From Candidatus Omnitrophota bacterium (GTDB lineage: Bacteria; Omnitrophota; Gorgyraeia; Gygaellales; Profunditerraquicolaceae), in contig VGKG01000002.1 in assembly GCA_016867115.1 (NCBI GenBank), positions 70,449 to 134,448 on the forward strand: a stretch of DNA of 64,000 nt, read 5' to 3'. The notes beneath the pieces are model-generated. The model was not told the DNA's origin. It worked only from the letters and a program-made list of their open reading frames with translations, and searched no databases. Each line of letters begins with the position of its first letter. Positions within the stretch are counted from its first letter, which is position 1. Both the position numbers and the translations under genes were made by a program. This document shows positions 1 to 64,000 of this stretch, piece after piece.

Positions 1-521
1 CCGGCCTGATCGACCGGGCCGGCAAGATCAGTGCAGGCGAAAGACGGCGCATCCGTCACAGCGAACTGGGAAAAGAGTTCGTGCTCGCCTTTAAGGAGGA
101 GAGCTTAACGGCCGCAGATATCGTGATTAACGAATCGGATATCGACAACCTTAAACGCGCAAAGGCCGCGATTTATTCGGCGACCAGCGTCTTGGCCAGG
201 CACATGCGCGTGGACCTTGCAGATATCAGGAAGTTCTTTATCGCCGGAGGGTTCGGCAATTATCTGGATATCGAAAACGCCCTCTTCATAGGGCTGCTGC
301 CGGATCTGTCCAGAGAAAGGTTTGTCTTTATCGGCAACAGTTCATTAGCCGGGGCCAGGGAGATGCTCTTATCCGCCGCGGCAAGAAAACAGGCGGAGGA
401 GATCGCCGGGAAGGTTACCTATTTTGAGCTGTCTACCGACGCGGCGTATATGGACGAGTATATGGCGGCGTTATTTTTCCCGCATACTGACTTGAGCAGG
501 TTCCCGGGTGTTAAATTTTAA
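1..521 (+). CDS. C-terminal part of an ASKHA-fold (DUF4445-like) protein, possibly a corrinoid activation protein (RACo-like). It is 5'-partial and runs off the window start.
   Basis: Frame 3 is open from nt 3 to the stop at 521 (GLIDRAGKI...FIAGGFGNYLDIENALFIG...). It lies next to cooC/acsD/acsE. The family assignment is from memory of Wood-Ljungdahl clusters. Confidence 0.4.
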   Translation, partial: GLIDRAGKISAGERRRIRHSELGKEFVLAFKEESLTAADIVINESDIDNLKRAKAAIYSATSVLARHMRVDLADIRKFFIAGGFGNYLDIENALFIGLLPDLSRERFVFIGNSSLAGAREMLLSAAARKQAEEIAGKVTYFELSTDAAYMDEYMAALFFPHTDLSRFPGVKF

Positions 522-582
522 TTAAAAATTACAAATATCAAATTTCAAATGAACGTCAAATTATCCTGTTTCAAAAAAAAAC

Positions 583-607
583 TTTGACATTTGCCATTTG
601 ACATTTG
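583..607 (+). promoter_or_regulatory. Direct repeat TTTGACATTTG x2 containing two TTGACA -35-like hexamers, upstream of cooC. Candidate promoter or operator.
   Basis: Sequence ACTTTGACATTTGCCATTTGACATTTGAAAAT lies about 30 nt upstream of the cooC RBS AAGGAG. Confidence 0.25.
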
Positions 608-633
608 AAAATTAAGGAGCGACAGCGACGATT

Positions 634-1386
634 ATGGGTTGCGTTATAGCCATGGCAGGCAAGGGCGGCACGGGAAAGACGACGGTCGCAGCGCTCATCG
701 TGAGGATGCTGCGGGATGCCGGGTCAGGTTCGATACTGGCAGTAGATGCCGATCCGAACAGCAACCTCGGCGAAGCCCTCGGCCTTGAAGCAAAGGAGAC
801 TATAGGCAGGCTCCTGGATGACGTGGCGGCCCGTCCGCAGAGCGTTCCGCCCGGGATGGGAAAAGACGCATTCCTGGAATACCGCGTACAGACCATCCTG
901 CAGGAGGGCGAAGGCTTTGACCTGCTGGTCATGGGCAAACCCGAAGGCCCGGGCTGCTATTGTTACGTGAACAATGTCTTAAGGAACGTGATGGCAAAGC
1001 TCATCGAAGGCTATGATTATATCGTGATCGATAATGAGGCGGGGCTGGAACACCTATCCCGGCGCACCACCCGCGCTGCCGAAGCCCTAGTCGTGGTCTC
1101 TGATGCGGGAAAGGTGGGGTTGAGATCGGCAAAGAGGATAAATACTCTCGCCGACGAATTGGGACTTAAGATCGCAAGGCGCCTGCTGGTCCTTAACCGG
1201 TTTGAAGATTCTCCTGACCCGGAAGCGTTAAAGGGGCTGGGCCTTGAGTACGCGGGGAATATCCCGACCGATGATTCGATCACCAGGATAAGCTTAAACG
1301 GAGCCTCGCTGATGGGGCTGGATAAAGGCGCAGCGAGCGTTTTGGCCTTGCAAAAAATAGGAGAAAAACTGTGGCGTTGCAATTAG
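634..1386 (+). CDS. cooC: CO dehydrogenase/acetyl-CoA synthase nickel-insertion accessory ATPase (CooC/AcsF family, MinD-like P-loop).
   Basis: Deviant Walker A AMAGKGGTGKTT at the N-terminus. An AAGGAG RBS is present. It sits immediately upstream of acsD/acsE homologues. Confidence 0.8.
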   Translation: MGCVIAMAGKGGTGKTTVAALIVRMLRDAGSGSILAVDADPNSNLGEALGLEAKETIGRLLDDVAARPQSVPPGMGKDAFLEYRVQTILQEGEGFDLLVMGKPEGPGCYCYVNNVLRNVMAKLIEGYDYIVIDNEAGLEHLSRRTTRAAEALVVVSDAGKVGLRSAKRINTLADELGLKIARRLLVLNRFEDSPDPEALKGLGLEYAGNIPTDDSITRISLNGASLMGLDKGAASVLALQKIGEKLWRCN

Positions 1387-2309
1387 CGACAGAGAAGTGG
1401 TCCGGAGAGATTTCGGAGGTTATAATCGGCGCAACTAAGGATGAAGGCGGCAGCCGCAAAAGCGTAGTCAGGATCGGCGGAGAGAATACGCTGCCGTTTC
1501 TGTTCAACGAAGGCAAGATCCCGAATCCTGTCTGCGTGGCTTTTGAGGTCTGGGATACCGCTCCTTCCGACTGGCCGGAGTGCCTCTGGCGGGCTTTCGG
1601 AAAGAGCCTCAATGACAGCTTAAGCTGGGCAAAAAAATGCGTGGAAGAATATAAAGCAAAGATCCTTTGCGTAAGGCTGCAGTCTGCGCATCCGGATTTC
1701 GCAGACACTCCACCCGAGGCTTGCGCAAAGTTCATCGCCGGCCTGCTTAATGCCGTGGATGTCCCCTTAGTCATCATCGGCTGCGGAGACGATGCAAAGG
1801 ATAACCTGGTCCTGCCTGCGGTAAGCGAAGCGGCCAAAGGAGAACGCTGCCTTATCGGAAGCGCGGTCCAGGATAATTACAAGACCCTGGTGGCGGCCCT
1901 TTCTGCCGACGGGCATAATATCATCGCCGAATCGCCCATTGATATCAATATCGCCAAGCAGCTGAATATCCTTATTTCCGATACGGGTTTTGCGCTTTCG
2001 CGCATCGTGATCAATCCCACCATAGGCGCGCTGGGTTATGGCCTTGAATACGCTTACTCCATTATGGAGCGGGCGCGCCTGGCTGCATTATCTGGCGATA
2101 AGACCGTGGCGAGCCCCTTTATCTGTTTTGTCGGCCAGGAGGCGTGGAAGGCAAAAGAGGCGAAATCAGAGGACGAAAGGCAGGGTATCATCTGGGAGAT
2201 GCTCAGCGCCGCCGCCCTAATTCAGGCGGGCGCCGGGCTGTTAGTGATGCGGCATCCTGTTGCCGTCGAAAAGGTGAATAAATATATAGAGCGGTTATTT
2301 CAACGCTGA
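1371..2309 (+). CDS. acsD: Corrinoid iron-sulfur protein small subunit (AcsD/CdhD-like, TIM-barrel).
   Basis: About 310 aa. Its position between cooC and acsE is conserved, and the overall sequence character matches my memory of the CFeSP small subunit. It overlaps cooC by 16 nt. Confidence 0.55.
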   Translation: MALQLATEKWSGEISEVIIGATKDEGGSRKSVVRIGGENTLPFLFNEGKIPNPVCVAFEVWDTAPSDWPECLWRAFGKSLNDSLSWAKKCVEEYKAKILCVRLQSAHPDFADTPPEACAKFIAGLLNAVDVPLVIIGCGDDAKDNLVLPAVSEAAKGERCLIGSAVQDNYKTLVAALSADGHNIIAESPIDINIAKQLNILISDTGFALSRIVINPTIGALGYGLEYAYSIMERARLAALSGDKTVASPFICFVGQEAWKAKEAKSEDERQGIIWEMLSAAALIQAGAGLLVMRHPVAVEKVNKYIERLFQR

Positions 2310-2316
2310 ATAAGAC

Positions 2317-3105
2317 ATGCTGATCATCGGCGAACTGATCAACGGAATGTTCCAGGATATTGCAAGGGCGATCAAGGATAAAGACAAGTCCGTGATCCAG
2401 AAGCGCGCTCTTGAACAGGTCGATGCGGGCGCTGACGCCCTGGATGTGAATTGCGGCCCTGCTTCCGCCAAGCCTGGTTCTGACATCCGGTGGCTGATAG
2501 AGGCGATCCGGGAGGTTACGGACAAGCCGCTCTGCCTTGATTCCAGCAAGCCGCAGGTGATCGAATCGGGCCTTGAGGTCTTAAGGGGCAAGGCGATCAT
2601 TAATTCTACCACCGCAGATCCGGAAAAGCTCGATATCCTCGTGCCCCTGGCCAAGAAATACAACGCTTTGCTGATCGGCCTGACCATCAGCACAAAGGGC
2701 ATCCCGCAAAATAAAGATCAGCGCCTGGAGCTGGCAGCCGAGATCCTTGCCTTTTGCTCGCAGGCGGATTTTCCCGTCGAGGACCTCTACATCGATCCGA
2801 TCGTGCTTCCGGTCAATGTGGCGCAGGCGCAGATGCAGGGGATCCTTGAGGCGATCCGCGAGTTCAAGGTCATCTCTACGCCCAGCCCCAAGACCATCGT
2901 GGGCTTAAGCAATGTCTCTCAGGGGACGAAGTCAAGAGGCCTCCTCAACCGTACTTTTCTGACCATGGCCCTTGCGTACGGACTGGATGCGGCGATCCTG
3001 GATCCGCTGGACAAAGACCTGATGGATTCCCTCATCACCGCAGAGTTGATCTTAAATAAGAATATCTACTGCGATTCGTATTTAGACGCATACCGCAGGA
3101 AATAA
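2317..3105 (+). CDS. acsE: Methyltetrahydrofolate:corrinoid/iron-sulfur protein methyltransferase (AcsE, pterin-binding DHPS-like fold).
   Basis: About 262 aa with a pterin-binding-domain-like sequence (ALDVNCG..., DSSKPQVIE, INSTT). Wood-Ljungdahl context. Confidence 0.65.
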   Translation: MLIIGELINGMFQDIARAIKDKDKSVIQKRALEQVDAGADALDVNCGPASAKPGSDIRWLIEAIREVTDKPLCLDSSKPQVIESGLEVLRGKAIINSTTADPEKLDILVPLAKKYNALLIGLTISTKGIPQNKDQRLELAAEILAFCSQADFPVEDLYIDPIVLPVNVAQAQMQGILEAIREFKVISTPSPKTIVGLSNVSQGTKSRGLLNRTFLTMALAYGLDAAILDPLDKDLMDSLITAELILNKNIYCDSYLDAYRRK

Positions 3106-3106
3106 G

Positions 3107-3496
3107 ATGAGAAGGAAGATAGTCCGCCACGTCTTCAGATTACACGGTTTTATGGAGAGCTTCAGGCTGGCAGCCGACGGGGTATACTACCTTTTTTTGT
3201 ACCACCGCAACATGCGCATTATCTTTCTGCTGGGGGCCGCAGCATTGCTTGCGGGTGTCTATCTTCAACTGAGGGGCATCGAGCTGGTGGCGCTCTTCAT
3301 CACCGTCACGCTTGTCTTCATGGCAGAGATCTTTAATACCGCCATCGAGATGATGATGAATATGCTTAGCGCCAGGTACCGCCTGAGGATAAAGCTGGTG
3401 AAGGATATCGCCGCGGCGGTGGTGCTAATTTCGTCGATAAATGCGGTCATCGTAGGAGGCATCCTGTTTCTGGGGCGTCTTAAGGCTGCGATATAA
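3107..3496 (+). CDS. dgkA: Diacylglycerol kinase (DgkA family).
   Basis: A 129-aa polytopic membrane protein with EIFNTAIEMMMNML, which resembles the DgkA core EILNSAIEAVVD. Confidence 0.7.
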   Translation: MRRKIVRHVFRLHGFMESFRLAADGVYYLFLYHRNMRIIFLLGAAALLAGVYLQLRGIELVALFITVTLVFMAEIFNTAIEMMMNMLSARYRLRIKLVKDIAAAVVLISSINAVIVGGILFLGRLKAAI

Positions 3497-3508
3497 AGAG
3501 GAGGGGGT

Positions 3509-3715
3509 ATGAAAAGGAAAGGGCTTTTGCTGGTTATTCTGGGGGTCATAGGCGCTCTGTACGTGTATTTTTTTGATCTGCTCATGGGTAAGCCCATGAA
3601 TGACGTCACCGGGCCGAAGTCAGTCGTTGCTTTTGTCATCTGCGGCATACTTGTCCTTGCGGGCCTGCGCATCGCTTTCGGCTGCCCGGTCTGCCGCGTC
3701 AAAGACAAGAAATGA
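3509..3715 (+). CDS. Small membrane protein with a C-terminal CPVC motif.
   Basis: 68 aa with two predicted TM helices and a GGAGGG RBS. No family recognised. Confidence 0.35.
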   Translation: MKRKGLLLVILGVIGALYVYFFDLLMGKPMNDVTGPKSVVAFVICGILVLAGLRIAFGCPVCRVKDKK

Positions 3716-3861
3716 TCCTTCCGCTTAAACTGGTCGGCCTATGGCTTTTTCTCGACGGACTGGTCTCGATGGCAAAATGCTCGGATAAGAAGTGGACCTT
3801 CCAGATAGTGAGGGTCATCCGCGCAGTCCTCGGGATCGCGTTGATCCTTGTTAAGCCATGA
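3712..3861 (+). CDS. Small membrane protein (49 aa), translationally coupled to the upstream ORF by an ATGA overlap.
   Basis: ATG at 3712 overlaps the TGA of the previous ORF. The product MILPLKLVGLWLFLDGLVSMAKC...IALILVKP is hydrophobic. It is too short to appear in the ORF track. Confidence 0.25.
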   Translation: MILPLKLVGLWLFLDGLVSMAKCSDKKWTFQIVRVIRAVLGIALILVKP

Positions 3862-3906
3862 GTCCGGCTTGTGTTACGTTGATTTTATGGTAGAATAATT
3901 TTTTGC

Positions 3907-3983
3907 GGCGGCGTAGCTCAGTCTGATAGAGCAGTCGGCTCATACCCGATAGGTCACTGGTTTAAATCCAGTCGCCGCCACCA
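3907..3983 (+). tRNA. tRNA-Met (anticodon CAT) with encoded CCA.
   Basis: Cloverleaf: acceptor GGCGGCG/CGCCGCC, D-arm GCTC...GAGC, anticodon loop CTCATAC, T-arm ACTGG-TTTAAAT-CCAGT, discriminator A, CCA. Confidence 0.8.
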
Positions 3984-4020
3984 ACATAATTACTGCGGGA
4001 AAATCCAGTCGCCGCCACCA
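3964..4020 (+). repeat. 20-nt direct repeat AAATCCAGTCGCCGCCACCA. Copy 1 is the 3' end of tRNA-Met; copy 2 lies 17 nt downstream.
   Basis: Exact 20/20 identity read from the sequence at 3964-3983 and 4001-4020. Confidence 0.85.
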
Positions 4021-4040
4021 TAATGAAAATAAGGAGGATA

Positions 4041-4319
4041 ATGATCCAAACCATTGAAATCATCTGTAAGCCCTGCCATAAGTGCGACCTGATGATCCAA
4101 AGGATAAGCTACATATTGCATTGCATCCAGAATCAATCGGGCCTTAAGCTCAAATACGAGCTCAAGCTTAATAAGAATATCCACGAGGCAGAGAAGTATG
4201 GTTACAACGTGACGCAATTGCCCGTTGTCAAGATAAACGGCGATATCGAGTTCGTCGGACACGTGAAAGAAGAACATCTCATCCGTATGAAGCTGGAAGA
4301 GATCATCCGGCAGGCCTAA
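4041..4319 (+). CDS. Small thioredoxin-fold protein (Thioredoxin_3 / TM0956-like, CxxC).
   Basis: CKPCHKC redox motif near the N-terminus and a C-terminal YGYNVTQLPVVKINGDIEFVG pattern (cf. YGVMSTPALVIDGKV). The start is reassigned to ATG 4041, downstream of the AAGGAGGA RBS. Confidence 0.5.
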   Translation: MIQTIEIICKPCHKCDLMIQRISYILHCIQNQSGLKLKYELKLNKNIHEAEKYGYNVTQLPVVKINGDIEFVGHVKEEHLIRMKLEEIIRQA

Positions 4320-4368
4320 TCGTCAGCCGGTCCGGCTGGATCCCCGCCTTATCAGAGCCGCAAAAAAC

Positions 4369-5337
4369 TTGCCCATGATCATCGAAAAAGCTAAAAAGAC
4401 CATAAAAAACTACGGCCTTTTGACAAAAGGAGACAGGATCGTCGTCGGAGTCTCAGGCGGCCCGGATTCCCTGGCCCTGTTATTGCTGCTGAACGCCTTA
4501 AGGCAGGAGATGGGGCTTGAGTTGTACGTGGCTCACCTTGACCATATGCTGCGAAAAGATTCGGCCCGGGATTGCGAGTTTGTGCGCAGGGTTTCAGAGA
4601 GGCTGAAGCTTCCTTTTTATTCCGCGCAGATCGATATCAGGGCTATCAGCAGGAAGGGTTCGCTTGAAGAGATCGCGCGCAATGCGCGCCTGGGGTTTTT
4701 GTTCAGGGTGGCAAAAGAAGCCGGGGCTAAGAAAATAGCCCTCGGCCACAACCTGGATGACCAGGCAGAAACCGTGCTGATGCGCCTCCTGCGGGGAACA
4801 GGGCTCTTCGGTTTATCCGGCATCCTGCCTAAAAGGAATATAGCCGGTTTTACCGTCGTCAGGCCGCTGGTCGAAATAAGGAGGAGAGACATCGAAACTT
4901 ATCTGAAAAAGAAAAAGATAAAACCCCGCAGGGATATTTCCAATTCCCGGGATATCTATCTGCGCAACAGGATCAGGAACAGACTCCTGCCGCTTCTTGA
5001 AAAAAAATACAACAGCAACATCAGGGAAGTGCTGGCAAATACTGCGCAAAGCGCAGGCTCAGATTACGATTTTCTTAACCGCATGGCATTGCGCAGGCAG
5101 AAGGCCGGCTCGCCCAGGATCGATTTAAGAAGTTTCCTCAGGCTCCATCCTGCCATGCAGAGGCTGATTTTGCGCCGCGCCTTTGCCGCAGTAAAGGGGG
5201 ATACCCGCAGGCTCAGCTTCAGCCACATCCGGGAGATCGAAGACCTGATCCTGAACCGGCCGCAAGGCGCGGTAGTTGACCTGCCTGCCGGGGTATCGGT
5301 GGTCAAGAAGAGGTCCCTTTTATTTTACCGCAGATAA
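4369..5337 (+). CDS. tilS: tRNA(Ile)-lysidine synthetase.
   Basis: PP-loop SGGPDS (VGVSGGPDSLALL) and a length of about 320 aa. Confidence 0.85.
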   Translation: MPMIIEKAKKTIKNYGLLTKGDRIVVGVSGGPDSLALLLLLNALRQEMGLELYVAHLDHMLRKDSARDCEFVRRVSERLKLPFYSAQIDIRAISRKGSLEEIARNARLGFLFRVAKEAGAKKIALGHNLDDQAETVLMRLLRGTGLFGLSGILPKRNIAGFTVVRPLVEIRRRDIETYLKKKKIKPRRDISNSRDIYLRNRIRNRLLPLLEKKYNSNIREVLANTAQSAGSDYDFLNRMALRRQKAGSPRIDLRSFLRLHPAMQRLILRRAFAAVKGDTRRLSFSHIREIEDLILNRPQGAVVDLPAGVSVVKKRSLLFYRR

Positions 5338-5415
5338 TCCCTGAAAAAGCGCAATAAATGCTTGATTCTACAGGTATTTATAGATATAATATTTTCTAAT
5401 TATTGAGGAGAAAAT

Positions 5416-7275
5416 ATGGCAAATAATAAACAGGCAAGGCCGAAAGCAAAAAAAGACGAGTTTTTAAAAGGCCCTATGGGCTGGGTCATGTGGGTGATCT
5501 TATTTATGATCATCTGGAATGCTGTGAGCGTGATCTTCACCGGAGTCAGCCGCCCCCTGACCTATAGCGAGTTCTATAAAGTCCTGAAGGATGATCCGGA
5601 AAAAATCAAGTGGGTGACTAAGACCGAGGGCGGCCTTAAATTAGACGGAGAGCTTACCGACGGATCGAGATTCTACGTCTATATCCCCGAAAACGACCCC
5701 GAGCTACTTAATCTCCTGCGCCAGAACCTGAAGCAGTTTTCCGTGCAGCCGCCGTCGATCTGGGGGAACCTTTTTGTGCAGCTTAGCGGAGTAATTTTGT
5801 TGATTTTATTTTTCTGGTGGATGTCCATGCGCGGAGAGCAGTTAGGAGGAAGGATCATGGCTTTCGGCAAGGTACGGCCGAAGATCCAAAGCGAGATGGA
5901 GAAGGTCACCTTCGGAGATGTGGCCGGCGTGGAGGAGGCCAAGGAAGAGCTGAAAGAGGTCATCGAGTTCTTAAAAGACCCGAAGAAGTTCCAGCGGCTC
6001 GGCGGCAAGATCCCTAAGGGCGTGCTGCTGGTGGGGCCTCCGGGTTGCGGAAAGACCCTGATCGCCCGTGCCGTCGCCGGAGAGGCGGGGGTGCCTTTTT
6101 TCAGTATTTCCGGCTCGGATTTTGTGGAGATGTTTGTGGGCGTGGGTGCCAGCCGCGTGCGCGATCTTTTCGAGCAGGGCAGGCGCGCGGCAAAGATATC
6201 CGGCAGGGGCGCGATCATCTTTATCGATGAAATCGATGCTGTAGGCCGCCTGCGTTTCGCCGGGATCGGCGGCGGCCATGACGAACGCGAGCAAACCCTG
6301 AATGCCCTGCTGGTTGAGATGGACGGTTTTGACGCTACTCAGGGGATAATCCTGATCGCAGCAACCAACAGGCCCGACACTCTTGACCCGGCGCTCCTTC
6401 GGCCGGGAAGATTCGACCGGCACGTCATCATGAACCTGCCGGATATAAAAGGAAGGGAAGAGATCCTAAAGGTGCATACCCGTAAAATAAAGCTTGCGCC
6501 GGCGGTTGACCTGAAGAGCGTCGCTGCCTCGACTCCTGGTTTCTCCGGCGCAGACCTGGCAAACCTGTGCAATGAAGCCGCGCTGCTGGCTGCGCGCAAT
6601 AATAAGGAAGCGGTGGAGATGGTTGATTTTGACAAATCAGTGGAGCGCGTCCTGATGGGGCCCGAGAAAAAGAGCCACATTATATCCAAGAAGGAAAAAG
6701 AAATCACCGCCCTGCATGAGTCCGGCCATGCCCTGATGTCTTTGTTGCTGCCGGAAGTCAATCCCTTAAAGAAGGTTTCGATCATACCGCGCGGGCTTGC
6801 CGGAGGGTACACCTTTACTCCGCCGCTTGAAGACCGCCACTACTGGACCAGAAAAGAACTGATCTCGGAGATCAGCATGATGCTCGGCGGGCGTGCCTCC
6901 GAAGAGCTGAACTTAAGCGAGGTCACCACCGGCGCCCAGAACGACCTGGAGATGGCCACACAGATGGCCAGGCGCATGGTCACGCAGTTCGGCATGTCCG
7001 AGAAGCTGGGCCATATTACCCTGGGCAGGCGCGAAGGCCTGGTTTTCCTCGGGCGCGATATCATGGAAGAAAAGAATTACAGCGAAGAGACCGCACGTAC
7101 GATCGACGAGGAGGTCAAAAGGATAGTGGATGAGGCCTATACCAAGTCTAAAAAACTCCTCGAGCAGAATCTGGAGAAACTGAAAGTCCTTTCTCAGGCG
7201 CTCCTTGAGAAAGAAGTGATGGACGGAGAGGAAGTAAAGAAGCTGCTCAGCCTCGAAAAACCGGATGTAGTATAA
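5416..7275 (+). CDS. ftsH: ATP-dependent zinc metalloprotease FtsH.
   Basis: N-terminal TM helices, AAA Walker [12 protein letters not shown] region, and the HESGHAL zinc-binding motif. Confidence 0.95.
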
Positions 7276-7293
7276 AGTTTTCCTGAAAAAGAA

Positions 7294-8487
7294 ATGATCC
7301 GCGTATTGCAGTCCCCCACCATAAAAGAAATCAGGGCTATTATGCAGGATATCGGAGTGGATCCTTACGGTATCAGGATCATGCAGTCGAAAGCAAGCCA
7401 CTATCTGGTCAGAATGGATTCGCTTCCGAATGTAACCGCGAATATCCTGAAACAAGAAATGTTGTCCCTGGGCGCAGACGCGGCACTCGCCAGGGGTTCG
7501 CTCACCGGAAAGGCGATGTACACAGGCTGCCTTTTAATGGGCACATTATCCCAATTTATGCGGCTCATCCAGAAATTACAGAAGCAGCCGTTTGGCCTCA
7601 GCAGTATGGGCAGGGATCTTTCCTGTACCCTGAAGAAGTTTCAGCAGGATAAGTTCACCCTGGACCTGAAAAGATTCAAACTGGACCTTTCCGCAGGAGT
7701 GCATATTATGGGGATAGTCAATGTCACGCCGGACTCTTTTAGCGGAGACGGGCTTTATAAATGTCAGATTGAGGACGTAGTCGAATACGCCTGCAAATTG
7801 GCCGAAGACGGGGCAGATATCATTGATCTGGGCGGAGAATCAAGCCGTCCCGGGGCAAAGCCGGTTCCCCTAAAGGAAGAGCTGGCTAGAGTCATCCCGG
7901 CAGTAAAGAAACTTGCGAAAGTCCTGCGCGTGCCGATTTCAGTCGATACCCGTAAACCCGAAGTGGCGAAGCAGGCGCTTGAGAACGGAGCGCTGATCCT
8001 TAATGATATCTCGGGATTCAGGGATCCGGCTATGGTAAGGACCGCGGCCAGATATAATGCGGGGGCAGTGGTGATGCACATGAAAGGCTCACCCGCTACT
8101 ATGCAGAAGGATCCTGGGTATGATTCTTTGATGGATGAGGTCCTGGAATACCTCGACAGGGCTTTGAGGCGGCTTGAAGACGCAGGGGTGAAAAGGGAAA
8201 TGACTATCATAGACCCTGGTATCGGATTCGGCAAGACCACGGGGCATAACCTTGAGATCTTAAAACGCCTTGGAGAGTTCAAGGTCCTGGGCAGGCCGAT
8301 ATTGGCCGGCACTTCCCGGAAGTCTTTCATCGGAAAAGTCTTAAATGCTCCCGCGCAGGAACGCCTTTCCGGCACGCTTTCAAGTTGCATCCTGGCAGCT
8401 TCTTCCGGGGCAAGGGTCCTGAGGGTGCATGATGTCAAGCCGGTGAAGGATGCGCTTAAGATCTTTGAGGCGGTGAATCAGGCATGA
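7294..8487 (+). CDS. folP: Dihydropteroate synthase with an ~130-aa N-terminal extension of unknown function.
   Basis: The GIVNVTPDSFSGDG DHPS signature begins about 135 aa into the ORF, followed by the usual pterin-binding barrel motifs. Confidence 0.8.
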   Translation: MIRVLQSPTIKEIRAIMQDIGVDPYGIRIMQSKASHYLVRMDSLPNVTANILKQEMLSLGADAALARGSLTGKAMYTGCLLMGTLSQFMRLIQKLQKQPFGLSSMGRDLSCTLKKFQQDKFTLDLKRFKLDLSAGVHIMGIVNVTPDSFSGDGLYKCQIEDVVEYACKLAEDGADIIDLGGESSRPGAKPVPLKEELARVIPAVKKLAKVLRVPISVDTRKPEVAKQALENGALILNDISGFRDPAMVRTAARYNAGAVVMHMKGSPATMQKDPGYDSLMDEVLEYLDRALRRLEDAGVKREMTIIDPGIGFGKTTGHNLEILKRLGEFKVLGRPILAGTSRKSFIGKVLNAPAQERLSGTLSSCILAASSGARVLRVHDVKPVKDALKIFEAVNQA

Positions 8488-9248
8488 ATACGCCGGTCAT
8501 AATACAGTATTGGAAGCCGGTTTTTGAGATATTAGCCCTCTGGGCCACTATCTACCATATCATGCTCTTTTTCGAGGGGACCCGCGCCTTACAGGTCTTA
8601 CGCGGGATAATCGTGCTGCTCCTGGTTTTTTTCCTGGTCGAGAAGTTGAACCTGCAGGTGCTGGAGTGGCTCCTGACTAAGATGTTCGGCATTTCAGTGA
8701 TCGCCATCCTCATTATCTTCCATCCCGAGATCCGCCAGGGCCTGGCGCGGCTGGGCGAGCGGCACTTCTTAAGCACGGCGCCCCGCGAGGAGGAGATCGA
8801 CCGGATGTTACGCGAGATCGGGGTGGCGGCGGAGAATCTCTGCAGAAAGAAGCTGGGCGCGATCATCGCGATAGAGAAGAACTTACCCCTTAGCGCCTAT
8901 ATTGAAAGCGGAGTGAATATCGACGCGGCTGTTTCCTCTGACCTGATCGAGGCGATATTCACTCCGAATAACCCTCTTCATGACGGCGCCGCGGTCATCC
9001 GGAGGGCAAGGTTATCTGCAGCAGGCTGCCTTTTCCCGTTGACCCAGAACAAGGACTTAAGCCGTATCTTCGGCACCCGGCACCGCGCAGCGCTCGGTTT
9101 AAGCGAAGAGACAGATGCGCTGGTGATCGTGATCTCGGAAGAACGCCAGGACATCTCCCTGGTCTACCGCGCAAAGCTTTATAAGGACTTGAGCCGAGAG
9201 GAACTCTTCCTGAAGATCAAAGAACTGGTCAGAAAAGAAAATGCCTAG
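8484..9248 (+). CDS. cdaA: Diadenylate cyclase (c-di-AMP synthase) CdaA/DacA.
   Basis: Three N-terminal TM helices, then a DAC domain with the DGA and GTRHRAA motifs (HDGAAVIRRA...IFGTRHRAALG). ATGA overlap with folP. Confidence 0.85.
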   Translation: MNTPVIIQYWKPVFEILALWATIYHIMLFFEGTRALQVLRGIIVLLLVFFLVEKLNLQVLEWLLTKMFGISVIAILIIFHPEIRQGLARLGERHFLSTAPREEEIDRMLREIGVAAENLCRKKLGAIIAIEKNLPLSAYIESGVNIDAAVSSDLIEAIFTPNNPLHDGAAVIRRARLSAAGCLFPLTQNKDLSRIFGTRHRAALGLSEETDALVIVISEERQDISLVYRAKLYKDLSREELFLKIKELVRKENA

Positions 9249-9381
9249 GAAAAAAGTAAGCCTCGCCGCAGTCATAACGCACTGGTTCACTTATCACCCC
9301 TGGCTTAAAGCAATCGCCTTATTTCTGGCGGTTATCGTGTGGTTTTACGTGCGTTATGAGATCGGACGCTTCAATTATTAA
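9241..9381 (+). CDS. 46-aa single-TM peptide in the position normally occupied by CdaR/YbbR. Possible truncated cdaR remnant.
   Basis: Its ATG overlaps the cdaA stop. The product MPRKKVSLAAVITHWFTYHPWLKAIALFLAVIVWFYV... resembles only the N-terminal membrane anchor of CdaR. No YbbR repeats follow. Confidence 0.25.
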   Translation: MPRKKVSLAAVITHWFTYHPWLKAIALFLAVIVWFYVRYEIGRFNY

Positions 9382-9383
9382 AG

Positions 9384-10097
9384 ATGAAACTCGGCGTAAA
9401 CATAGACCACGTAGCGACTCTGCGGCAGGCGCGCCGCGGGGTCGAACCGGAGCCGGTACTGGCAGCATTGGTCTGCGAAGCAGCCGGCGCGGATTCGATC
9501 GTGGTACACCTGCGGGAGGACCGCCGCCATATCAGGGAGCAGGATCTCTTTCTCTTAAAGAAGGCAATTAGGACTAGGCTGAATCTTGAGATGTCTGTGT
9601 CAAAGGAGATAGTCGGTATCGCCTGTGAGGCAAGGCCCGGTCAGGCGACCCTGGTGCCGGAGAAGAGGCAGGAGCTGACTACCGAAGGCGGGCTTGACGT
9701 GACCGGGAATTTCAAAAGGATACAAAGGGCTATGGAGAGTCTGGAAAAAAACGGCATCGGAGTCAGCCTTTTTATTGATCCGGATAAAAGGCAGATAAGG
9801 GCGGCAAAAGAGCTTGGCGCGAAGATGCTTGAATTGCACACCGGCAGGTTCGCCGAGGCAAAGACCATGAAACTGCAGGACGGGTTTTTCCGCCAAATCC
9901 GGGAAGCCGCGCGCTTTGCAAAGGCCGAGGGCTTTAAAGTCTTTGCCGGCCATGGCCTGAATTATGATAATGTCGCCAGGATCGCAGGCATTAGGGAGAT
10001 CGAGGAACTGAACATAGGCTATTCTATTATCTGTCGTGCTCTCTTTGCGGGTTTAGGCAGGGCGGTGCGGGAGATGAGGGAACTGATCGGGGATTAG
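9384..10097 (+). CDS. pdxJ: Pyridoxine 5'-phosphate synthase.
   Basis: N-terminal MKLGVNIDHVATLRQAR is the canonical PdxJ signature. Confidence 0.9.
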   Translation: MKLGVNIDHVATLRQARRGVEPEPVLAALVCEAAGADSIVVHLREDRRHIREQDLFLLKKAIRTRLNLEMSVSKEIVGIACEARPGQATLVPEKRQELTTEGGLDVTGNFKRIQRAMESLEKNGIGVSLFIDPDKRQIRAAKELGAKMLELHTGRFAEAKTMKLQDGFFRQIREAARFAKAEGFKVFAGHGLNYDNVARIAGIREIEELNIGYSIICRALFAGLGRAVREMRELIGD

Positions 10098-10098
10098 G

Positions 10099-10455
10099 AT
10101 GATTTTGGGCACGGGCGTGGATATAACCGAGGTGCGCAGGCTCCGGCAGGCGGTAGAGAAATGGGGCAGGTCGTTTTTAGATCGCGTCTTCACCCGGGAA
10201 GAGCTGGAAAACGCCAAGTCGCGCGGCAGCCTCTATCAGCACCTGGCCGGAAGGTTCGCGGCTAAGGAAGCGGTCTTCAAGGCCCTGGGTGACCCGAAAC
10301 TTACCTGGCAGGATGTCCAGGTCCTCAATGATAAAGAGGGCCGGCCTCTTTGCCGGATAAAAAAACCCGGATCCGCTAAGTTAGAGGTGCACATCTCCAT
10401 CTCGCATGTAAAAAATTATGCGGTTGCCAACGCGGTTATTATCCAGAAGGCCTAA
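10099..10455 (+). CDS. acpS: Holo-[acyl-carrier-protein] synthase.
   Basis: MILGTGVDITEVRRL N-terminus and a length of 118 aa. Confidence 0.9.
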   Translation: MILGTGVDITEVRRLRQAVEKWGRSFLDRVFTREELENAKSRGSLYQHLAGRFAAKEAVFKALGDPKLTWQDVQVLNDKEGRPLCRIKKPGSAKLEVHISISHVKNYAVANAVIIQKA

Positions 10456-11284
10456 CGCGTCAAAAGGCGATTTCGGCCACATCCTGATCCTGGCGGGTTC
10501 GGCGAGATTTTCCGGGGCTGCTGCCCTTTGCGCCGAGGCGGCGCTGCGTTCCGGCAGCGGCCTGGTGACCCTTGCGCTCCCCGGCAGCCTTAATAGCGCG
10601 ATGATCAGGATAAAGTCCAAAGAGGTAATGACTCTGCCTCTGCCGGAGACAAAAGAAGGCGGGGTGAGCCTCTCAGCCTTCAAGGATCTTAAGGATTTTG
10701 CGGAAAATGCTGACATCGTGGCGCTGGGGCCCGGGCTTGGCCGCGATAAATCTACTCAGGCCCTGGTGCGTAAGATTGTATCCGGCTTAGATAAGCCTAT
10801 GGTCATTGACGCGGATGGCCTGAATGCATTAGCCGGCCGCCTGGATTTACTAAGAGCCAAGAGCCGTGAGCCAAGAGCAATACGTATATTGACCCCTCAT
10901 CCCGGAGAAATGGCCAGGCTCCTGGGTGCGACCGTAAGGAAGGTGCAGGCTGCAAGGAAAGAGATAGCCTCAGGGTTTGCCAAAGCATACAAAGTAACTC
11001 TGGTTTTAAAGGGGTTTCAAACCGTGGTTGCGGACTACCGGGGCAGAGCCTACCTAAATAAGACCGGTAACCCCGGGATGAGCACTGCGGGAAGCGGAGA
11101 TGTGCTCACCGGCATGATCGCGGCATTTGCAGGCCAGGGCCTGGATGCGTTTGATGCGGCTAAGTTTGGCGTTTATCTGCACGGCCTGGCCGGCGATTTG
11201 GCTGCTCAGGAAAAGACGCAAATTTCCTTGATTGCCTCGGATATTATTGGTAAAATCCCTGAGGCGATCAAGAGGTGCGGATAG
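10418..11284 (+). CDS. nnrD: ADP-dependent (S)-NAD(P)H-hydrate dehydratase (YjeF C-terminal / carbohydrate-kinase-like domain).
   Basis: KGDFGHILILAGS...GAAAL N-terminal motif and GSGDVLTGMIAAFAGQG near the C-terminus. Confidence 0.8.
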   Translation: MRLPTRLLSRRPNASKGDFGHILILAGSARFSGAAALCAEAALRSGSGLVTLALPGSLNSAMIRIKSKEVMTLPLPETKEGGVSLSAFKDLKDFAENADIVALGPGLGRDKSTQALVRKIVSGLDKPMVIDADGLNALAGRLDLLRAKSREPRAIRILTPHPGEMARLLGATVRKVQAARKEIASGFAKAYKVTLVLKGFQTVVADYRGRAYLNKTGNPGMSTAGSGDVLTGMIAAFAGQGLDAFDAAKFGVYLHGLAGDLAAQEKTQISLIASDIIGKIPEAIKRCG

Positions 11285-11292
11285 GTAGCGAC

Positions 11293-11368
11293 GCCGGCGT
11301 AGCTCAGCAGGCAGAGCAGCGGTTTTGTAAACCGCGGGTCGGGGGTTCGATTCCCTTCGCCGGCTCCA
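11293..11368 (+). tRNA. tRNA-Thr (anticodon TGT) with encoded CCA.
   Basis: Acceptor GCCGGCG/CGCCGGC, D-arm GCTC-AGCAGGCA-GAGC, anticodon stem-loop GCGGT-TTTGTAA-ACCGC, T-arm GGGGG-TTCGATT-CCCTT. Confidence 0.85.
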
Positions 11369-11376
11369 TAAAAGCT

Positions 11377-12048
11377 ATGAACAGGAGAAAATTGGATCTG
11401 AATAGAATAAAACATCTTTATTGGGGGCGAAAGCTTAGTGTGGAAGAGACCGCCAAGAAACTAGGCATCTCCGCATGGTCTTTATATGGCTTAATGCAAA
11501 AGAATAATATTCCCCGCCGTCTGCATTCTGAGGCCGGTTATTTGGCAAATAAGAATAAGCCGGCATTTGAGATCAGGATGGATCTTGATTACGTAGACGA
11601 AAGATTAAAAATCGCCGGATGCATGCTTTATTGGGCCGAAGGTTCGTTTAGTACTAATTTTGTCGATTTTACGAATAGCAATCCCGAGATGATAAAATTG
11701 TTTTTGTGTTTTTTAAGGGAAATCTGCGGTGTAAAAGAAGAGAGGTTAAGGGTTTATTTATATGCTTATAGCGCAGAGAATCTCGAGGCAATTAAACGAT
11801 ATTGGCAAAAGATTACGGGGATACCGGGTAGGCAATTTACAAAACCTTATATAAGAAGGCCTGTTCAGAATCTTACTAAAAGAAAATTACCGCAAGGTTT
11901 AGTGCATATTCGTTATAACGATAAGCGCCTGTTGGAAATTTTGAAAATTTGGATTGAAGAATACGTTCAATGGGCAGGTACCCAAGTGGCCAAAGGGGGC
12001 AGACTGTCAAAGGGCAGCGTTCTATCGAAAGGTAGAATGGAAAAGTAG
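11377..12048 (+). CDS. Putative homing endonuclease with an N-terminal helix-turn-helix and a degenerate single LAGLIDADG-like motif (IAGCMLYWAEGSF).
   Basis: Start is placed at MNRRKLDL, because the track start at 11275 lies inside tRNA-Thr. The HTH segment is LSVEETAKKLGISAWSLYGLMQKNNIP. The motif xAGxxxxxAEGSF is followed by a hydrophobic core typical of LAGLIDADG enzymes. The last ~25 codons read through tRNA-Tyr exon 1 and the start of the intron. Confidence 0.4.
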   Translation: MNRRKLDLNRIKHLYWGRKLSVEETAKKLGISAWSLYGLMQKNNIPRRLHSEAGYLANKNKPAFEIRMDLDYVDERLKIAGCMLYWAEGSFSTNFVDFTNSNPEMIKLFLCFLREICGVKEERLRVYLYAYSAENLEAIKRYWQKITGIPGRQFTKPYIRRPVQNLTKRKLPQGLVHIRYNDKRLLEILKIWIEEYVQWAGTQVAKGGRLSKGSVLSKGRMEK

Positions 12049-12250
12049 GTGAATTCAGGGAAGCCCCGGCGCTGCCGGGGTAATCCTGAGCGAAGTTCCG
12101 AGCAAAACGAGGAAAACGTGCAGAGACTAAGCGCCTACCGCCTAAAGCTAAAAGCCAAGGCGATGAGATAGTCCAAGCCTTAAGGTAACTTAAGGGCACT
12201 TGAAATCTGCTGCACTTGTGCTTCAGAGGTTCGAATCCTCTCCTGCCCAT
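11972..12250 (+). tRNA. tRNA-Tyr (anticodon GTA) split by a group I intron between anticodon-loop positions 35 and 36. Exon 1 is about 11972-12007 and exon 2 about 12203-12250.
   Basis: Exon 1 GGGCAGGTACCCAAGTGGCCAAAGGGGGCAGACTGT aligns closely with bacterial tRNA-Tyr: D-arm CCCGAGCGGCCAAAGGG and anticodon stem GCAGA. Exon 2 AAATCTGC completes the loop CTGT|AAA and the stem TCTGC, followed by a long variable arm, T-loop GGTTCGAATCC and acceptor CCTGCCC complementary to GGGCAGG. The T-stem/acceptor junction runs through a (CCT)3 tract and is 1-2 nt off canonical. Confidence 0.55.
12008..12202 (+). ncRNA. Group I self-splicing intron (~195 nt) within tRNA-Tyr.
   Basis: Exon 1 ends in U and the intron ends in G (CACTTG|AAAT). 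An internal guide-like GCAG lies right after the 5' splice site. The R-like element GTGCAGAGACTAAGCGCC is at 12118-12135 and the S-like element GAGATAGTCC at 12165-12174. GACTA/TAGTC can form P7. The size resembles small tRNA introns such as Azoarcus tRNA-Ile (~205 nt). Confidence 0.55.
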
Positions 12251-12610
12251 TTTGAAAATCCCGACAAGGGATTTTCAAAATGCACAAAGTGAGCGTTAAA
12301 AGCCCCGACAAGGGGCTTAGCGAACGGCGTGCGTACATCAAATATAATCCCGACAAGGGATTTTCAAAATGCACAAAGTGAGCGTTAAAAGCCCCGACAA
12401 GGGGCTTAGCGAACGGCGTGCGTACATCAAATATAATCCCGACAAGGGATTTTCAAAATGCACAGAGTGAGCGTTAAACGGCCCGACAAGGGGCTTAGCG
12501 AACGGCGTGCGTACATCAAATATAATCCCGACAAGGGATTTTCAAAATGCACAAAGTGAGCGTTAAAAGCCCCGACAAGGGGCTTAGCGAACGGCGTGCG
12601 TACATCAAAT
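12251..12610 (+). repeat. Tandem array of four 88-89-bp units. Each unit holds two hairpins with a CCC-GACAA-GGG core (stems up to 13 bp in copy 1) and a TATAAT box.
   Basis: Unit AATCCCGACAAGGGATTTTCAAAATGCACAAAGTGAGCGTTAAAAGCCCCGACAAGGGGCTTAGCGAACGGCGTGCGTACATCAAATAT repeats at 12258, 12347, 12436 and 12524. Copy 3 has small variants. The array ends at the RBS of the gene at 12622. Confidence 0.9.
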
Positions 12611-12621
12611 AGGAGGTTCCT

Positions 12622-13527
12622 ATGTCAAAAAAGAAGGTCATTATCTGGGTCATCGTAGCAATAGTTTTAGTTGTCCTGGGATTGTCTATCCTGGTCGCCG
12701 CTTTTGCGCCGAGCTTAAGGATGGGGTCTGCCGCAAGATATAAAGCTGACGCGGATTATTATGGCGAACAGTATTCACTTGCTCCCGAGTCTGCTGTCGG
12801 AGGGGCGCAGTACATGGCGCCGGCAAAGGCGATGGCCAAGCAGGCTCAGGCAGCGCCCTCGGTAAGAAAGCTTATCCGCAGGGCAGAATTGGATCTTGAA
12901 GTAAAATACTGCGATGAGACAGCAAAGAAGATAACTGATCTGGTCAACAGTTATTCCGGGATCATTATTGATGCCCAGATCCAGAAAGCGCCCAATGAAG
13001 CAAAGAGGGGCCAGACTATCCTGAAGGTCCTGCCCAAGGATTTTGATACGGTGCTGTTGAAATTAAAGGAGTTGGGAAAGGTGAACTCAGAGAGGGTCAC
13101 CGCAGAAGACGTCACCGAAGAATACGTAGACCTGGAGGCAAGGCTCAAGAATGCCAAGGCGGTTAAAGACAGGCTTATGGCGATCCTGCAGGATAAGGCG
13201 CGCACGGTCAAGGACATCCTGGAAGTCGAGCGGGAATTATACCGGGTAGGCGAGGAAATAGAGCGGATCGAGGGCAGGATGAAGTTCCTTGACCGCCAGG
13301 TGGATCTGGCTACCATTACCGTTAACTACTACGAACCGAAGGCTATAGCGCCGGAACCTTTGAATGTTTTTGAGCGGTTCAAGAAGACCGTCCGCCTCTC
13401 TATTGAGGTTTTTATCAACGTTTTCAATGCCGCGATCGTAGTCATTTTTGCCCTTATCCCGGTCTTCTTGTGGCTGGGCATCATCGTGGCGGTCGTGGTG
13501 TTGGTCAGGAAGTTCTTCAGAAAATAG
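12622..13527 (+). CDS. Membrane-anchored coiled-coil protein with N- and C-terminal TM helices, possibly DUF4349-like.
   Basis: N-terminal TM (IWVIVAIVLVVLGLSILVAAF), a central coiled coil (EDVTEEYVDLEARLKNAKAVKDRL...) and a C-terminal TM. The DUF assignment is from memory only. Confidence 0.35.
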   Translation: MSKKKVIIWVIVAIVLVVLGLSILVAAFAPSLRMGSAARYKADADYYGEQYSLAPESAVGGAQYMAPAKAMAKQAQAAPSVRKLIRRAELDLEVKYCDETAKKITDLVNSYSGIIIDAQIQKAPNEAKRGQTILKVLPKDFDTVLLKLKELGKVNSERVTAEDVTEEYVDLEARLKNAKAVKDRLMAILQDKARTVKDILEVERELYRVGEEIERIEGRMKFLDRQVDLATITVNYYEPKAIAPEPLNVFERFKKTVRLSIEVFINVFNAAIVVIFALIPVFLWLGIIVAVVVLVRKFFRK

Positions 13528-13538
13528 AGTAGTGCCGC

Positions 13539-13609
13539 GCGGGTGTAGTTCAATGGCAGAACAATAGCCTTCCAAGCTATATATGTCGGTTCGATTCCGA
13601 TCACCCGCT
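13539..13609 (+). tRNA. tRNA-Gly (anticodon TCC), CCA not encoded.
   Basis: Acceptor GCGGGTG/CACCCGC, D-arm GTTC-AATGGCA-GAAC, anticodon stem-loop ATAGC-CTTCCAA-GCTAT, T-arm GTCGG-TTCGATT-CCGAT. Confidence 0.8.
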
Positions 13610-13738
13610 TAAATGAGCAGACACTTTACGGAGCGAGAAAAAGGAGCGAACGTAAAGTGTAGCCAAGTCGATTATTCACTGTTGGCGTCTGCGAATTTAC
13701 ATCGCCATAGCTTACTAGAGGCGATGGACTAAGTAATT

Positions 13739-14491
13739 ATGAAAAATCGCGAATTCTTAGAGCCCGTTTTCATCGATGCCTTTGACCTGGACGATGCCTG
13801 GTTTCAGTGCCTATCGGCGATCCTGGAAAAAGGGCATGTCTACACTATCACCAAAGGCAGCTATGAAGGCCAGAAACGCCTGGAATTCGATTTCGTAGCG
13901 GTGCGCGTGAAAAAGCCGTCGCATCAGATCATACCCATAATCCCGGAAGGGATGAGCATCCCGGCGCCGACGGACATGGATTACATCCAGGGCTACCTAG
14001 GGTATCTGTTGACCGGGGCCAAGACCGAGACAGAAGACTATACTTACGGAGAAAGGCTGGTCGACCCCAAGGTCAGGATAAAGCAGGCGGAGGACGGCAA
14101 AGACCTGGTCAGGGAGATGCCGCTTCAGGTGAATCAGGTCGAAGAGGTGATCAGGCTTTATAAAGAGAAGGGGCACGGCACTAATCAGGCGACGATGGAG
14201 ATCGGGATGCCTTCGGATATTAAGCTGGTAGATCCTCCGTGTCTGCGCATCATCGATACCCGCGTGCGTTACGGAAAGTTGCATTTTATTCTTTATTTCC
14301 GTTCTTGGGACCTGTGGGGCGGATTTCCCTCAAACCTTGGCGGATTGCAGTTGGTAAAGCAATACATGGCGGATGAGATCGGCGTGGAGGACGGCGAGAT
14401 CGTCGCCGTCAGCAAGGGCTTGCACCTCTATGATTATTCCTGGGAACTGGCGAAACTGCGCACTAATAAGATGCACCTCAAGATTCAATGA
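13739..14491 (+). CDS. Divergent thymidylate synthase family protein (ThyA fold; resembles archaeal/methanogen-type ThyA or dCMP hydroxymethylase-like enzymes).
   Basis: The C-terminal half, PPCLRIIDTRVRYGKLHFILYFRSWDLWGGFPSNLGGLQL, aligns with the ThyA core [37 protein letters not shown], so the active-site Cys is retained. The N-terminal half is strongly diverged. Confidence 0.5.
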   Translation: MKNREFLEPVFIDAFDLDDAWFQCLSAILEKGHVYTITKGSYEGQKRLEFDFVAVRVKKPSHQIIPIIPEGMSIPAPTDMDYIQGYLGYLLTGAKTETEDYTYGERLVDPKVRIKQAEDGKDLVREMPLQVNQVEEVIRLYKEKGHGTNQATMEIGMPSDIKLVDPPCLRIIDTRVRYGKLHFILYFRSWDLWGGFPSNLGGLQLVKQYMADEIGVEDGEIVAVSKGLHLYDYSWELAKLRTNKMHLKIQ

Positions 14492-14892
14492 GAAGCCTGT
14501 CCTTTAAGGGTAAAGAGCGCAGGCGGTTCGAGAGGCTGGAGCATGTCAGGCCGCTGGCTTTTAAGGTCTGCAAGAGAAAGACCGTCTCCAGGATCTTGAG
14601 GGGCTATACCTCGAATATCAGCCAGTCAGGGTTGCTTTGCAACATCAGGGATAGGGTGCGCAAAGACGATATCCTCTGGCTTTCTTTTGACCGTGCCACT
14701 CTGGAGTTCTGCGGAGGCCTTGAGAAGAAGGCGTTGATTTATCAAAACGGCATTATTGCAAAGGTGATCAGAAGCGTAAAAAAGCCGGACGGCAGTTCGG
14801 ACGTGGGGTTGCATTTTATTACGCGGGAAGAGAAGAACCTCTCGCATATTTATCCGCGGGTGAAGTTTACGGTAAGGCCTAAAAATGTCTAG
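14488..14892 (+). CDS. PilZ domain protein (putative c-di-GMP binding).
   Basis: RxxxR (RRRFERL) and N/DxSxxG (NISQSGL) motifs. ATGA overlap with the upstream gene. Confidence 0.55.
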   Translation: MRSLSFKGKERRRFERLEHVRPLAFKVCKRKTVSRILRGYTSNISQSGLLCNIRDRVRKDDILWLSFDRATLEFCGGLEKKALIYQNGIIAKVIRSVKKPDGSSDVGLHFITREEKNLSHIYPRVKFTVRPKNV

Positions 14893-15883
14893 ATCCGGTA
14901 TCGCTATACTCGGGGACGGCGGCTGGGGCACAACGCTGGCCCTGCTGCTGCATAAAAAAAAATTCAGCCTGACTCTCTGGAGCGCGTTCAAAGATTACTC
15001 CCGTTATCTTGACAGGGCAAGAGTAAATAAAAAGTTTTTGCCGGGGATAAAGATCCCCCGCGGCATCAGCATTACCGACGACCTTCAGGCAGCGGTCTCA
15101 GGCAAGGATCTGATTGTCCTGGCTGTGCCTGCGCAGTACATCCGTTCAGTCCTGAAGAGAATCAAGCCCGGAGATCACCTGCGGGATGCCTCATTTTTGA
15201 GCGTAAGCAAGGGGATCGAGGTGGGCACCCTGAGGCGCGTCTCCCAGATAGTCCATGAGGAACTGGGCAATGTGCGGCTGGCTGTCTTGTCCGGGCCTAC
15301 GATCGCCCACGAGGTCGCCCTGGGTATCCCCACTACAGCGGTGATCGCTGCGGCTGATCCGTGTTTAAGAAGGCACCTTCAGGGGGTCTTCATGGCCGAA
15401 AGATTCAGGGTCTATACCAATGAGGACGTCGTGGGGGTGGAGCTGGGCGGCAGCCTTAAGAACGTGATCGCCATCGCCTGCGGCATCTCAGACGGGCTGA
15501 AGTTCGGCACTAATGCCAAGGCTGCCATCCTTTCGCGCGGCCTGGTTGAGATCTCCCGTCTTGGCCATGCCATGGGCGCTAAGGTGAGCACCTTTTACGG
15601 AATAAGCGGGTTGGGGGATCTGGTGACTACCTGTATCAGCCCTTACAGCAGGAACAGGTTTGTCGGAGAGCAGGTCGGCCGCGGCAAGGCTTTGAAAGAG
15701 GTTCAGCTGCATATGCAGATGGTGGCAGAAGGTATCCCCACCACAAAATCCGCCTATTCTTTAAGCCTGAAATATAAAGTTGATATGCCGATCACCCGGG
15801 AAGTCTACCAAGTTCTTTATAAGAATAAGCCCCCCCTCAAGGCGGTAAAGGACCTGATGACCAGGGAGGGGAAAGAGGAATAG
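14885..15883 (+). CDS. gpsA: NAD(P)H-dependent glycerol-3-phosphate dehydrogenase.
   Basis: IAILGDGGWGTTLALLL N-terminal Rossmann motif and GLEVGGSLKNVIAIACGISDGL. Confidence 0.9.
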   Translation: MSRSGIAILGDGGWGTTLALLLHKKKFSLTLWSAFKDYSRYLDRARVNKKFLPGIKIPRGISITDDLQAAVSGKDLIVLAVPAQYIRSVLKRIKPGDHLRDASFLSVSKGIEVGTLRRVSQIVHEELGNVRLAVLSGPTIAHEVALGIPTTAVIAAADPCLRRHLQGVFMAERFRVYTNEDVVGVELGGSLKNVIAIACGISDGLKFGTNAKAAILSRGLVEISRLGHAMGAKVSTFYGISGLGDLVTTCISPYSRNRFVGEQVGRGKALKEVQLHMQMVAEGIPTTKSAYSLSLKYKVDMPITREVYQVLYKNKPPLKAVKDLMTREGKEE

Positions 15884-15895
15884 GGATATAAGTTT

Positions 15896-15970
15896 CGGGG
15901 CGTGGCTCAGTTTGGCTAGAGCGCTTGAATGGGGTTCAAGAGGTCGACAGTTCAAGTCTGTCCGCCCCGA
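15896..15970 (+). tRNA. tRNA-Pro (anticodon GGG), CCA not encoded.
   Basis: Acceptor CGGGGCG/CGCCCCG, D-arm GCTC-AGTTTGGCTA-GAGC, anticodon stem-loop CTTGA-ATGGGGT-TCAAG, T-arm GACAG-TTCAAGT-CTGTC. Confidence 0.75.
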
Positions 15971-15997
15971 TAAAATATAAAAAGAGGTCGACAGTTT

Positions 15998-16056
15998 CCC
16001 GCCAAGCGATTAAAATGAGGGCGGGATCCCGCCCAAGATTCAATTGGCTTGGCGGG
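15998..16056 (+). repeat. Nested inverted repeats. The outer arms are CCCGCCAAGC / GCTTGGCGGG and the inner hairpin is GGGCGGG-ATC-CCGCCC. Located between tRNA-Pro and the first of a PilZ gene pair.
   Basis: Read directly: outer arms at 15998-16007 and 16047-16056, inner palindrome at 16019-16034. Confidence 0.6.
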
Positions 16057-16097
16057 ACAAGTCCCACCTCCCCGACCACTTCTAAAAGAGGCGCAAT

Positions 16098-16472
16098 ATG
16101 TCGGAAGAAAAAAGAGAAGCTGTGCGCATCAAGAAAGCCATGGTAGTGATGTACAGCCGGGATAATAAGGCCTGGGACACCACGCTCTTAAGGGACATCA
16201 GCGAGAAGGGCCTGCAAATCACCGTTAAAGAAGAGATCGCCGAAAATGAGACGCTGTATCTGATGTTGAAGATCCCTTTCCGGCCGTTTGAGTGGCTGGA
16301 GTTCTCAGGCAGGGTCAGGAAGGCGCTGCATTTACTTACGGCAAAGGAGGATTCGGTTGCCGGCTCCTATATCGTACATATAGAGTTTGAAGGACTCAAA
16401 TCCGAATATAAAAAATTGATCCAAGAATACGTCGCTTGGTACATAAATAGTGCAAAAGGAGGCCAGAGATGA
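16098..16472 (+). CDS. PilZ domain protein.
   Basis: RxxxR (REAVRI) and DxSxxG (DISEKGL) motifs. Confidence 0.55.
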   Translation: MSEEKREAVRIKKAMVVMYSRDNKAWDTTLLRDISEKGLQITVKEEIAENETLYLMLKIPFRPFEWLEFSGRVRKALHLLTAKEDSVAGSYIVHIEFEGLKSEYKKLIQEYVAWYINSAKGGQR

Positions 16473-16822
16473 ATTATACCGGAGCGGAAAAACGCAAACA
16501 TCCTCGTGTGCCGGGGCGTTTTATCGTCTCATACCGCGTTCTTGAAGAGAACGAAAAGACCGATATCTCCCAGACGAAGAATGTCAGCCTGGGGGGAATG
16601 CTCCTGACTACTAACCGCCGGTTCGAAGCGGGAACCAACCTTGCCCTGCAGATAAGGCTCCCCTTTGACCCGAATCCCCTGATGCTAATCGGAAAAGTGG
16701 TCGAATCAAAAGAGATCACCAAGAACCTTATTTACGATACCCGGATCGCGTTCCTGGCGGTTGACGAGAAGCACAGGAAGGTTATTTCTGCAACGGTAGA
16801 TTTTTACATGAAACGAGGCTAA
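16469..16822 (+). CDS. PilZ domain protein.
   Basis: RxxxR (RKHPRV) and NxSxGG (NVSLGGM) motifs. ATGA overlap with the preceding PilZ gene. Confidence 0.55.
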   Translation: MNYTGAEKRKHPRVPGRFIVSYRVLEENEKTDISQTKNVSLGGMLLTTNRRFEAGTNLALQIRLPFDPNPLMLIGKVVESKEITKNLIYDTRIAFLAVDEKHRKVISATVDFYMKRG

Positions 16823-16825
16823 CTT

Positions 16826-18121
16826 ATGAAAGGCATAAACTTAGGGCTCATCGGATTCGGTAATGTCGGCTCCGGCGTGGTAAGGATTCTGCGCGACAGA
16901 AGGGTTTTTCTTGCCGAGAAGTCCGGTCTGCAGATTAACATAAAGAAGATCTGCGACAAGGATTTCTCCGTTAAAAGAGGCGTCAACGTTGACAAGTCGC
17001 TCCTGGCGCGTTCTGCGCAGGAGGTCATCGATGACCCGCAGATAGACATCGTCGTGGAACTGATCGGCGGGGTTCATCCGGCAAAAGATTATATCAGCGC
17101 ATCGCTCAAAAAAGGCAAGGATATCGTTACGGCAAATAAAGCGCTGCTTGCCCAGGAGGGCAGGAGCCTTTTTGCCGAGGCTGCCCTGCGGGGAAAGAAT
17201 ATTTATTTCGAGGCTTCGGTAGGCGCAGGTATACCGATAATCAAGGCTTTGCGCGAAGGCCTGATCGCCAACCGCTTCAACAGCATCTTCGGCATTTTAA
17301 ACGGCACATCAAATTACATCCTTTCCTCGATGTCTTCGAACAACTGCGATTTCCAGTCCGCGCTGAAGGAGGCGCAGAAAAAGGGATTTGCGGAGAAGGA
17401 TCCGACGCTGGATATAGAGGGGATTGATTCGGCGCACAAGCTCATCCTTCTGACCTACCTCTGTTTCGGCAAGTTCGTAAAGATGGAGGATATCTTCATC
17501 GAGGGGATCTCCCAGATTTCCCTTTCGGATGTAATCTATGCAAAGGAGCTGGGGCTTGAGATAAAGTTGCTGGCGATCGCCAAAAAAGAAGGCAAGGAGC
17601 TTGAGGTAAGGGTGCATCCTACGCTCATCCCCGAGGATAATCTTTTAGCATCGGTGAACGGCGTCTTTAACGCGATCCACGTGACAAGCGACCTGGCGGG
17701 CGACCTGCTGTTTTACGGTCCCGGGGCCGGCCAGATGTCCGCTGCTTCGGCGGTAGTCTCGGATATCGTGGACCTGGCGCAGGATATCAAGGCCGGGCTT
17801 TTCAGGCCTGCCATGAGCATCATCGAAGACAAATCCGTCCAGAGGCTCAGCAGCATCGAAGAGTTCAGGAGCCGCTATTATATCCGTTTTATGGCCCTGG
17901 ATAAGCCGGGGGTGCTGGCGAAGATCTCCGGGATCCTGGCTAAATACGGTATCAGCATCGCTTCGGTCACTCAAAAAGAGAGGCATAAGGCGCATATCGT
18001 TCCGATAGTGATGATTGTTCATGAGTCTAACGAGAAGTATCTGCGCCATGCACTTATGCAGATCGACCGGCTGGATGTGATCAAGGAAAAACCGGTGGCT
18101 ATCAGGATCGAGGAGATATGA
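16826..18121 (+). CDS. hom: Homoserine dehydrogenase.
   Basis: N-terminal [16 protein letters not shown]-binding motif and a C-terminal ACT-like domain, about 430 aa. Confidence 0.9.
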
Positions 18122-19221
18122 TGTATGAGGGGATAATCCATAAGTATAGAAAATACCTCCCGGTGACGGAGAAGACCCCGGTCATCAGCCTTAACGAAGG
18201 CAATACCCCCCTGATCCGCGCAGGTTATTTAAGCAGCCTGATGGGGAGAGGCTTCGAAGTCTACTTGAAATTCGAAGGCTCAAACCCCACGGGTTCCTTC
18301 AAAGACCGTGGCATGACTATGGCGATATCCAAGGCCCGCGAGGAAGGCTCGGCTGCGGTGATGTGCGCTTCGACAGGCAATACTTCCGCTTCTGCCGCAG
18401 CCTACGCCGCCTGCGCCGGGATCAAATGCATAGTGCTCATTCCAAGCGGAGCGATCGCACTCGGAAAACTGAGCCAGGCCCTGATCCACGGAGCGGTTGT
18501 CCTTGCGGTCGACGGAAACTTCGACGCTGCGCTTGAATTAGTCAGGGAGATCACCGCAAGGTATCCGATCACCCTGGTAAACTCGCTTAACCCTTACCGC
18601 ATCGAAGGCCAGAAGAGCGCGGCCTTTGAGATCTGCGATTCGCTCGGCGCATCCCCTGATTTTCAGGTGATGCCGGTGGGTAATGCGGGAAATATCACTG
18701 CTTATTGGAAAGGGTATAAAGAGTACCGGCAGGCAGGTATAATCAAGACCCTTCCCAGGATGCTCGGTTTTCAGGCAGCAGGTTCTGCCCCGATAGTGCT
18801 GGGCCGGCCGGTAAAAAATCCTAAGACCATTGCTACGGCTATCCGCATCGGAAATCCCGCCAGCTGGAAGCAGGCGGAGGCAGCACGCGAGGAATCCGGC
18901 GGCCTGATCGATATGGTTTCGGATAGGGAGATCCTGGATGCATACAAGCTGCTGGCAGCTAAAGAGGGAGTCTTTGCCGAGCCTGCTTCTGCTGCTTCGG
19001 TTGCCGGGCTGCTGAAACTTAAGAAGAGCAGGTATTTTTCCCGCCAAGCCGGATCAAATGTGGGCGGGATCCCGTCAAAGACGGGAAAAAAGCCCGCCAG
19101 AATAGTCTGTATTCTGACTGGCCATGGCCTGAAGGATCCGGATAGAGCGATTAAAAGCGTAAGAGAGCCCAAGATCGTAAAGCCGGATCTCAAGGTAATA
19201 TTGAAGGAGATCGGTTATTAA
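18118..19221 (+). CDS. thrC: Threonine synthase.
   Basis: PLP-lysine motif [19 protein letters not shown] overlap with hom. Confidence 0.9.
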
Positions 19222-19270
19222 AGCCACAAAGTCAGAAAGTCACAAGGTCACAAGTCTGAAAAATAAGCGA

Positions 19271-19897
19271 ATTCTGATAACCGCAGGCCCCACCTGGGTC
19301 CCCGTAGACCACGTCCGGGTCATCAGTAATATTGCCACAGGCCAGACAGGCATCTTGTTAGCGGAAAAACTCATCCGCCTCGGCGCGAAAGTCACTCTGC
19401 TGCTTGGTCCGGTAAGCGCCTGTTGCATAAGCAAGAAGATCAGGTTGATAAGGTTCAGGTTCTTTGACGAACTTAAGAAAAGGCTGATCTGCGAAGTAAA
19501 GACCGGTAAATACGATTGCCTGATCCTCTCCGCTGCAGTCAGCGATTATCGCCTAAAAAGGCCGCTTGTTTCGAAAGTATGTTCCGATAAAAAAAATTGG
19601 CGCCTGGACCTGGTCCCGAACGAAAAGATCATCGACGGGGTGAAAAGGGCAGACCGCTCTTTGGTGCTGGCAGGTTTTAAATATGAGCCCGGCGTGGATA
19701 GAACCAGGCTGCTAAAAGAGGCAAAAAAACTTATTAAACGCACGGAAGCGGACATGATAGTCGCAAATACGGCCCGCGGCAGGCGTTACTGCGCATACCT
19801 GGTATCAAAAGATAAGGTCAGCGGGCCATGGACAGGAAAAGACATAATGGCGGAATCGCTGATCAGGCAGATCGGAGCTGCGCTTTGTCGGGATTGA
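19271..19897 (+). CDS. coaB: Phosphopantothenate--cysteine ligase domain protein (CoaB-like). The start codon is uncertain: there is no in-frame ATG/GTG/TTG upstream of the conserved N-terminal motif.
   Basis: The frame reads KRILITAGPTWVPVDHVRVISNIATGQTGILLAEKLIRLGAKVTLLLGP (CoaB ITAGPT...VR.ISN.SSG motif) beginning about 85 nt upstream of the first ATG at 19355. Later motifs AAVSDYR and DMIVAN are present. The only nearby start candidates are rare codons (ATT 19271, CTG 19274). Confidence 0.55.
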   Translation: MLITAGPTWVPVDHVRVISNIATGQTGILLAEKLIRLGAKVTLLLGPVSACCISKKIRLIRFRFFDELKKRLICEVKTGKYDCLILSAAVSDYRLKRPLVSKVCSDKKNWRLDLVPNEKIIDGVKRADRSLVLAGFKYEPGVDRTRLLKEAKKLIKRTEADMIVANTARGRRYCAYLVSKDKVSGPWTGKDIMAESLIRQIGAALCRD

Positions 19898-20217
19898 CCC
19901 TACCGGAAAAGTTAGAAACAGAGGTAAAGGCGGCAGGCGCCATGGATTCTGCGCTGGCAAGGCTTCTTCTTGTGGTCGAGAATTATCCTAACCTGAAGGC
20001 AAGCGATACATTCCTTAAGCTCATGGATGAGCTCTCCGGCACAGAGAATCGTATTGCCGTTGAAAGGATGCGCTACAACGAGGCAGTCAGGGATTACAAT
20101 GTTACCGTGCGCACCTTCCCGGGTAACGTCATTGCCGGTATGTTCGGCTTTAAACCGGCAACCGAATACTTCAAGGCAGCGGAAGCAGCTAAGACTGTCC
20201 CTCAGGTCAAGTTTTAA
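19828..20217 (+). CDS. LemA family protein, C-terminal half only (N-terminal TM and first conserved block are missing). Possibly a remnant.
   Basis: ARLLLVVENYPNLKA...GTENRIAVERMRYNEAVRDYNVTVRTFPGNVIAGMFGF matches the LemA C-terminal consensus. An in-frame stop 12 nt upstream of the ATG rules out a longer N-terminus. It overlaps the end of coaB. Confidence 0.4.
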   Translation: MDRKRHNGGIADQADRSCALSGLTLPEKLETEVKAAGAMDSALARLLLVVENYPNLKASDTFLKLMDELSGTENRIAVERMRYNEAVRDYNVTVRTFPGNVIAGMFGFKPATEYFKAAEAAKTVPQVKF

Positions 20218-20255
20218 TTACTAGTTACGAGTTACCAGTCTACTAGTTACTAAAA

Positions 20256-21461
20256 ATGAAATATATTGTTTTGGTCGGCGACGGAATGGCGGATTATCCG
20301 CTGAAAGAGCTTGGAGAGCGCACTCCGCTTGAGGCGGCAAAGACCCCGAATATGGATCATATTGCCCGTCACGGGAAATTAGGCAGGGTAAAGACTATCC
20401 CTGCGAATATGAAACCCGCTTCGGATGTGGCTAATATTTCCATCATGGGGTACGACCCGCAGAAGTTTTATACCGGCAGAGGGCCGCTTGAGGCGGCGAA
20501 CCTGGGCATAGAACTTGAGCCTGATGACGTAGCTTTTCGCTGTAATCTGGTCACCGCGGTGAATGACACCCTTGTCGATTACAGCGCCGGCCACATCAGC
20601 TCTCAAGAGGCGGCCGATATAATAAAGTGCGTCGATCAGAAGCTGGGGACGAACCGCTTCCGTTTTTACCCGGGAGTGAGCTACCGGCATCTGATGCTGG
20701 CAAAGCGCGGGGCAGAAGAGCACCTCGAGAACGCCAGGTGCGTTCCCCCCCACGATATCGCGGGGCAGAGCATCTCGAAGAACCTGCCCAGGGGAGATGG
20801 CGCAGAGACCCTGACTAAACTGATGCAGGAGAGCCGGAAGATCCTGGAGAGACATGAGGTGAACCAGGTGAGGCTCGACCTTAAAGAAAATCCGGCAAAT
20901 ATGATCTGGCTCTGGGGCCAGGGGAAGAAGCCGGCAATGCCCGCTTTTAAGGAAAAGTTCGGCCTTACCGGAAGCGTAATTTCGGCAGTAGACCTGATCA
21001 AAGGCCTGGGCAGGATACTGGGCCTGGAAGTAATCAACGTCCCCGGTGCGACCGGTTATTATGATACGGATTATCAGGGTAAGGCAAATGCCGCCTTGCG
21101 GTCGCTGCAGGAGCGTGATTTTGTCTTCCTGCATGTGGAGGCCCCGGATGAAGCAGGGCACAACGGCGACCTGCAGCAGAAGATCATCGCTATCGAAAGA
21201 TTCGATCAACTGGTGGTAGGTACGATCCTGAACGCATTTAAAAATAAGAAGAACTTCCGCATCCTCGTGCTGCCGGATCATCCCACTCCGGTTGCGGTAA
21301 AGACGCATACGTCTGAGCCCGTGCCTTTTGCCGTCTTTGGCAGAGACATCGCCGCGGAGGGATTCCTCAATTACAGCGAAAAGGAGGCCCAGAGATCCGG
21401 ATTATTCTTTGAGAAAGGCCACGAACTGATGGGTTATTTCCTTAAGTCAGAGCAGATCTAG
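20256..21461 (+). CDS. apgM: Cofactor-independent phosphoglycerate mutase family protein, archaeal ApgM type. Candidate non-orthologous homoserine kinase given the thr-cluster context.
   Basis: N-terminal MKYIVLVGDGMADYPLKELG...TPLE and TPNMD are characteristic of the ApgM family, about 400 aa. Confidence 0.75.
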   Translation: MKYIVLVGDGMADYPLKELGERTPLEAAKTPNMDHIARHGKLGRVKTIPANMKPASDVANISIMGYDPQKFYTGRGPLEAANLGIELEPDDVAFRCNLVTAVNDTLVDYSAGHISSQEAADIIKCVDQKLGTNRFRFYPGVSYRHLMLAKRGAEEHLENARCVPPHDIAGQSISKNLPRGDGAETLTKLMQESRKILERHEVNQVRLDLKENPANMIWLWGQGKKPAMPAFKEKFGLTGSVISAVDLIKGLGRILGLEVINVPGATGYYDTDYQGKANAALRSLQERDFVFLHVEAPDEAGHNGDLQQKIIAIERFDQLVVGTILNAFKNKKNFRILVLPDHPTPVAVKTHTSEPVPFAVFGRDIAAEGFLNYSEKEAQRSGLFFEKGHELMGYFLKSEQI

Positions 21462-23051
21462 ATGAGTTCTCTAATCATCGTATTTATTTCGCTCGCTTTA
21501 TTCCTCTGGGCTTATAAAGTCCTGGGCCGCCGGATCGAATCCCTGTGGCATGTAGACCCCAAAAGAGCTACTCCCGCATATACTAAGTTTGACAGCGTGG
21601 ATTTCATTCCGGCCAGGAACTGGCTTGTCCTGTTCGGGCATCATTTTTCTTCCATTGCCGGCGCAGGCCCCATTATCGGGCCGGTGATCGCGGTGATGCT
21701 CTGGGGGTGGCTTCCGGCAGCCATTTGGGCTGTATTAGGCACGATCTTTATCGGCGGCATACATGATTTCGGCTCTTTGATCACTTCGGTGAGGGAAAGG
21801 GGTTCTTCCATAGCCGACACTGCCCAGCATGTGATCAGCCGCAGGGCAAAGATCCTTTTGTCGCTTTTTGTGTGGCTGGCCCTGATCCTGGTGATCGCGG
21901 TCTTTGCGTATCTGTGCGCGGATACGTTCGTAAAAGAACCCAAGATAGTGATGCCGTCGCTGGGATTGATCCCGGTAGCGGCGGTCGTAGGATATCTTTT
22001 GTATCATGCGCGCATGAACTCGTTCCTGGCTACGGCCTTCGGGCTTGTCTGCCTGGCCGGCCTGCTCCTGCTGGCGGACAATTTTGCGGTCAAGGCAAGT
22101 ATCAATGCCTGGATCGTAATCCTATTCGTTTATTGTTACTTCGCTTCTATCCTGCCGGTGAATATACTTTTGCAGCCGCGGGATTATCTTTGCAGTTTCC
22201 TGCTCTTTTTCGGGATGGGCGCAGGCTATATCGGGCTCACCCTAAGCAACCCGAAGATCAGCATGCCGCCGTTTTTAAGTTATAATGCAAAGGACGGGCC
22301 GCTCTGGCCGATGCTCTTTGTGACTGTTGCCTGCGGCGCGGTTTCCGGGTTTCATGCCCTGATCGCAAGCGGCACGACCTCTAAGCAGTTGGCAAATGAG
22401 CGGTACGCCAAACGTATCGGTTTCGGCGGCATGATCGCGGAGAGCATGGTCGCGGTACTGGCAGTGATCTCGGTAGCCATCCTTTTTAGCGCAAAGACCG
22501 GCTTTTCGGCGGCGCTGAAATCAACCAGCCCTATCGGCATATTCAGTCAGGGGTTCGGGGAGATTACCCGCAAGATCTTCGGCAATTACGGCCCTTTTAT
22601 CGCCGTGACGATCCTGAACGCTTTTATACTGACTACGCTGGATACGGCGACCCGTATTTCGCGCTACCTGTCCGAAGAATTGTTCGGCCTGAAGAACCGC
22701 TATTTTTCTACGCTGATCAGCGTGACCTTAAGCGCCTTATTGGCGTTTTCCGGAAAATGGCAGAAGATCTGGCCGGCTTTCGGTGCTTCCAATCAGCTGG
22801 TGGCAGCGCTGGCTTTGCTGGTGATCAGTTGCTGGCTGATCAGCAAGGGAAAGTCCGCAAAGCTTACGCTCTGGCCCGCCCTGTTTATGCTGGCTACCAG
22901 CATCGGCGCCCTGCTCTTCCAATTGGCGAAATACCTGCGTAGCAGGGATTATGTATTGATGGCCGTAGTGGTGATCCTTACGGCTTTATCCGCCTATATG
23001 GTTTATGAGGTATTGCCCATAATCACAACCAGGAGAAAGAATCATGAGTAG
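21462..23051 (+). CDS. cstA: Carbon starvation protein A family transporter (CstA).
   Basis: A 529-aa polytopic membrane protein with the GAGPIIGP motif typical of CstA. Confidence 0.75.
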   Translation: MSSLIIVFISLALFLWAYKVLGRRIESLWHVDPKRATPAYTKFDSVDFIPARNWLVLFGHHFSSIAGAGPIIGPVIAVMLWGWLPAAIWAVLGTIFIGGIHDFGSLITSVRERGSSIADTAQHVISRRAKILLSLFVWLALILVIAVFAYLCADTFVKEPKIVMPSLGLIPVAAVVGYLLYHARMNSFLATAFGLVCLAGLLLLADNFAVKASINAWIVILFVYCYFASILPVNILLQPRDYLCSFLLFFGMGAGYIGLTLSNPKISMPPFLSYNAKDGPLWPMLFVTVACGAVSGFHALIASGTTSKQLANERYAKRIGFGGMIAESMVAVLAVISVAILFSAKTGFSAALKSTSPIGIFSQGFGEITRKIFGNYGPFIAVTILNAFILTTLDTATRISRYLSEELFGLKNRYFSTLISVTLSALLAFSGKWQKIWPAFGASNQLVAALALLVISCWLISKGKSAKLTLWPALFMLATSIGALLFQLAKYLRSRDYVLMAVVVILTALSAYMVYEVLPIITTRRKNHE

Positions 23052-24264
23052 AAAGCTGATCATCCAGAAATACGGCGGCTCTTCTGTGGCAAATGTCGAG
23101 CGCATACAGAACGTCGCCAAAAGAGTAGCCGGCTATAAGAAGAATAGCCATAATCTGGTAGTGGTAGTCTCGGCACTCGGAGATACTACCGATGAATTAA
23201 TTGAGCTTGCGAGTAAGATCAATACCGAGCCTTCGGAGCGCGAGATGGACATGCTCTTATCAACAGGCGAGCAGATCTCAGTCGCCCTTCTGGCCATGGC
23301 CCTGCATAAACTCGGGATCGAAGCGATCTCCTTCACCGGAGCACAGGTGGGCATCGTTACCGATTCAAGCCACACCCGCGCGCGCATCATCAAGATCAAC
23401 GCCGACCGCATCCGCGATGAGTTAAAAAAGGGCAGGGTCGTCATTGTGGCGGGTTTTCAGGGCGTGACTTTGACGCAGGATATCACGACTTTGGGAAGAG
23501 GCGGGTCTGACCTTACTGCGGTCGCCCTGGCCAAAGAGCTGAAGGCGGATGAATGCGAGATCTATACTGACGTCGAAGGCATTTATACCACCGACCCGCG
23601 CATCGAACCAAAGGCAAAAAAGATCGACGCCATAACTTACGATGAAATGCTTGAGATGGCATCCTTAGGCGCGCAGGTGATGCAGGCGCGTTCGATCGAG
23701 GTGGCAAAAAAGTTCGATGTACCGATACATGTGCGTTCATCTTTTTCCCCTAATTGCGGGACAATGATCATTAAGGAGGTTAAGAGAATGGAAGACGTAG
23801 TTGTCAGCGGCGTAACCTTAAATAAGAACGAAGCAAAGATCACTATCTGTAATGTCCCTGACCGTCCGGGGATCGCGGCTAAGTTATTCAAGGGGCTCTC
23901 TTCAAGCGGCATTAATGTGGATATGATCGTGCAGAATGTCAGCCACCTGCGCTCAACCGACATCTCATTTACCGTCAGCAAGGCAGAGTTCCCCAAGGCC
24001 CTGCGTATTACCAGGAAGGCGGCAAAAGCAATCGGTGCAGGCGATGTCTTAGATGACCAGGATATTGCCCGGGTTTCCGTGGTTGGGGTCGGAATGAAGA
24101 CTCATTCCGGAGTTGCGGCAAAGATGTTCGATGCGCTGGCTAAGGATAAGATCAATATCGAGATGATCTCTACCTCCGATATCAGTATTTCCTGTATTAT
24201 CCAGAAAAAGTTCGCCGAGGCCGCAGTCAAGACATTGCACAGCAAGTTTGGCCTGGCTAAATAA
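23044..24264 (+). CDS. lysC: Aspartate kinase.
   Basis: KYGGSSVAN N-terminal kinase motif and two C-terminal ACT domains. Confidence 0.9.
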   Translation: MSRKLIIQKYGGSSVANVERIQNVAKRVAGYKKNSHNLVVVVSALGDTTDELIELASKINTEPSEREMDMLLSTGEQISVALLAMALHKLGIEAISFTGAQVGIVTDSSHTRARIIKINADRIRDELKKGRVVIVAGFQGVTLTQDITTLGRGGSDLTAVALAKELKADECEIYTDVEGIYTTDPRIEPKAKKIDAITYDEMLEMASLGAQVMQARSIEVAKKFDVPIHVRSSFSPNCGTMIIKEVKRMEDVVVSGVTLNKNEAKITICNVPDRPGIAAKLFKGLSSSGINVDMIVQNVSHLRSTDISFTVSKAEFPKALRITRKAAKAIGAGDVLDDQDIARVSVVGVGMKTHSGVAAKMFDALAKDKINIEMISTSDISISCIIQKKFAEAAVKTLHSKFGLAK

Positions 24265-24274
24265 TGAGGAAAAA

Positions 24275-25846
24275 ATGGCAAAGCAGGTGAAATTATACGA
24301 TACGACTTTACGGGACGGGGCGCAGGGTGAAGGGATCTCTTATTCGGTAATGGATAAGGTGCAGATCGCGCTTGAGCTGGACCGCCTCGGGATCCATTAT
24401 ATCGAGGGCGGATGGCCGGGCTCTAACCCTAAAGATATGGAGTTTTACCTTAAAATGAGCAAGAAGCGGCTGAAAGGCTCTAAGCTCGTCGCTTTTGGTT
24501 CAACCCGGCGCGCCGGCATAAAGGCGCAGGAAGACAAGAACCTGCGGGCCCTGGTGAAGTCACAGGCCAGGGTGGCAACTGTCTTTGGTAAGACCTGGGA
24601 TTTGCATATCCGTGATGTCCTGAAGACCACTCTGGAAGAAAACCTGGCCATGATCCGGGATTCGGTAGCTTTTCTGGTTTCTAAAGGTGCGGAGGTCTTT
24701 TACGATGCCGAGCATTTTTTCGATGCCTACTACGCAAATAAAGATTATAGCCTGAAATGCCTGCTTGCTGCCCAAGAGGCAGGAGCAAGGGCGGTAGTTT
24801 TATGCGATACCAACGGAGGCACCCTTACCTCGGAAGTAAAGCGCATTGTTGCTGAGATCAGGCCTAAGATAAATGTGTGGCTGGGCATCCATTGCCATAA
24901 TGACGCAGACCTGGCAGTGGCTAATTCGCTTGCCGCAGTCGAGGCAGGCGCGGATATGGTCCAGGGCACGATCAACGGCTATGGCGAGCGCTGCGGTAAT
25001 GCCGACCTTATTCCTATCATTGCAAACCTGCAGATAAAGATGGGCTTTAATTGCCTTGAGCAACAGAAATTAAAGGAACTTACCCGGGTGTCGCACTTTG
25101 TCAGCGAAGTAAGCAATATGAAACAGAGAAGTGACCAGCCCTACGTAGGCGCATCAGCCTTTGCACATAAAGGCGGGGTGCACATCAATGCGGTGATGAA
25201 GAATCCCAAGACCTACGAGCACATTACGCCGGACCTCGTCGGCAACAGGAGGAGGATCCTGGTCTCGGAATTAGCCGGAAAGACCGGGGTCATGATCCGG
25301 GCAAAAGAGCTGGAATTGGACCTGAGCAAAGAGGATCCCAAGACCAAGCGCATCCTTAAGCTGATTCAGGACCTTGAGCATCAGGGATATCACTTTGAAG
25401 CCGCAGAGGCCTCTTTTGAGCTCCTGATGAAAAAGGCTCTTAAGAAATACAAAAAGTTCTTTGATCTTGAGGGGTTCCGCGTTGTTGTGGAAAAGGCCTC
25501 GGATAAGAAGATTACCTCCGAAGCGATCATCAAGCTTAAAGTCAAGGGTAGCAAGGAGCATACCGCTGCTGAAGGCGACGGCCCGGTAAATGCCCTGGAC
25601 AACGCCCTGCGCAAGGCCCTGAAAGATTTTTATCCCACCCTATCCCGGATGCACCTTTCTGACTTTAAGGTGCGCGTATTAGATGAAAAGGCCGGCACTG
25701 CGGCGAAGGTGCGCGTCCTCATTCAGTCGCAGGATGAAAAAGACACCTGGAGCACCATCGGTGTTTCTGAGAATATTATCGAAGCCAGCTGGCAGGCCCT
25801 GGTGGATAGTGTCGAGTATAAGCTCTTAAAAGATGCAAAAGCGTAA
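24275..25846 (+). CDS. cimA: (R)-citramalate synthase / 2-isopropylmalate synthase family (short-form LeuA/CimA).
   Basis: KLYDTTLRDGAQGEG and HxH-containing TIM barrel (GIHCHND), with a C-terminal LeuA-dimer regulatory domain. The start is moved to ATG 24275, downstream of the AGGAAAAA RBS. Confidence 0.75.
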   Translation: MAKQVKLYDTTLRDGAQGEGISYSVMDKVQIALELDRLGIHYIEGGWPGSNPKDMEFYLKMSKKRLKGSKLVAFGSTRRAGIKAQEDKNLRALVKSQARVATVFGKTWDLHIRDVLKTTLEENLAMIRDSVAFLVSKGAEVFYDAEHFFDAYYANKDYSLKCLLAAQEAGARAVVLCDTNGGTLTSEVKRIVAEIRPKINVWLGIHCHNDADLAVANSLAAVEAGADMVQGTINGYGERCGNADLIPIIANLQIKMGFNCLEQQKLKELTRVSHFVSEVSNMKQRSDQPYVGASAFAHKGGVHINAVMKNPKTYEHITPDLVGNRRRILVSELAGKTGVMIRAKELELDLSKEDPKTKRILKLIQDLEHQGYHFEAAEASFELLMKKALKKYKKFFDLEGFRVVVEKASDKKITSEAIIKLKVKGSKEHTAAEGDGPVNALDNALRKALKDFYPTLSRMHLSDFKVRVLDEKAGTAAKVRVLIQSQDEKDTWSTIGVSENIIEASWQALVDSVEYKLLKDAKA

Positions 25847-26025
25847 GCACCGAAAGGCCTCCGGAAAGAATGGGAAGTCGTATCTTGAGGTATACATTCT
25901 GCCGGATGCAGGCCTCATAGTTACGCCTTTGACCAGCCGTACTGTGCACGTTTTTAAGAGGTTTTCCGGAAGACAGAAGAAGGCTCTTCCCGGATTTTTT
26001 TGCGGTTGATTAAAAAGGAGCCTGT

Positions 26026-27573
26026 ATGCCTGAGAACAGATGCGACACCGAGATCGATGTCCTGATCCGCGCCCGCTACCCCCTTATTTACGTAGTCAGC
26101 TGGGAAGAGCCGCGTATTTTAGAGAGGCTTAAAAGCTTAGCTGACCGGCGCCAGAAAAAACTTTTTCTCTGGTCGATCACCCGCGGGATCCATAAGATCG
26201 ACGACGAGCCATCAAAGGCGGATGAGGGGACGCGCGATCCGCTTAACGCCTTAAGTTATGTGGAGAGGTGCCCGGACCCGGCTATTTTTGTCTTCCTGGA
26301 CTTCCACTCCTACCTTAATGACCAGACCATCATCCGCAAGCTCAGGGACCTGGTCAGCAATCTTAAGAATACTTATGAGACCCTGATGATACTGTCGCCG
26401 GTCCTGACTGTGCCGGTGGAGCTGGAAAAAGAGTTTGTCGTCGTGGATTACGACCTTCCGACATACGAGGAGATCAAAGACCTCCTTTCCGGGATCATCG
26501 AAGTCGTCTCGAAAAATCAGGAAGTAAAAATTGAGCTGAATGACGAGACTAAAGAGAAACTGGTCAAGGCAGCCTTAGGCTTGACGCACCAGGAAGCGGA
26601 GAATGCTTTTGCCCGCGTGATAGTCCTGGATAAGCGGTTGGACATAAATGACATAGATAAGATCCTGGAAGAGAAAAAACAGGCGATCCGCAAAAGCCGG
26701 CTCCTGGAATATTACGAATCAAAGGAAGAGTTCGCTAGCGTCGGAGGACTGGATTGCCTTAAAGACTGGCTTAAAAAACGAGGGGCTGCTTTTACCCAGA
26801 AGGCCCATGAGTTCGGCCTGCCCCAGCCAAAGGGGATACTGCTTTTAGGGGTGCAGGGTTGCGGAAAGAGCCTTACGGCAAAGGCAGTGGCGAGCCTCTG
26901 GAAACTGCCGCTTTTACGCTTGGATATCGGCGCGGTTTTTAGCGGGATTGTCGGTTCCTCCGAAGAGAATATGCGCCGGGCAATCCGCGCTGCGGAGACG
27001 CTTTCCCCGATCATCCTCTGGATAGATGAGATAGAAAAGGGCCTCTCCGGAGTGCAGAGCTCTACTTTTTCCGATGCCGGGACTTCTGCCAGGGTCTTTA
27101 GCACCTTCCTTACCTGGCTGCAGGAAAAGACCTCACCTGTCTTTGTCATCGCCACCGCCAATAATATCCAGCTCCTGCCTCCGGAATTGCTGCGCAAGGG
27201 CAGGTTTGATGAGATATTCTTTGTTGACCTTCCCGCTGCCGATGAGAGAAAAGAGATCTTCGGCATACACATAAAAAAACGCAAGCGCGATCCCGCCAAG
27301 TTTGACCTGGCATCTCTCTCCGGAGAAAGCGACGGCTATAGCGGTGCCGAGATCGAGCAGGCCGTCATCTCCTCGCTTTATGACGCATTCCTTGAAGAGC
27401 GCGATATAAATAACCGGGACGTATTAAACAGTTTAAAACAGAGCGTCCCGTTATCAGTGACCATGCGCGAGAGCATCGAAGAGACGCGTAATTGGGCAAG
27501 GCAGAGGGCAAGGCCGGCAAGCAGCGCGCAGAGAGAGGGCGCCTGCAAGAGAGAGAGAAAAATCGAGCTGTGA
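26026..27573 (+). CDS. Ycf46-like AAA+ ATPase (N-terminal ~250-aa domain plus a classic AAA module).
   Basis: N-terminal RARYPLIYVVSWEEPRILERL resembles cyanobacterial Ycf46. Walker A GVQGCGKSLTA, Walker B ILWIDEIEK, second region of homology. Confidence 0.7.
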   Translation: MPENRCDTEIDVLIRARYPLIYVVSWEEPRILERLKSLADRRQKKLFLWSITRGIHKIDDEPSKADEGTRDPLNALSYVERCPDPAIFVFLDFHSYLNDQTIIRKLRDLVSNLKNTYETLMILSPVLTVPVELEKEFVVVDYDLPTYEEIKDLLSGIIEVVSKNQEVKIELNDETKEKLVKAALGLTHQEAENAFARVIVLDKRLDINDIDKILEEKKQAIRKSRLLEYYESKEEFASVGGLDCLKDWLKKRGAAFTQKAHEFGLPQPKGILLLGVQGCGKSLTAKAVASLWKLPLLRLDIGAVFSGIVGSSEENMRRAIRAAETLSPIILWIDEIEKGLSGVQSSTFSDAGTSARVFSTFLTWLQEKTSPVFVIATANNIQLLPPELLRKGRFDEIFFVDLPAADERKEIFGIHIKKRKRDPAKFDLASLSGESDGYSGAEIEQAVISSLYDAFLEERDINNRDVLNSLKQSVPLSVTMRESIEETRNWARQRARPASSAQREGACKRERKIEL

Positions 27574-28277
27574 CGTTAAAAAGGTTCCTCAAGCGCTTTG
27601 AGAGACTGGAAAATATCCCGCAAGAGAGCCTGCTTAAAGCCGGCCTTAAGATCTCCAAGCGCTTTGAGCGCCTTGAGATCGGAGATAAAAAGATAGAGCT
27701 GACCATCGCCGATACGGTCCTGACCGAAGAGAGCGCGCCCGGCGAGATCGAGTATCACGTGCTCTGTCCGATGTGCGGGGCGGAGAACCACTTTAAGAAC
27801 AGTGTTTGCGTCCTTTGCAAGCGTTCTCTGGAGATAGACGCTTTTTCCGGGAAGAGGCGGGAGCTGGCCCTCTTAAAAAAATGCAGCTGCGGGGCGATCA
27901 ACCAGAAGGAACGCCGGAATTGCTGGATCTGCGGCAAAGACTTCTTCCTGGAAAAGCAGAAAAAACCGCGGGTAGACGCGGAAAATGTAATCATCTTAAA
28001 TATAAACGGCAAAGAATACAAGTCTACTGATACTAATCTTCCTCTGGATATCCGCGCGCTCATGGAGAGGATCCGCAGGGAAGGGTATAAAAAAGAGCTG
28101 ATCGATGCCTGGATTGACGAGCGCAACCGGAAACTGGAAGGGCGCGAGAGTGAGCGGCGCGACCGCATGCAGCAGATCCAGCTTAACCTGGTCATGCGCA
28201 CTATAGGCCTGTTTATTTTTCTGCTGTTCATAATGGCACAGCTGGTAATGTGCTTCCGTTACGGCACGCAGAATTAG
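27570..28277 (+). CDS. Double zinc-ribbon protein with tandem KRFERLE N-terminal repeats and a C-terminal TM anchor. The GTG start overlaps the AAA ATPase stop (GTGA).
   Basis: CPMCGAEN...CVLCKRS and CSCGAIN...CWICGKDF Cys clusters, and a C-terminal hydrophobic helix TIGLFIFLLFIMAQLVMCF. The start is inferred from the GTGA overlap; the track ORF starts further upstream at ATG 27492, inside the ATPase gene. Confidence 0.45.
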   Translation: MTLKRFLKRFERLENIPQESLLKAGLKISKRFERLEIGDKKIELTIADTVLTEESAPGEIEYHVLCPMCGAENHFKNSVCVLCKRSLEIDAFSGKRRELALLKKCSCGAINQKERRNCWICGKDFFLEKQKKPRVDAENVIILNINGKEYKSTDTNLPLDIRALMERIRREGYKKELIDAWIDERNRKLEGRESERRDRMQQIQLNLVMRTIGLFIFLLFIMAQLVMCFRYGTQN

Positions 28278-28291
28278 AAGAGGAGGTAATC

Positions 28292-28684
28292 ATGTCTTCA
28301 GGAGGAAGCGTAATTGCTTTAGAGATCAGGGCGCTGGTGTGCCTGATAAAATCTATCGTGGATCTGGGGATCCAGTATAAGGAACTTGCCTCTATGCGTA
28401 CTGCCGACGGAAAAGTCCATAAAGTCGACCTGGTGATCAAGGATGAGTTCGGCAAAGAGATCGGGTTCGAAAAGACCGAGCAGGGTAATTACCGGATCGT
28501 CTCGGATAGCAGCGGTCTTAATCAGAACCAGATCAGGAAGCAGCAGGAGTTCGTAAAAAAGATCCGCCAGCGATATGCTTATAATAAGGTGGTGGAGGAA
28601 TTAAGGAAGCAGGGCTATACCATTGCCGAGGAAGAAAAGGTCGAGAAGAACACGATTAGATTAGTGGCCAGGAAATGGTCCTAA
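28292..28684 (+). CDS. DUF1257-like small protein.
   Basis: About 130 aa. ALEIRALVCLIKSIVDLGIQYK...KVDLVIKDEFGKEIGFEKTEQGNYRIVSDSSGLNQNQ...QRYAYNKVVEELRKQGYTIAEEE...IRLVARKW matches my recollection of DUF1257 proteins that accompany Ycf46. Strong RBS GAGGAGG. Confidence 0.5.
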   Translation: MSSGGSVIALEIRALVCLIKSIVDLGIQYKELASMRTADGKVHKVDLVIKDEFGKEIGFEKTEQGNYRIVSDSSGLNQNQIRKQQEFVKKIRQRYAYNKVVEELRKQGYTIAEEEKVEKNTIRLVARKWS

Positions 28685-28708
28685 AAATATCCAGCAGAGG
28701 AGACAGAT

Positions 28709-28909
28709 ATGGCCGGAAAACAGGAAGTAGAGATATTCATCTCTGACGACGGAGAATTGAAGGTGCACATCCGCGGGATCAAGGGGCCTTCCTGCGTGGA
28801 TGTTTTAGAGAAGCTTGCCGGCGACGGCGAGATCAAAGAAAAGGTCTTAAGCAGCGAATATTACGAGACCGTGAAAGAGGCCCCTAAAACCAGGATAAAG
28901 AAGCAATAA
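28709..28909 (+). CDS. DUF2997-like small protein.
   Basis: 66 aa. EVEIFISDDGELKVHIRGIKGPSCVDVLEKLAGDGEI matches the DUF2997 pattern (I.I..DG.V....G..G.sC). It lies adjacent to the DUF1257-like gene. Confidence 0.5.
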   Translation: MAGKQEVEIFISDDGELKVHIRGIKGPSCVDVLEKLAGDGEIKEKVLSSEYYETVKEAPKTRIKKQ

Positions 28910-28914
28910 ATTCG

Positions 28915-31605
28915 ATGAACGAAATCCCCACCCGTTATAACCCCAAGGAGACCGAGGATAAATGGTATAAGTTCTGGGAGGAGAAGGGATTCTTTGCGGC
29001 TGGCGCCAATCCTGAAAAGAAACCTTTCTGCATCGTGATACCCCCGCCCAATGTCACCGGTATCCTGCATATGGGGCATGCCCTGAACAATACCATCCAG
29101 GATATCCTTATCCGCTACCACCGCATGAAAGGCGAAGAGTCGCTCTGGATGCCCGGGACAGACCATGCCGGCATCGCCACCCAGAACGTGGTGGAGAAAG
29201 CCTTGGCTAAAGAAGGGCTGAAGCGCCAGGACCTGGGCCGGGAAAAGTTTATCCGGCGGGTCTGGCAGTGGAAGGAGCAATACGGCTCAACGATCATCCG
29301 GCAGCTGAAGAAGCTGGGCGCCTCCTGCGATTGGCAGCGGGAACGTTTTACCATGGATGAGGGGTATTCCTGCGCAGTGATCGAGGTTTTCGTACGCTTA
29401 TACGAAAAAGGGTTGATCTACCGGGGCAGTTACATCATCAACTGGTGCCCGAGATGCCAGACTGCGCTTTCGGATGAAGAGGCGCCGCACCATGAATTAC
29501 AGGGGAATCTCTATTATCTCAGATACCCCTTTAAAGATAATCCGGATGAGTATATCGTGGTAGCGACTACCAGGCCTGAGACTATGCTGGGAGATACCGC
29601 GGTAGCAGTCAATCCTAAAGACAGGCGCTATAAAAAAGCTATCGGTAAGTGCCTGATCTTGCCGTTGATTAACCGCGAGATCAGGGTGATCGCGGATAGT
29701 ATGGTGGACATGGAGTTCGGTACCGGTGCAGTAAAGGTGACTCCGGCGCATGATCCTAATGACTATTGCCTGGCCAAGAAACATAATCTGGAGTTTGTAA
29801 ATGTCATGCATCCGGATGCTTCGATGAACGACGCAGCCGGCGATTACCGGAATATGGACCGTTTTGAAGCGCGCGAGGTGATCCTGGAAGACCTGAAAGA
29901 AAAGGGGCTCCTGGAGAAGGTCGTGCCCCACGTTTTATCCGCCGGCCACTGTTACCGCTGCCACACTATTATTGAACCGTACTTGTCGAAGCAGTGGTTC
30001 GTGAAGATGAAACCGCTGGCAAAACCTGCGATCGATGCGGTGAAAAAGGGCAAGATCAGGTTTCATCCTGGCCGCTGGACCAAGGTGTATCTAAACTGGA
30101 TGGAGAATATCCAGGACTGGTGCATCTCGCGCCAGATCTGGTGGGGGCACCGCCTGCCTGTTTACTACTGTTCAAATTGCATGAAGCAGGCAGACCAGTC
30201 ACCAGGTCAACGGGTCACCGGGTCACCGGTCAAAAACAAAGGCATAATTGTATCCAGATCAAAACCCGAAAAATGCCCGGATTGCGGCTCAAGTGATATT
30301 TACCAGGATGAGGACGTATTGGATACCTGGTTCTCCTCGTGGCTCTGGCCTTTTGCGACCTTTGGCTGGCCTGAGCTTAGCCAAGACTTAAAATATTTCT
30401 ATCCTACTGCTGTCCTGGTCACGGCACCTGAAATCATCTTTTTCTGGGTCGCGCGCATGATCATTGCGGGTTTTGAGTTCATGGGAGATATCCCTTTCCG
30501 TGATGTATATATTCACGGCACGGTGCGCGACATCGAAGGAAAAAAGATGTCCAAGTCACTGGGCAACATTATCGATCCCTTAAGCATTATCGATGAATAC
30601 GGAGCGGATGCCCTACGCTTTAGCCTCATCTCTATTACTGCGCAGGGTCAGGACGTATTCCTCTCCAAGGAGAGATTCGAACAAGGGAGGAACTTTGCCA
30701 ATAAGATCTGGAATGCCTCGCGCTTCATCCTGATGAACCTTGAGCCTGAGCAGGCCAGGGTAGACCTCTGTGACTACTTCCAGAAAGAAAAATTAAGCCT
30801 GGTCAACCGCTGGATATTGAGCAGGTTTTATTCGGCCCTTAAAGGGGTAGACCAGTATCTGGAAACCTTCCGCTTTAACGAGGCGGTAAATACTCTTTAT
30901 AGTTTCTTCTGGCATGAGTTTTGCGACTGGTATCTGGAGCTGATCAAATCCGATATCAAGAGAAATGAGAACCAGGTGGTGATGTATAAGATGCTGGAAA
31001 AATCCCTGCGGCTGATTCAGCCCTTCATGCCCTACATCGCAGAAGAGATCTGGCAGAGGCTTGCGCATGAAGGAGAATCGATCATGGTCCGGCCCTGGCC
31101 GCATGTCCAGGAGCAGCTTATCGATAAGAAGTGCGAAAAAGAGGCTGAGTCCGTCTTTGAGGCAGTCACCGGGATACGTAACCTGCGCACTTCTTTAGAG
31201 ATCAGGCCTGAACAGAGGGTGAAGGTCTCCCTTTATCCTCACGCAAAGGCAAAATCGAAATTACTTAACGAATCATCAGGTTTGATCAAAGACCTGGCGA
31301 GGCTTGAGTCGTTGGAATTCCTCTCTGAAAACAAGAGGCCTGCAGCCTGCGTAAGCGCGGTATCTAAGGATGCCGATATCTACCTGCATTTTAGCGGCCT
31401 CCTGGACCTGGCCGCGGAACAGGAGAAGATCAAAAAAAAGACAACTTCTTTAAGCGCACTGCTTCGGGCAAAAGAGGCGCGGATGAAGAACGCCGAATTT
31501 GTAAAAAAAGCGCCCAAAGAGGTCGTTGAAGGAGAAAAAGAGAGCATAAATAAATTAAACGAAGAGTTATCTCGGCTCCAGAAGATGCACGATGAACTAC
31601 GTTAA
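28915..31605 (+). CDS. valS: Valyl-tRNA synthetase.
   Basis: HIGH-class motif HMGHALNNTIQD, KMSKS, C-terminal coiled coil, 896 aa. Confidence 0.95.
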   Translation: MNEIPTRYNPKETEDKWYKFWEEKGFFAAGANPEKKPFCIVIPPPNVTGILHMGHALNNTIQDILIRYHRMKGEESLWMPGTDHAGIATQNVVEKALAKEGLKRQDLGREKFIRRVWQWKEQYGSTIIRQLKKLGASCDWQRERFTMDEGYSCAVIEVFVRLYEKGLIYRGSYIINWCPRCQTALSDEEAPHHELQGNLYYLRYPFKDNPDEYIVVATTRPETMLGDTAVAVNPKDRRYKKAIGKCLILPLINREIRVIADSMVDMEFGTGAVKVTPAHDPNDYCLAKKHNLEFVNVMHPDASMNDAAGDYRNMDRFEAREVILEDLKEKGLLEKVVPHVLSAGHCYRCHTIIEPYLSKQWFVKMKPLAKPAIDAVKKGKIRFHPGRWTKVYLNWMENIQDWCISRQIWWGHRLPVYYCSNCMKQADQSPGQRVTGSPVKNKGIIVSRSKPEKCPDCGSSDIYQDEDVLDTWFSSWLWPFATFGWPELSQDLKYFYPTAVLVTAPEIIFFWVARMIIAGFEFMGDIPFRDVYIHGTVRDIEGKKMSKSLGNIIDPLSIIDEYGADALRFSLISITAQGQDVFLSKERFEQGRNFANKIWNASRFILMNLEPEQARVDLCDYFQKEKLSLVNRWILSRFYSALKGVDQYLETFRFNEAVNTLYSFFWHEFCDWYLELIKSDIKRNENQVVMYKMLEKSLRLIQPFMPYIAEEIWQRLAHEGESIMVRPWPHVQEQLIDKKCEKEAESVFEAVTGIRNLRTSLEIRPEQRVKVSLYPHAKAKSKLLNESSGLIKDLARLESLEFLSENKRPAACVSAVSKDADIYLHFSGLLDLAAEQEKIKKKTTSLSALLRAKEARMKNAEFVKKAPKEVVEGEKESINKLNEELSRLQKMHDELR

Positions 31606-32440
31606 TAATCTCTCCCTCAAAGAAATAGTCAGAATCGCCCTGAAAGAGGATATCGGAACCCGGGATATTACCACACTTTCCCTTATCCCGCGAAACAAGA
31701 AGGTAAAGGCGGTATTCCTGGCAAAAGAAGACCTGGTGGTCTGCGGTCTGCATGTGGCAGCGCTGGTCATCAGTCAGCTGGATAAGGGGGTCAGGTTCCT
31801 GCCCTGTGTACGCGAGGGGGCAGCAGTGAAAAGGGGAAAAGAGATTGCAAGGCTCACCGGAAGAGCGCAGAGCATCTTAAGCGCGGAGCGGGTCAGTCTT
31901 AATTTTTTAAGCCTCCTTTCAGGAATAGCTACGAAGACGCGTAAGTTCGCCCGTGCGGTAAAACCCTACAAAGTCAGGATCCTGGATACCCGCAAGACTA
32001 TCCCCGGCCTGCGCCTCCTTGAGAAATACGCAGTCAGGACCGGCGGCGGGTTTAATCACCGTTATTGCCTGGATGAAATGGTCATGGTCAAAGACAACCA
32101 CCTGAAAGCGATCGGCGGTATCGATAAATTAAAAAAGCTTCCAAAGAATTTCCGTTCGGAGATAGAGGCGAAGGACTTGAAAGAACTAAGGAGCGCGCTT
32201 AAGCTTCATCCTGATATTATAATGCTTGATAATATGAGGATTGCCGATATGCGTAAAGCGGTCAGAATCAGGAACGAATCTGCCCTAGGCAAAATTAATC
32301 CTTTGCCTAAGCTGGAGGCTTCGGGCGGAATAACCCTTCGGAATGTCAAGAAGGTCGCTTCAACCGGCGTAGATTTCATCTCGGTAGGCGGGCTTACCCA
32401 TTCCGTGGATGCCGTAGATATTAGCCTTGAGATCCTCTAA
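31592..32440 (+). CDS. nadC: Nicotinate-nucleotide pyrophosphorylase (quinolinate phosphoribosyltransferase).
   Basis: Characteristic IMLDNM and TRKT motifs, about 280 aa. Confidence 0.9.
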   Translation: MNYVNNLSLKEIVRIALKEDIGTRDITTLSLIPRNKKVKAVFLAKEDLVVCGLHVAALVISQLDKGVRFLPCVREGAAVKRGKEIARLTGRAQSILSAERVSLNFLSLLSGIATKTRKFARAVKPYKVRILDTRKTIPGLRLLEKYAVRTGGGFNHRYCLDEMVMVKDNHLKAIGGIDKLKKLPKNFRSEIEAKDLKELRSALKLHPDIIMLDNMRIADMRKAVRIRNESALGKINPLPKLEASGGITLRNVKKVASTGVDFISVGGLTHSVDAVDISLEIL

Positions 32441-32445
32441 AGCCC

Positions 32446-34419
32446 TTGGAAAAGTTCAAACTCGTCTCGAAGTTCAAGCCTTGCGGTGACCAGCCTAGAG
32501 CTATTAGCGAGCTGGCCGAAAGTATCCGCTCCGGGAAAAAGAATATCGTGCTTCTTGGCGTCACCGGTTCGGGCAAAACCTTCACCCTGGCAAATGCTGT
32601 CAGCGAAGTAAACCTTCCGACGCTAGTCATCTCCCACAATAAGACCCTGGCTGCGCAGCTCTATTCGGAATTCAAAGAATTCTTCCCGCATAACGCTGTT
32701 GAGTACTTTGTCAGCTACTACGATTATTACCAGCCCGAAGCCTATATTCCCTCCACCGACACCTATATCGAGAAAGACGCCTCTATCAACGACCGGCTCG
32801 ACCGCCTGCGCCTTTCGGCAACTGCCAGCCTGATGAGCCGCAGGGATGTCTTAATTGTCGCTTCGGTTTCATGTATTTACAACCTTGGCAGCCCCGAAGA
32901 ATATAAAGGGCTGCTGGTTTTTATCGAGAAAGGGCAGTTGATCTCGCGGGATGACCTCATCCGCAGGTTCATCCAGATTCAGTATGAGCGTAATGACTAT
33001 GAGTTTGTGCGGGGGAGGATGCGCGTCAGGGGGGATACCCTGGAGATATTTCCTTCTTATAAAGAGACAGCGCTGCGTATCGAGCTTTCCGGAGACGAGA
33101 TCAGCCGCATCAGTGAAATCAATCCGGTTTCGGCAGAGACGATCAACGTCTTAGAAAAGGTTGCGGTTTATCCTGCGAAGCACTTCATCGTGTCGCAGGA
33201 TGCCATAAAGAACTCCGTGCAATCCATCCGGTGGGAGCTTGAGGACCGGCTGAAGTTCCTGCGCTCCCGGGGGAAGCTCCTTGAGGCCCAGCGCCTTGAA
33301 TCACGCACTACTTATGATCTGGAGATGCTTCAGGAGGCCGGCTACTGCCACGGCATCGAGAACTATTCCCGCCACCTCTCCGGAAGGCCCCCGGGCTCCC
33401 GGCCCTTTTGCCTGATCGATTATTTTCCGGGAGGTTTCCTTACCGTGATTGATGAGTCGCATGTGACGATCCCCCAGATAAGGGGCATGTATGAAGGCGA
33501 TAAAGCCAGGAAAGAGATCCTGGTAGAGTACGGCTTCCGGCTTCCGTCGTGCCTGGATAACCGGCCATTGAAATTCGATGAGTTTAATGAGCTGGCAAAA
33601 CAGACGGTTTATGTCTCAGCCACCCCGGATGAATACGAGATAAAGAAGAGCGATAGCCGGGTTATCGAACAGATCATCCGGCCTACCGGCTTGGTTGACC
33701 CTGAGATCATCGTGAAACCTACCGAAGGCCAGATCGAGGACTTGATCGCAGAGATAAGAATGCGCTCAAAGCGCAACGAACGGGTCCTGGTGACCACCCT
33801 GACCAAGAGGATGGCCGAAGACCTTTCAACTTATTTACAAGAGAGGGGTTTAAGGGTAAAATACCTGCATTCAGAGATCCAGACCATAGAGCGCTCTAAA
33901 ATACTGCGCGAACTAAGGCAGAAGGAGTTTGACGCGCTCATCGGCATAAACCTCTTAAGGGAGGGGCTTGACCTGCCCGAAGTCTCGCTGGTAGCGATCC
34001 TGGATGCGGATAAAGAGGGGTTCCTGCGTTCGGCCACCAGCCTCATCCAGGTAGCCGGAAGGGCAGCGCGAAATATTAACGGTGCGGTGATCATGTATGC
34101 GGATAACCTCACTAACTCCATGAAGAAGGCGATCGCCGAGAGTAACCGCAGAAGAGAGAAGCAGGTAGAGTTTAACGCTAAGAATAAGATCACCCCGCGT
34201 TCGGTGGTGAAGGCGATAAAACAGGGCATAGAGGATTTGGCCGAAGCCGAAGAGTTCGTCGAAGGCCTGACCGGGATAAGCCGGGAAGAGTTTGAATTAA
34301 AGGGCTACATCGCCGAGCTTGAATACGAGATGGAGTTGGCTGCGCGAAACCTGCAGTTTGAAAAGGCAGCGGTGATCAGGGACAGGATAAAGGAGCTGAG
34401 AGTACCTCATGGCTCATAG
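32446..34419 (+). CDS. uvrB: Excinuclease ABC subunit B.
   Basis: Walker A GVTGSGKT, helicase motifs, C-terminal UVR domain. Confidence 0.95.
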   Translation: MEKFKLVSKFKPCGDQPRAISELAESIRSGKKNIVLLGVTGSGKTFTLANAVSEVNLPTLVISHNKTLAAQLYSEFKEFFPHNAVEYFVSYYDYYQPEAYIPSTDTYIEKDASINDRLDRLRLSATASLMSRRDVLIVASVSCIYNLGSPEEYKGLLVFIEKGQLISRDDLIRRFIQIQYERNDYEFVRGRMRVRGDTLEIFPSYKETALRIELSGDEISRISEINPVSAETINVLEKVAVYPAKHFIVSQDAIKNSVQSIRWELEDRLKFLRSRGKLLEAQRLESRTTYDLEMLQEAGYCHGIENYSRHLSGRPPGSRPFCLIDYFPGGFLTVIDESHVTIPQIRGMYEGDKARKEILVEYGFRLPSCLDNRPLKFDEFNELAKQTVYVSATPDEYEIKKSDSRVIEQIIRPTGLVDPEIIVKPTEGQIEDLIAEIRMRSKRNERVLVTTLTKRMAEDLSTYLQERGLRVKYLHSEIQTIERSKILRELRQKEFDALIGINLLREGLDLPEVSLVAILDADKEGFLRSATSLIQVAGRAARNINGAVIMYADNLTNSMKKAIAESNRRREKQVEFNAKNKITPRSVVKAIKQGIEDLAEAEEFVEGLTGISREEFELKGYIAELEYEMELAARNLQFEKAAVIRDRIKELRVPHGS

Positions 34420-34446
34420 CGCACAGCTTATAGGAAGAACCAAAAA

Positions 34447-35184
34447 ATGCTTTTAGCGTTCGATATAGGAAATACTAACATCAGTATGGGGGTATTTAAG
34501 GGCAGGCGCCTCATAGCGCGTAAGAGCGTTCCCACAAAGGTGCCTTCCTATGGCAGGATCCTTAAGCCGCTGTTCTCTAAATTTAAAATAGAAGATGTGG
34601 TTATCTGCAGTGTGGTGCCTGACGCTACGAAAAAGCTTAAAAAAGCTCTTGAGGCCGTATTTCCGGGCCGCCCCCTAATAATAGGTAAGGATATCCGCGT
34701 ACCTATAAAGAATCTTTACCGCAAGCCCTCTCAAGTGGGCCAGGACCGGCTGGTGAATGCCTATGCCGCAAGTTTGCTTTTTGGCGCGCCTTTGGTGGTC
34801 GTAGATTTTGGCACGGCAGTCACTTTTGACGTGATCTCTAAGAATAAAGAATACCTGGGCGGTATGATCCTGCCGGGGCCTGGGATCTCGCTTGAAGCCC
34901 TGGCAGAGCGGACTGCTTTACTGCCAAGGATCAAACTTGCCAGGCCGCGGGAGTTTATCGGAAGAGATACTAAAAACAGTATACTTAGCGGAATAATTAT
35001 AGGAATGTCCCTTTTAAGCGATAGCCTGATCTTAAAACTAAGAAAAAGATTCGGCAGCCGCCTTAAGGCAGCAGGTACCGGCGGGGACATCAGCATAATC
35101 GGCAGGTATTCCAGAGAGATAAAGTTTATAGACCATGATCTGACCCTTAAGGGCTTGCAGGTCATATTTGAAAAATGCGTGTAA
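34447..35184 (+). CDS. coaX: Type III pantothenate kinase.
   Basis: MLLAFDIGNTNISMGVF N-terminus (CoaX/Bvg accessory factor family). Confidence 0.85.
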   Translation: MLLAFDIGNTNISMGVFKGRRLIARKSVPTKVPSYGRILKPLFSKFKIEDVVICSVVPDATKKLKKALEAVFPGRPLIIGKDIRVPIKNLYRKPSQVGQDRLVNAYAASLLFGAPLVVVDFGTAVTFDVISKNKEYLGGMILPGPGISLEALAERTALLPRIKLARPREFIGRDTKNSILSGIIIGMSLLSDSLILKLRKRFGSRLKAAGTGGDISIIGRYSREIKFIDHDLTLKGLQVIFEKCV

Positions 35185-36035
35185 GGGTCCTCAGATCCTT
35201 CTTTGCCATATTGCTCTTTGCGGTCCCCGCCCTTGCCCAGGTGGACGCTGATTTTGAGGATAAAGTACAGAACCTGGAGTGGGTGGCTTACAGCCCGACA
35301 AATTATGATCCTCAGGCAGGCGAATATCCCGGAGAAGGCTCGATCCGCTTTGACCTGGAGACGCTCATCCAGCACGGCTTTACCGGCCTTGTCACTTACG
35401 GCGCTTCCGGCCCCCTGGCAAAGATACCGGAGATCGCCCGCAGTACGGGGTTTCAGGGCGTGATCATGGGTATCTGGGATATCTCTGACAACACGGAGGT
35501 TCAGAATGCCGTTATTGCGGCTGAATATGTAGACGGCTATTGCATGGGTAACGAAGGCTTGAATGTACGCTATGACCTGAAGGAGTTAAATGAAGCGATC
35601 CTGGGACTAAGAGGAACTACGGCAAAACCCGTGACCACTTCCGAACAGATCTTTGATTATACTAATGCCGAAGTCCTTAACCTGGGAGACTGGGTCTTCC
35701 CGAATATCCACCCTTTTTTAAGCGAAGTCAAGATCCCGGAAAAAGCGGTGCGCTGGATAGAGAGCTATTATATGCGCCTCAAAAAGAATGTTGAGCAGGA
35801 CCGGATCATCTTTTTCAAGGAGGTAGGGTTTCCTACGGCCGGGGCCGTTGAGGCAACTGATAAGAATCAGACGCGTTTTTTTCTTGAGATGGAACAGACG
35901 GTCGTGCCATTTACTTATTTTGAGGCCTTTGACCAGCCCTGGAAGAGGCACCTTCCGGTCGAGTCGCATTGGGGGCTTTTTGACAGCCGCCGGCAACCTA
36001 AGAGGTTTATGAAGGCCTACGGAATAAAAAAGTAA
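35175..36035 (+). CDS. Secreted glycoside hydrolase, probably GH17-like (beta-1,3-glucanase fold).
   Basis: Signal peptide, YCMGNEG (clan GH-A NEP-like acid/base), and C-terminal FEAFDQPWK...ESHWGLF resembling the GH17 FE.FDE.WK...E.HWGLF. Confidence 0.4.
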   Translation: MRVRVLRSFFAILLFAVPALAQVDADFEDKVQNLEWVAYSPTNYDPQAGEYPGEGSIRFDLETLIQHGFTGLVTYGASGPLAKIPEIARSTGFQGVIMGIWDISDNTEVQNAVIAAEYVDGYCMGNEGLNVRYDLKELNEAILGLRGTTAKPVTTSEQIFDYTNAEVLNLGDWVFPNIHPFLSEVKIPEKAVRWIESYYMRLKKNVEQDRIIFFKEVGFPTAGAVEATDKNQTRFFLEMEQTVVPFTYFEAFDQPWKRHLPVESHWGLFDSRRQPKRFMKAYGIKK

Positions 36036-36048
36036 TCAGAGCAGGAGG

Positions 36049-36276
36049 GTGGCGATGACAGAAAAGATGATGACCATAATCATGGCCCTGGTGCTGTCTG
36101 CGGTAGTCCTGGTAGCCGCGGTCAACTTTCTTAAATCAAGAAGGTTACCTGAGACCGAAGAGGTAGAATATCAGCAGCCGAAAAAGGAGCAGACATTGCC
36201 GGCTGAGAAGGACAGTGACCGTGACGGAGTGCCGGATTCCCTGGACAGCGAACCTTTTGACCGGAGGAAATTTTAA
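36049..36276 (+). CDS. Small membrane protein with an Asp-rich calcium-binding-like tail (DSDRDGVPDSLD).
   Basis: 75 aa, an N-terminal TM helix, and a DxDxDG-type motif. Confidence 0.3.
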   Translation: MAMTEKMMTIIMALVLSAVVLVAAVNFLKSRRLPETEEVEYQQPKKEQTLPAEKDSDRDGVPDSLDSEPFDRRKF

Positions 36277-36302
36277 GCCTTAACAGCCGCACTTCAGGCA
36301 AT

Positions 36303-36333
36303 AAAAAAGCCCTCATAAATCGAGGGCTTTTTT
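36303..36333. terminator. Bidirectional rho-independent terminator between convergent genes.
   Basis: AAAAAAGCCCTC-ATAAATC-GAGGGCTTTTTT: a GC stem flanked by an A-run and a T-run. Confidence 0.7.
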
Positions 36334-36351
36334 ATTTGAAATAAGCGCCTA

Positions 36352-36711
36352 TTATTTTACAGGCGGCTTATCGACTCTGAAACGGTCTCCTTCGGTGCGC
36401 CAGACATAGTCAGGCTTGATGATGGAGTCGTAATTCTTAGGAACCGGGAACGGGAAGGTGACCAGGTCGTACAGGCCGGAAGCGGTCCTGGCGATCCCCC
36501 AGAAAATTCCCTTGAAAAGGCCCACGCTCATGCCGATGACGGCATTATTGCTGGCCTTCCACTCTTCGCCTATACATATAGGCACTTCTAATGCTCCTGA
36601 AAGGGCGTTTGCCGCGCCTCTGCCAAGCTTCTCGCCCGGATTTGAGGCGTACGCGCAAGTTATGAAACCCAAAGCCATTACAACTACTAACAATGCTGCT
36701 ATAAACTTCAT
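36352..36711 (-). CDS. Small secreted protein, possibly the exosortase-system-associated TIGR04073 family.
   Basis: The only convincing minus-strand gene. Start is reassigned to MKFIAALLVVVMALGF (signal peptide) behind a GGAGGTGG RBS. KLGRGAANALSGALEVP and GLYDLVTFPFPVP resemble TIGR04073 motifs; the family call is from memory. Confidence 0.45.
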   Translation of the reverse strand: MKFIAALLVVVMALGFITCAYASNPGEKLGRGAANALSGALEVPICIGEEWKASNNAVIGMSVGLFKGIFWGIARTASGLYDLVTFPFPVPKNYDSIIKPDYVWRTEGDRFRVDKPPVK

Positions 36712-36750
36712 AGCCACCTCCTTTTGATGAATAACTTTAACACGTAAGAA

Positions 36751-36782
36751 TCTTTTTGTCAATAACTTTATTGACAAAAAGA
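36751..36782. promoter_or_regulatory. Perfect 12-bp-arm palindrome TCTTTTTGTCAA-N8-TTGACAAAAAGA in the divergent promoter region upstream of groES.
   Basis: Read directly. Both arms contain TTGACA. Confidence 0.5.
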
Positions 36783-36796
36783 TTTTAAGAAAATCC

Positions 36797-36824
36797 TTGA
36801 CAAAATTTCCAATTCTTTTATAAT
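36797..36824 (+). promoter_or_regulatory. Sigma-70-like promoter for groES (TTGACA-16 nt-TATAAT).
   Basis: -35 at 36797-36802 and -10 at 36819-36824, immediately followed by CIRCE. Confidence 0.5.
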
Positions 36825-36850
36825 TAGCACTCTTGGGAATAAAGTGCTAA
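36824..36850 (+). promoter_or_regulatory. CIRCE element (HrcA operator) TTAGCACTC-N9-AAGTGCTAA.
   Basis: Matches the CIRCE consensus TTAGCACTC-N9-GAGTGCTAA with one mismatch, directly upstream of groES-groEL. Confidence 0.75.
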
Positions 36851-36881
36851 CTTAAACCAACTTTTCAGGGAGGTGCGAAAG

Positions 36882-37172
36882 ATGAACATCCAACCATTGG
36901 GTGACCGCGTGGTGATCAAGCCCCTTGAGGCGGAATCAAAAACCAAGGGCGGGATCGTTTTGCCGGATACTGCCAAGGAAAAACCCCAGGAGGGTAAGGT
37001 GGTAGCTGTAGGCAAGGGCAAAGTGCTTGAGAACGGGACAGTACAGGCGCCGGAAGTCAAAGCCGGGGATAAAGTCCTATACGGGAAATATTCCGGAAAC
37101 GAGATCACTACTGCCGAAGGCGAAGAGCTCCTGATCATGCGCGAAGAGGATGTCCTTGCAATAATAAAATAG
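36882..37172 (+). CDS. groES: Co-chaperonin GroES.
   Basis: [14 protein letters not shown]...[22 protein letters not shown]. Start is placed after the GGGAGGTG RBS. Confidence 0.95.
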
Positions 37173-37256
37173 AAGTTGCGTTAACCGTGAACCGTTAACC
37201 GTAGATATGTTAAACGGTAAACGGTAAACGTAACTTGTATAAAGGAGGGTGTTGAA

Positions 37257-38891
37257 ATGGCAAAACAATTATTATATCAGGATGAAGGCCGCAGAAAGAT
37301 CTTAAGCGGCGTGGAACAGTTAGCCAGGGCAGTGAAGGTGACCCTGGGCCCAAAGGGGCGCAATGTTGTCCTGGATAAGAAGTTCGGCTCACCCACCATC
37401 ACCAAAGACGGCGTTACCGTAGCCAAAGAGATAGACCTTGAGGATCCTTTTGAGAATATGGGCGCGCAGATGGTCAAGGAAGTTGCGGAGAAGACCTCTG
37501 ATGTCGCCGGCGACGGCACCACTACCGCCACGATCCTTGCCGAAGCGATATACCGCGAAGGATCAAAGAACGTGACCGCAGGCGCAAACCCTATGGCCCT
37601 GAAGCGCGGTATTGACAAGGCAGTGGAAAAGGTCTTTGAAGAGCTGAAAAAACTCTCCACTCCGATCAAAGATAAAAAAGAAGTGGCCCAGGTAGCTTCT
37701 ATCGCGGCAAACTGCGACACTACCATAGGCGACCTGATCGCCGAGGCTATGGATAAAGTAGGAAAGGATGGCGTCATCACCGTGGAAGAGGCAAAGGCGA
37801 CCGCGACGACATTGGAAGTCGTCGAAGGCATGCAGTTTGACCAGGGTTATCTTTCGCCCTATTTTGTCACGGATGCCGAAAGGATGGAGTGCATTTTAGA
37901 GGAGGTCTTCGTCCTCATCTACGAGAAGAAGATCTCGGCGTTAAAAGATATCCTTCCTCTCTTAGAGAAGATCGCCCGTTTGGGAAAGCCCCTTTTGATC
38001 ATTGCCGAAGAGGTCGAGGGCGAGGCCCTGGCAGCTTTGGTATTGAACAAGATCCGCGGCACTCTTTCCGCCTGCGCAGTGAAGGCTCCGGGATACGGAG
38101 ACAGGCGTAAGGCCATGCTTGAGGATATCGCCATCCTCACCGGCGGAAAAGCGCTGACCGAGGACCTGGGCATCAAGCTTGAGAGCGTCGACATCGAGGA
38201 CCTGGGCCGCGCAAAGAGAGTGAAAGTGGACAAAGAGAATACCACGATTGTCGAAGGCGCAGGTAAGACTCAGGCAGTGAACGGCAGGATCGCCCAGATC
38301 AAGAAGCAGATCGAAGATACGGATTCCGATTACGACAAAGAAAAACTCCAGGAGCGCCTGGCGAAGCTTGCCGGAGGCGTTGCCGTGATCAACGTCGGCG
38401 CTGCCACAGAGACTGAAATGAAAGAAAAGAAGGCGCGCGTGGAAGACGCATTGCATGCTACCCGCGCCGCAGTCGAAGAGGGGATCATACCCGGCGGCGG
38501 AGTAGGACTGCTACGTTGCATACCCGCGCTTGAGAAGGCAAAATTCGAAGGCGATGAAAGAATAGGCCTTGAGATAGTCAAGAGGTCGCTGGAAGAACCG
38601 TCAAGGCAGCTGGCGGCAAACGCAGGCCTAGAAGGTTCAGTCGTAGTGCAGCGTATCAAACAGGAGAAGGCCAGCGTCGGCCTGGACGTAGGCTCAGGCA
38701 ATTACGTAGACATGCTTGAAGCCGGCATCATTGACCCGACCAAGGTCACCCGTTCAGCGCTGCAGAATGCTTCAAGTATCGCAGGGCTCCTGCTGACCAC
38801 GGAAGCGGTGGTCACGGAAAAGCCGGAGAAGGAAGAAAAGATGCCTCCGATGCCAGGCGGCGGAATGGGCGGTATGGGAGGAATGTATTAA
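37257..38891 (+). CDS. groEL: Chaperonin GroEL.
   Basis: Full-length Hsp60 with a C-terminal GGM repeat ([13 protein letters not shown]). Confidence 0.97.
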
Positions 38892-38932
38892 AACAGTAGA
38901 TAGTATACTGTATACTGTATGCTGTATGCAGC

Positions 38933-38963
38933 AAAAAGGGCGAAAGGAAACTTTCGCCCTTTT
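38933..38963 (+). terminator. Rho-independent terminator after groEL.
   Basis: AAAAAGGGCGAAAG-GAAA-CTTTCGCCCTTTT. Confidence 0.7.
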
Positions 38964-38973
38964 ATATTATTTC

Positions 38974-39002
38974 TTGACAAAAACTTAAAGATAGTGTAAA
39001 AT
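38974..39002 (+). promoter_or_regulatory. Sigma-70-like promoter upstream of guaB-like/guaA (TTGACA-17 nt-TAAAAT).
   Basis: -35 at 38974-38979 and -10 at 38997-39002. Confidence 0.4.
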
Positions 39003-39089
39003 CCCAACATCATTTCAGTCGGAGTTCATCTGGAAGCAGTAAAAATCCATAATATATTGTAATATAATAGTTTAGAATAAGGAGTCGCA

Positions 39090-40250
39090 ATGGCAGAATG
39101 GATAGGTATAGGTAAGCGAAGCCGCCGTTGTTACGGCTTTGATGAAGTGGCGCTGGTGCCGGGTGAGAAAACAGTTAACCCGAACGAAGTGGATACTTCC
39201 TTTGAAATCGCCGGGAAAAAGTTCAAAGTCCCCATTGTCGCCGCGGCAATGGACGGGGTGGTGGATGTAAAGTTCGCCGTAGAGATGTCGAAAATCGGCG
39301 GCATCGCCGTGCTGAACCTTGACGGCGTGCAGACCCGTTACGATAACCCTGATTCGGTCTTAGAGCAGATCGCAAAGGCTACTCCCCAGAAAGCCACCGA
39401 GCTTATCCAGTCCCTGTATATCAAACCCATCAAAGAAAAGCTCATCTCTAAAAGGATCGCCGAGATAAAAAAGAAGAAGGGCACCGCGGCCGTAAGCTGT
39501 ATCCCGGCTCATGCGGAACGCTTTGCCGGGATCGCCGAGGAGAGCGGTGCGGATATATTCGTCGTCCAGTCTACTGTCACCACCACAAAGCATGTGGCCA
39601 GGGAATATAAAAGCCTTGACCTGGCCAGGTTCTGCAAGTCTGCCAAGATGCCGGTGATCCTGGGCAACTGCGTTACATACGAGACTACCCTGGAATTGAT
39701 GGAGGCCGGAGCCTCGGGGCTTTTGATAGGTATCGGGCCGGGTGCCGCCTGTACTACGCGCGGAGTGCTCGGCATCGGGGTGCCGCAAGTCACCGCTACC
39801 GTTGATGCTGCGGCAGCGCGCGATTTCTATCATAAGCGTTACGGAAAATATATCCCCATCATCACTGACGGCGGCATGAACCGCGGCGGGGACATCTGCA
39901 AGGCTTTTGCCAGCGGCGCCGATGCAGTGATGATCGGCTCAAGTTTTGCCCGCGCCGTCGAAGCTCCGGGGAGGGGCTACCACTGGGGCATGGCCACTTC
40001 TAATGTCAATCTCCCCCGCGGCACCCGGATCTATGTCGGCACCACCGGTACGCTTAAAGACATACTTTTTGGCCCGGCGAAAGTCGATGACGGATCGCAG
40101 AATCTGATGGGCGCCCTGAAGACCTCTATGGGCAGCCTGGGAGCGGCTAACCTTACTGCGATGCACGATGTAGAGATCATTATCGCCCCTTCCATACAGA
40201 CCGAAGGAAAGATTTTCCAGGCGAGCCAGAGAGTAGGGATGGGTAAATAA
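39090..40250 (+). CDS. guaB: IMP dehydrogenase family protein lacking the CBS subdomain (GuaB3 / IMPDH-related type).
   Basis: Catalytic-loop GIGPGAACTTR with the Cys retained, a TIM barrel of about 386 aa, and no CBS pair. Adjacent to guaA. Confidence 0.65.
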   Translation: MAEWIGIGKRSRRCYGFDEVALVPGEKTVNPNEVDTSFEIAGKKFKVPIVAAAMDGVVDVKFAVEMSKIGGIAVLNLDGVQTRYDNPDSVLEQIAKATPQKATELIQSLYIKPIKEKLISKRIAEIKKKKGTAAVSCIPAHAERFAGIAEESGADIFVVQSTVTTTKHVAREYKSLDLARFCKSAKMPVILGNCVTYETTLELMEAGASGLLIGIGPGAACTTRGVLGIGVPQVTATVDAAAARDFYHKRYGKYIPIITDGGMNRGGDICKAFASGADAVMIGSSFARAVEAPGRGYHWGMATSNVNLPRGTRIYVGTTGTLKDILFGPAKVDDGSQNLMGALKTSMGSLGAANLTAMHDVEIIIAPSIQTEGKIFQASQRVGMGK

Positions 40251-41861
40251 ATGAAAAAATCCAGAAGAAAAAAGACGAAAGCAACTGCCAGGCCTAAGCC
40301 GGATAAGGAAGCCGGAAAGACAGTCAGACAAACAGTGCTGATCCTTGATTTCGGCTCGCAGTATACCCAGCTGATCGCCCGCAGGGTAAGGGAGAACAAG
40401 GTCTTCTCCCGGATCATTCCCTACAATACTCCGGCAAAAGAGATCGCCGCTATGGCCCCTAAGGGATTGATCCTCTCAGGCGGCCCTGCTTCGGTGACCC
40501 AGAAAAAGAGCCCGGTGCCGGATAAGGGGATATTCAAGTTAGGCGTCCCGGTCCTGGGGATCTGTTACGGCATGCAGGTCACCTGCGAGATGCTCGGCGG
40601 CAAAGTCAGGCATACCAGCGAGCGCGAATACGGGAAGGCCGAACTCTTCATCGACGATAACCGCGACCTCTTCAGCCATCTTCCGGGGAATTTCACCTGC
40701 TGGGCCAGCCACGGCGACCATCTGAAGAAACTTCCGCCCGGCTTTGCAGTGAGCGCTCATACCATGAATGCGCCCATAGCCGCCATCTCCAACCGCAAAC
40801 GCAAGATCTACGGGGTGCAATTCCATCCCGAAGTCACCCATACCGAACGCGGTAATCAGATCTTAAGCAATTTTCTCTTTAAGATCTGCGGCTGCCTCGG
40901 CCGCTGGACCATGCAGTCTTTTATAAAAGAGACGGTGGCCAATCTTAAGAAGGCTATTGGAAAGGACAAAGTAGTCCTTGGCCTTTCCGGCGGGGTCGAC
41001 TCTTCGGTGACCGCCCTTTTGATCCACCGGGCGATCGGGAAGAACCTGAGGAGCATATTTGTGGATAACGGGCTGTTGCGTAAAGACGAGCCCCAGCAGA
41101 TCAAAAAAGTCTTTAAGGAGATGTATCACCTTAACCTTGATTACGTGGACAGGAGCAAACGTTTCCTTGAGCGGCTCAAAGGCGTGACTGACCCCGAAGA
41201 AAAACGGAAGATCATCGGCAGCGAGTTCGTAAAGGTCTTTGAGGAAGAAGCTAAGAAGTTCAAGGGGGTAAAATTCCTTGCCCAGGGCACGCTCTATCCA
41301 GACGTGATCGAATCAGTCTCCGCAACCGGCGCTCCGACCAGCCGGATCAAGACCCATCATAATGTCGGCGGCCTTCCGGCGCAGATGAAATTAAAGCTTA
41401 TAGAGCCGTTAAGAGAGCTTTTTAAAGACGAAGTCCGCGCGATCGGAAAAGATATGGGCCTTCCCGAGCAGATAATTTACCGGCAGCCGTTTCCCGGGCC
41501 CGGGCTTTCCATCAGGATCATCGGCGAAGTGTCCAAAGAGAGGCTTGAGGTCCTGCGCGAAGTCGACCGCCGGGTGATCGAAGAGGTGCGGGCTGCGGGG
41601 TTTTATGAGCAGGTCTGGCAGTCTTTCGCCATACTTCTTCCGGTCAAAACCGTGGGAGTGATGGGCGATGAGCGCACTTACGAGAATGTGGTCGCTCTGC
41701 GCTGCGTCGAAAGCCAGGACGGCATGACTGCCGACTGGGTGAAGCTGCCTTACGTCGTCCTTGAGAAGATCTCAAACCGCATAATCAACGAAGTCAAAGG
41801 CGTAAACCGCGTTGTTTACGATATTTCCTCCAAGCCTCCTGCGACAATCGAATGGGAGTGA
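40251..41861 (+). CDS. guaA: GMP synthase (glutamine-hydrolysing).
   Basis: GATase domain (GICYGMQ), PP-loop SGGVDSS, C-terminal dimerisation domain. A Lys-rich ~25-aa N-terminal extension is present. Confidence 0.95.
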
Positions 41862-42012
41862 TACTTAAGCGATTCAGTAACCAGTAGCGTTTACCGCTTA
41901 CCCGTTCGTCTCCGCCACAAAAGATGGCGGGTCCTCACTGTTTACCGTTCACCGTAAAACATACGGTAAACGGTACACGGTTAACGGTAAACAAAACTTC
42001 CATTATAATTTT

Positions 42013-45000
42013 TTGACTGGAATGCCCCATTCCGAGTTCATCCACCTGCATCTGCACACCCAATACAGCCTCTTAGACGGCGCATGCCGCATCCCGGATA
42101 TCCTTAGCCTGGCGCAAAAATATAAGATGGATTCCCTGGCTATCACCGACCACGGGAACATGTTCGGCGCCATCGAGTTTTACCTTGAAGCGCAGAAAAG
42201 CGGCATCAAACCTATTATCGGCTGCGAAGCTTATGTCGCTGCGAACAGCCGCCTGGATAAGACCGCATCCGGCATAGATGAGGCCTCCTATCATCTGATC
42301 CTTTTGGCGCGCGACGAGACAGGATATCAGAATCTGATGAAGCTGGTCTCAGCCGGGTATCTCGAAGGTTTCTATTACCGGCCCCGGATCGATAAAGAGA
42401 TCTTGGGGCAATACTCCCGCGGCCTGATCGGCCTTTCCGCCTGCCTTAAGGGAGAGATCCCCGCGCTGCTGGCGGAGAGGCGCTTTAACGATGCCTTGAA
42501 GTGCGCTGACACCTATTTGAACATATTCGGAAAAGGCAATTTCTACCTGGAGGTCCAGCCAAACTCTATTCCCGAACAAAAAGTCGTAAATGACGGGCTG
42601 GTCAAAATTTCTAAGGAGTTAGGTATTCCCCTTGTCGCCACTAATGACGTGCATTACCTTAGCGCCTCCCATGCGGCAAGCCATGAGGCCCTGCTTTGCA
42701 TCCAGACTCAATCGACACTGGATGATCCTAATCATATGCGTTTTCAGACCGAGGAGTTTTATTTCCGCTCTCCGCAGGAGATGAAAGACGCCTTTAAAGA
42801 TATCCCCGAGGCGGTAACCAATACCGTTGAGATCGCCGGGCGCTGCAACCTGGAGCTTGATTTTACCCGGATACACCTGCCTAAATACGACCCGCCGGGA
42901 GAAAAATCTAAGGAGGACTTCCTGAGGGCCCTCTGCGACGAAGGCCTGAAAAGACGCTATCCCGGGGTGACGCCGGAGATCCAGCAGCGGCTTGAACATG
43001 AATTGAAGATCATTAAGAATATGGGTTTTGTCAGTTACTTCCTGATCGTCTGGGATTTCATCCACTTTGCCAGGGCTAAAGGTATACCGGTGGGGCCGGG
43101 CAGAGGCTCTGCAGCAGGAAGCCTGGTAAGCTTCCTTTTGGGGATCACTGATGTCGATCCCCTGAAATACAGCCTGCTTTTCGAAAGGTTCCTTAATCCC
43201 GAACGTTTAGGGCTCCCCGATATAGACATCGACTTCTGCTACGAAAGAAGGCCGGAGGTCATTGACTACGTGACTAACAAGTACGGCCGAGGCAATGTAT
43301 CTCAGATCATCACCTTCGGGACCATGCAGGCGCGCGCCGTAGTCCGGGACGTGGGAAGGGTCATGGGGATGAGTTACGCTGATGTGGACAGGATCGCCAA
43401 GATGATCCCCCCGCCACCTGACCCGACCAAGCCGGAAAACAACCTGAAGAACGCCCTGGAAAGCGAGGCCGAGTTAAGCAGCCTCTACAGGAACGATCCG
43501 CAGATCACCAAGCTCATCAATACCGGGCTCTCGCTTGAGGGTATGACGCGTCACGCATCAATCCATGCGGCGGGAGTGGTGATCGCTGATAAACCGCTGG
43601 ATAATTACGTACCTCTTTTCAAGACTGCTGACGAACAGATTGCCACCGGTTACAGCATGGAGTGGCTGGAGAAGATCGGCCTGCTGAAAGTGGATTTTCT
43701 GGGACTGCGCACCCTTACGGTCATCGATGAGACCGTAAAATTGGTCCGAAAGACCCGGGGTGAGGACATTGATATAGAGAACCTTCCCCTTGACGACGCA
43801 AAGACCTATCAGTTGCTCTCCGCAGCCCGCACGATCGGCGTGTTCCAGGTAGAAAGTACGGGCATGCGCGACCTCCTGCGCAAGCTTCAGCCCGACCGCT
43901 TCGAAGACCTGATCGCTCTGCTTGCCCTCTACCGTCCCGGCCCCATAGGTTCGGGGATGCTCGATGATTTTATCAAACGCAAGCATAACCTTACGCCGAT
44001 CAAATACGAGCATCCGACATTAGAGCCGATCCTGAAAGAGACTTACGGGATCATGCTCTATCAGGAGCAGGTCATGCAGATCGCATCCATCATGGCCGGC
44101 TTCTCGCTTGCCCAGGCAGACCTCTTGCGTAAGGCTATGGGCAAGAAGATCCCAGAGGTCATGGAGAAGCAGAGGAAGAACTTTATGGCCGGCTGCATGA
44201 AAAACGGCATCAAGGAGCTCTTGGCGAGCAAGATTTTCGACCTGATCGAATATTTCGCGGGTTACGGCTTCAATAAGAGCCATTCTACCGCCTATGCCCT
44301 GATCTCCTACCGTACCGCCTACTTGAAAGCGAACTTCCCCGTTGAGTTCATGACCGCGTTACTGACGTCGGAGCGCAATGACACTGATAAGATCGTAGAA
44401 TACGTCAATGAGTCCGGGCGCATGGGCCTCTCGATCTTGCCCCCCGATATCAACGAAAGCGGGGTTATGTTCGAAGCGGTTGACGAGAGATCGATCCGTT
44501 TCGGGCTTATCGCGGTCAAGAATGTGGGAGTAGGAGCTGCGGAGTCGATAGTCGCAGCGAGAAAGAACGGAAAGTCCGCGTCTCTGGAAGACCTGTGCCA
44601 GCGTATTGATTTAAGGCTCGCCAACCGCAAGGTCCTTGAGAGTCTGATCAAATGCGGAGCGCTGGATACATTCGCTTTATCGCGCGCACAGATGCTTTCA
44701 AGCCTTGAGTCCGTGTTGGAAAGCGCCTCGCGCAGGCAGAAAGACAAGGCCAAGGGCCAGATCTCATTTTTTGACGAAGCTTTCTCCTCAAACGGCTTCG
44801 GGCAGGTCTCCCTTAATAATAATTCGGCTCATGTTAAAGAGTGGCCTGAGCCGCAGCTCCTGGCTTTTGAGAAAGAGATGATCGGGTTTTATTTAAGCGG
44901 CCATCCCCTGGCGCGCTACGCCGGACAACTCAAGCGTTTTGCCTCCACCTCTACCGGCGCCCTGCGCCAGCACGCCGACGAAGAGGTGATCAAGATCGTC

Positions 45001-45477
45001 GGACTGATCCTGAAGGTCAAGCATACGGTCACCCGGGCAAAGCAGGAGAAGATGGCGATCATGCTGATGGAGGACCTGGAAGGGACGGTGGAGGTTATCG
45101 TTTTTCCGCGTGCCTTTCAGAAGGTGAGCCGCTATTTGCTGCCCGGCAGCGTGGTCCTGATCAAGGGAGCCCTGAACCTGAAAGAAGAGACTCCGAAGAT
45201 TTTCGCCGAAGACCTCTTTCCCGTGGATGAGATCTATAAACTCATCACCGGTTTAAAAATAAACCTCTCCGGCATCAGGGAAAACATATTTAACAGCCTC
45301 AAGGCGCTTCTTCTTGGCGCGCCCGGAAATATCCCTGTCTATCTGCACCTGGACACCCCGACTAAAACGCGCACGCATATCGTTGTGGGAGAGGGGCTTT
45401 ACGTAAAGCCTTCGGAAAAATTGATCCAGGACATAGAAGACCTCCTAGACGAAGAGCGCCTTTCGCTGGTAATTTAG
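42013..45477 (+). CDS. dnaE: DNA polymerase III alpha subunit.
   Basis: PHP domain HLHLHTQYSLLDGA, polymerase core, OB fold, 1154 aa. Confidence 0.95.
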   Translation: MTGMPHSEFIHLHLHTQYSLLDGACRIPDILSLAQKYKMDSLAITDHGNMFGAIEFYLEAQKSGIKPIIGCEAYVAANSRLDKTASGIDEASYHLILLARDETGYQNLMKLVSAGYLEGFYYRPRIDKEILGQYSRGLIGLSACLKGEIPALLAERRFNDALKCADTYLNIFGKGNFYLEVQPNSIPEQKVVNDGLVKISKELGIPLVATNDVHYLSASHAASHEALLCIQTQSTLDDPNHMRFQTEEFYFRSPQEMKDAFKDIPEAVTNTVEIAGRCNLELDFTRIHLPKYDPPGEKSKEDFLRALCDEGLKRRYPGVTPEIQQRLEHELKIIKNMGFVSYFLIVWDFIHFARAKGIPVGPGRGSAAGSLVSFLLGITDVDPLKYSLLFERFLNPERLGLPDIDIDFCYERRPEVIDYVTNKYGRGNVSQIITFGTMQARAVVRDVGRVMGMSYADVDRIAKMIPPPPDPTKPENNLKNALESEAELSSLYRNDPQITKLINTGLSLEGMTRHASIHAAGVVIADKPLDNYVPLFKTADEQIATGYSMEWLEKIGLLKVDFLGLRTLTVIDETVKLVRKTRGEDIDIENLPLDDAKTYQLLSAARTIGVFQVESTGMRDLLRKLQPDRFEDLIALLALYRPGPIGSGMLDDFIKRKHNLTPIKYEHPTLEPILKETYGIMLYQEQVMQIASIMAGFSLAQADLLRKAMGKKIPEVMEKQRKNFMAGCMKNGIKELLASKIFDLIEYFAGYGFNKSHSTAYALISYRTAYLKANFPVEFMTALLTSERNDTDKIVEYVNESGRMGLSILPPDINESGVMFEAVDERSIRFGLIAVKNVGVGAAESIVAARKNGKSASLEDLCQRIDLRLANRKVLESLIKCGALDTFALSRAQMLSSLESVLESASRRQKDKAKGQISFFDEAFSSNGFGQVSLNNNSAHVKEWPEPQLLAFEKEMIGFYLSGHPLARYAGQLKRFASTSTGALRQHADEEVIKIVGLILKVKHTVTRAKQEKMAIMLMEDLEGTVEVIVFPRAFQKVSRYLLPGSVVLIKGALNLKEETPKIFAEDLFPVDEIYKLITGLKINLSGIRENIFNSLKALLLGAPGNIPVYLHLDTPTKTRTHIVVGEGLYVKPSEKLIQDIEDLLDEERLSLVI

Positions 45478-45564
45478 TGCTTGACACCGTATCTTTTTGG
45501 GGTTATTATACTTAGAAACAAGGCCAGACGCCTTTAAATCTGGAGTTTACCCCGGAGGTAGGAG

Positions 45565-45837
45565 ATGACTAAAAAAGATATTATCCTGAAAGTTTCAGAC
45601 GAGACCGGCTTAAAGCAGATAGATGTGAAAAAGGTCGTGCAGAAGACTTTTGATACGATTGTGGAGGCGCTGGTAAGGGGAGAAAAGATAGAGCTGCGCA
45701 ATTTCGGAGTCTTTAAGATCAAACAGCGTAAGTCCCGCACCGGAAGGAACCCGCGTACGAATCAGGTGATCCCTGTCCCACCGAGGAAAGTCGTCGTCTT
45801 TAAGGCAGGCCTTGAGATGAAGCAACAGGTTAAGTGA
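45565..45837 (+). CDS. HU/IHF family DNA-binding protein.
   Basis: 90 aa, GFGKFE-like arm region (RNFGVFKIKQRKSRTGRNPRT), and a TTGACA-17-TATTAT promoter at 45481-45509. Confidence 0.85.
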   Translation: MTKKDIILKVSDETGLKQIDVKKVVQKTFDTIVEALVRGEKIELRNFGVFKIKQRKSRTGRNPRTNQVIPVPPRKVVVFKAGLEMKQQVK

Positions 45838-46019
45838 GCGCATAAGACCCTTCTCTATAGGATGAGAAGGCCTACCCCCTTGCGGGGTAAGTTATGGAGT
45901 CGGGTTTTAACTAATGGCGACATAACTTATAAGTGCGAACTTATAACCCACCGAAAAATACAGTAGATAGCAGTTAGCAGATAGTAGTTAGGGAAAATAC
46001 AAGCCAATCTAAAGATTTC

Positions 46020-47264
46020 ATGTCATACAAGAAAATCCCAGGTACAAGAGATATCCTACCCGAGGAGTCAGGCCTCTGGCAAAATATAGAAGAACTCAGC
46101 CGTGAAGTCTTCTGCCTCTACGGTTATCAGGAGGTCCGCACCCCATTAATCGAAGACGAATCGCTCTTTAACCGCTCCCTGGGAAATACCTCGGAAATAG
46201 TCCAGAAACAGATGTTCCTCATCCCGCATCAGGACCAGACTTATTGCCTCCGGCCCGAGGGGACAGCTTCGGTCGTGCGCGCATTCATCGAAAACAACCT
46301 GGACAAAGAAACGGGCTTCTCAAAACTTTTTTATCTGGGTCCGATGTTCAGGATGGAGCGGCCGCAAAAAGGGCGGCTGCGTCAGTTTCATCATATCGGC
46401 TGCGAGGCCATCGGCTCCTTAAGCGCAGACCTGGACGTAGAGACTATCTCCCTGGCCGACTCCCTGCTCAAGTGCCTGAATATCAACGGCTATACCATCA
46501 AGATCAATAACCTCGGCTGCGCAAAAGATAAGAAGAGCCTCATCGACGCCCTGCACAAGGCTTTAAAGGGCCAGTTGCCGCATCTGTGCCCGGATTGCCA
46601 GAGGCGCTATGAGACCAACGCCTTAAGGATACTTGACTGCAAGAATGAAGAGTGCAGGAGTATTGTCAGTAAGCTCAGGATCCATGACGAGTATCTGTGC
46701 CGGGATTGCGCCCAGCATTTCATCCGGGTAAAGGAGGGGCTTGACCTTTTAAAGATCGGATACGAAATAGTGCCGCACCTTGTGCGCGGCCTGGACTATT
46801 ACACCCGTACGGTCTTTGAGGTGACCCATCCGGATCTCGGAGCTCAGGATGCCCTGGGTGCCGGCGGCAGGTATGATAACCTGGTCAAAGAGCTGGGCGG
46901 CCCTGATGTAGGCGCGATCGGATTTGCGCTGGGCGTGGAAAGGTTATTATTGGCCTGTAAAATGCCCCGGCCTCAGGCCATCCGCCGCAGCTTCGCATAC
47001 CTTATTACTCTGGGCCAGGCAGCAGAAAAAGAAGGCATGAGATTGATCGATGATCTGCGGAAATCCGGCATCGCCTGCGATACGGATTACGAGAACAGGT
47101 CTCTGAAAGGCGCCATGCGCCGCGCCGACGACCTGAAGGCGGGCTTTGTTTTGATCCTGGGAGACGACGAGCTTAAGAAAGGCATCGTCACCCTGAAAAA
47201 TATGTCTTCCGGCGAACAGAAAGAGATAAGGCCCGAAGACCTGAAAAAGGAACTAAAATGTTGA
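46020..47264 (+). CDS. hisS: Histidyl-tRNA synthetase.
   Basis: Class II motifs and a C-terminal anticodon-binding domain, 414 aa. Confidence 0.9.
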   Translation: MSYKKIPGTRDILPEESGLWQNIEELSREVFCLYGYQEVRTPLIEDESLFNRSLGNTSEIVQKQMFLIPHQDQTYCLRPEGTASVVRAFIENNLDKETGFSKLFYLGPMFRMERPQKGRLRQFHHIGCEAIGSLSADLDVETISLADSLLKCLNINGYTIKINNLGCAKDKKSLIDALHKALKGQLPHLCPDCQRRYETNALRILDCKNEECRSIVSKLRIHDEYLCRDCAQHFIRVKEGLDLLKIGYEIVPHLVRGLDYYTRTVFEVTHPDLGAQDALGAGGRYDNLVKELGGPDVGAIGFALGVERLLLACKMPRPQAIRRSFAYLITLGQAAEKEGMRLIDDLRKSGIACDTDYENRSLKGAMRRADDLKAGFVLILGDDELKKGIVTLKNMSSGEQKEIRPEDLKKELKC

Positions 47265-48649
47265 GGACGCATACTTGTGCTGAGCTGACTGCCAATGATT
47301 GTGATAAGCTGGTGACCCTTTGCGGTTGGGTGGCCAGCCGCCGCGACCACGGAAAACTTATCTTTATAGATATCCGGGACAGGGCAGGGATCACCCAGGT
47401 AGTCTTCATCCCCAAGGATTCGGGAGAGGCGCACCGCCTGGCCCAGGACCTGAGGTCTGAGTTCGTCGTAAGGGTGAGCGGGCAGGTCAACCGCAGGCCG
47501 GCTAATACCATAAACCCCAGGCTCCCTACCGGTGAGGTCGAGGTGCTGGCAAAAGAGCTTGAGATCCTTAATCCCAGCCTCACCCCGCCCTTTGAGATCG
47601 CGGACAGCCAGGAGATCACTGAGGAATCGCGGCTTAAATACCGCTATTTGGACCTGCGGCGACCGAAGGTATTTGCGAACTTCCTCTTGAGGAGCAGGGT
47701 ATACCGGGTAATCCGCAAGGCCCTTGACGAAAAAGGTTTTATCGAATGCGAAACACCGATCCTTACCAAATCCACGCCTGAAGGCGCGCGCGATTACCTG
47801 GTCCCTTCGCGCCTTAATCCGGGGGCGTTTTACGCGCTCCCCCAGTCTCCGCAGCTGTTTAAGCAGATCTTTATGGTTGGGGGCATAGAAAAATATTACC
47901 AGATCGCCAAGTGTTTCCGCGACGAGGACCTGCGCGCTGACCGGCAGCCGGAGTTTACGCAGCTTGACCTTGAGATGTCCTTTGTGGATGAGGAGGACAT
48001 CTTCGTCCTGATGGAGGAGCTGATGTCTGCGATCTTTGAGGGTGTCAAGGGCATCGGGATCAAGACCCCTTTTCCGAGGCTGGCCTACAGCGAGGCGCAG
48101 AAGAAATACAACTCCGATAAACCGGATTTAAGGAAGGAGCTTAATACTGACCTGGCCTTCGTCTGGATAGTGGACTTCCCGCTCTTTAAATACAACGAAG
48201 AAGAGAAGCGCTGGGAGAGCGAACATCACCCTTTCACCTCTGCGCGTAAAGAAGACATCGGGGCCCTGGAAAAGGACCCGGCGAAGGTGCTCTCGCGTTC
48301 TTATGACCTGGTCTTGAACGGCCAGGAGATCGGCTCGGGTTCGATCAGGATCCATGATCAGCTGTTGCAGGAAAGGATCTTTAAGATCATCGGCATAGAC
48401 AAGGATGAAGCACATAAGCGTTTCGGTTTTCTTTTGGAGGCATTTCAATTCGGCGCGCCTCCGCACGGCGGCTTTGCTTTTGGCATGGACAGGCTGCTTG
48501 CTATCCTTGCGGGAGAGGCCAGTATCCGCGAAGTCATCTCTTTCCCCAAGACGAGCGCAGGCGTCTGCCCCCTGACCAGCGCGCCTTCGGATGTAGACGA
48601 GAAACAGTTAAGGGAATTGGGATTAATGCTCAAGAAAAAAAATAATTAG
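47258..48649 (+). CDS. aspS: Aspartyl-tRNA synthetase, bacterial-type core without the GAD insertion domain.
   Basis: MLRTHTCAEL N-terminus, FRDEDLRADRQPEFTQLD motif 2, GAPPHGGFAFGMDRL motif 3. DKPDLR is followed directly by WIVDFPLF, so the ~130-aa GAD segment seen in E. coli AspRS is absent (463 aa total). Confidence 0.85.
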   Translation: MLRTHTCAELTANDCDKLVTLCGWVASRRDHGKLIFIDIRDRAGITQVVFIPKDSGEAHRLAQDLRSEFVVRVSGQVNRRPANTINPRLPTGEVEVLAKELEILNPSLTPPFEIADSQEITEESRLKYRYLDLRRPKVFANFLLRSRVYRVIRKALDEKGFIECETPILTKSTPEGARDYLVPSRLNPGAFYALPQSPQLFKQIFMVGGIEKYYQIAKCFRDEDLRADRQPEFTQLDLEMSFVDEEDIFVLMEELMSAIFEGVKGIGIKTPFPRLAYSEAQKKYNSDKPDLRKELNTDLAFVWIVDFPLFKYNEEEKRWESEHHPFTSARKEDIGALEKDPAKVLSRSYDLVLNGQEIGSGSIRIHDQLLQERIFKIIGIDKDEAHKRFGFLLEAFQFGAPPHGGFAFGMDRLLAILAGEASIREVISFPKTSAGVCPLTSAPSDVDEKQLRELGLMLKKKNN

Positions 48650-48660
48650 AGGAGGAAAAA

Positions 48661-49176
48661 ATGAAGGACAAAGGTCTGTATTTGCTTCTGGGGTTGGCAG
48701 TGGTGGTGGTTTTATCAGGCTGCACAGTAAGGACCTATTCGCTTACCCGCGACAGAGTGGACCAGGACCTGACCAGCGGAAACCGCGGTTACCTGCAGGG
48801 AACGCCGCCGGCAGAGGAAGTCGAGCGTTCCTCGACCCGCACGGTCCAGGTAGTGGAGGTGGAACTAGGCCGTCCGGTAAAGCTGAAAGAAAGGCAGAAG
48901 GGGCAGGAAACGGGGCAGATGCCGCAGGAAACAGTTGAAACCTATGAATCCGAGGCTCTCATAGAAGAAGTTGCTGAACCGCAGGCTGCTTTTGAAAGAT
49001 ATACCGTGCAAAAGGGGGATACTCTTCAGAAGATATCCCAGAAGTTCTTCGGTACGACAAAAAAATGGACCAAGATCTACGAAGCGAACAGGGACGTCCT
49101 AAAGAGCCCGGATAAAGTCTATCCCGGGATGACTCTGAATATCCCCGTTTCGGCAAAGCCGGAAGGCATAAAATAA
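48661..49176 (+). CDS. LysM-domain lipoprotein.
   Basis: Lipobox LSGC after the signal peptide and a C-terminal LysM (YTVQKGDTLQKISQKFFG...YPGMTLNIP). Confidence 0.7.
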   Translation: MKDKGLYLLLGLAVVVVLSGCTVRTYSLTRDRVDQDLTSGNRGYLQGTPPAEEVERSSTRTVQVVEVELGRPVKLKERQKGQETGQMPQETVETYESEALIEEVAEPQAAFERYTVQKGDTLQKISQKFFGTTKKWTKIYEANRDVLKSPDKVYPGMTLNIPVSAKPEGIK

Positions 49177-49179
49177 TAC

Positions 49180-50142
49180 ATGGATAAAATAATCGCGCTT
49201 GAGTCTCACCGGGAGGCGCAGGTACTGTTGGGGCCGCACGATGAGTTCAGCAAGTCCATTGAGAAGGAGTTCCGCGTTAAGATCATCGTGCGCGGGGAGC
49301 ACCTGAAGGTGAGCGGCACCGCCTCTAATATAAAGAAGGCGGGCGAGCTGATCGAGTACATATTGGAGGCTTACCGGTCAGGACAGAAAGAGTTGGGCAG
49401 GGCGGATCTTTTTTGCCTCATCGCTAATTTCAAGAAACCGGAGCCTAAGAAAGTCGGAGCCATCGAAATGCCGCACTTGGCGATCACGCGCACTTCCAGC
49501 GGCAAGGAGATCGGGCCTAAGACCAAGGGGCAGCGCGAATATGTCGAGGCGATGAAGAAACACGACATCGTCTTCGGCATCGGGCCTGCGGGCACCGGCA
49601 AGACGTACCTGGCTATGGCCAGCGCTGTCGAGGCATTAAAGAAACAGGAGGTGCGCAGGATCATCCTGACGCGCCCTGCGCTTGAGGCGGGAGAATCTTT
49701 AGGGTATCTTCCCGGAGATATATATGAGAAGATCTCTCCGTATTTACGGCCCCTGTATGATGCCCTCTACGACATGATGGAGGCGGAGCGTATTGAAAAG
49801 TACCTTGAGACCGGGATCATCGAAGTAGCTCCGCTTGCCTACATGCGAGGCAGGACCCTTAACGCCGCCTTCATCATCCTGGATGAAGCCCAGAACTGCA
49901 CCGCCGAACAGATGAAGATGTTCCTCACCCGCCTTGGTTTTGACTCCAAGGCCGTGATCACCGGGGACATGACGCAAAGCGACCTTCCCGACGGAAAACC
50001 TATCGGCCTTCTGCAGGCCCAGGATATCCTTTCGGAGATCGCGGGGATAAAGTTCATCTACCTTGCCGGTTCTGACACGGTCAGGCACTCCCTGGTCCAG
50101 AAGATCATCGAGGCTTATGATAAAGCAAGCCGGGAAAAGTAG
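49180..50142 (+). CDS. phoH: PhoH-like ATPase (YbeZ family).
   Basis: Walker A GPAGTGKTYLA. N-terminal KH-like region. Confidence 0.85.
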   Translation: MDKIIALESHREAQVLLGPHDEFSKSIEKEFRVKIIVRGEHLKVSGTASNIKKAGELIEYILEAYRSGQKELGRADLFCLIANFKKPEPKKVGAIEMPHLAITRTSSGKEIGPKTKGQREYVEAMKKHDIVFGIGPAGTGKTYLAMASAVEALKKQEVRRIILTRPALEAGESLGYLPGDIYEKISPYLRPLYDALYDMMEAERIEKYLETGIIEVAPLAYMRGRTLNAAFIILDEAQNCTAEQMKMFLTRLGFDSKAVITGDMTQSDLPDGKPIGLLQAQDILSEIAGIKFIYLAGSDTVRHSLVQKIIEAYDKASREK

Positions 50143-51508
50143 ATTATATTTCATCTTTTTTGGGGCCTTTGGCCTCGTCTACAGCCTGGCCGTAGGCTTA
50201 AGTCCGGTGGTGCCCGCGTTCCTTATCCTGCTGGCCGCATATTTTGCCTTCCGCAAGTTCAACTTAAAGAACTGCACGCTTCTGAACCTGGCCTTCCTGT
50301 ATCTGGTCGTCTTCGTGGCGAGCTGTTATCTCCTCAGCAAAAATCTTGACGAATATTACCTGCCCTTTTCGCTTGCTCCGATGCTGGCAGCCCTCCTTTT
50401 TGCAAATATGGAGATAGTCCTGCTACTGGGTGTAGCATGCGCCGTCTCGGTCGCGGTGATCTCGGTCAATCCGCTTGAGACGATAATCCTGTTTCTGGCC
50501 AGCGGCCTGCTGGCCGGTATGCTTGCCCAGGGCGCGCGCAGGCGCTGGACCGTCATCCGCGCCGGCCTAATTACCGGTGCAGCTCAGGTCATAGCCGTTG
50601 TCCTGCTTGAGCAGTTGAAGGCGGGCCTTGCCTACAAATACGCGGCGTTCTTTCTTAACGGCCTGATCTCGGCGATAATAGTCCTGGGGGTTCTGCCGCT
50701 CTTTGAGTACCTTTTCAGGAGCGTCACTAACATCAGCCTGCTTGAGCTTGCCGATTCAAACCATCCCCTCCTGCAGCGCATGGTGCTTGAAGCTCCGGGC
50801 ACATACCTGCACAGCCTCGTCGTGGGCAATATCTCCGAGGCTGCCTGTAATGCCATCGGCGCCAACTCTCTCCTGGCCAGGGTGGGAGGATATTACCACG
50901 ACATCGGAAAACTCTCAAAACCGGAATATTTCAGCGAAAACCAGGGGATCAGCGTCAGTAAACACGATACTCTTTCTGCGACCATGAGCAAGCTGGTGAT
51001 CATGAATCACGTAAAAGAAGGCCTTGAGCTGGCGAAAAGATACCGCCTCAGCCCTGCGATCGCCGACTTCATCGGCCAGCACCACGGCAACTCCCTGGTC
51101 TATTATTTTTACCGCCGGGCATTGGAGACGCTGGAGGAAGACCAGAAGATACAAGAAGAGGGTTTCCGTTATCCCGGGCCCAAGCCCGATACCAAGGAGG
51201 CCGCGGTAGTCCTGCTCGCAGATTCGGTCGAAGCAGCGACACGCGCCTTAAAGGACCCCACGCCGAGTAAGATCCAGGAGGTCGTCTATAAAGTGATCAA
51301 TAACAAGTTTATTGACCGCCAGCTTGATGAATGCGACCTTACCCTCAGGGACATGGAGAACATCTCGGCGGTCTTTTTGCGGATCTTAAGCGGCATATAC
51401 CCGGGGCGCGTGAGTTACCCCGAAGAGACAGAAAGTGAAAATAACAGTCAGAAACCTCCAAAAGAAGATTCCCGTCAATCCGAAAAGGATAAAAGAGTCA
51501 ATCCGTAA
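50117..51508 (+). CDS. 7TM receptor with an intracellular HD hydrolase domain (7TM-HD, YqfF-like).
   Basis: Multiple TM helices, then HD/HDIG motifs (YYHDIGK, HHGN). Conserved phoH-7TMHD-ybeY arrangement. The start is uncertain; the first in-frame ATG overlaps phoH. Confidence 0.7.
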   Translation: MIKQAGKSRLYFIFFGAFGLVYSLAVGLSPVVPAFLILLAAYFAFRKFNLKNCTLLNLAFLYLVVFVASCYLLSKNLDEYYLPFSLAPMLAALLFANMEIVLLLGVACAVSVAVISVNPLETIILFLASGLLAGMLAQGARRRWTVIRAGLITGAAQVIAVVLLEQLKAGLAYKYAAFFLNGLISAIIVLGVLPLFEYLFRSVTNISLLELADSNHPLLQRMVLEAPGTYLHSLVVGNISEAACNAIGANSLLARVGGYYHDIGKLSKPEYFSENQGISVSKHDTLSATMSKLVIMNHVKEGLELAKRYRLSPAIADFIGQHHGNSLVYYFYRRALETLEEDQKIQEEGFRYPGPKPDTKEAAVVLLADSVEAATRALKDPTPSKIQEVVYKVINNKFIDRQLDECDLTLRDMENISAVFLRILSGIYPGRVSYPEETESENNSQKPPKEDSRQSEKDKRVNP

Positions 51509-51848
51509 GGTCTTCGCAAAAGAAGGCGTAAGCCCGCAGGAAGTCACTGTCTGTTTTATCAACGATAAGACAATCAAAAGATTAAACCGCAGGTTCACCG
51601 GAGAAGGCCGGGCGACGGATGTCCTGGCGTTCGGATATCCGGGGAAAGGAAGGCCTGCCGCGGATATTGCTATCTCCGCCGACCGGGCAAAGGCCAATGC
51701 GCGCCTTTATAAAACTTCGGTTGCCTTTGAGCTTGACCTCTACGCCGTGCACGCCGCACTGCATCTTTGCGGTTATGACGACCGCACAAAGGCCCAGGTG
51801 CGGTTGATGCGCAGGAAGGAATCAGAATATGCCCATCCAAAGGACTGA
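51435..51848 (+). CDS. ybeY: Endoribonuclease YbeY (rRNA maturation factor).
   Basis: HAALHLCGYDD zinc-binding H3xH5xH-type motif and TDVLAFGYP. Confidence 0.85.
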   Translation: MKITVRNLQKKIPVNPKRIKESIRKVFAKEGVSPQEVTVCFINDKTIKRLNRRFTGEGRATDVLAFGYPGKGRPAADIAISADRAKANARLYKTSVAFELDLYAVHAALHLCGYDDRTKAQVRLMRRKESEYAHPKD

Positions 51849-52584
51849 CGCCATTGTTTTAAGGCGCAGGGATTTCCGTGAGACCTCCCTGATCGCGGAT
51901 TTTTACACGCGCGACTTCGGAAAAGTAAGCGGCCTCCTGAAAGGTTTCCGCGTCATGCCTCCCAAGTTTGCAAGCCCCATAGAGCCGTTTTCGCTCAACG
52001 AGATCATCTTTTACCCGAAGAGGAACTCTTCGCTGCACCTGGTTTCGCAGGCGGACCTGCGCTACTCATTTGACGGGATACGCCGGGGCGTAGGCAGGGC
52101 CACCATGGCCGCCTTCATGATGGAACTGACCCTGGCGGTCATGCAGCAGGAGGATAGAAATGAGGAGGTCTTTGACCTTGCGCTCGCATGCCTTAAAGAG
52201 ATGGAGACTGCCCTGAATCCGGAGAAGGTGATGACCATCTTTAAGATCAAGATGCTCAGCCTCTCCGGTTTTAAGCCCCATCTTGACTCCTGCGTCGTCT
52301 GCGGCAGCAAAATACTCGGGCAGTCCAGGTTCAGCCTCAGCCTCGGCGGGCTTTTGTGCGGCAAGTGCTCCTCTAAGGATGTTTCCAGCCGTTCGATATT
52401 CCGCGGCACGGTAGCGTCGATCCTGCACATCGAGAAGAACGACCTGAAGAATAACCTGAACCTGGGGATGAATCCCGAGATCAAGCGGGAGCTGGACCTG
52501 GTGCTGAACGCTTTCATGAACTTCCACCTGGAAAAAGAGTTAAAATCGCAAAGAGTGCTGAATAAACTCGCGGTGGCTGTTTAA
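51829..52584 (+). CDS. recO: DNA repair protein RecO.
   Basis: N-terminal OB fold (DAIVLRRRDFRETSLIADFYT) and a C-terminal CxxC...CxxC zinc finger. Confidence 0.85.
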   Translation: MPIQRTDAIVLRRRDFRETSLIADFYTRDFGKVSGLLKGFRVMPPKFASPIEPFSLNEIIFYPKRNSSLHLVSQADLRYSFDGIRRGVGRATMAAFMMELTLAVMQQEDRNEEVFDLALACLKEMETALNPEKVMTIFKIKMLSLSGFKPHLDSCVVCGSKILGQSRFSLSLGGLLCGKCSSKDVSSRSIFRGTVASILHIEKNDLKNNLNLGMNPEIKRELDLVLNAFMNFHLEKELKSQRVLNKLAVAV

Positions 52585-52595
52585 CGGAGGAGTAA

Positions 52596-53525
52596 ATGAA
52601 GATTGTTATTATCGGTCCCGGCGCAATGGGTTGCCTCTTAGCTGCCTACCTTTCGAAATCAAAAGAAGAGGTCTGGCTGTTGGACAAGGACGATGGGCGG
52701 GGGAAAGAATTAAATGAGCAGGGGATACTGGTCGAAGGCGTGTCCGGCAACTGGCAGGCCAAAGTAAGGGCTACTGCCCGGTCGCAGGATATCGGCGCGG
52801 CTGACCTGGCGATCATCTGCGTCAAGAGTTACAATACCAAAGAAGCGGCATTAAGCATAAAGCCGCTCCTGGCCGATCATACCTCTGTGCTTACACTGCA
52901 AAACGGCATCGGTAATATCGAGATCATCAGCGAAGCGGTGGGAGCGGAGCGGGTGATCGGCGGGGTCACCAATGAGGGCGCGACTTTGCTGGATACAGGC
53001 AGGATCCGCCACGCAGGCAGAGGCGAAACAGTGATCGGCCGCATCGACGGCAAGATCCCGGTTGAGATGCGCTCGATCCGGGAGCTCTTCAATCGAGTAG
53101 GGCTTGAGACCAGGATCTGCCGCGATATCAAAGGCCTCTTATGGTCCAAGCTCATCATCAATGCGGGGATAAACGCGCTTACGGCGGTCACGCGCCTGAA
53201 TAACGGAAGATTAGCGGAGTTCGAAGGCACGCGCAGGATCATGCGGGAGGCAGTCACAGAGGCGGCGCGCATCGCCAAACGCAAAAAGATCAAGCTTATT
53301 TATGACGACCCCCTGGCAAAAGTCGAGGCGGTCTGCGAGGCGACATCGGCAAATATCTCTTCCATGCTCCAGGATTGCCTGCGCAGGAAACGCACTGAAA
53401 TCGATTTTATCAACGGCGCGATCGTGCGCCACGCTCAGGAGCTGGGAATACCCGCTCATACCAACGCCCTTCTGGTCGACCTGGTCAAGACTATCGAATC
53501 CAGCTACGATCTGGCGGTATCTTAA
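52596..53525 (+). CDS. panE: 2-dehydropantoate 2-reductase (ketopantoate reductase, ApbA/PanE family).
   Basis: MKIVIIGPGAMGCLLAAYL Rossmann N-terminus, about 309 aa. Confidence 0.75.
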   Translation: MKIVIIGPGAMGCLLAAYLSKSKEEVWLLDKDDGRGKELNEQGILVEGVSGNWQAKVRATARSQDIGAADLAIICVKSYNTKEAALSIKPLLADHTSVLTLQNGIGNIEIISEAVGAERVIGGVTNEGATLLDTGRIRHAGRGETVIGRIDGKIPVEMRSIRELFNRVGLETRICRDIKGLLWSKLIINAGINALTAVTRLNNGRLAEFEGTRRIMREAVTEAARIAKRKKIKLIYDDPLAKVEAVCEATSANISSMLQDCLRRKRTEIDFINGAIVRHAQELGIPAHTNALLVDLVKTIESSYDLAVS

Positions 53526-53534
53526 CCTTTAAAG

Positions 53535-54356
53535 ATGAAAAAGCGCGTTTTAATAATCCTGCTTTTCTCGCTGGCCTTGATCTTGCTGTTTATCTTAAGT
53601 AAGAGCTCCTGCCGCCTCAGGGAAGGGATGCTTTTTAAACCGGCAGGGGCTTCGGGGGCCAGGGAAGAGGAGCCGCATTTAAACCAGGCTTTTGAATATC
53701 TCAGGGTGCGCAGGGATAAAGAAGCTCAGGAGGTCTTTGCCAGGCTCCTGGAGATGGATCCCTCGTGTCTGGACTGCCGGTGGGCTGAGGCAGAGATCCT
53801 GCGGCGCCGCCATGAATATCAGCGGTCAGAAGAGTTATTCCGGAAGGTCCTGGAAAAAGACCCCGGCCATATACCGAGCCTTATTGGCTTAAGCTACGTG
53901 CTTTATAAGGCGGATGATTCAAAGTCCGCGCAAAAGATACTTGATGAGGTCTTGAAGAAAAAGGGGTTAAAAAGGCAGGATGAGGCCTTTGCCTATATGG
54001 TGCGGGGAGCAGTCAACAGCGGGCTAGCGAAAAAAGGTTTTTTCAGCAGGATAAAATACGGGGTCAGGATAAAGGGCAATTTCCTGAAGGCAGCCAGCCT
54101 TGCTCCTGAGATGCCCGAGGTGCATCTTGCCCTCGGCAGTTTCTATCTCTTTGCTCCGGCCATTGTCGGAGGAGACCTGGACGCGGCGATAAAGGAGCTT
54201 GAGACCGCTCTATCGCTTGCCCCGGATTTCGCCACTGCCTGCGGCAGGTTAGCCCAGGCATATGCCGTAAAAGGCGACCTGGTAAAATACGAACTCTACC
54301 TTGAGCGGGCCAGGGAATTAGACCCCGAGAACGAGACGTTGAAAGAGATACGCTAA
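53535..54356 (+). CDS. TPR-repeat protein with an N-terminal signal/TM segment.
   Basis: N-terminal hydrophobic segment followed by several TPR-like helical repeats. Confidence 0.5.
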   Translation: MKKRVLIILLFSLALILLFILSKSSCRLREGMLFKPAGASGAREEEPHLNQAFEYLRVRRDKEAQEVFARLLEMDPSCLDCRWAEAEILRRRHEYQRSEELFRKVLEKDPGHIPSLIGLSYVLYKADDSKSAQKILDEVLKKKGLKRQDEAFAYMVRGAVNSGLAKKGFFSRIKYGVRIKGNFLKAASLAPEMPEVHLALGSFYLFAPAIVGGDLDAAIKELETALSLAPDFATACGRLAQAYAVKGDLVKYELYLERARELDPENETLKEIR

Positions 54357-54363
54357 TCTTGCC

Positions 54364-56073
54364 ATGAAAAACCAGGAGATCGCGCGCATCTTCAGGGATA
54401 TCGCCGCTATTCTGGAGGTAAAAGGCGACAATCCTTTCAGGATACGCGCCTATGAAAGGGCGGCCCAGAATATCGAAGCCCTGGCCGGGGATATCGAAGA
54501 ATATATCCGGCAAGGCAGGCTGAAAAGTATCCCCGGAATAGGGGAGGACCTCGCAAACAAGATCCGGGAGGTCGCCGTTACCGGAAGGCTTGAGTTTTAC
54601 GAAGAATTGAAAAAGAGCATCCCGCAGGGAGTGCTGGAACTTTTGAATATTCCTTCCGTCGGGCCTAAGACCGCAAGGCTCCTTTATGAAAAGCTGAAAA
54701 TAAAAAGTATCTCTAGTCTGGAGCAGGCCATCCGCAGGAATAAACTGGCAGCCCTAGCAGGGATTAAAGAAAAGACCATAGAGAATATCCGCAAGGGCAT
54801 TGAGATCCTCAAAAAGGGCAGGGAGCGCATGACCCTCGGCCAGGCAGAGCTGGCAGCTGTGGAGTTCCTGAAGCCTTTAGAAAAATTGCCCGAGGTAAAG
54901 AAGCTCTCTGTTGCCGGAAGCCTGCGCAGGCAGAAAGAGACGGTGCGCGACATCGATATCTTGGCGATTTCCAAAAAGCCGAAAAAAGTCATAGAGGCTT
55001 TCGTGAAATTTCCAGCCGTGCGCGATATTCTGGCGGAGGGCCAGACCAAGGCCTCTGTGCGCACAAGACAGGATGTCCAGATCGACTGCCGGGTGGTTGA
55101 GGATAAGTCCTTCGGCGCAGCGCTTCTTTATTTTACCGGCTCAAAAAGGTTTAATATCAAGATCCGTCAGCTGGCCATAAAAAAAAGCCTGAAAGTCAAT
55201 GAATACGGGGTATTCAAGGGCGATAGATACGTCTGCGGCAGGACAGAGGAAGAGGTCTTTAAGCTGCTCGGCATGCAGTACATCGAGCCGGAATTGAGGG
55301 AGGATTCCGGAGAGGTCGAACTGGCAAAAAAGCATGCGCTCCCTCTCCTGATCGGGCTTAAGGACATAAAGGGTGATCTGCACGTGCACTCCACCTGGTC
55401 AGACGGCTCAAACTCTATCGAAGAGGTGGCCAGAGCCTGTAGGGCCCGCGGTTATTCATACGTTGCCGTGACTGATCACTCTCAGAGCCTGCGGGTCGCC
55501 GGAGGGCTGACGGTAAAAGAGCTGGCCAGAAAGAAAAAGGAGATCGAGCTTCTGAACCGAAAACTAAAGGGTATCCGGATCCTTTTTGGCACGGAAGCGG
55601 AAATAGATTCCGGAGGAAACATAGATTATAGGGATGAGGTTTTAAAAGAGTTCGATGTTGTCGTGGCTGCGATCCATACCGGCTTTAAACAGTCACGCTC
55701 TCAATTGACCAAAAGGACGGTTGAGGCCTGTAAAAACAAATACGTGCACATCATCGCTCATCCCACAGGAAAGCTCTGGGGCACGCGGGAGGCTTACGAT
55801 ATAGACCTGGATGAGGTCTCAAGGGCTGCCCGCGATACGAATACCGCTCTTGAAATAGACGCCTTTCCCAGCAGGTTGGACTTGAACGGCCAGAATTGCC
55901 GCCGGGTTAAAGAGCTGGGGGTTAAATTAGCGGTCAGCACTGACTCCCATACCACTGATCAGCTCGCCAATATGAAGCTCGGAGTATCCATGGCGCGCAG
56001 GGGCTGGCTGACCAGGCAGGACGTGTTGAATACGCTGCCGCCGGAAGCATTCCTGAAGGCGATAAAGAAATGA
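54364..56073 (+). CDS. polX: DNA polymerase X family protein with a C-terminal PHP phosphoesterase domain.
   Basis: N-terminal HhH/Pol-beta-like domains and a nucleotidyltransferase motif (GSLRRQKETVRDIDIL). The PHP domain begins at HVHSTWSDG. Confidence 0.85.
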   Translation: MKNQEIARIFRDIAAILEVKGDNPFRIRAYERAAQNIEALAGDIEEYIRQGRLKSIPGIGEDLANKIREVAVTGRLEFYEELKKSIPQGVLELLNIPSVGPKTARLLYEKLKIKSISSLEQAIRRNKLAALAGIKEKTIENIRKGIEILKKGRERMTLGQAELAAVEFLKPLEKLPEVKKLSVAGSLRRQKETVRDIDILAISKKPKKVIEAFVKFPAVRDILAEGQTKASVRTRQDVQIDCRVVEDKSFGAALLYFTGSKRFNIKIRQLAIKKSLKVNEYGVFKGDRYVCGRTEEEVFKLLGMQYIEPELREDSGEVELAKKHALPLLIGLKDIKGDLHVHSTWSDGSNSIEEVARACRARGYSYVAVTDHSQSLRVAGGLTVKELARKKKEIELLNRKLKGIRILFGTEAEIDSGGNIDYRDEVLKEFDVVVAAIHTGFKQSRSQLTKRTVEACKNKYVHIIAHPTGKLWGTREAYDIDLDEVSRAARDTNTALEIDAFPSRLDLNGQNCRRVKELGVKLAVSTDSHTTDQLANMKLGVSMARRGWLTRQDVLNTLPPEAFLKAIKK

Positions 56074-57014
56074 AATTACGGACCGTTTTATATTTTTTTA
56101 CCCTGTGTACAGCATGCAGCCTACTGTCTAGAGCCCTTTTCGGCTGTCAGGAGAGGGAGTTTTACACTGACAAGCGCGTGATGATGGGCACTTTTATCGA
56201 AGTGACCTCTCAGGACAGAAGGGCCGGCCAGATTGTCTTTAGCGAGTTTGGCCGTATCGAAAACCTGCTCAGTAAATATAAAGCAGAGAGCGAGGTATCC
56301 AGATTAAACCGGCTGGGAGAGCTGGCAGTAAGCCCGGAAACCTTTTTCGTGATCGGGAAGGCAAAGGAGTTCTGGCAAAAGTCTGGCGGAGCTTTTGATA
56401 TCACCGTGGGGCCGCTGGATGACCTCTGGGGATTCACGCAGAAAGACTACCGCCTGCCGCAGGAAGCAGAGGTCAGAAAAACGCTTAAACGCATCGGTTC
56501 GGATAAGATTGTTTTGAATTCTGCCGCGAATGTGGTAAAATTCAGCCTTCCGGGCATGAAGATCGACCTTGGGGCGATCGCCAAGGGCTATGCCCTGGAT
56601 TGCGCCGTCAAGAGGCTAAGGGAAAATAATATAACCAGCTGCCTGATCAGTGCCGGAGGTCAGGTCTATTGCCTCGGAGAGAAGTCCGGCCGGCCCTGGA
56701 GAGTGGGCATAAAGGGTCCTGAAAATAGCGGTATGGCCGGTTACCTTGACCTGAAAGATAAGTGCGTCTCAACCAGCGCCGATTACGAGCAGTATTTTAA
56801 AGAAGGCGGGAAGGTTTACGGCCACATCTTTGACCCCCGGACAGGTTACCCTGCAGACAAGGGGATCGCCTCTGTGTCTGTGGTCTCTCCTGACGGGCTC
56901 ACTGCCGACGCGTTGTCCAGCGCTATTTTTATTTTAGGCGAGGAAAAGGGCCTTGAATTAGCCAAAAAGCTTAACATATCAGAAGTTAGAATCATAAAAA
57001 GACCCGGGACTTAA
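56070..57014 (+). CDS. apbE: FAD:protein FMN transferase (ApbE family lipoprotein).
   Basis: Lipoprotein signal and DLGAIAKGYALD motif. Confidence 0.85.
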   Translation: MKLRTVLYFFTLCTACSLLSRALFGCQEREFYTDKRVMMGTFIEVTSQDRRAGQIVFSEFGRIENLLSKYKAESEVSRLNRLGELAVSPETFFVIGKAKEFWQKSGGAFDITVGPLDDLWGFTQKDYRLPQEAEVRKTLKRIGSDKIVLNSAANVVKFSLPGMKIDLGAIAKGYALDCAVKRLRENNITSCLISAGGQVYCLGEKSGRPWRVGIKGPENSGMAGYLDLKDKCVSTSADYEQYFKEGGKVYGHIFDPRTGYPADKGIASVSVVSPDGLTADALSSAIFILGEEKGLELAKKLNISEVRIIKRPGT

Positions 57015-57015
57015 G

Positions 57016-58416
57016 ATGAAAAATTCCTTACAGAAAAGAATGGATGTCTTTGCTTTGTTCCTGCCGGAGATCAAGGAGTTCCTGCAGGCAAAAGATTTTA
57101 ACGGCCTGAAGGGCTTCTTGAAGAGCATAAACTCCATGGATCTGGCTGAAGGCTGGAAGCACCTTGAGCCGACGGAAAAAATAATCGCCTTCAAGCTCCT
57201 CGGCCCCAAAAAAGCGCTTGAACTTTTTGAAAACCTCAAACTTCACGAGCAGGCCTACATCATGAACAACCTCGATAATGCCGAGGTCTCCCAGATCATC
57301 AATGAGATGGCCCCGGATGTGCGCGCCGACCTTTTCAGGGAACTGCCTAAGCGGCTTTCCAAAAAGTTCCTTCTTCTGATCAGCCGGGAAGAGGCGAAAG
57401 ACTTAAGAAAATTAATGGAATATAAAGAAGGCACTGCCGGCAGCCTTATGACCACCGACTACGTGGAAGTGAAAAAGGATATGTCCGCGCGCCAGGCAGT
57501 TCTTGCCGTCCAGGAATCGCTGAGGGCCGAATACAGGGAGAACGTCTATTCAGTCTATGTCACCGACGAGTTGCACAGGCTGATCGGCCGTATTCCCCTG
57601 CAGGAGCTTTTGAAGGCCCCGCCTGACATGACTATCAGGGATATCATGAGCAGCGTAGACCTGATCAAAATCGACCCCCAGGCCCCTACCGAGGAAGTCA
57701 GCGTGGGGTTTAAGAAATACGACCTTTTAGACGCTCCTGTTGTAGACAGCTCCAATACCCTCCTTGGGATAATCACCGTCGACGATATCGTAGCCACCAT
57801 GGAAAAAGAGACTACCAAGGAGCTGTATGAGATCGGTAAGATGAGCCCCGAAGGCGGCGAGATCATTAGTTACGCCCGGGCTACTGCCTGGGACCTGGTA
57901 AAAAGAAGGGCGGGCTGGCTGATACTGCTGCTTATCTTTGATTTCCTTACCGGGACGGTGTTAAAGAACTTTGAACATGCCTTAAGCACGGTAGTGGCGC
58001 TGGCGTTTTTTATCCCGATGCTCCTTGATACCGGAGGTAATGCCGGGGCCCAGACCTCGATCACCATCATCAGGGGGCTGGCTACGGGAGATGTCACCTT
58101 TAAGAACGTATTCAAGGTGATCAGGCTTGAGTTCAGGGCCGCGTTTGTCATGGCCGTAATCATAGGGGCGGTCGCCTTTGGCAGGGCATTCATACTGCAG
58201 AAGGACTTTGCCTTAAGTATCGTCGTGGGTTCAAGCATGTTTTTTATCGGGATACTGGCTATTGCCACCGGCATCTTCCTGCCGCTTTTTTCAAAACGCA
58301 TCGGGCTTGACCCGGCGGTCCTGGCCGGACCCATCACCACCAGTATAGTCGATGTGGCGGGGCTGATTATGTATTTCAAGATCGCGCAGTTTTTCATACC
58401 CGCCCTCAGGATATAG
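57016..58416 (+). CDS. mgtE: Magnesium transporter MgtE.
   Basis: N domain, CBS pair and a C-terminal 5-TM domain with the PxxDxxG-like GLDPAVLAGP. Confidence 0.9.
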   Translation: MKNSLQKRMDVFALFLPEIKEFLQAKDFNGLKGFLKSINSMDLAEGWKHLEPTEKIIAFKLLGPKKALELFENLKLHEQAYIMNNLDNAEVSQIINEMAPDVRADLFRELPKRLSKKFLLLISREEAKDLRKLMEYKEGTAGSLMTTDYVEVKKDMSARQAVLAVQESLRAEYRENVYSVYVTDELHRLIGRIPLQELLKAPPDMTIRDIMSSVDLIKIDPQAPTEEVSVGFKKYDLLDAPVVDSSNTLLGIITVDDIVATMEKETTKELYEIGKMSPEGGEIISYARATAWDLVKRRAGWLILLLIFDFLTGTVLKNFEHALSTVVALAFFIPMLLDTGGNAGAQTSITIIRGLATGDVTFKNVFKVIRLEFRAAFVMAVIIGAVAFGRAFILQKDFALSIVVGSSMFFIGILAIATGIFLPLFSKRIGLDPAVLAGPITTSIVDVAGLIMYFKIAQFFIPALRI

Positions 58417-58418
58417 GC

Positions 58419-59249
58419 ATGGAAAAGCTCACCGTAAAAGATGTCGTTTCTTTAAAAAACACCCGCAAACTCACCATGCTTACGGCTTATGATTATCCGC
58501 TGGCTGCGGCGGTCGACTGCTCAGGCATAGATATGATACTGGTCGGAGATTCCCTGGCCAATGTGGTATTGGGACTTGATTCGACCACGAAAGTGGGGAT
58601 GACCGAGATGCTTCACCACGCCAAGGCGGTCACCCGGGCAGTGAAACATTCCCTGGTAGTGGGGGATATGCCTTTTGAGTCTTATCAGCTTAATCCCGAA
58701 GAATCATTGAAGAATGCCCGGCGTTTCATCGAAGAGGCGAAGTGCGACGCGGTGAAGCTGGAGTGGTTCGAGCATTGCCCGGAGGCGGTGGCAAAAATAG
58801 CCGCAGCAGGCATTCCGGTGATGGGGCACATCGGCCTGACCCCCCAGACAGCGGATAAGCTGGGCGGTTTTAAGGTGCAGGGCAAAGATGCCGAAACAGC
58901 CAGGCGCCTGATCGAACAGGCGAAGGAACTGGAAGCAAGGGGCTGTTTTGCCATCGTCCTTGAATGCATACCGGATAAGATCGCAGAGATGATCACCGTG
59001 AGCCTTAAGATCCCCACGATCGGTATCGGCGCCGGCCCTCATTGCGACGGACAGGTGCTGGTGATCCACGATATGCTCGGGCTTTTTGAACGCTACACCC
59101 CGAAGTTCGTGAAGAAGTACGTCGATCTGACTGCCCTGATCCGGAAGGCGATAGAAGAGTATAAGAACGAGGTAATCCAGTCGAAGTTCCCGTCCCGGGA
59201 GCACACCTTCACTATCAAGGAAGAAGAGCTGAAGAAGCTGAAAAAATGA
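58419..59249 (+). CDS. panB: 3-methyl-2-oxobutanoate hydroxymethyltransferase.
   Basis: LTMLTAYDYPLA N-terminal signature. Confidence 0.9.
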   Translation: MEKLTVKDVVSLKNTRKLTMLTAYDYPLAAAVDCSGIDMILVGDSLANVVLGLDSTTKVGMTEMLHHAKAVTRAVKHSLVVGDMPFESYQLNPEESLKNARRFIEEAKCDAVKLEWFEHCPEAVAKIAAAGIPVMGHIGLTPQTADKLGGFKVQGKDAETARRLIEQAKELEARGCFAIVLECIPDKIAEMITVSLKIPTIGIGAGPHCDGQVLVIHDMLGLFERYTPKFVKKYVDLTALIRKAIEEYKNEVIQSKFPSREHTFTIKEEELKKLKK

Positions 59250-59956
59250 AACTCACCAAATATATCCTTTCTGCGGTACTACTGATCCTGGGTCTCTTTT
59301 TCGTCGGCTTCATCGCAGGGCCGAATATTCTGAGGATGTACATCTCAAGCGGTATGGGAACCTGTGAAAAGAACCCGATATTCTGTGAAACCCCGCTGGA
59401 TGAGATAAATAATCCGGAAATCAACAGGGGTTTCTTAAGCCTGCTGGTCACCGTGAACTTGGTCGATATGCGCATCAGTGTACCTAAGGGTTTTGACGCT
59501 ATCCAGGAAGAGGTGACCAGGGTGTATTATAAGAAAAACAAGCACCTCTTTAAAGGCAACATCGTCTATGTCCTGCGAAAAGAACCGGATTTTCTGGTGG
59601 ACCTCTATCCGGAGCTGAAAAAAGAGGGCGTGACCAGCAATTATATATTCCTGGAACGGACCATGGAGGCGAGATTAAACGAGATACAGGACCTGACCGG
59701 CGCATTCTTTGTGATTATGAAAGGTATCTTTATCCCTGACCTGGGGGATCAGAAGAACCTGAAGATGGTCCGCTTCAGGACCGAGAGGGACAGGGGATTT
59801 ATCAACTACAACCTGGACGCCTCCGGGAACTATTTCGACTGCAATATCGTGCGGGAAAACGGAGAGTTTTTAAAGGTTTACATCCGCGACAGAAGCGCTA
59901 AGCTTGATCTGGAGGAAGTTTTTGCGATCCTTTCCACGCTTACGCCTATTAAGTAA
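59246..59956 (+). CDS. Hypothetical membrane-anchored protein.
   Basis: N-terminal TM helix. No recognisable motifs. Confidence 0.3.
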   Translation: MKLTKYILSAVLLILGLFFVGFIAGPNILRMYISSGMGTCEKNPIFCETPLDEINNPEINRGFLSLLVTVNLVDMRISVPKGFDAIQEEVTRVYYKKNKHLFKGNIVYVLRKEPDFLVDLYPELKKEGVTSNYIFLERTMEARLNEIQDLTGAFFVIMKGIFIPDLGDQKNLKMVRFRTERDRGFINYNLDASGNYFDCNIVRENGEFLKVYIRDRSAKLDLEEVFAILSTLTPIK

Positions 59957-59998
59957 ACCCTTGATTTTTAACCCTGTTTGTGATAAAAGTATCCTTCT

Positions 59999-61303
59999 AT
60001 GGCAAATGACTTGATGGATAAGATCGTTTCGCTTTCCAAGCGCCGGGGCTTCATCTTTCAGTCTTCTGAGATCTACGGCGGCTTAAGCAATACCTGGGAT
60101 TACGGGCCTTACGGCGTCGAACTGAAGAATAACGTCAAGCGCGCCTGGTGGCGTTCCTGCGTCTATGCCAGGGACGATATCTTCGGGATGGACGCGGCGA
60201 TCCTCATGCACCCGAAGGTCTGGGAGGCGTCGGGCCATGTGCAGAACTTTTTCGATTTAAAGAGCGATTGCAGGAATTGCAAGAAACGCTTCAAGGAAGC
60301 GGACCTTAAAAGTCAGAAGACCTGCCCCGAGTGCGCGGGAGAACTTACCGAAGCAAGGCCCTTTAACCTGATGTTCAAGACTTACCAGGGCCCCCTTGAA
60401 GAAAAAGGCAACGAGATTTATATGCGGCCCGAGACCGCCCAGGGGATGTTCGTGAACTTTCTGAATATCCTGGATTCAAAGCATCCGAAGCTCCCCTTCG
60501 GCCTGGCGCAGATCGGCAAGGCCTTCCGTAACGAGATCACCCCGGGTAATTTTACTTTCCGCACCCGTGAGTTTGAACAGATGGAGATCGAATATTTCGT
60601 TAAGCCTGCCGAGGCCGACAAGTATTACGACTCCTGGGTCGAGGAGCGTTTTGACTGGTACCTGAACCTCGGCATTACAGGCGCTAACCTGCGCAAGCGC
60701 AAGCATGAGAAAGATGAGCTGGCGCACTACGCCAGGGCCTGCACGGATATCGAATATAATTTCCCTTTCGGATGGTCGGAGCTGGAGGGTATAGCCAACC
60801 GTACGGATTTTGACCTTAAGCAGCATGCCCAATTCAGCGGTGCGGACCTGAAATACTTTGACGACGCGGCAAAAGAGAAATATTTTCCTTATATCATCGA
60901 GCCTTCAGGGGGGGTGGACAGGAGCGTGCTGGCTTTCCTGGTGGATGCCTATCATGAGGAAAAGGTCAAGGATGACATCCGGGTGGTATTGAAACTGCAC
61001 AGGGACCTGGCTCCGGTAAAAGTTGCAGTGCTGCCCTTGTTAAGGAACCGGCCGGAGCTGGTCGAGCTGGCAAGGAAGCTGGCGCAGGACCTGAAAAAAT
61101 CCTTTGTCGCGGTTTACGACGATACGGGCGCCATCGGTAAACTTTACCGCAGGCAGGATGAAGTAGGCACGCTTTTTTGCCTGACCGTCGATGTGCAGTC
61201 GCTTGAGGATAAGCAGGTGACGGTACGCGACCGGGATTCGATGCTTCAGGAGAGAGTTTCGCTGGAGAGGATCAGGGAGTATCTGTTTAACAAGTTGTAT
61301 TAG
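59999..61303 (+). CDS. glyQS: Glycyl-tRNA synthetase, alpha2 dimeric (eukaryote/archaeal-like) type.
   Basis: IYGGLSNTWDYGPYGVELKNNVKRAWW N-terminus and class II motifs, 434 aa. Confidence 0.85.
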   Translation: MANDLMDKIVSLSKRRGFIFQSSEIYGGLSNTWDYGPYGVELKNNVKRAWWRSCVYARDDIFGMDAAILMHPKVWEASGHVQNFFDLKSDCRNCKKRFKEADLKSQKTCPECAGELTEARPFNLMFKTYQGPLEEKGNEIYMRPETAQGMFVNFLNILDSKHPKLPFGLAQIGKAFRNEITPGNFTFRTREFEQMEIEYFVKPAEADKYYDSWVEERFDWYLNLGITGANLRKRKHEKDELAHYARACTDIEYNFPFGWSELEGIANRTDFDLKQHAQFSGADLKYFDDAAKEKYFPYIIEPSGGVDRSVLAFLVDAYHEEKVKDDIRVVLKLHRDLAPVKVAVLPLLRNRPELVELARKLAQDLKKSFVAVYDDTGAIGKLYRRQDEVGTLFCLTVDVQSLEDKQVTVRDRDSMLQERVSLERIREYLFNKLY

Positions 61304-61379
61304 GAAGAAGCTCCTCGCTTCCCGCTGATTAAAGCGGCTGCTCGGAGTAGTTCTCCAATAATTTAACGGGGGCAAACTG

Positions 61380-64000
61380 ATGGCAAAGAAATACGTTTAC
61401 TCCTTCGGCGGCGGCAAGGCTGACGGTAACGAAACCATGAAAAACCTGCTCGGCGGAAAAGGCGCAAACCTGGCCGAGATGGCCGGGAATAAGGAGCTGA
61501 GACTGCCTGTGCCGCCGGGGTTCACTATCACTACCGAAGTCTGCTCCCATTACTATAAAAACAAGAGAAGTTATCCTTCGGGATTAAAAGAGCAGGTGAA
61601 TAAGGCTCTGCTAAGAGTAGAGGCTTTGATGGGAAGGGAGTTCGGCGATCCCGATAATCCGCTTTTGGTCTCTGTCCGCTCCGGAGCGCGCCGCTCTATG
61701 CCCGGGATGATGGAGACGGTCCTGAATATCGGGCTGACCGAGAAGACTATCCCCGGCCTTGTCAAACAGAGCGGCGGTAATGAGCGTTTTGTTTATGACG
61801 CCTACCGCAGGCTGATCATGATGTATTCAGACGTGGTGATGGAAAAGTCGGCAGGGATAGAGCCTAAGGATGAAGAATCGGGCATACGTAAGCAGCTGGA
61901 AAGAGTCATGGCCCAGATGAAAAAAGAAGAGGGCTACCTCAGCGATACAGACCTCACCACTATCGATCTCAAGAAACTCTGCACTCTGTTCAAACAGAAG
62001 ATAAAAGAGGTGCTGAAGAAGGAGTTCCCGGATGACCCTTACGAGCAGTTGTGGGGCGGGATAGGCGCTGTCTTTTCCTCCTGGCAGGGAAAGCGCGCGG
62101 TAAGCTATCGCCGCATCGAGAGTATCCCCGACGAGTGGGGGACGGCGGTGAATGTGCAGACCATGGTTTTCGGGAATATGGGCAATGATTCCGGAACAGG
62201 TGTCGCCTTTACGCGTAATCCGGGCAACGGAGAGAACAAGTTTTACGGCGAATACCTGATCAACGCCCAGGGCGAAGACGTGGTCGCAGGCATCCGTACT
62301 CCGGCGCCTATCAACGAGTATTCCAAATCCGAGCACAATGAAGAAATGCTCACGCTTGAAAAAGCCATGCCCAGGATCTATCAGGAGCTTTACGGAATTC
62401 AGAAGCGCCTGGAAAAACATTACCACGATATGCAGGATATCGAGTTCACCATTGAAAAAGGAAGGCTCTTTATGCTGCAGTGCCGCGTGGGAAAGCGCAA
62501 CGGCCCGGCAGCAGTGCGCATGGCCATGGATATGTATAAGGAAAAATTGATCAGCAGGGATATGGCGCTGATGCGCGTTACCCCCTCGCAGCTGGATGAA
62601 TTGCTGCATCCGGTCATCGACCCGAAGGCGGAAGCCAGCCAGAGGCCGTTGGCTAAGGGCCTGCCTGCGGGCCCGGGCGGCGCTGCTGGACAGGTGGTCT
62701 TCTCTGCAGCGAGCGCCGTGGAATGGGCAAAGACCGGCAAGAAGGTGATCCTGGTGCGCGAAGAGACGAATCCGGAAGACGTGGAAGGCATGCGCGCGGC
62801 CCAGGCGATCCTCACCGCAAGGGGCGGCATGACTTCGCACGCAGCCCTTGTTGCCCGCGGCTGGGGCAAGTGCTGCGTCGTCGGCTGCGGCGCCCTGCAT
62901 ATCGATTACCATAAAAAAGAGCTGCACGTGGACGGTAAAGACCTGAGGGAGGGCGACTGGATCACCCTAAACGGAACCAAGGGAAATGTCTATGAAGGCA
63001 GGCTGCCGATGATGGACGCTTCCGAAGAGAACAGGATTTTGATGGATTTCCTGAAACTCTGCGGCGCGGTAAAAAAATTAGGCATCCGTACCAACGCCGA
63101 TACGCCTGATGACGCAGCTAAAGCGCGGCAGTTCGGCGCTGAAGGAATCGGGCTTTTCAGGACCGAGCATATGTTCTACGGCAAAGGCTCTGACGAGCCG
63201 CTCTTTATCCTGCGCAAAATGATCCTTTCAAAGACGCTGGAAGAGAGAGAAAAAGCCCTGAATGAGCTCTTTCCGTACGTAAAGAAAGATATCAAGGGAA
63301 CCCTTGCTGCGATGGACGGCTTGCCGGTGGTGGTCAGGCTTCTTGATCCGCCGCTGCATGAGTTTGTGCCCCGCGAGAAAGGTAAGCTTGAAGAGCTGGC
63401 GTCCGACCTGAACATCAGCATAGAGGACCTTGCCCGGCGCGCAGAAGGCCTGCATGAGTCAAACCCGATGATGGGCCACCGCGGAGTGCGCCTCGGAGTG
63501 ACTTATCCCGAGGTAAGCGCGATGCAGATCCGCGCTATCCTTGAAGCAGCGGCAGAGCTGATCAAGGAGGGAAAGAAGCCATATCCGGAGATCATGGTGC
63601 CGGTCGTCTGTTCCGTCAAGGAGCTTATTGACCAGAAGGCGATCTTTGACCGCATATATAAAGAGGTGCTGGCAAAATACGGCCTTAAAACAATCAAGCA
63701 TATGTACGGCACGATGATCGAGATCCCGCGCGCGGCGCTGGTGGCGGATAAACTGGCGCAGGTAGCGCAGTTCTTCTCTTATGGCACGAATGACCTGACC
63801 CAGATGGGGTTCGGATTCTCGCGTGACGATATCGGCGGGTTCCTTCCGGACTATATCAAGAAAGGCATCCTGCCCGAAGATCCTTTTCAGAGCATCGACC
63901 AGGAGGGGATCGGAGAGTTGATCCGGATAGGCATCGAACGCGGCCGCAAGACCAGCAAGGAGCTTGAGATAGGTATCTGCGGAGAGCACGGGGGCGAGCC
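61380..64000 (+). CDS. ppdK: Pyruvate, phosphate dikinase (3'-partial; runs off the window).
   Basis: Manual translation from ATG 61380 gives MAKKYVYSFGGGKADGNETMKNLLGGKGANLAEMAG..., the classic PPDK N-terminus. The frame stays open to the window end and finishes at ...GICGEHGGE (PEP-utilising motif). The ORF track omits it because no stop is reached. Confidence 0.9.
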   Translation, partial: MAKKYVYSFGGGKADGNETMKNLLGGKGANLAEMAGNKELRLPVPPGFTITTEVCSHYYKNKRSYPSGLKEQVNKALLRVEALMGREFGDPDNPLLVSVRSGARRSMPGMMETVLNIGLTEKTIPGLVKQSGGNERFVYDAYRRLIMMYSDVVMEKSAGIEPKDEESGIRKQLERVMAQMKKEEGYLSDTDLTTIDLKKLCTLFKQKIKEVLKKEFPDDPYEQLWGGIGAVFSSWQGKRAVSYRRIESIPDEWGTAVNVQTMVFGNMGNDSGTGVAFTRNPGNGENKFYGEYLINAQGEDVVAGIRTPAPINEYSKSEHNEEMLTLEKAMPRIYQELYGIQKRLEKHYHDMQDIEFTIEKGRLFMLQCRVGKRNGPAAVRMAMDMYKEKLISRDMALMRVTPSQLDELLHPVIDPKAEASQRPLAKGLPAGPGGAAGQVVFSAASAVEWAKTGKKVILVREETNPEDVEGMRAAQAILTARGGMTSHAALVARGWGKCCVVGCGALHIDYHKKELHVDGKDLREGDWITLNGTKGNVYEGRLPMMDASEENRILMDFLKLCGAVKKLGIRTNADTPDDAAKARQFGAEGIGLFRTEHMFYGKGSDEPLFILRKMILSKTLEEREKALNELFPYVKKDIKGTLAAMDGLPVVVRLLDPPLHEFVPREKGKLEELASDLNISIEDLARRAEGLHESNPMMGHRGVRLGVTYPEVSAMQIRAILEAAAELIKEGKKPYPEIMVPVVCSVKELIDQKAIFDRIYKEVLAKYGLKTIKHMYGTMIEIPRAALVADKLAQVAQFFSYGTNDLTQMGFGFSRDDIGGFLPDYIKKGILPEDPFQSIDQEGIGELIRIGIERGRKTSKELEIGICGEHGGE

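Follow-up and report, generated by a model that had tools for sequence, protein, structure and literature searches.

A tRNA-Tyr group I intron and an adjoining free-standing LAGLIDADG-fold gene as a candidate two-part mobile element in Omnitrophota

We analysed a 64-kb stretch of an Omnitrophota contig (the window) that carries a thr-tyr-gly tRNA cluster on its forward strand. The first gene of the cluster, tRNA-Thr(UGU), lies at 11293–11368 (ARAGORN; Rfam tRNA model, 66.7 bits), and 8 nt separate its 3' end from the start codon of a free-standing open reading frame (ORF; 11377–12048, forward strand, 223 aa), a proposed homing endonuclease gene. In most Omnitrophota loci this tRNA-Thr(UGU) gene likewise lies 5' of the ORF. 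A promoter-like site 5' of tRNA-Thr (TTGATT-17-TAAAAT with a TG before the -10; 11228–11256, forward strand; from a consensus scan only) is a possible promoter of a tRNA-Thr/ORF/tRNA-Tyr co-transcript, and the scan found nothing comparable immediately 5' of the ORF. The tRNA-Tyr(GUA) gene spans 11972–12249 on the same strand, intron included. Exon 1 (GGGCAGGTACCCAAGTGGCCAAAGGGGGCAGACTGT, ending in ...CAGACUGU; 11972–12007) supplies positions 1–35 and is overlapped in full by the 3' end of the ORF, and exon 2 (AAAUCUGC...; 12203–12249) supplies the long variable arm, the T arm, the acceptor and the discriminator A; CCA is not encoded. Both exons were read from the sequence and, joined in silico, are called by ARAGORN as a canonical tRNA-Tyr(gta) with a long variable arm. 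In default mode ARAGORN overlooks the unspliced gene, and in intron mode it calls a tRNA-Phe(GAA) with a 197-nt intron in the window and a tRNA-Ser(UGA) for several homologues; both calls are wrong because the intron placement is shifted. The boundaries given here follow the U...G rule and restore the anticodon loop. No second tRNA-Tyr gene was found by ARAGORN within the 64-kb window.

The two exons are separated by a 195-nt, ORF-less group I intron (12008–12202, forward strand) inserted between anticodon positions 35 and 36. The Rfam model Intron_gpI (RF00028) matches 11997–12195 over its full length (model 1–253) with 93.4 bits against a gathering score of 50, and the E-value of 1e-22 argues against a chance resemblance; homologous introns score 97–103 bits and a Patescibacteria intron (L056) 70.4 bits. 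All helices read on the forward strand: P1 (12004–12008/12013–12017), P2 (12018–12026/12031–12039), P3 (12045–12051/12132–12138), P4 (12055–12060/12084–12089), P5 (12064–12069/12075–12080), P6 (12090–12092/12117–12119 plus 12096–12099/12111–12114), P7 (12125–12129/12169–12173), P8 (12139–12142/12159–12162) and P9 (12178–12184/12189–12195), followed by omega-G at 12202. P1 pairs CUGU|C with G.GCAG in the window and CUGU|N with N'.GCAG generally; all 27 introns have the U.G at the 5' splice site, and among them covariation (GC, AU, CG and UA) links the first intron base to its P1 partner. P7 (GACUA/UAGUC) is unchanged in all 27 homologous introns and hence carries no covariation information. When P1–P9 are scored over the 27 introns, 96.2% of cells are paired, with compensatory change in 35 of 59 pairs; no shuffle out of 500 scored as high, and pairing in slid controls was 32–48%. 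The core P3–P9 with its P3/P7 pseudoknot is present in these counts, which were made on a manual P1/P7 structure. The fold returned by RNAalifold, which put the exon GACUGU on the P7 3' strand and displaced P1 and P7, was not used.

An earlier note, made from the DNA letters alone, had proposed a tRNA-Tyr(GUA) split by a group I intron of about 195 nt, starting after a U and ending in G. The Rfam model, the covariation and the in-silico exon ligation all agree with it: the length is exactly 195 nt, the GCAG read as a guide sequence lies in P1, the 'R' GACUA pairs with the 'S' UAGUC as P7, and the coordinates of every sequence feature described there were confirmed. The 35/36 insertion (CUGU|...G|AAA) is shared by the window and all 40 intron-bearing loci, and a terminal G precedes AAA in 36 of 36 introns whose 3' junction was read; among four introns added later, not every 3' end was readable. 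The helix set P1–P9, without P5abc and without P7.1/7.2, resembles that of minimal tRNA introns. P3–P6 differ markedly between the Omnitrophota and Patescibacteria versions. An endonuclease gene within the intron is ruled out, as the 195 nt hold just one mechanical 40-aa GTG frame. At the sequence level, the identity of the intron and its conserved structure are well established, and we infer that it is a self-splicing ribozyme.

The ORF runs open from an ATG at 11377 to a TAG at 12046–12048, and its 3' end traverses exon 1, P1 and P2 before stopping within the intron, in the 5' strand of P3. The earlier note had rightly placed the gene between tRNA-Thr and tRNA-Tyr, outside the intron; its reading of the frame through exon 1 also stands, and the end that it gave, in P1, falls short by P2 and the start of P3. 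The tail WAGTQVAKGGRL is exon 1 translated, and homologues use three different frames for it; the C-terminus of the functional protein maps to the 5' end of exon 1, which is 36 bp from the point of intron insertion. A search found 365 homologues with 53–67% identity, every one labelled 'hypothetical', so the ORF is not a chance frame. The family comprises at least 1,843 clusters at 50% identity (E<=1e-10) and has no Pfam model. A conserved N-terminus (L14, Y15) favours the ATG at 11377 over the 202-aa model of NCBI, and 28 residues are invariant across 36 Omnitrophota members.

The N-terminal part of the protein (aa 8–59; 11398–11553, forward strand) is a predicted helix-turn-helix (HTH) DNA-binding domain, with AF2 helices at 8–17, 22–29, 33–42 and 50–59. 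Pfam HTH_23, HTH_28, HTH_38 and HTH_7 match family members (best E=9e-9), and PHROG 7545, annotated 'HNH endonuclease', matches aa 9–56 (E=4.6e-6); by both resources the HTH is similar to DNA-binding modules of phage endonucleases. It is followed by a predicted LAGLIDADG-fold domain (aa 72–200; 11590–11976, forward strand) with the alpha-beta-beta-alpha-beta-beta-alpha core. In the AF2 model the motif helix (72–88; AGCMLYWAEG) terminates in ...MLYWAE88-G89, so that it ends in an acidic residue (Glu88, codon 11638–11640), as expected of the metal ligand of LAGLIDADG enzymes, and all 81 cellular and 10 viral members keep this Glu-Gly. Pfam LAGLIDADG families match neither the window protein nor any of 32 diverse members at E<=1, sequence and profile searches of NCBIfam and PDB with the protein found nothing, and hhalign against I-CreI gave a probability of 0.13. 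The first reading of the gene as HTH plus LAGLIDADG-like is thus borne out for the HTH (AF2, Pfam) and for the predicted fold, and not as a sequence-model match. The model establishes the predicted fold together with its conserved acidic residue; the product would be a homing endonuclease, probably acting as a homodimer.

The ORF family is strictly linked to tRNA genes. At 80 of 80 genome loci it adjoins a tRNA gene and sits in a tRNA gene cluster; of 77 loci scored for the stop codon, 49 have it inside the tRNA gene and 25 within 20 nt of it. Viral relatives on 10 of 10 large viral contigs all sit in tRNA arrays, next to many different tRNAs; no group I intron was found near them at the Rfam gathering threshold, a weak negative because the filters of the same run missed the genuine L056 intron. 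At 41 of 81 loci the ORF occurs without the intron, intact beside an intron-less tRNA-Tyr, and at seven loci it lies 5' of tRNA-Thr(GGU) (the Thr gene is on the contig in six, and the L052 contig ends earlier). These intron-less neighbours, which are tRNA genes in Patescibacteria and phage tRNA arrays, argue that the ORF is independent of the intron. An anticodon stem CAGR/YCUG is found at all 40 intron-bearing ORF-positive loci and at 0 of 41 intron-less ones. In Patescibacteria the CAGR stem is present in 3 of 3 intron-bearing alleles, versus a CAGA stem in 1 of 10 ORF-less baseline lineages, which were sampled through their L33 neighbours. Reading the altered anticodon stems of ORF-positive, intron-less Patescibacteria as 'resistance alleles' was rejected: ORF-less lineages mostly have non-CAGA stems too (9 of 10), so these stems are no evidence of resistance. 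The invariant CAGR stem could instead reflect an RNA-level requirement or exon co-conversion, and not enzyme specificity.

Further loci were surveyed with an exon-1 probe blind to both ORF and intron. Of the 120 loci recovered, 113 are uninterrupted and none of these has the ORF; six carry the intron, three with a full ORF, one with an ORF deletion derivative and two (L155 and L165) without an ORF; one ends at a contig edge. In the 35 loci that have Omnitrophota synteny, 4 of 6 interrupted genes are accompanied by the ORF, against 0 of 29 uninterrupted ones (Fisher p=3e-4; with full-length ORFs only, of which there are three, p ~0.003 by hypergeometric calculation), with the loci not phylogenetically independent in either calculation. 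No full-length or remnant ORF was found beside an uninterrupted CAGACTGT|AAATCTG, and none beside an uninterrupted CAGACTGTAAATCTG, either among the 113 probe loci or among the 41 intron-less ORF-positive loci; given the non-CAGA baseline of Patescibacteria, the missing ORF/CAGACTGTAAATCTG combination carries weight within Omnitrophota only. The states found are thus empty site, ORF plus intron, intron only and ORF deletion derivative. They are interleaved on a dendrogram of host markers, on which the empty L104 is 83% identical to L006 with ORF and intron. Degeneration is seen in L200, with an in-frame deletion of the LAGLIDADG core, and in L040, a nonsense copy.

One locus pair (L004/L006) shows transfer between hosts. 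Its ORFs are 94–97% identical and its intron cores 94%, versus 74% for the flanking housekeeping proteins, and the step in nucleotide identity starts at the ORF start and stops at the end of tRNA-Tyr. As judged from sequence identity, ORF, tRNA-Tyr and intron moved as a block in this pair. Across loci the ORF has a mean pairwise identity of 55% versus 56% for neighbouring housekeeping genes (r=0.52), and most copies are intact; such slow, housekeeping-like evolution would not usually be expected if the gene were selfish and nothing else. The empty sites in close relatives and the incongruence of L004/L006 nevertheless led us to reject a housekeeping gene inherited vertically throughout the phylum. 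Comparison of the loci thereby documents insertion polymorphism, degeneration and block transfer of the putative element.

The roughly 230 related loci point to a joint spread of the ORF and the intron as an apparent two-part selfish element, and introns that move in this way have until now been documented in phages only. We give about even chances to the reading that the two form a mobile element in the thr-tyr-gly tRNA operon that would spread by collaborative homing. One part would be a small ORF-less ribozyme between U35 and A36 whose splicing is needed for tRNA-Tyr, and the other a free-standing gene abutting the 5' end of tRNA-Tyr that encodes an HTH and single-LAGLIDADG-fold protein. 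The enzyme would cut intron-less tRNA-Tyr at or near the near-palindromic anticodon arm (CAGACTGT|AAATCTG; suggested target ACAGACTGTAAATCTGT), and the carrier genome would be shielded since the intron splits the target site. The broken chromosome would be repaired on a copy that bears the element, and the recipient would gain both ORF and intron, which would be converted together because they are only 36 bp apart. We infer nuclease activity, cleavage position, intron-conferred immunity and self-splicing from the comparative data. The layout found is that of collaborative or trans homing, with an endonuclease-like gene outside the intron and within co-conversion distance, and an intron with no credible ORF of its own; co-inheritance and insertion polymorphism against empty sites are found as well. 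Collaborative homing had already been raised in the earlier note, and it gains support from the polymorphism, the absence of the ORF beside an uninterrupted target, the deletion derivative and the block transfer.

The position of the cut is where the closest rival differs. An active ORF endonuclease may cut the tRNA operon at a different place (such as the 5' junction, some other stretch of tRNA-Tyr or, in some lineages, tRNA-Thr(GGU)), with immunity due to differing sequence or to the inserted ORF; the intron would then be an independent, non-autonomous passenger, co-converted because it lies within ~40–240 bp. We consider such trans or 'intronless' homing possible, though doubtful. It would accommodate the 41 of 81 loci with an ORF and no intron, the seven loci directly 5' of tRNA-Thr(GGU), the viral relatives near varied tRNAs with no intron at the Rfam gathering threshold and the intron-only loci L155 and L165, and MobE offers a precedent for cutting away from an intron insertion site (PMC2790892). 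However, a cut elsewhere should yield ORF-only recombinants with the common CAGA stem, and the Omnitrophota-type ORF accompanies an uninterrupted tRNA-Tyr in 0 of 29 and 0 of 113 loci. The insertion point is also the centre of the near-palindromic anticodon arm, where family biology leads one to expect a homodimeric LAGLIDADG cut.

The slow rate of the ORF, equal to that of neighbouring housekeeping genes, and its 28 invariant residues in 36 Omnitrophota members would also suit a domesticated non-nuclease, a LAGLIDADG-derived DNA- or RNA-binding factor under host selection, such as a tRNA-operon regulator akin to WhiA or a maturase or chaperone for tRNA group I introns; LAGLIDADG maturases occur in organelles. 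We hold this to be unlikely. The gene is patchy in Omnitrophota and Patescibacteria, close relatives have empty sites, L200 and L040 carry a deleted and a nonsense copy, the block has moved between hosts and relatives sit in phage tRNA arrays. The acidic residue at the motif end is invariant here but lost in WhiA, and the two degenerate domains, C-terminal HTH and uniform presence of a WhiA-like regulator were not found for the ORF. Occurrence of the ORF without the intron, and of the intron without the ORF, makes an obligate maturase role unlikely, and related introns at position 35/36 self-splice in vitro without protein (PMC13011429). It is more improbable again that the two are coincidental neighbours, the intron persisting alone by vertical descent or by reverse splicing at CUGU beside an unrelated or inactive ORF remnant. 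The guide sequence does require only CUGU, which is present in every tRNA-Tyr, there are intron-only loci, and most bacterial tRNA introns have no endonuclease gene (PMC13011429). Yet ORF and intron are strongly associated in Omnitrophota (p=3e-4, loci not phylogenetically independent), the similarity of L004 and L006 is raised jointly for both, and reverse splicing leaves the restriction of the intron to CAGR-stem alleles unexplained.

Collaborative homing may be part of a broader picture, which we put forward tentatively and think less likely than not. The ORF family would be a very large, previously unrecognised, tRNA-specialised branch of LAGLIDADG-fold endonucleases in Omnitrophota, Patescibacteria and jumbo phages, and the Omnitrophota element would have been caught before fusion of the endonuclease gene with the intron, with empty, intron-only, ORF-plus-intron and decaying-ORF loci as natural intermediates. 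Because the ORF stop falls within the tRNA or intron, translation would have to compete with RNase P cleavage and with folding of the ribozyme in a co-transcript, and processed messages, lacking a stop codon, would keep nuclease expression low. The first association of homing endonuclease genes with group I introns is an old question, and the collaborative homing route so far rests on two phage systems; if the present reading is true, a widespread cellular system with many natural intermediates would open it to tests by comparative genomics and simple biochemistry. The ORF family is a new protein family and a potential source of long-target nucleases. Annotation would need a rule for it as well: current records call the ORF 'hypothetical' and begin it at the wrong codon, tRNA-Tyr is overlooked, and without intron-aware detection genomes of these phyla seem devoid of tRNA-Tyr.

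Group I introns at 35/36 were described in Patescibacteria tRNA genes, including one tRNA-Tyr(GUA) case (Nakagawa et al. 2026, PMC13011429). They share the position, small size and lack of an ORF with the intron described here, are likewise overlooked by standard tRNA finders, and related ones self-splice in vitro. That survey covered complete genomes only and sought endonuclease genes only inside introns >500 bp; bacterial tRNA introns were judged of limited mobility, largely immobile, because internal endonuclease genes are absent. For tRNA-Tyr at least, an external adjacent endonuclease gene would alter this view. Its supplement yielded a single Omnitrophota entry, a tRNA-fMet intron, whereas the present intron splits a tRNA-Tyr of Omnitrophota and is linked to an endonuclease-like gene that adjoins it from outside.

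Collaborative and trans homing have been described in phages (PMC3984707; PMC2790892). In the collaborative case, the free-standing F-CphI and the ORF-less psbA intron of cyanophage S-PM2 (Hausner, Hafez & Edgell 2014, PMC3984707), both components target a single conserved site and are inherited together, and the intron allele is expected to be immune, as proposed here. The host is a phage instead of Omnitrophota and a few Patescibacteria, the target a protein-coding gene instead of a tRNA gene, and the phage enzymes of collaborative homing have an Endo VII-like or HNH domain instead of a predicted LAGLIDADG fold with HTH. Unlike F-CphI, the ORF here overlaps exon 1 and the first three intron helices, and the cut at the insertion site is putative here. 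In trans homing of the T4 nrdB intron by MobE (Wilson & Edgell 2009, PMC2790892), an adjacent free-standing endonuclease likewise mobilises a non-autonomous intron and close spacing is required; however, MobE is an HNH enzyme that nicks off the insertion site, and the T4 intron holds a defunct endonuclease gene whereas the intron here is ORF-less. A known intron-encoded homing enzyme also targets the anticodon region of an intron-less tRNA gene, but it belongs to another structural family and its gene lies inside the intron instead of outside.

With the single-motif homodimers I-CreI, I-CeuI and I-MsoI the ORF product shares the predicted core fold and a motif helix ending in an acidic residue and Gly. 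It differs from I-CreI-type enzymes in an extra helix between strands 3 and 4, in undetectable sequence similarity to Pfam LAGLIDADG families and in its free-standing gene near tRNA genes, not within an intron or intein. WhiA, too, has an HTH, which is C-terminal there and N-terminal in the ORF product; WhiA has two domains without catalytic acids, whereas the ORF product has a single predicted domain that retains the acidic residue.

The tRNA-Tyr gene of the window is split between anticodon positions 35 and 36 by a small group I intron. With the 5' splice site placed after a U and a G taken as the last intron base, the 195-nt intron spans 12008-12202, between exon 1 at 11972-12007, whose last bases are ...CAGACUGU, and exon 2 at 12203-12249. 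Ligated in silico, the exons give a tRNA-Tyr(GUA) (ARAGORN) that has the long variable arm typical of bacterial tRNA-Tyr and no encoded CCA, and in Rfam the stretch 11997-12195 matches the group I intron model over its full length (93.4 bits, E=1e-22; gathering score 50); both results agree with the split tRNA-Tyr(GUA) proposed in an earlier note on this DNA. ARAGORN placed tRNA-Thr(UGU) at 11293-11368, missed tRNA-Tyr in a default run on the window and mis-called it tRNA-Phe in intron mode, which fits a report that tRNA introns at the 35/36 site evade standard tools (PMC13011429). The deposited annotation, judged from default tRNA finders, apparently lacks the gene.

We drew a P1-P9 fold by hand, with P7 as a pseudoknot, and scored its pairs across an alignment of 27 intron homologues taken from related loci. 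Standard pairs fill 96.2% of cells and 35 of 59 pairs have changed on both sides, values that none of 500 shuffles reached, and slid-partner controls pair at 32-48%. Across the 27 introns P1 joins CUGU, followed across the splice site by N, to N'.GCAG; its U.G pair never varies, N, the first base of the intron, covaries with N', and P7 is invariantly GACUA/UAGUC. The GCAG guide sequence and GACTA/TAGTC pairing read earlier from the single sequence thus fall in P1 and P7 of a P1-P9 fold shared by homologues of 12008-12202. The window intron, too short at 195 nt to hold an internal ORF, probably self-splices, as shown in vitro for related Patescibacteria 35/36 introns (PMC13011429). RNAalifold favours pairing the exon 1 end GACUGU with the P7 3' strand AUAGUC through six pairs invariant in 27/27 sequences (window 12002-12007 with 12168-12173; columns 3-8 with 269-274 of A2, the alignment of homologous tRNA-Tyr introns). 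This may be a chance effect of exon 1 resembling the P7 5' strand, or a competing precursor helix, and could bear on the invariance of the CAGA stem among intron-bearing alleles. Three Patescibacteria introns (L056, L079, L080) have P1, P2, P7 and P9 in common with the Omnitrophota introns and differ strongly in P3-P6; that of L079 measures 373 nt, and that of L056 scores 70.4 bits in Rfam under lax filters only. The two groups may be two lineages at one insertion site.

The ORF between tRNA-Thr and tRNA-Tyr (223 aa, ATG 11377 to TAG 12046-12048) starts 8 nt 3' of tRNA-Thr. The earlier note had its 3' end reading through exon 1 into P1; it does so and extends further, spanning P2 and stopping within the P3 5' strand. 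The deposited NCBI model FJZ09_01600 has 202 aa, apparently from GTG at codon 22, and the conservation of residues 8-21, with L14 and Y15 nearly invariant, supports ATG 11377 as the true start. The C-terminal tail 'WAGTQVAKGGRL...' is translated tRNA-Tyr exon 1, which some homologues read in other frames; the overlap therefore reflects no constraint on the protein. Sequence-library searches with the protein returned weak HTH matches only; among 32 diverse family members Pfam HTH_23, HTH_28, HTH_38 and HTH_7 match (best E=9e-9), no Pfam LAGLIDADG model does, and a PHROG annotated HNH endonuclease aligns with 48 N-terminal residues of the ORF protein. AlphaFold2 (pLDDT 81 full length, 88.9 for residues 62-200) predicts four N-terminal helices, a helix at 72-88 ending MLYWAE-G and a strand-rich alpha/beta domain, and the Glu-Gly closing the motif helix is invariant in all members examined. 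The proposal of an HTH plus LAGLIDADG-like protein is therefore supported structurally, its HTH part in Pfam as well; LAGLIDADG membership by sequence is not supported.

Relatives of the ORF are numerous, and those whose loci we examined lie at tRNA genes. A word-indexed search gave 365 homologues, all 'hypothetical' and mainly from Candidatus Omnitrophica/Omnitrophota, an exhaustive profile search 1,843 50%-identity clusters at E<=1e-10, and GTDB species representatives 337 stretches encoding a relative. The best 80 of these 337 comprise about 40 loci of Omnitrophota type, at 45-63% identity, and about 40 of Patescibacteria type, at 39-48%. In all 80 the ORF sits within a conserved thr-tyr-gly-thr tRNA operon, its 3' end up against the start of the next tRNA gene. 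That gene is usually tRNA-Tyr and in seven loci tRNA-Thr(GGU), confirmed in six (in the seventh, L052, the contig ends before it). Of 77 loci scored, 49 have the stop codon within the tRNA and 25 have it <=20 nt upstream. Ten contigs of a viral collection (11-498 kb, seven >140 kb) encode relatives, 28-35% identical and keeping MLYWAEG, all ten in tRNA gene arrays. Two contigs of one MAG (JAZDFW01; loci L003 and L029) each carry Thr/ORF/Tyr(intron)/Gly with differing ORF sequences, the product of either a mixed bin or a genome with two operon copies.

Several further features surround the operon. Directly 3' of tRNA-Tyr, a tandem array (12257-12611) holds four 89-nt units, 97% identical, each with two hairpins of loop CGACAAG, AATCCCGACAAGGGATT and AGCCCCGACAAGGGGCT, and without a match to any Rfam family. 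Chance would put 0.5 copies of CCGACAAGG in the 64-kb window; there are eight, all within this array. L104, an empty locus with neither intron nor ORF, has a comparable hairpin, TTTTTCCGACAAGGAAAAA, 3' of its tRNA-Tyr. Between tRNA-Tyr and tRNA-Gly(UCC) (13539-13609), a 301-aa ORF with hydrophobic N- and C-terminal segments (12622-13527) has no tblastn relative in 200 related loci. In those loci Tyr and Gly often lie side by side, and the ORF seems to be an insertion into the tRNA cluster specific to this lineage. The spacer 3' of tRNA-Thr carries a second copy of the tRNA-Thr 3' third (GGGTCGGGGGTTCAAATCCTCTCGTCGGCT) in empty L104 (10340-10460) and in occupied L006 (2828-2950), so this duplication predates ORF insertion. 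The Patescibacteria locus L055 reads, at 1810-2071, ORF, intron-less tRNA-Tyr and a split tRNA with a 188-nt insert undetected by Rfam at gathering threshold; ARAGORN calls the split tRNA tRNA-Arg(GCG), a mis-call listed for 'divergent' group I introns of tRNA-Thr(GGU) (PMC13011429). Just 3' of the tRNA-Tyr/tRNA-Thr/rpmG cluster, ORF-less Patescibacteria loci carry short genes of 53-78 aa with a GIY-YIG domain, Pfam PF01541 (L217 2757-2990 and 3684-3920; L218 2833-2994; L220 2757-2990), and a second nuclease-like gene class may frequent this operon.

Counting the window and the best 80 of the 337 loci, 40 of 81 ORF-bearing loci have a tRNA-Tyr intron, always at 35/36 (the window, 36/40 Omnitrophota-type and 3/40 Patescibacteria-type loci); since 41 lack it, the ORF does not need the intron. 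Metagenome contigs scanned for Omnitrophota-type exon 1, blind to ORF and intron, yielded 120 loci: 113 with uninterrupted CAGACTGTAAATCTG and no ORF, three with intron and full ORF (L084, L089, L145), one with intron and an ORF whose LAGLIDADG core is deleted in frame (L200), two with intron and no ORF (L155, L165) and one truncated by the contig end. Thirty empty loci have the window synteny pdxJ-acpS-yjeF-tRNA-Thr-tRNA-Tyr...thyX-like, and their identities span the range seen in Omnitrophota loci that bear the ORF. Within this synteny the ORF is present in 4/6 interrupted versus 0/29 uninterrupted loci (Fisher p=3e-4), or 3/6 versus 0/29 for full ORFs (p ~0.003, our hypergeometric arithmetic); the earlier note had called for such a comparison with intron-less loci. 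Element states interleave on a pdxJ+yjeF similarity dendrogram: on these markers empty L104 and ORF+intron L006 are 83% identical, L006 and the deletion derivative L200 84%, and ORF+intron L005 is nearest to empty L188 (79%). The ORF of L200 (6206-6590) is decaying, an in-frame deletion of about 80 codons having removed the motif helix and Glu; at about 3240 in L040 a nonsense codon replaces the Tyr of MLYWAEG, possibly by error in an assembly with N runs. ORF-less Patescibacteria loci read trmD-tRNA-Tyr-tRNA-Thr(GGU)-rpmG and ORF-bearing ones keep this synteny and have the ORF as an insert on the 5' side of tRNA-Tyr or of tRNA-Thr(GGU), so there too the ORF is an insertion polymorphism.

ORF and host-marker identities correlate moderately (r=0.52). 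In the clearest outlier, L004 versus L006, the ORF is 94-97% and the intron core 94% identical against 74% for adjacent housekeeping proteins; L004 versus L027 shows the reverse (host 76%, ORF 61%). Sliding nucleotide comparison of L004 and L006 gives 55-88% upstream and 88-100% from ORF start to tRNA-Tyr end, beyond which alignment is lost, a step indicating that ORF, tRNA-Tyr exons and intron moved or were converted as one block.

The presumed target site also divides the alleles. A CAGR/YCUG anticodon stem occurs in 40/40 intron-bearing alleles, the pair farther from the loop varying, and in 0/41 intron-less ORF-bearing ones; the Patescibacteria intron is confined to rare CAGR alleles (3/3), and within Omnitrophota we saw no ORF beside an uninterrupted site. 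Exon co-conversion or an RNA-level requirement could lie behind these patterns. We rejected the changed stems of ORF-bearing Patescibacteria as 'resistance' alleles, since among ten ORF-less lineages sampled via L33 genes a non-CAGA stem is normal (9/10; CAGA in 1/10).

The most economical reading takes the ORF for a free-standing homing endonuclease gene that acts as one element with the ORF-less ribozyme. By collaborative homing, as documented in phages (PMC3984707), the enzyme would cut at the insertion site and the intron would give immunity; we give this an even chance. The association of ORF and intron, the empty sites and the block movement speak for this mechanism, of which the arrangement had reminded the earlier note. 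The arm ACAGACUGUAAAUCUGU approaches a palindrome around position 35, and the intron sits at its centre, presumably where a single-motif LAGLIDADG enzyme acting as a homodimer would cut. Trans homing, also documented in phages (PMC2790892), in which the enzyme cuts nearby and the intron is a passenger, is possible and somewhat unlikely. That the ORF is a domesticated non-nuclease is improbable, its motif helix ending in an invariant Glu-Gly; that ORF and intron are neighbours by coincidence, given 4/6 versus 0/29, we consider less probable still.

An ORF pressed tightly against the tRNA would fit selection for close linkage to the break and, speculatively, RNase P cleavage at 11972 would as a side effect cut the ORF message upstream of its stop codon. 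A promoter-like site is found only upstream of tRNA-Thr, consistent with co-transcription.

In the searchable literature we found no description of the tRNA-Tyr intron in Omnitrophota, of this tRNA-gene-associated LAGLIDADG-fold family, or of a cellular, tRNA-based case in which an intron lacking an ORF is linked to an endonuclease gene outside it. Collaborative homing in phages is already known and so are bacterial tRNA genes with group I introns, along with the 35/36 insertion site, one Patescibacteria tRNA-Tyr included (PMC13011429); that 2026 survey sought endonuclease genes only inside long introns and judged mobility to be limited.

What the first reader, a model, noticed from the sequence alone, without database searches (positions are those of the whole stretch)
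12251..12610. Four-copy 89-bp tandem array; each unit carries two CCCGACAAGGG hairpins and a TATAAT box
Four nearly identical 88-89-bp units fill the whole spacer between the intron-containing tRNA-Tyr and the next gene. Each unit has two stem-loops with the same GACAA pentaloop closed by CCC/GGG. The first copy has a perfect 13-bp stem, TTTTGAAAATCCC/GGGATTTTCAAAA. Each unit also has a TATAAT hexamer. The period is not a multiple of 3 and all frames contain stops, so it is non-coding. It is not CRISPR-like: the units are contiguous and there are no spacers. Candidates are a multi-copy sRNA or attenuator array, repeated operator sites for a dimeric regulator, or a minisatellite generated by the adjacent mobile intron and endonuclease.
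Basis: seen in the sequence. Interest (0 to 1): 0.55.

Follow-up and report, generated by a model that had tools for sequence, protein, structure and literature searches.

The report
Amplified tRNA-trailer RNA hairpin element
The 89-bp array is real: it is a local multiplication of a conserved two-hairpin RNA element, absent from Rfam release 15, that Omnitrophota-type bacteria encode directly behind certain tRNA and tmRNA genes, and whose function is still unknown.

Summary
The array exists as described: 12257-12611, period 89, 4.0 copies, 97% identical. It is not a local oddity. Its unit belongs to a family found here in more than 100 metagenomic and genomic loci, including three MAGs or genomes named Omnitrophota.

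The unit has two hairpins:
- H1 is an AT-rich hairpin capped by a GACAA-type pentaloop. Its stem includes the last nucleotides of the upstream tRNA.
- H2 is a sequence-conserved hairpin with a GCGAGC/GCGAGC tandem-G·A segment and a GACAA loop.

Family properties:
- The element starts at the 3' end of a same-strand tRNA (58) or tmRNA (5) in 63 of 79 loci with enough upstream sequence.
- It also lies inside rRNA operons, between tRNA-Ala and 23S, so it is not an efficient terminator.
- The structure has strong covariation support: 93.5% of cells paired and 222 double-change cells.
- No Rfam 15 family matches.

About 27% of the 94 arrays counted have 2-4 units. At the orthologous tRNA-Tyr locus the number ranges from 1 to 4. 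Another assembly of the same population shows only 2 units, so the copy number here is uncertain.

The TATAAT box, the operator-site idea and the intron-driven origin are not supported. The most likely role is a co-transcribed 3'-trailer or processing module; this is inferred, not shown. The closest analogue is the E. coli tyrT RtT repeats.

The parts
11972..12007 (+). tRNA-Tyr(GUA) exon 1
   Evidence: Sequence identity to the intron-less tRNA-Tyr of L012/L019. ARAGORN -i finds the split gene but miscalls the anticodon.
12008..12202 (+). Group I intron in the anticodon loop of tRNA-Tyr
   Evidence: Rfam RF00028, 93.4 bits, 11997-12195. Boundaries were inferred from the exon alignment, with U before the 5' splice site and G at the intron end.
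12203..12249 (+). tRNA-Tyr exon 2, with no CCA encoded. Its last two nucleotides (C, A) form the base of hairpin H1.
12248..12282 (+). Unit 1, hairpin H1. Perfect 15-bp stem, GACAA pentaloop (12263-12267). The 5' arm begins inside the tRNA.
   Evidence: the repeat finder I4, fold, CM R1 hit 12244-12335 at 89.9 bits.
12282..12332 (+). Unit 1, hairpin H2. Outer stem GCAC/GUGC, a G(U)GAGC / GCGA(A)C segment with tandem G·A, a GUUAA/A loop, an inner stem and a GACAA loop.
12337..12424 (+). Unit 2. H1 truncated to 6 bp (12346-12362). H2 at 12371-12421.
   Evidence: CM R1 63.5 bits.
12426..12513 (+). Unit 3. H1 at 12435-12451 and H2 at 12460-12510. It carries 3 substitutions (12465, 12479, 12481) that weaken the inner stem. 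These are absent from the JGI contig L042.
   Evidence: CM R1 53.2 bits.
12515..12602 (+). Unit 4. H1 at 12524-12540 and H2 at 12549-12599. Its tail runs into the ribosome-binding site.
   Evidence: CM R1 63.5 bits.
12611..13527 (+). RBS (12611-16) and DUF4349 membrane-protein gene (12622-13527). It is a neighbour, not a conserved partner of the element.
   Evidence: Pfam PF14257 E=4e-57. In L019 and L056 the homologue lies upstream of tRNA-Thr instead.

Best explanation
The array is a local tandem amplification of a conserved ~90-nt structured RNA element. This assembly shows four copies and another assembly shows two. Omnitrophota-type bacteria encode the element immediately 3' of particular tRNA genes (Tyr, Ala, Ser, Cys, Val, Leu, Pro, Asp) and of tmRNA.

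The element is transcribed as part of the stable-RNA precursor.
- H1 is tailor-made for each gene. Its 3' arm pairs with the trailer and with the last 3-10 nucleotides of that tRNA, including CCA where CCA is encoded.
- H2 is nearly constant in sequence. It has two G-C pairs, tandem G·A/A·G, two more G-C pairs, an asymmetric GUUAA/A loop and a GACAA pentaloop. GACAA is also the loop of phage P22 boxB, where it adopts a GNRA-like fold.

Inferred mechanism. The trailer holds the 3' end of the precursor in a duplex. It presents H2 as a recognition module for a protein or nuclease that releases or protects the 3' end. The trailer is then left as a stable by-product RNA.

Extra units arise by unequal recombination or slippage. 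They carry a truncated H1, differ in number between species and assemblies, and are probably by-products that add H2 modules.

Status of each step:
- Shown: family membership, position, orientation, structure with covariation, read-through context, and copy-number variation.
- Inferred: the processing or protection role, the protein partner, and the origin by slippage.
For: Family and position
The double-hairpin scan found the element in three Omnitrophota MAGs or genomes (L001, L012, L019) and three stretches from two Planctomycetes-labelled MAGs (L010, L015, L031).
- In 63 of 79 arrays with at least 100 nt of upstream sequence, the element overlaps the 3' end of a same-strand tRNA (58) or tmRNA (5). 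About half of the other 16 are intron-containing t(m)RNAs or sit behind duplicated pseudo-3' ends. The rest follow an inserted or unidentified sequence.
- The H1 stem includes 3-10 tRNA nucleotides in 62 of 63 cases.

Structure
- On a MAFFT alignment of 44 first units, 31 pairs are 93.5% paired, against 33-45% when slid. There are 222 double-change cells against 70±6 in shuffles, and 23 pairs show compensatory change.
- The H2 register is fixed by covariation at 53-89 (GC to AU) and 54-88 (CG to UA).
- The H1 loop, which was not part of the search pattern, is GACAA in 34 of 44 and G-R-Y-A-A in 41 of 44.
- The H2 loop stays GACAA in most copies that escaped the pattern, although their stems changed.

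Not a terminator
- The element lies between tRNA-Ala and 23S in five 16S-Ile-Ala-[element]-23S-5S operons.
- It lies 0-25 nt before the next tRNA in at least 9 loci.

Inheritance
- It is vertically inherited at one locus. Synteny NnrD-like / tRNA-Thr / tRNA-Tyr / element / tRNA-Gly / ThyA-like holds in 15 loci, with 1, 2 or 4 units.
- Units are 97-100% identical within an array and 68-83% between arrays.

This window
- CM R1 scores the four window units at 90, 63.5, 53 and 63.5 bits, and hits nothing else in 64 kb.

Outside reference
- The P22 boxB loop is GACAA with the C looped out (PMC12550061).
Against: - No expression or end-mapping data exist. The processing role is inference only.
- The canonical element is not universal. 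On the same contigs it is absent after tRNA-Gly (0/18), Thr (1/15), Arg (0/7) and Ile (0/6), so it cannot be a general requirement for tRNA maturation. Other trailers carry different GA-motif hairpins.
- G·U pairs (25) and A·C/C·A cells (23) are about equal at paired columns, so wobble pairs do not identify the folding strand.
- The sequence constancy of H2 is partly ascertainment, because the search pattern fixed 21 bases.
- Later units of many arrays are degenerate or carry deletions. This fits neutral duplication better than selection for multiple copies.
Confidence: 0.55

Rival explanations
1. The trailer is a trans-acting small RNA or a protein sponge. After excision by RNase P and the 3'-processing enzymes, the ~90-nt RNA persists and titrates or guides a protein through its GACAA loops and GA motif. 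Tandem copies raise its dose.
For: - The loops and the GCGAGC segment are invariant although the stems vary.
- About a quarter of arrays are multi-copy.
- There is precedent in E. coli, where RtT elements trail tyrT and tyrV, three of them in tandem, and rttR is annotated as a small RNA.
Against: - H1 is tailored to the neighbouring tRNA end, which points to a cis role.
- Later units often decay.
- No target or partner is known.
Confidence: 0.2
2. The element is a neutral or selfish structural repeat. Hairpin-rich trailers of highly transcribed genes are duplicated by slippage or unequal crossing-over and have no function of their own. The four copies are a minisatellite.
For: - Copy number varies from 1 to 4 at one orthologous locus, and between assemblies of one population.
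- Within-array identity is 97-100%.
- Some copies are degenerate or internally deleted.
- Duplicated tRNA 3' ends lie nearby.
Against: - Duplication explains the multiplicity but not the unit. Compensatory changes in 23 pairs, fixed position and orientation, and conservation across tRNA identities and genera indicate selection on the structure.
- The element occurs nowhere else in the 64-kb window.
Confidence: 0.15
3. The element is a new small self-cleaving ribozyme that cuts at the tRNA 3' end, as HDV-like theta ribozymes do next to phage tRNAs. Tandem copies would release unit-length RNAs.
For: - The element sits exactly at tRNA 3' ends.
- It has invariant unpaired nucleotides and two identical GNRA-like loops that could make tertiary contacts.
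- There is precedent for ribozymes at tRNA 3' ends (PMC10879173).
Against: - No match to any Rfam ribozyme family at E<=10.
- The covariation supports two simple hairpins without a pseudoknot or junction.
- The expected cleavage site lies inside a perfect duplex.
Confidence: 0.05
4. The array is a set of promoters or operators, or a type III antitoxin-like repeat, serving the downstream DUF4349 gene.
For: - The array ends 10 nt before the start codon.
- TATAAT occurs at three junctions.
- ToxI-type antitoxins are tandem repeats upstream of their toxin gene (own knowledge).
Against: - The element follows tRNA-Tyr in 14 related loci in which DUF4349 is elsewhere or absent.
- TATAAT is not conserved in other arrays. 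There is no -35 match and the promoter scan does not flag it.
- The downstream protein is DUF4349, not a ToxN-like nuclease.
Confidence: 0.03
5. The array is an assembly artefact.
For: - Short-read contigs break in the array.
- One contig shows 2 copies instead of 4.
- The unit-3 variants are missing in another contig.
Against: - At least two units with both flanks are present in independent assemblies from two samples.
- Equivalent 2-4-unit arrays occur in many unrelated contigs.
- Only the exact copy number is in doubt.
Confidence: 0.02

Closest known systems
E. coli tyrT/tyrV RtT elements (Rfam RF00391; rttR small RNA, tpr)
   Same: - It is a structured element encoded directly behind tRNA-Tyr genes and co-transcribed with them.
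- It is present once between tyrT and tyrV and three times in tandem after tyrV.
- The tandem array is 178 bp x 3.1 and overlaps the last 19 nt of the tRNA.
- Its function is still unclear (bioRxiv 10.1101/2024.07.17.603846).
   Different: - There is no sequence or structure homology. RF00391 does not hit the window, and model R1 scores below 9 bits on the E. coli locus.
- The unit is 89 bp, not 178 bp.
- The Omnitrophota element follows many tRNA species and tmRNA, not only tRNA-Tyr.
- It has no small ORF.
Phage P22/lambda boxB hairpins of nut sites
   Same: - It is a short G-C-closed hairpin with the same GACAA pentaloop, which in P22 boxB folds like a GNRA tetraloop with the C looped out and is read by an arginine-rich peptide (PMC12550061).
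- In rRNA operons the element lies just upstream of a boxA-like GTTCTTTAAAA sequence.
   Different: - No N-like protein is known here.
- There is no boxA next to the element outside rRNA operons.
- The element has a second conserved module, the GA motif.
- None was found in viral contigs.
HDV-like theta ribozymes next to phage tRNAs
   Same: Both are small structured RNAs placed exactly at the 3' end of tRNA genes. For theta ribozymes a role in 3'-end maturation has been proposed (PMC10879173).
   Different: - There is no HDV-like double pseudoknot and no Rfam ribozyme match.
- The context is chromosomal, not viral.
RNase III processing stems of rRNA operons and phage T7 early transcripts
   Same: Both are long, nearly perfect duplexes flanking a stable RNA inside a polycistronic precursor. 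Both include hairpins with internal loops that stay on the product. This comparison rests on own knowledge.
   Different: Cleavage has not been shown. H1 is only 13-17 bp.
REP/BIME, BOX and other extragenic palindromic repeats
   Same: Both are hairpin-forming intergenic repeats with a variable number of tandem modules.
   Different: - Those families are dispersed through intergenic regions in both orientations.
- This element is tied to the 3' end of t(m)RNA genes in the sense orientation.
- It is unique to one locus in the 64-kb window.

Membership tests
t(m)RNA-trailer two-hairpin element (family defined here; model R1) | Starts at or overlaps the 3' end of a same-strand tRNA or tmRNA gene | tested here: met
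   The window H1 begins at 12248, 2 nt inside tRNA-Tyr. In the family this holds for 63 of 79 arrays.
t(m)RNA-trailer two-hairpin element (family defined here; model R1) | H1: AT-rich stem pairing with the tRNA terminal nucleotides, capped by a G-R-Y-A-A pentaloop | tested here: met
   Unit 1 has a 15-bp stem and a GACAA loop. In the family this holds for 62/63 and 41/44. Units 2-4 keep only 6 bp.
t(m)RNA-trailer two-hairpin element (family defined here; model R1) | H2: outer stem, GCGAGC/GCGAGC tandem-GA segment, GUUAA/A loop, inner stem, GACAA loop | tested here: met
   All four units have it. The window carries the compensated U-A variant of pair 54-88 (GUGAGC / GCGAAC).
t(m)RNA-trailer two-hairpin element (family defined here; model R1) | Significant covariance-model score | tested here: met
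   89.9, 63.5, 53.2 and 63.5 bits, with E from 5e-22 to 4e-12. Unit 1 was part of the seed alignment; units 2-4 were not.
RtT RNA (RF00391) | Match to the Rfam covariance model | tested here: not met
   No hit at gathering score or at E<=10. As a positive control, the model hits E. coli four times at 133-137 bits.
CRISPR array | Direct repeats separated by unique spacers of similar length | tested here: not met
   The units are contiguous and 97-100% identical over all 89 bp. The only CRISPR-DR match is noise (16 bits, E=7.7).
Intrinsic (Rho-independent) terminator | G+C-rich hairpin followed by a U-tract; ends a transcription unit | tested here: not met
   No + strand terminator-like site lies in the array. 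Family members lie inside rRNA operons before 23S and 0-25 nt before the next tRNA.
Type III toxin-antitoxin (ToxI-like repeats) | Tandem RNA repeats conserved together with a downstream ToxN/AbiQ-type endoribonuclease gene | tested here: not met
   The downstream gene is DUF4349. Its linkage to the array is not conserved.
Known self-cleaving ribozymes (HDV-like/theta, hammerhead, twister, pistol, hatchet) | Match to family model; self-scission | tested here: not met
   No Rfam match at E<=10 on the window or on a canonical member. Self-scission is not testable with these tools.
boxB/nut antitermination site | GNRA-like pentaloop hairpin next to boxA, bound by an N-type protein | tested here: inconclusive
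   The loop is identical to P22 boxB. A boxA-like sequence follows only in rRNA operons. The protein partner is not testable.
REP/BIME-type or MITE-type dispersed repeat | Many copies in unrelated intergenic regions, both orientations; TIR/TSD for MITEs | tested here: not met
   The single locus in the 64-kb window is the only one. Orientation and position are fixed relative to t(m)RNA genes. A whole-genome census was not possible.
Kink-turn | C-stem, 3-nt bulge, then tandem G·A/A·G opening the NC-stem | tested here: not met
   The tandem G·A is flanked on both sides by covarying or invariant Watson-Crick pairs. There is no 3-nt bulge next to it (pairs 53-89, 54-88, 57-85, 58-84).

The most novel reading that the evidence does not exclude
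The two-hairpin trailer is the RNA half of a lineage-specific system for making or guarding the 3' ends of tRNA, tmRNA and perhaps rRNA. H1 sequesters the CCA end. H2 (tandem-GA helix plus P22-boxB-like GACAA loop) recruits a dedicated protein or nuclease, or acts catalytically. Multi-copy arrays such as this one would tune the amount of a released regulatory RNA.
Probability: 0.2. Interest if true: 0.8.

Novelty: new variant of a known kind. Interest (0 to 1): 0.62.

Why it matters
Omnitrophota are an almost uncultured phylum of very small, partly predatory bacteria, and their RNA biology is essentially unknown. This finding gives a well-supported new structured RNA family.

- It rests on more than 100 instances, strong covariation and a calibrated covariance model.
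- The family is tied to the 3' ends of tRNA, tmRNA and rRNA-operon tRNAs, and it pairs with the CCA end itself.
- It makes testable the question of how these organisms release and protect stable-RNA 3' ends.
- It offers an independent parallel to the still unexplained RtT repeats behind E. coli tRNA-Tyr.

Practical consequences:
- The element breaks short-read assemblies at tRNA loci.
- It is not covered by any Rfam 15 family, so it should be annotated.
- Its copy number is a variable marker between closely related populations.

Tried and rejected
- Rfam at gathering score and at E<=10, on the window and on a canonical member: only hairpin noise.
- Viral contigs scanned for the H2 core: nothing.
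- Literature searches for the element, Omnitrophota ncRNAs and Velamenicoccus transcriptomes: nothing relevant.
- Strand assignment from G·U versus A·C counts: inconclusive, 25 versus 23.
- Kink-turn reading of H2: rejected by the covarying flanking pairs.
- boxA reading of GAGCGUUAAAC: rejected by inspection, because it lacks the UCUUU core of boxA (own knowledge). A genuine boxA-like GTTCTTTAAAA lies further downstream in rRNA operons.
- SRP-helix-8-like and archaeal bulge-helix-bulge readings: the order and strand of the loops do not fit (reasoning only).
- Adjacent ORF 11377-12048 as a LAGLIDADG endonuclease: no Pfam hit at E<=0.01, only weak HTH hits, and no PDB relative. Its conserved position next to intron-containing tRNA genes keeps the idea open.
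- RNAalifold's register for the H2 middle helix (option A): replaced by option B after seeing covariation at 53-89 and 54-88.
- About 35 of the 41 genome-contig hits to the double-hairpin pattern were unrelated, mostly short tandem or coding repeats in other phyla.

Full report
**1. The observation**

Tandem Repeats Finder reports one strong array in the window: 12257-12611, period 89, 4.0 copies, 97% matches, no indels.

- Units 1 and 2 are identical. Unit 4 differs only where it meets the ribosome-binding site. Unit 3 has three substitutions.
- The 11-mer CCCGACAAGGG occurs eight times in 64 kb, all in the array. About 1.5 are expected by chance, and no shuffle reaches 8.
- Upstream is a tRNA-Tyr(GUA) gene: exons 11972-12007 and 12203-12249, split by a group I intron (RF00028, 93 bits).
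- Downstream, 10 nt after the array, is a DUF4349 gene.

The first hairpin of copy 1 is a perfect 15-bp stem, 12248-12282, that starts two nucleotides inside the tRNA. In copies 2-4 its 5' arm is truncated to 6 bp, although the full 3' arm is kept. TATAAT occurs at three junctions, not four. The description is therefore confirmed, with these corrections.

**2. The unit is a member of a large family**

A scan of one genome per species for two CCCGACAAGGG hairpins 28-40 nt apart gave 41 stretches. About 35 were unrelated, mostly short tandem or coding repeats. Six were clear homologues:

- Ca. Velamenicoccus archaeovorus (L001)
- two Omnitrophota MAGs (L012, L019)
- three stretches from two MAGs labelled Planctomycetes (L010, L015, L031)

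In each case the homologue lies right behind a tRNA gene.

ARAGORN placed that core 37-45 nt after the 3' end of a same-strand tRNA in about 50 of them. The tRNAs include Ala, Cys, Ser, Tyr, Val, Pro, Asp and Leu.

Profile and covariance-model searches over all loci gave about 104 arrays.

- Of 79 arrays with at least 100 nt of upstream sequence, 58 overlap a tRNA 3' end and 5 overlap a tmRNA 3' end (tmRNA confirmed by Rfam).
- About half of the remaining 16 follow intron-containing tRNA or tmRNA genes, or sit behind a duplicated pseudo-3' end. The rest follow an inserted or unidentified sequence.
- No copy was found in viral contigs.
- The window contains only the four units.

**3. Anatomy and structure**

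The consensus is: tRNA 3' end, then H1, then H2 (GGCACUNAAGCGAGCGUUAAACGGCCCGACAAGGGCCGUAGCGAGCGN'AGUGCC).

H1 is AT-rich, 13-17 bp, and capped by G-R-Y-A-A.

- The loop is GACAA in 34 of 44 and G-R-Y-A-A in 41 of 44. It was not part of the search pattern.
- In 62 of 63 cases the H1 stem contains 3-10 nucleotides of the tRNA itself, including CCA where it is encoded. The 3' arm is therefore tailored to each tRNA.

The structure was counted on a MAFFT alignment of 44 first units that was not fitted to any structure.

| Measure | Observed | Control |
|---|---|---|
| Cells paired (31 pairs) | 93.5% | 33-45% when partners are slid |
| Double-change cells | 222 | 70±6 in shuffles |
| Pairs with compensatory change | 23 | 16.5±1.6 in shuffles |

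The middle of H2 is best read as 5'-GCGAGC-3' pairing with the 5'-GCGAGC-3' of the other strand. That gives two G-C pairs, tandem G·A/A·G, then two more G-C pairs.

- This register is fixed by covariation at 53-89 (GC to AU) and at 54-88 (CG to UA). The window itself carries the U-A variant.
- In copies that escaped the search pattern the inner stem changes freely, yet the loop remains GACAA in most.
- GACAA is the pentaloop of phage P22 boxB. There it folds like a GNRA tetraloop with the C looped out and is read by the N peptide (PMC12550061).
- No Rfam 15 family matches the window units or a canonical member.
- Wobble-pair counts do not identify the strand: G·U 25, A·C 23. The fixed sense orientation and the position at the transcript's 3' end do.

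**4. What it is not**

*Not an efficient terminator.*
- In five rRNA operons it lies between tRNA-Ala(UGC) and 23S rRNA, in the order 16S-Ile-Ala-element-23S-5S.
- In at least nine loci the next tRNA starts 0-25 nt after it.
- No U-tract follows it.

*Not a regulator of DUF4349.*
- The locus NnrD-like / tRNA-Thr / tRNA-Tyr / element / tRNA-Gly / ThyA-like is syntenic in 15 loci.
- DUF4349 is elsewhere or absent in the other 14.

*Not produced by the intron.*
- L051 and L154 have four units behind intron-less tRNA-Tyr genes.
- Six of the eight syntenic intron-containing loci have one unit (L061 and L096 have two).

*Other rejected readings.*
- The ORF between tRNA-Thr and tRNA-Tyr has no recognisable endonuclease domain.
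- TATAAT is not conserved at the junctions of other arrays.
- It is not a universal processing signal. On the same contigs tRNA-Gly (0/18), Thr (1/15), Arg (0/7) and Ile (0/6) lack the canonical element, whereas Ala (15/15) and Tyr (11/11) have it. This count is biased towards the 'have' classes.
- Other trailers carry different hairpins that share the C-GA-G motif, including the window's own tRNA-Gly trailer at 13621-13660.

**5. The tandem state**

Of the arrays with a good first unit, 69 have one unit, 18 have two, 4 have three and 3 have four.

- At the tRNA-Tyr locus the number is 4 in the window, L051 and L154. It is 2 in L061 and L096, and 1 in ten others.
- Units are 97-100% identical within an array but 68-83% between arrays. 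Arrays therefore expand, or are homogenised, independently.
- Internal units always have a truncated H1 5' arm and a full 3' arm. A simple tandem duplication whose left breakpoint lies in that arm would produce this.
- Later units are often degenerate or deleted between the two GCGAGCG direct repeats.
- In some arrays a variant H2 with a second tandem-GA module alternates with the standard one, giving a dimer of about 180 bp.

For this population the copy number is uncertain.

- JGI contig Ga0194111_10021705 spans tRNA-Tyr to DUF4349 with exactly 2.0 identical units.
- Two contigs of sample 3300020222 end and start inside the array.
- One of them lacks the unit-3 substitutions.
- Collapse in short-read assemblies and true variation cannot be told apart here.

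**6. Mechanism**

Shown:
- The element is transcribed in sense as part of stable-RNA precursors. This is unavoidable in the rRNA operons.
- It folds into two hairpins under selection.
- H1 involves the 3' terminal nucleotides of the tRNA.
- H2 keeps specific unpaired and non-canonical nucleotides.

Inferred:
- The trailer keeps the precursor's 3' end in a duplex. It offers H2 as a recognition module for a protein or nuclease that releases or protects that end. A double-strand-specific cut in H1 would be analogous to rRNA processing stems.
- Excision by RNase P at the next tRNA and by the 3' enzymes leaves a stable ~90-nt RNA.
- The extra copies in the window are most simply duplication by-products. 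Alternatively they may serve as dosage of a released RNA.

My estimates:

| Claim | Estimate |
|---|---|
| Identity (amplified member of this family) | ~0.9 |
| RNA-level structure | ~0.8 |
| Processing or protection role | ~0.35 |

Rivals are a trans-acting sRNA or sponge, a neutral repeat, a new ribozyme, and a promoter/operator array.

**7. Comparison with known systems**

The closest analogue is the E. coli tyrT-tyrV locus.

- Rfam RtT (RF00391) matches once between the two tRNA-Tyr genes and three times in tandem after tyrV.
- TRF gives 178 bp x 3.1, overlapping the last 19 nt of the tRNA. rttR is annotated as a small RNA.
- It is an analogue, not a homologue. RF00391 does not hit the window, and model R1 scores below 9 bits on E. 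coli.

Other partial parallels:
- P22 boxB, which has the same loop.
- Theta ribozymes at phage tRNA 3' ends (PMC10879173).
- RNase III processing stems.

**8. Verdict**

The finding is real and more interesting than a local minisatellite. It exposes a conserved structured RNA family, absent from Rfam release 15, that trails tRNA and tmRNA genes in Omnitrophota-type bacteria. Here the element is amplified 2-4 fold. Its function is unknown. The class it belongs to, structured tRNA-operon trailer or spacer RNAs, is known, so I rate it a new variant of a known kind.

Noticed in passing
window 3964-3983 and 4001-4020: The last 20 nt of tRNA-Met (AAATCCAGTCGCCGCCACCA) recur as a direct repeat 17 nt downstream of the gene, just before the next ORF's RBS. 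It looks like an att-type scar of an integrated or excised element.
   Followed up: partly
window 15938-15952 / 15982-15996 and 16054-16078: Behind tRNA-Pro(GGG), 15 nt of its T-arm region are duplicated. Further on there is a GGGACAAGUCCC hairpin followed by a pseudo tRNA-Pro 3' end (CACCTCCCCGACCA).
   Followed up: partly
window 13621-13660: The tRNA-Gly trailer is a 10-bp stem enclosing GAGCGA...GAGCGA. It is related to H2 but lacks the inner hairpin. A similar 'TAAATGAG...' trailer follows tRNA-Thr in L133, so there may be a wider superfamily of GA-motif trailers.
   Followed up: partly
window 11377-12048: A 223-aa ORF lies between tRNA-Thr and tRNA-Tyr and overlaps tRNA-Tyr exon 1 and the first 41 nt of the group I intron. 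Homologues sit at the same place in L056 and L162 (59-61% identity), with a weaker one in L119. It has no Pfam or PDB relative, only a weak N-terminal HTH.
   Followed up: partly
window 11972-12249: ARAGORN with intron search calls the split tRNA-Tyr(GUA) as tRNA-Phe(GAA), because it places the intron boundaries 2 nt off. Comparison with intron-less orthologues, and the U / terminal-G rule for group I introns, give Tyr.
   Followed up: yes
L084, L103, L164; L119:5800-6430: Group I-type introns also interrupt tmRNA genes and another tRNA gene in related organisms. The trailer element still follows the 3' exon.
   Followed up: partly
L134:6590-8135; L102, L105: An insertion of about 1.5 kb sits exactly between tRNA-Ser(GGA) and its trailer element. 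Its 3' end (…GGGTTCGC…CACGACTA) is conserved between loci. It may be a mobile intron or an IS that targets this junction.
   Followed up: no
L015:3412-3540 (minus strand): tRNA-Asp is followed by 104 nt, then a 17-nt copy of its own 3' end, and then the element array. This is another duplicated tRNA end. The array in this MAG contains a run of Ns.
   Followed up: no
L091/L149 (tRNA-Asp trailer): Here the H1 loop is inverted (UUGUC instead of GACAA), so it is complementary to the GACAA loop of the neighbouring H2.
   Followed up: no
L094:544-648: A weak copy of the element (27 bits, with an insertion in H2) lies about 100 nt after the 16S rRNA 3' end and before tRNA-Ile. The family may also trail rRNA.
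   Followed up: no

What the first reader, a model, noticed from the sequence alone, without database searches (positions are those of the whole stretch)
26026..28909. Ycf46-like AAA+ ATPase module (AAA / DUF1257-like / DUF2997-like) with an extra translationally coupled double-zinc-ribbon membrane protein
The 515-aa ATPase has the Ycf46-type N-terminal domain (RARYPLIYVVSWEEPRIL) and a canonical AAA module. In cyanobacteria this ATPase co-occurs with DUF1257 and DUF2997 proteins in a stress-responsive operon of unknown molecular function; this is recalled from memory and needs confirmation. Here an additional 236-aa gene is inserted after the ATPase with a GTGA overlap. Its product has tandem KRFERLE repeats, two Cys4 zinc ribbons and a C-terminal tail anchor. 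All four genes are tightly spaced on one strand. The module has no characterised mechanism, and the membrane zinc-ribbon partner may indicate the substrate or localisation of the ATPase.
Basis: partly seen in the sequence, partly recalled or inferred. Interest (0 to 1): 0.65.

Follow-up and report, generated by a model that had tools for sequence, protein, structure and literature searches.

The report
Ycf46-type ATPase operon with membrane adaptor
This is a real four-gene operon in an Omnitrophota bacterium: a Ycf46-family AAA+ ATPase, its two usual small partners (DUF1257, DUF2997), and a tail-anchored zinc-ribbon membrane protein whose short repeated 'RFxxLE' motif also marks unrelated proteins encoded next to this ATPase in other phyla, so the motif is a testable candidate handle for a long-uncharacterised ATPase.

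Summary
Four tightly spaced + strand genes encode a 515-aa AAA+ ATPase, a 235-aa zinc-ribbon protein (ZnR; GTGA stop/start overlap), DUF1257 (PF06868, 8e-24) and DUF2997 (PF11211, 9e-8). The ATPase is 46% identical over 494 residues to a cyanobacterial protein named YCF46. Cyanobacterial homologues also sit beside DUF1257 and DUF2997.

New findings:
- The 'Ycf46 N-domain' is a degenerate AAA+ fold (AF2 pLDDT 93; every top PDB match is an AAA+ module; no P-loop). The protein is therefore a pseudo-D1 plus an active D2.
- ZnR belongs to a family in Omnitrophota, Elusimicrobiota and unclassified bacteria. Motif-bearing members were always encoded AAA→ZnR→DUF1257→DUF2997, even with unrelated flanks.
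- Its two disordered N-terminal RFxxLE motifs recur at the termini of unrelated proteins beside Ycf46-type ATPases: SNF2 helicases, an NHL propeller, small myxobacterial membrane proteins, and a protein in eCIS-like clusters. This holds in 20 of 77 independent loci; a reversed-motif control gave 1 hit.
- ZnR relatives not next to the ATPase lack the motif.
- A C-terminal 'RKLEL' tail on the ATPase tracks DUF1257/DUF2997 adjacency.

Best reading: ZnR tethers the ATPase to the membrane through RFxxLE docking. This is inferred, not shown. It is a new variant of a known but uncharacterised module.

The parts
26026..27573 (+). Ycf46-family AAA+ ATPase gene (515 aa)
   Evidence: ORF. Pfam AAA 1.3e-28. 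46% identity over 494 aa to 'hypothetical protein YCF46' of Stanieria. 100% identical to an Omnitrophica MAG protein.
26026..26730 (+). Degenerate AAA+ module (pseudo-D1, residues 1-235). It has no P-loop: 'SWEEPR' (residues 25-30) follows strand 1, and 'FLDFH' sits at the Walker B position.
   Evidence: AF2 pLDDT 93.4, pTM 0.85. All top Foldseek PDB matches are AAA+ modules, E 5e-7 to 1e-5. No GxxxxGK[ST] in residues 1-235. E27, E28 and R30 are invariant.
26731..27573 (+). Active classical-clade AAA module (D2). Walker A GVQGCGKS 26848-26871; pore loop 1 GIVGSSE 26944-26964; Walker B ILWIDEIE 27013-27036; arginine-finger region LLRKGRFDE 27187-27213.
   Evidence: Motif coordinates. The family profile matches p97/Cdc48 D2 at 1.6e-58. 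NCBIfam hits are CDC48/PAN/FtsH-type only, all far below family cut-offs.
27553..27570 (+). C-terminal tail ERKIEL of the ATPase; candidate docking tail for DUF1257/DUF2997
   Evidence: E514 is invariant. The tail '[RK]x0-2[LI][ED][LF]' tracks adjacent DUF1257/DUF2997: 32/2/8/30, Fisher p 1e-10, not corrected for phylogeny.
27570..28277 (+). ZnR gene: 235-aa tail-anchored double zinc-ribbon protein. The GTG start overlaps the AAA stop (GTGA).
   Evidence: 57 homologues. AF2 model. The start position agrees with the homologue N-termini.
27594..27611 (+). RFxxLE motif 1 (RFERLE, residues 9-14), in a disordered segment
   Evidence: Invariant R9, F10, L13, E14. pLDDT below 50 for residues 1-56. 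Motif profile.
27660..27677 (+). RFxxLE motif 2 (RFERLE, residues 31-36), 22 residues after motif 1
   Evidence: Invariant R31, F32, L35, E36. Spacing is 21-26 residues, mode 22, in 99 two-motif family members.
27765..27932 (+). Two Cys4 zinc ribbons (C66/C69/C80/C83 and C105/C107/C118/C121)
   Evidence: Cysteines invariant or at least 90% conserved. Pfam DZR 3.4e-4, which is below its gathering score. AF2 pLDDT about 80.
27984..28112 (+). Conserved small hairpin-plus-helix domain (NxIxLNIDGKxYxSxDxxLPxDIxxLMxRIRxEGY..W). No Pfam family; duplicated in some relatives.
   Evidence: Conserved columns. pLDDT 87-91. Two copies in P0057-type proteins. No relation to DUF1257 or DUF2997 by hhalign. 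No significant PDB match.
28188..28256 (+). C-terminal transmembrane helix (tail anchor, residues 207-229)
   Evidence: A hydrophobic stretch at this position occurs in all 28 aligned homologues. It is part of a long helix, 175-234, with pLDDT above 90.
28292..28684 (+). DUF1257 (Ycf35-family) protein gene, 130 aa
   Evidence: PF06868 7.9e-24, 84.3 bits against a cut-off of 22.2.
28709..28909 (+). DUF2997 protein gene, 66 aa
   Evidence: PF11211 8.8e-8, 32.3 bits against a cut-off of 24.1.

Best explanation
The locus is a Ycf46-family AAA+ remodelling module.

The ATPase is a two-tier protein. A nucleotide-blind pseudo-AAA tier (D1, residues 1-235) sits on an active classical-clade motor (D2). 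By family knowledge it is presumably a hexamer.

DUF1257 and DUF2997 are its ancestral partners. They probably dock on the ATPase's conserved C-terminal 'RKLEL' tail.

The extra gene, ZnR, encodes a tail-anchored inner-membrane protein. Its cytosolic part starts with a disordered stretch carrying two RFxxLE short linear motifs. Two zinc ribbons and a small new domain follow.

I propose that the RFxxLE motifs are the handles by which the ATPase, most likely its D1 tier, grips the partner. Two motifs 22 residues apart would give avidity on a ring. On this reading ZnR tethers an otherwise soluble ATPase to the cytoplasmic membrane and is made stoichiometrically with it through translational coupling.

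Shown here:
- gene structure;
- family memberships;
- the D1 fold;
- disorder of the motif region;
- the cross-phylum association of the motif with the ATPase gene;
- decay of the motif where the ATPase is absent.

Inferred:
- physical binding;
- which surface binds;
- hexamer formation;
- the adaptor rather than substrate role;
- what is ultimately remodelled.
For: **Conserved cassette.**
- All 16 ZnR-anchored metagenome loci keep the order; those extending far enough show the full AAA-ZnR-DUF1257-DUF2997. The ATPase is about 78% identical across them and ZnR only 44-51%.
- Divergent ZnR branches P0057, P0186, P0216 and P0238 keep the same order with unrelated flanks. The stop/start distance runs from -4 to +11 nt.

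**Motif recurrence in unrelated architectures immediately after Ycf46-type ATPase genes.**
- SNF2 helicases starting 'ERFEWLEI', in Chloroflexota and one cyanobacterial-lineage MAG.
- An NHL propeller starting 'MTQYERFEFLEIDD', overlapping the AAA stop.
- Small myxobacterial proteins with N-terminal RFxxLE; five of seven have a C-terminal hydrophobic segment and four a zinc ribbon.
- A protein ending 'RFSLLELD*' in clusters holding an eCIS_core-domain protein or a baseplate-V protein.

**Statistics on 77 AAA-anchored loci outside the original family.**
- 14 motif hits lie within -60 to +300 nt of the AAA stop, against 1 for the reversed motif.
- 8 hits lie at an extreme C-terminus, against 0 for the reversed motif.
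- 20 of 77 loci are positive.

**Natural loss experiment.**
- ZnR relatives without RFxxLE are not next to an ATPase (L103, L104).
- L105 keeps the window's cimA-ZnR-valS synteny but lacks AAA, DUF1257 and DUF2997, and both motifs have decayed.

**Other support.**
- The motifs lie in a predicted disordered N-terminus, pLDDT below 50 for residues 1-56.
- 99 of 125 family members have two copies, 21-26 residues apart.
- D1 is a degenerate AAA fold. This is the layout of Pvc15, where only D2 is active and N-terminal signal peptides of payloads are selected (PMC11495950).
- The myxobacterial loci pair the ATPase with an RFxxLE membrane protein but without DUF1257/DUF2997. This argues that the motif partner is the ATPase itself.
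Against: - No binding was tested or modelled.
- The association statistics are not corrected for shared ancestry. The independent events are about five architectures, not 20 loci.
- About half of the Ycf46-type loci show no RFxxLE neighbour. These include Firmicutes, Melainabacteria, Actinobacteria and the four true cyanobacterial loci examined.
- The bare regex also hits an unrelated PilZ protein in the window.
- The ATPase's own tail (RKLEL) resembles the end of the motif (RLEI), so the receptor could be another protein.
- Terminal, disordered motifs fit a substrate tag as well as an adaptor.
Confidence: 0.5

Rival explanations
1. ZnR and the other RFxxLE proteins are substrates, not adaptors. 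On this reading RFxxLE is a terminal recognition tag, degron-like. The ATPase engages the tagged disordered end and threads it. That would unfold the zinc ribbons or extract the tail-anchored protein from the membrane, in the way Msp1/ATAD1 or Cdc48 act on their clients.
For: The motif always sits at a terminus in a disordered segment: N-terminal in ZnR, SNF2 and NHL proteins, and extreme C-terminal in the 'RFSLLELD*' proteins. Unfoldases start on such ends. D2 is closest to p97/Cdc48 D2 and keeps a pore-loop 1. Pvc15 handles payloads through N-terminal signal peptides (PMC11495950).
Against: Overlapping stop/start codons predict roughly equimolar synthesis. That fits a stable partner better than a substrate. 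Two evenly spaced copies look like an avidity device. Pore loop 1 lacks the usual aromatic residue (GIVG). A dedicated ATPase that destroys the product of its own operon neighbour needs an extra rationale, such as regulation.
Confidence: 0.25
2. The receptor for RFxxLE is the DUF1257/DUF2997 pair, or another factor, rather than the ATPase. The ATPase's RKLEL tail and the RFxxLE motifs would then compete for the same pocket.
For: The motif ends (R/K)-L-E-(I/L) and the ATPase tail is (R/K)-L-E-L. The tail tracks DUF1257/DUF2997 presence, p 1e-10. In the window both elements coexist.
Against: The SNF2, NHL and myxobacterial RFxxLE proteins sit next to ATPases in loci without DUF1257/DUF2997. Those ATPases also lack the tail. 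The only shared neighbour is therefore the ATPase.
Confidence: 0.1
3. ZnR is a functionally unrelated gene that merely rides in the operon. On this reading RFxxLE is a membrane-proximal or nucleic-acid/nucleotide-binding element with no link to the ATPase.
For: The cimA and valS flanks are conserved too in Omnitrophota, so some of the synteny is simply inherited. An RFERLE string also occurs in a PilZ protein. ZnR survives without the ATPase in L105.
Against: Four divergent branches keep AAA-ZnR-DUF1257-DUF2997 with unrelated flanks. The motif appears on unrelated proteins precisely at ATPase gene ends, 14 against 1 for the control. The motif decays when the ATPase is lost.
Confidence: 0.05
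4. The module is a mobile defence system or an accessory of a contractile injection system rather than a housekeeping remodelling module.
For: Related ATPases lie in clusters with an eCIS_core (PF13699) protein in Myxococcota, or with a Phage_base_V protein and a weak, sub-threshold tail-chaperone-like hit in a spirochaete locus. Homologues are common on plasmids. PADLOC gives IetA-model hits.
Against: The PADLOC and NCBIfam IetA hits cover only the generic AAA core (residues 259-488) and fall far below family cut-offs (77 bits against 510). No IetS partner is present. In the window the module sits between cimA and valS in synteny conserved across Omnitrophota. No tail or baseplate genes occur within the 22-33 kb stretch examined.
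Confidence: 0.05

Closest known systems
Cyanobacterial/plastid Ycf46 (slr0374; Synpcc7942_0417) and its small-gene operon
   Same: There is full-length homology including the N-terminal tier: 46% identity over 494 aa to a protein named YCF46. Cyanobacterial homologues neighbour DUF1257 and DUF2997. The function is unknown in both. The cyanobacterial operon is stress-induced and has been linked to CO2 use and KaiC (PMC7496141; bioRxiv 10.1101/2025.07.21.665879).
   Different: The host is a non-photosynthetic Omnitrophota bacterium. A fourth, translationally coupled gene (ZnR) is inserted between the ATPase and DUF1257. No RFxxLE neighbour was seen in the four cyanobacterial loci examined, where Hsp70/GrpE or HEAT/WD40 proteins flank instead.
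Pvc15/Afp15, the AAA ATPase of extracellular contractile injection systems
   Same: The AAA tiers are stacked and only the last is catalytically active. Partners are selected through short, disordered N-terminal signal peptides (PMC11495950). Some Ycf46-type ATPases lie in clusters with an eCIS_core or a baseplate-V protein.
   Different: Pvc15 has an additional N domain (about 700 aa) and sits inside an injection-system operon. D1 here lacks any P-loop. The window has no injection-system genes nearby. Homology beyond the AAA core was not tested.
p97/Cdc48 and Vps4 with cofactors that carry short linear motifs (VIM, VBM, SHP box; MIM-MIT)
   Same: D2 is most similar to p97/Cdc48 D2 (1.6e-58). 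The proposed logic is the same: short motifs in disordered regions of diverse cofactors dock on a non-catalytic part of the ring. That comparison rests on established knowledge of those families.
   Different: RFxxLE matches none of those motifs. The non-catalytic part here is a pseudo-AAA tier, not an N or MIT domain. Binding here is inferred only.
FtsH (membrane-anchored AAA protease) and Msp1/ATAD1 (extractor of tail-anchored proteins)
   Same: A classical-clade AAA motor acts at a membrane. Here the anchor would be supplied in trans by a tail-anchored protein.
   Different: There is no protease domain and no transmembrane segment in the ATPase itself. NCBIfam FtsH scores are far below cut-off (88 against 600 bits).

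Membership tests
Ycf46-family AAA+ ATPase (subgroup of COG0464 SpoVK/Ycf46/Vps4) | Full-length similarity, including the N-terminal region, to a protein annotated as Ycf46 | tested here: met
   BLASTP against P0348 'hypothetical protein YCF46 [Stanieria sp. NIES-3757]': 46% identity, residues 7-499, E 2e-158. JGI names close homologues 'SpoVK/Ycf46/Vps4 family'.
Ycf46-family AAA+ ATPase (subgroup of COG0464 SpoVK/Ycf46/Vps4) | One canonical AAA module with Walker A, Walker B and arginine-finger region | tested here: met
   PF00004 1.3e-28. GVQGCGKS, ILWIDEIE and LLRKGRFDE are present.
Ycf46-family AAA+ ATPase (subgroup of COG0464 SpoVK/Ycf46/Vps4) | Direct alignment with slr0374 or a plastid-encoded Ycf46 | not testable with these tools
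   Those sequences were not retrievable. A Synechocystis PCC 7338 chromosomal homologue (P0362) was found.
Ycf46-family AAA+ ATPase (subgroup of COG0464 SpoVK/Ycf46/Vps4) | Stress-responsive expression | not testable with these tools
   Known only from cyanobacterial literature.
DUF1257 (PF06868, Ycf35 family) | Score above Pfam's gathering threshold over the whole domain | tested here: met
   84.3 bits against 22.2; profile positions 3-103 of 103.
DUF2997 (PF11211) | Score above Pfam's gathering threshold over the whole domain | tested here: met
   32.3 bits against 24.1; profile positions 1-47 of 47.
Double zinc ribbon (DZR, PF12773) | Score above the gathering threshold | tested here: not met
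   21.2 bits against 27.3. Some homologues carry a precomputed PF12773 hit. Two Cys4 sets are conserved, so the zinc-ribbon character rests on the cysteine pattern and the AF2 hairpins, not on family membership.
Tail-anchored membrane protein | A single hydrophobic helix within about 30 residues of the C-terminus and no N-terminal signal peptide | tested here: met
   Residues 207-229 of 235. The feature is conserved in all aligned homologues. The segment is helical with pLDDT above 90 and the N-terminus is polar and disordered. Membrane insertion itself was not tested.
Pvc15/Afp15-type loading ATPase of contractile injection systems | Encoded within an injection-system operon (sheath, tube, baseplate genes) | tested here: not met
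   Neighbours within 22-33 kb are cstA, aspartokinase, cimA, valS, nadC and uvrB. Relatives in L037 and L046 do sit with a baseplate-V or an eCIS_core protein.
Pvc15/Afp15-type loading ATPase of contractile injection systems | N domain plus D1 plus D2 architecture (about 700 aa) with only D2 active | tested here: inconclusive
   Here the protein is a pseudo-D1 plus an active D2 (515 aa) with no extra N domain. The Pvc15 architecture is taken from PMC11495950. No direct sequence comparison was possible.
IetA (Ietas anti-phage ATPase) | Score above the family cut-off and an adjacent IetS protease | tested here: not met
   NCBIfam IteA scores 77.5 bits against 510. The PADLOC IetA hits cover only residues 259-488. 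No protease neighbour is present.

The most novel reading that the evidence does not exclude
RFxxLE may be a previously unrecognised, cross-phylum docking motif (a 'Ycf46 box') that defines the adaptor and client repertoire of Ycf46-family AAA+ ATPases. These partners would include membrane tethers, SNF2 helicases, beta-propeller proteins and injection-system-associated proteins. The ATPase's own RKLEL tail would be the matching handle for DUF1257/DUF2997. If so, partners of this long-enigmatic ATPase family could be predicted from sequence. That might extend to cyanobacteria and plastids.
Probability: 0.45. Interest if true: 0.8.

Novelty: new variant of a known kind. Interest (0 to 1): 0.64.

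Why it matters
Ycf46 is among the most conserved proteins of cyanobacteria and algal plastids that still lack a mechanism. The papers that discuss DUF1257 (Ycf35) and DUF2997 assign them no function, and only five papers in the searched library mention either name.

This locus and its relatives supply three concrete handles:
- a two-tier architecture with a nucleotide-blind D1;
- a short motif that marks the proteins encoded beside the ATPase in at least five unrelated architectures;
- a C-terminal tail that co-varies with DUF1257/DUF2997.

Each handle leads to a simple binding or mutagenesis experiment. The motif allows proteome-wide searches for further partners. If the membrane-tether reading is right, this soluble ATPase family does its work at the cytoplasmic membrane in several phyla.

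Tried and rejected
- **Fused-chain AF2 for the interface.** I built a paired alignment of AAA, a linker and ZnR. No interface model exists.
- **ZnR against the PDB (Foldseek).** Nothing was significant. The only matches were 24-25-residue hits to RanBP2/NZF-type zinc fingers with E above 1.
- **ZnR central domain as a relative of DUF2997 or DUF1257.** hhalign probabilities were below 2%. Rejected.
- **Defence-system reading.** PADLOC and NCBIfam give only generic AAA-core hits to IetA. Rejected for this locus.
- **Promoter and terminator scan of 25700-29200.** Counts did not exceed the shuffled controls and there was no + strand signal. Uninformative.
- **First greedy ORF-based enrichment test.** Spurious long ORFs in high-GC loci confounded it. 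I replaced it with a six-frame test using a reversed-motif control.
- **RFxxLE as a PilZ-like RxxxR element.** I considered this because the window's third RFERLE lies in a PilZ protein. ZnR has no PilZ hit. RxxxR spacing is not evident in the family consensus (KKFLKRFEKLE). Rejected.
- **Comparing D1 residues between motif-associated and motif-free ATPases.** Not attempted, because clade structure would dominate the signal.

Full report
**1. What is in the window**

Four genes lie head to tail on the + strand.
- A 515-aa AAA+ ATPase, 26026-27573.
- A 235-aa protein called ZnR here, 27570-28277. Its GTG start overlaps the ATPase TGA stop as GTGA.
- A 130-aa protein, 28292-28684. It starts 14 nt after the ZnR stop and has a GGAGG upstream.
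- A 66-aa protein, 28709-28909, after a 24-nt gap.

valS starts 5 nt after the last stop. A cimA-like gene ends 180 nt upstream of the ATPase.

Pfam places the two small proteins above the curated thresholds of DUF1257 (PF06868, 84.3 bits against 22.2) and DUF2997 (PF11211, 32.3 against 24.1). It finds one canonical AAA module at residues 271-401 of the ATPase.

- two RFERLE motifs, at residues 9-14 and 31-36;
- two Cys4 ribbons;
- a C-terminal hydrophobic helix at 207-229.

Its Pfam DZR score is below threshold (21.2 against 27.3), so the zinc-ribbon call rests on the cysteine pattern. The ATPase is 100% identical to a protein of an Omnitrophica MAG. ZnR homologues are also named from Omnitrophota MAGs. 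The window therefore comes from that phylum.

**2. Is the ATPase a Ycf46?**

The ATPase aligns from residue 7 to 499 with a Stanieria protein that NCBI names 'YCF46' (46% identity, E 2e-158). The alignment covers the N-terminal 235 residues.

Homologues in true cyanobacteria sit next to DUF1257 and DUF2997:
- Synechocystis PCC 7338 chromosome, in the order GrpE-like, Hsp70, DUF1257, DUF2997, ATPase;
- a Geminocystis plasmid and a Pseudanabaena plasmid.

The literature describes slr0373-slr0374(Ycf46)-slr0376 and Synpcc7942_0416-0418 as three-gene stress-induced operons of unknown mechanism. The papers that discuss DUF1257 (Ycf35) or DUF2997 give them no known function.

I could not check whether slr0373 and slr0376 themselves belong to these two families.

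**3. The 'N-terminal domain' is a dead AAA tier**

An AF2 model of residues 1-235 is confident (pLDDT 93.4, pTM 0.85). Every top Foldseek match in the PDB is an AAA+ module: RUVBL1/2, TRIP13, fidgetin-like 1, ClpA, FtsH, RFC and p97 ND1 (E 5e-7 to 1e-5).

The region has no P-loop. The invariant 'SWEExR' follows the first strand and 'FLDFH' occupies the Walker B position. The protein is therefore a nucleotide-blind D1 stacked on an active D2.

D2 carries Walker A GVQGCGKS, Walker B ILWIDEIE, a GIVG pore loop and an arginine-finger region. Its closest solved relatives are p97/Cdc48 D2 (1.6e-58). Pvc15 of contractile injection systems likewise has stacked AAA tiers of which only D2 is active, and it selects payloads through N-terminal signal peptides (PMC11495950).

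**4. The zinc-ribbon gene is a conserved member of the cassette**

A profile of ZnR homologues pulled 16 metagenome loci. All keep the order; those extending far enough show the full AAA-ZnR-DUF1257-DUF2997. The ATPase is about 78% identical across them and ZnR only 44-51%.

Those loci also keep cimA and valS, so on their own they could reflect inherited synteny. An exhaustive profile search found more distant relatives (26 below 1e-30, 111 below 1e-10), including Elusimicrobiota.

Four such branches (P0057, P0186, P0216, P0238) are again encoded between the ATPase and DUF1257-DUF2997. Their flanks are unrelated, and the stop/start distances run from -4 to +11 nt. The cassette is therefore maintained independently of its surroundings.

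**5. The RFxxLE motif**

Within the ZnR family:
- 99 of 125 members have two copies, 21-26 residues apart (mode 22);
- the consensus is (K/R)-R-F-(E/D)-x-L-E;
- the copies lie in a segment AF2 leaves disordered, pLDDT below 50 for residues 1-56.

I then scanned one genome per species with an ATPase profile. This gave 80 loci from many phyla. About half carry DUF1257/DUF2997. The motif turned up on unrelated proteins encoded at the ATPase's 3' end:
- SNF2 helicases beginning 'ERFEWLEI', mostly followed by a zinc ribbon, in Chloroflexota and a cyanobacterial-lineage MAG;
- an NHL beta-propeller beginning 'MTQYERFEFLEIDD', whose start overlaps the ATPase stop;
- small myxobacterial proteins with one to three N-terminal copies; five of seven have a C-terminal hydrophobic segment and four a zinc ribbon;
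- 139-388-aa ORFs ending '...RFSLLELD*', 'RFGKLEMD*' or 'RFSNLEL*'. They lie in Myxococcota clusters with an eCIS_core protein and pentapeptide repeats, and in two spirochaete clusters, one of which (L037) carries a baseplate-V protein.

I tested this on the 77 loci that exclude the Omnitrophota family. The test used six-frame translations and the reversed motif as a composition-matched control.

| Measure | RFxxLE | Reversed control |
|---|---|---|
| All hits | 36 | 9 |
| Hits within -60 to +300 nt of the ATPase stop | 14 | 1 |
| Hits at an extreme C-terminus | 8 | 0 |

Twenty loci are positive. Because homologous loci are not independent, the real weight is about five unrelated architectures that use the same terminal motif next to the same ATPase.

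**6. A natural loss experiment**

Three ZnR relatives without RFxxLE were looked up, and none is next to an ATPase.
- L103 has an AT-rich upstream region.
- L104 follows msrA.
- L105 keeps the window's own synteny (aspartokinase ACT domain, cimA, ZnR, valS, nadC) but lacks the ATPase, DUF1257 and DUF2997. Both motifs have decayed there, to 'KRRYIELSKE' and 'KETDLIKIDGK'.

Motif retention therefore tracks the ATPase.

**7. A second handle: the ATPase tail**

ATPases with adjacent DUF1257/DUF2997 end in a short conserved tail:
- ERKLEL*, GGRIEL*;
- RGGRTLDF* in Firmicutes, Melainabacteria and archaeal-labelled loci;
- GGRLVDF*, GGRALEF* in Actinobacteria.

ATPases without those neighbours stop right after 'WAxxRARPAS'.

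| | DUF1257/DUF2997 adjacent | Not adjacent |
|---|---|---|
| Tail present | 32 | 2 |
| Tail absent | 8 | 30 |

Fisher's test gives p = 1e-10, not corrected for phylogeny. At least three of the eight tail-absent, DUF-adjacent cases are near-misses of my regular expression. This suggests the tail docks DUF1257/DUF2997. It resembles the last four residues of the RFxxLE motif, which leaves open a shared receptor.

**8. Mechanism**

My preferred reading is that ZnR is a tail-anchored membrane tether. Its two RFxxLE motifs would dock the ATPase, probably on the D1 tier. DUF1257/DUF2997 would dock on the tail.

Arguments for an adaptor rather than a substrate:
- translational coupling is conserved;
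- the motif is duplicated at a fixed spacing;
- 'RFxxLE plus C-terminal membrane segment' proteins pair with the ATPase in Myxococcota without DUF1257/DUF2997.

In Melainabacteria the DUF1257 protein itself starts with a hydrophobic segment. Membrane attachment may therefore be a recurring need of the module.

The substrate reading remains a serious rival, because terminal disordered tags are what unfoldases grip. Nothing here shows physical binding.

**9. What it is not**

- It is not an IetA-type defence ATPase. Scores are far below the cut-offs, only the AAA core matches, and there is no protease partner.
- It is not part of an injection system in this genome, where the neighbours are housekeeping genes.
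- The ZnR central domain has no Pfam family, no significant PDB match and no relation to DUF1257 or DUF2997.

**10. Verdict**

The module is a new variant of a known but mechanistically blank system. The added value is the pseudo-D1 architecture, the breadth of the ZnR family, and two candidate docking elements that make the function of Ycf46-type ATPases experimentally approachable.

Noticed in passing
window 14491-14892 (+); motif at 14524-14541: The only other RFERLE string in the window lies in the N-terminal part of a PilZ-domain protein (Pfam PilZ 1.4e-7). It shows that the bare regular expression is not specific without context.
   Followed up: yes
L105:2147-2851 and its flanks: A related Omnitrophota contig keeps aspartokinase-cimA-ZnR-valS-nadC but lacks the ATPase, DUF1257 and DUF2997. 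Its ZnR has lost both RFxxLE motifs.
   Followed up: yes
L018:1918-2463 and L018:3077-3529: In one Omnitrophota lineage two shorter ZnR paralogues, each with one zinc ribbon, flank DUF1257-DUF2997 in place of a single double-ribbon gene.
   Followed up: partly
L033, L034, L051, L062, L083 (Chloroflexota) and L070: SNF2-family helicases (SNF2-rel_dom plus Helicase_C) that begin with 'ERFEWLEI', mostly followed by a zinc ribbon, are encoded directly after, or within about 2.6 kb of, a Ycf46-type ATPase that lacks the C-terminal tail.
   Followed up: partly
L046:6194-8120; also L042, L050, L059, L091; L037:5539-8288; L032: In Myxococcota the Ycf46-type ATPase genes sit in clusters with an eCIS_core (PF13699) protein and pentapeptide repeats. 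In the spirochaete locus L037 the cluster has a Phage_base_V protein and a weak, sub-threshold tail-chaperone-like hit. In these clusters and in L032 a protein ends with RFSLLELD or a similar motif. This suggests a link to contractile injection systems in those lineages.
   Followed up: partly
L107:1-5518 and L108:1110-5521: In Pseudanabaena (plasmid) and Synechocystis PCC 7338 (chromosome) the DUF1257, DUF2997 and ATPase genes follow GrpE-like and Hsp70 genes. This hints at a protein quality-control setting.
   Followed up: no
L061:1362-7633: A KSB1 MAG carries three tandem paralogues of the ATPase (614-628 aa), with DUF1257 and DUF2997 between the first and second.
   Followed up: no
L072, L075, L078, L082 (DUF1257 genes): In Melainabacteria and related loci the DUF1257 protein has an N-terminal hydrophobic segment (for example MSCTVVAMPIALGWWLVGGIIATT). 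In those lineages the membrane anchor may lie on DUF1257 itself.
   Followed up: no
window 28909-28915; L002-L019: valS starts 5 nt after the DUF2997 stop, and the cimA-module-valS order is conserved across Omnitrophota. The module is probably co-transcribed with an essential tRNA synthetase gene. No terminator-like site was found on the + strand.
   Followed up: partly
plasmid collection: 681 plasmid records match the ATPase at E 1e-40 or better, but only 70 cover at least 80% of it. Most of the rest are Klebsiella, Escherichia and other enterobacterial conjugative plasmids that probably share only the AAA core. Full-length plasmid copies occur in Treponema, Bacillus, Paenarthrobacter, Geminocystis, Pseudanabaena and Planktothrix.
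   Followed up: partly
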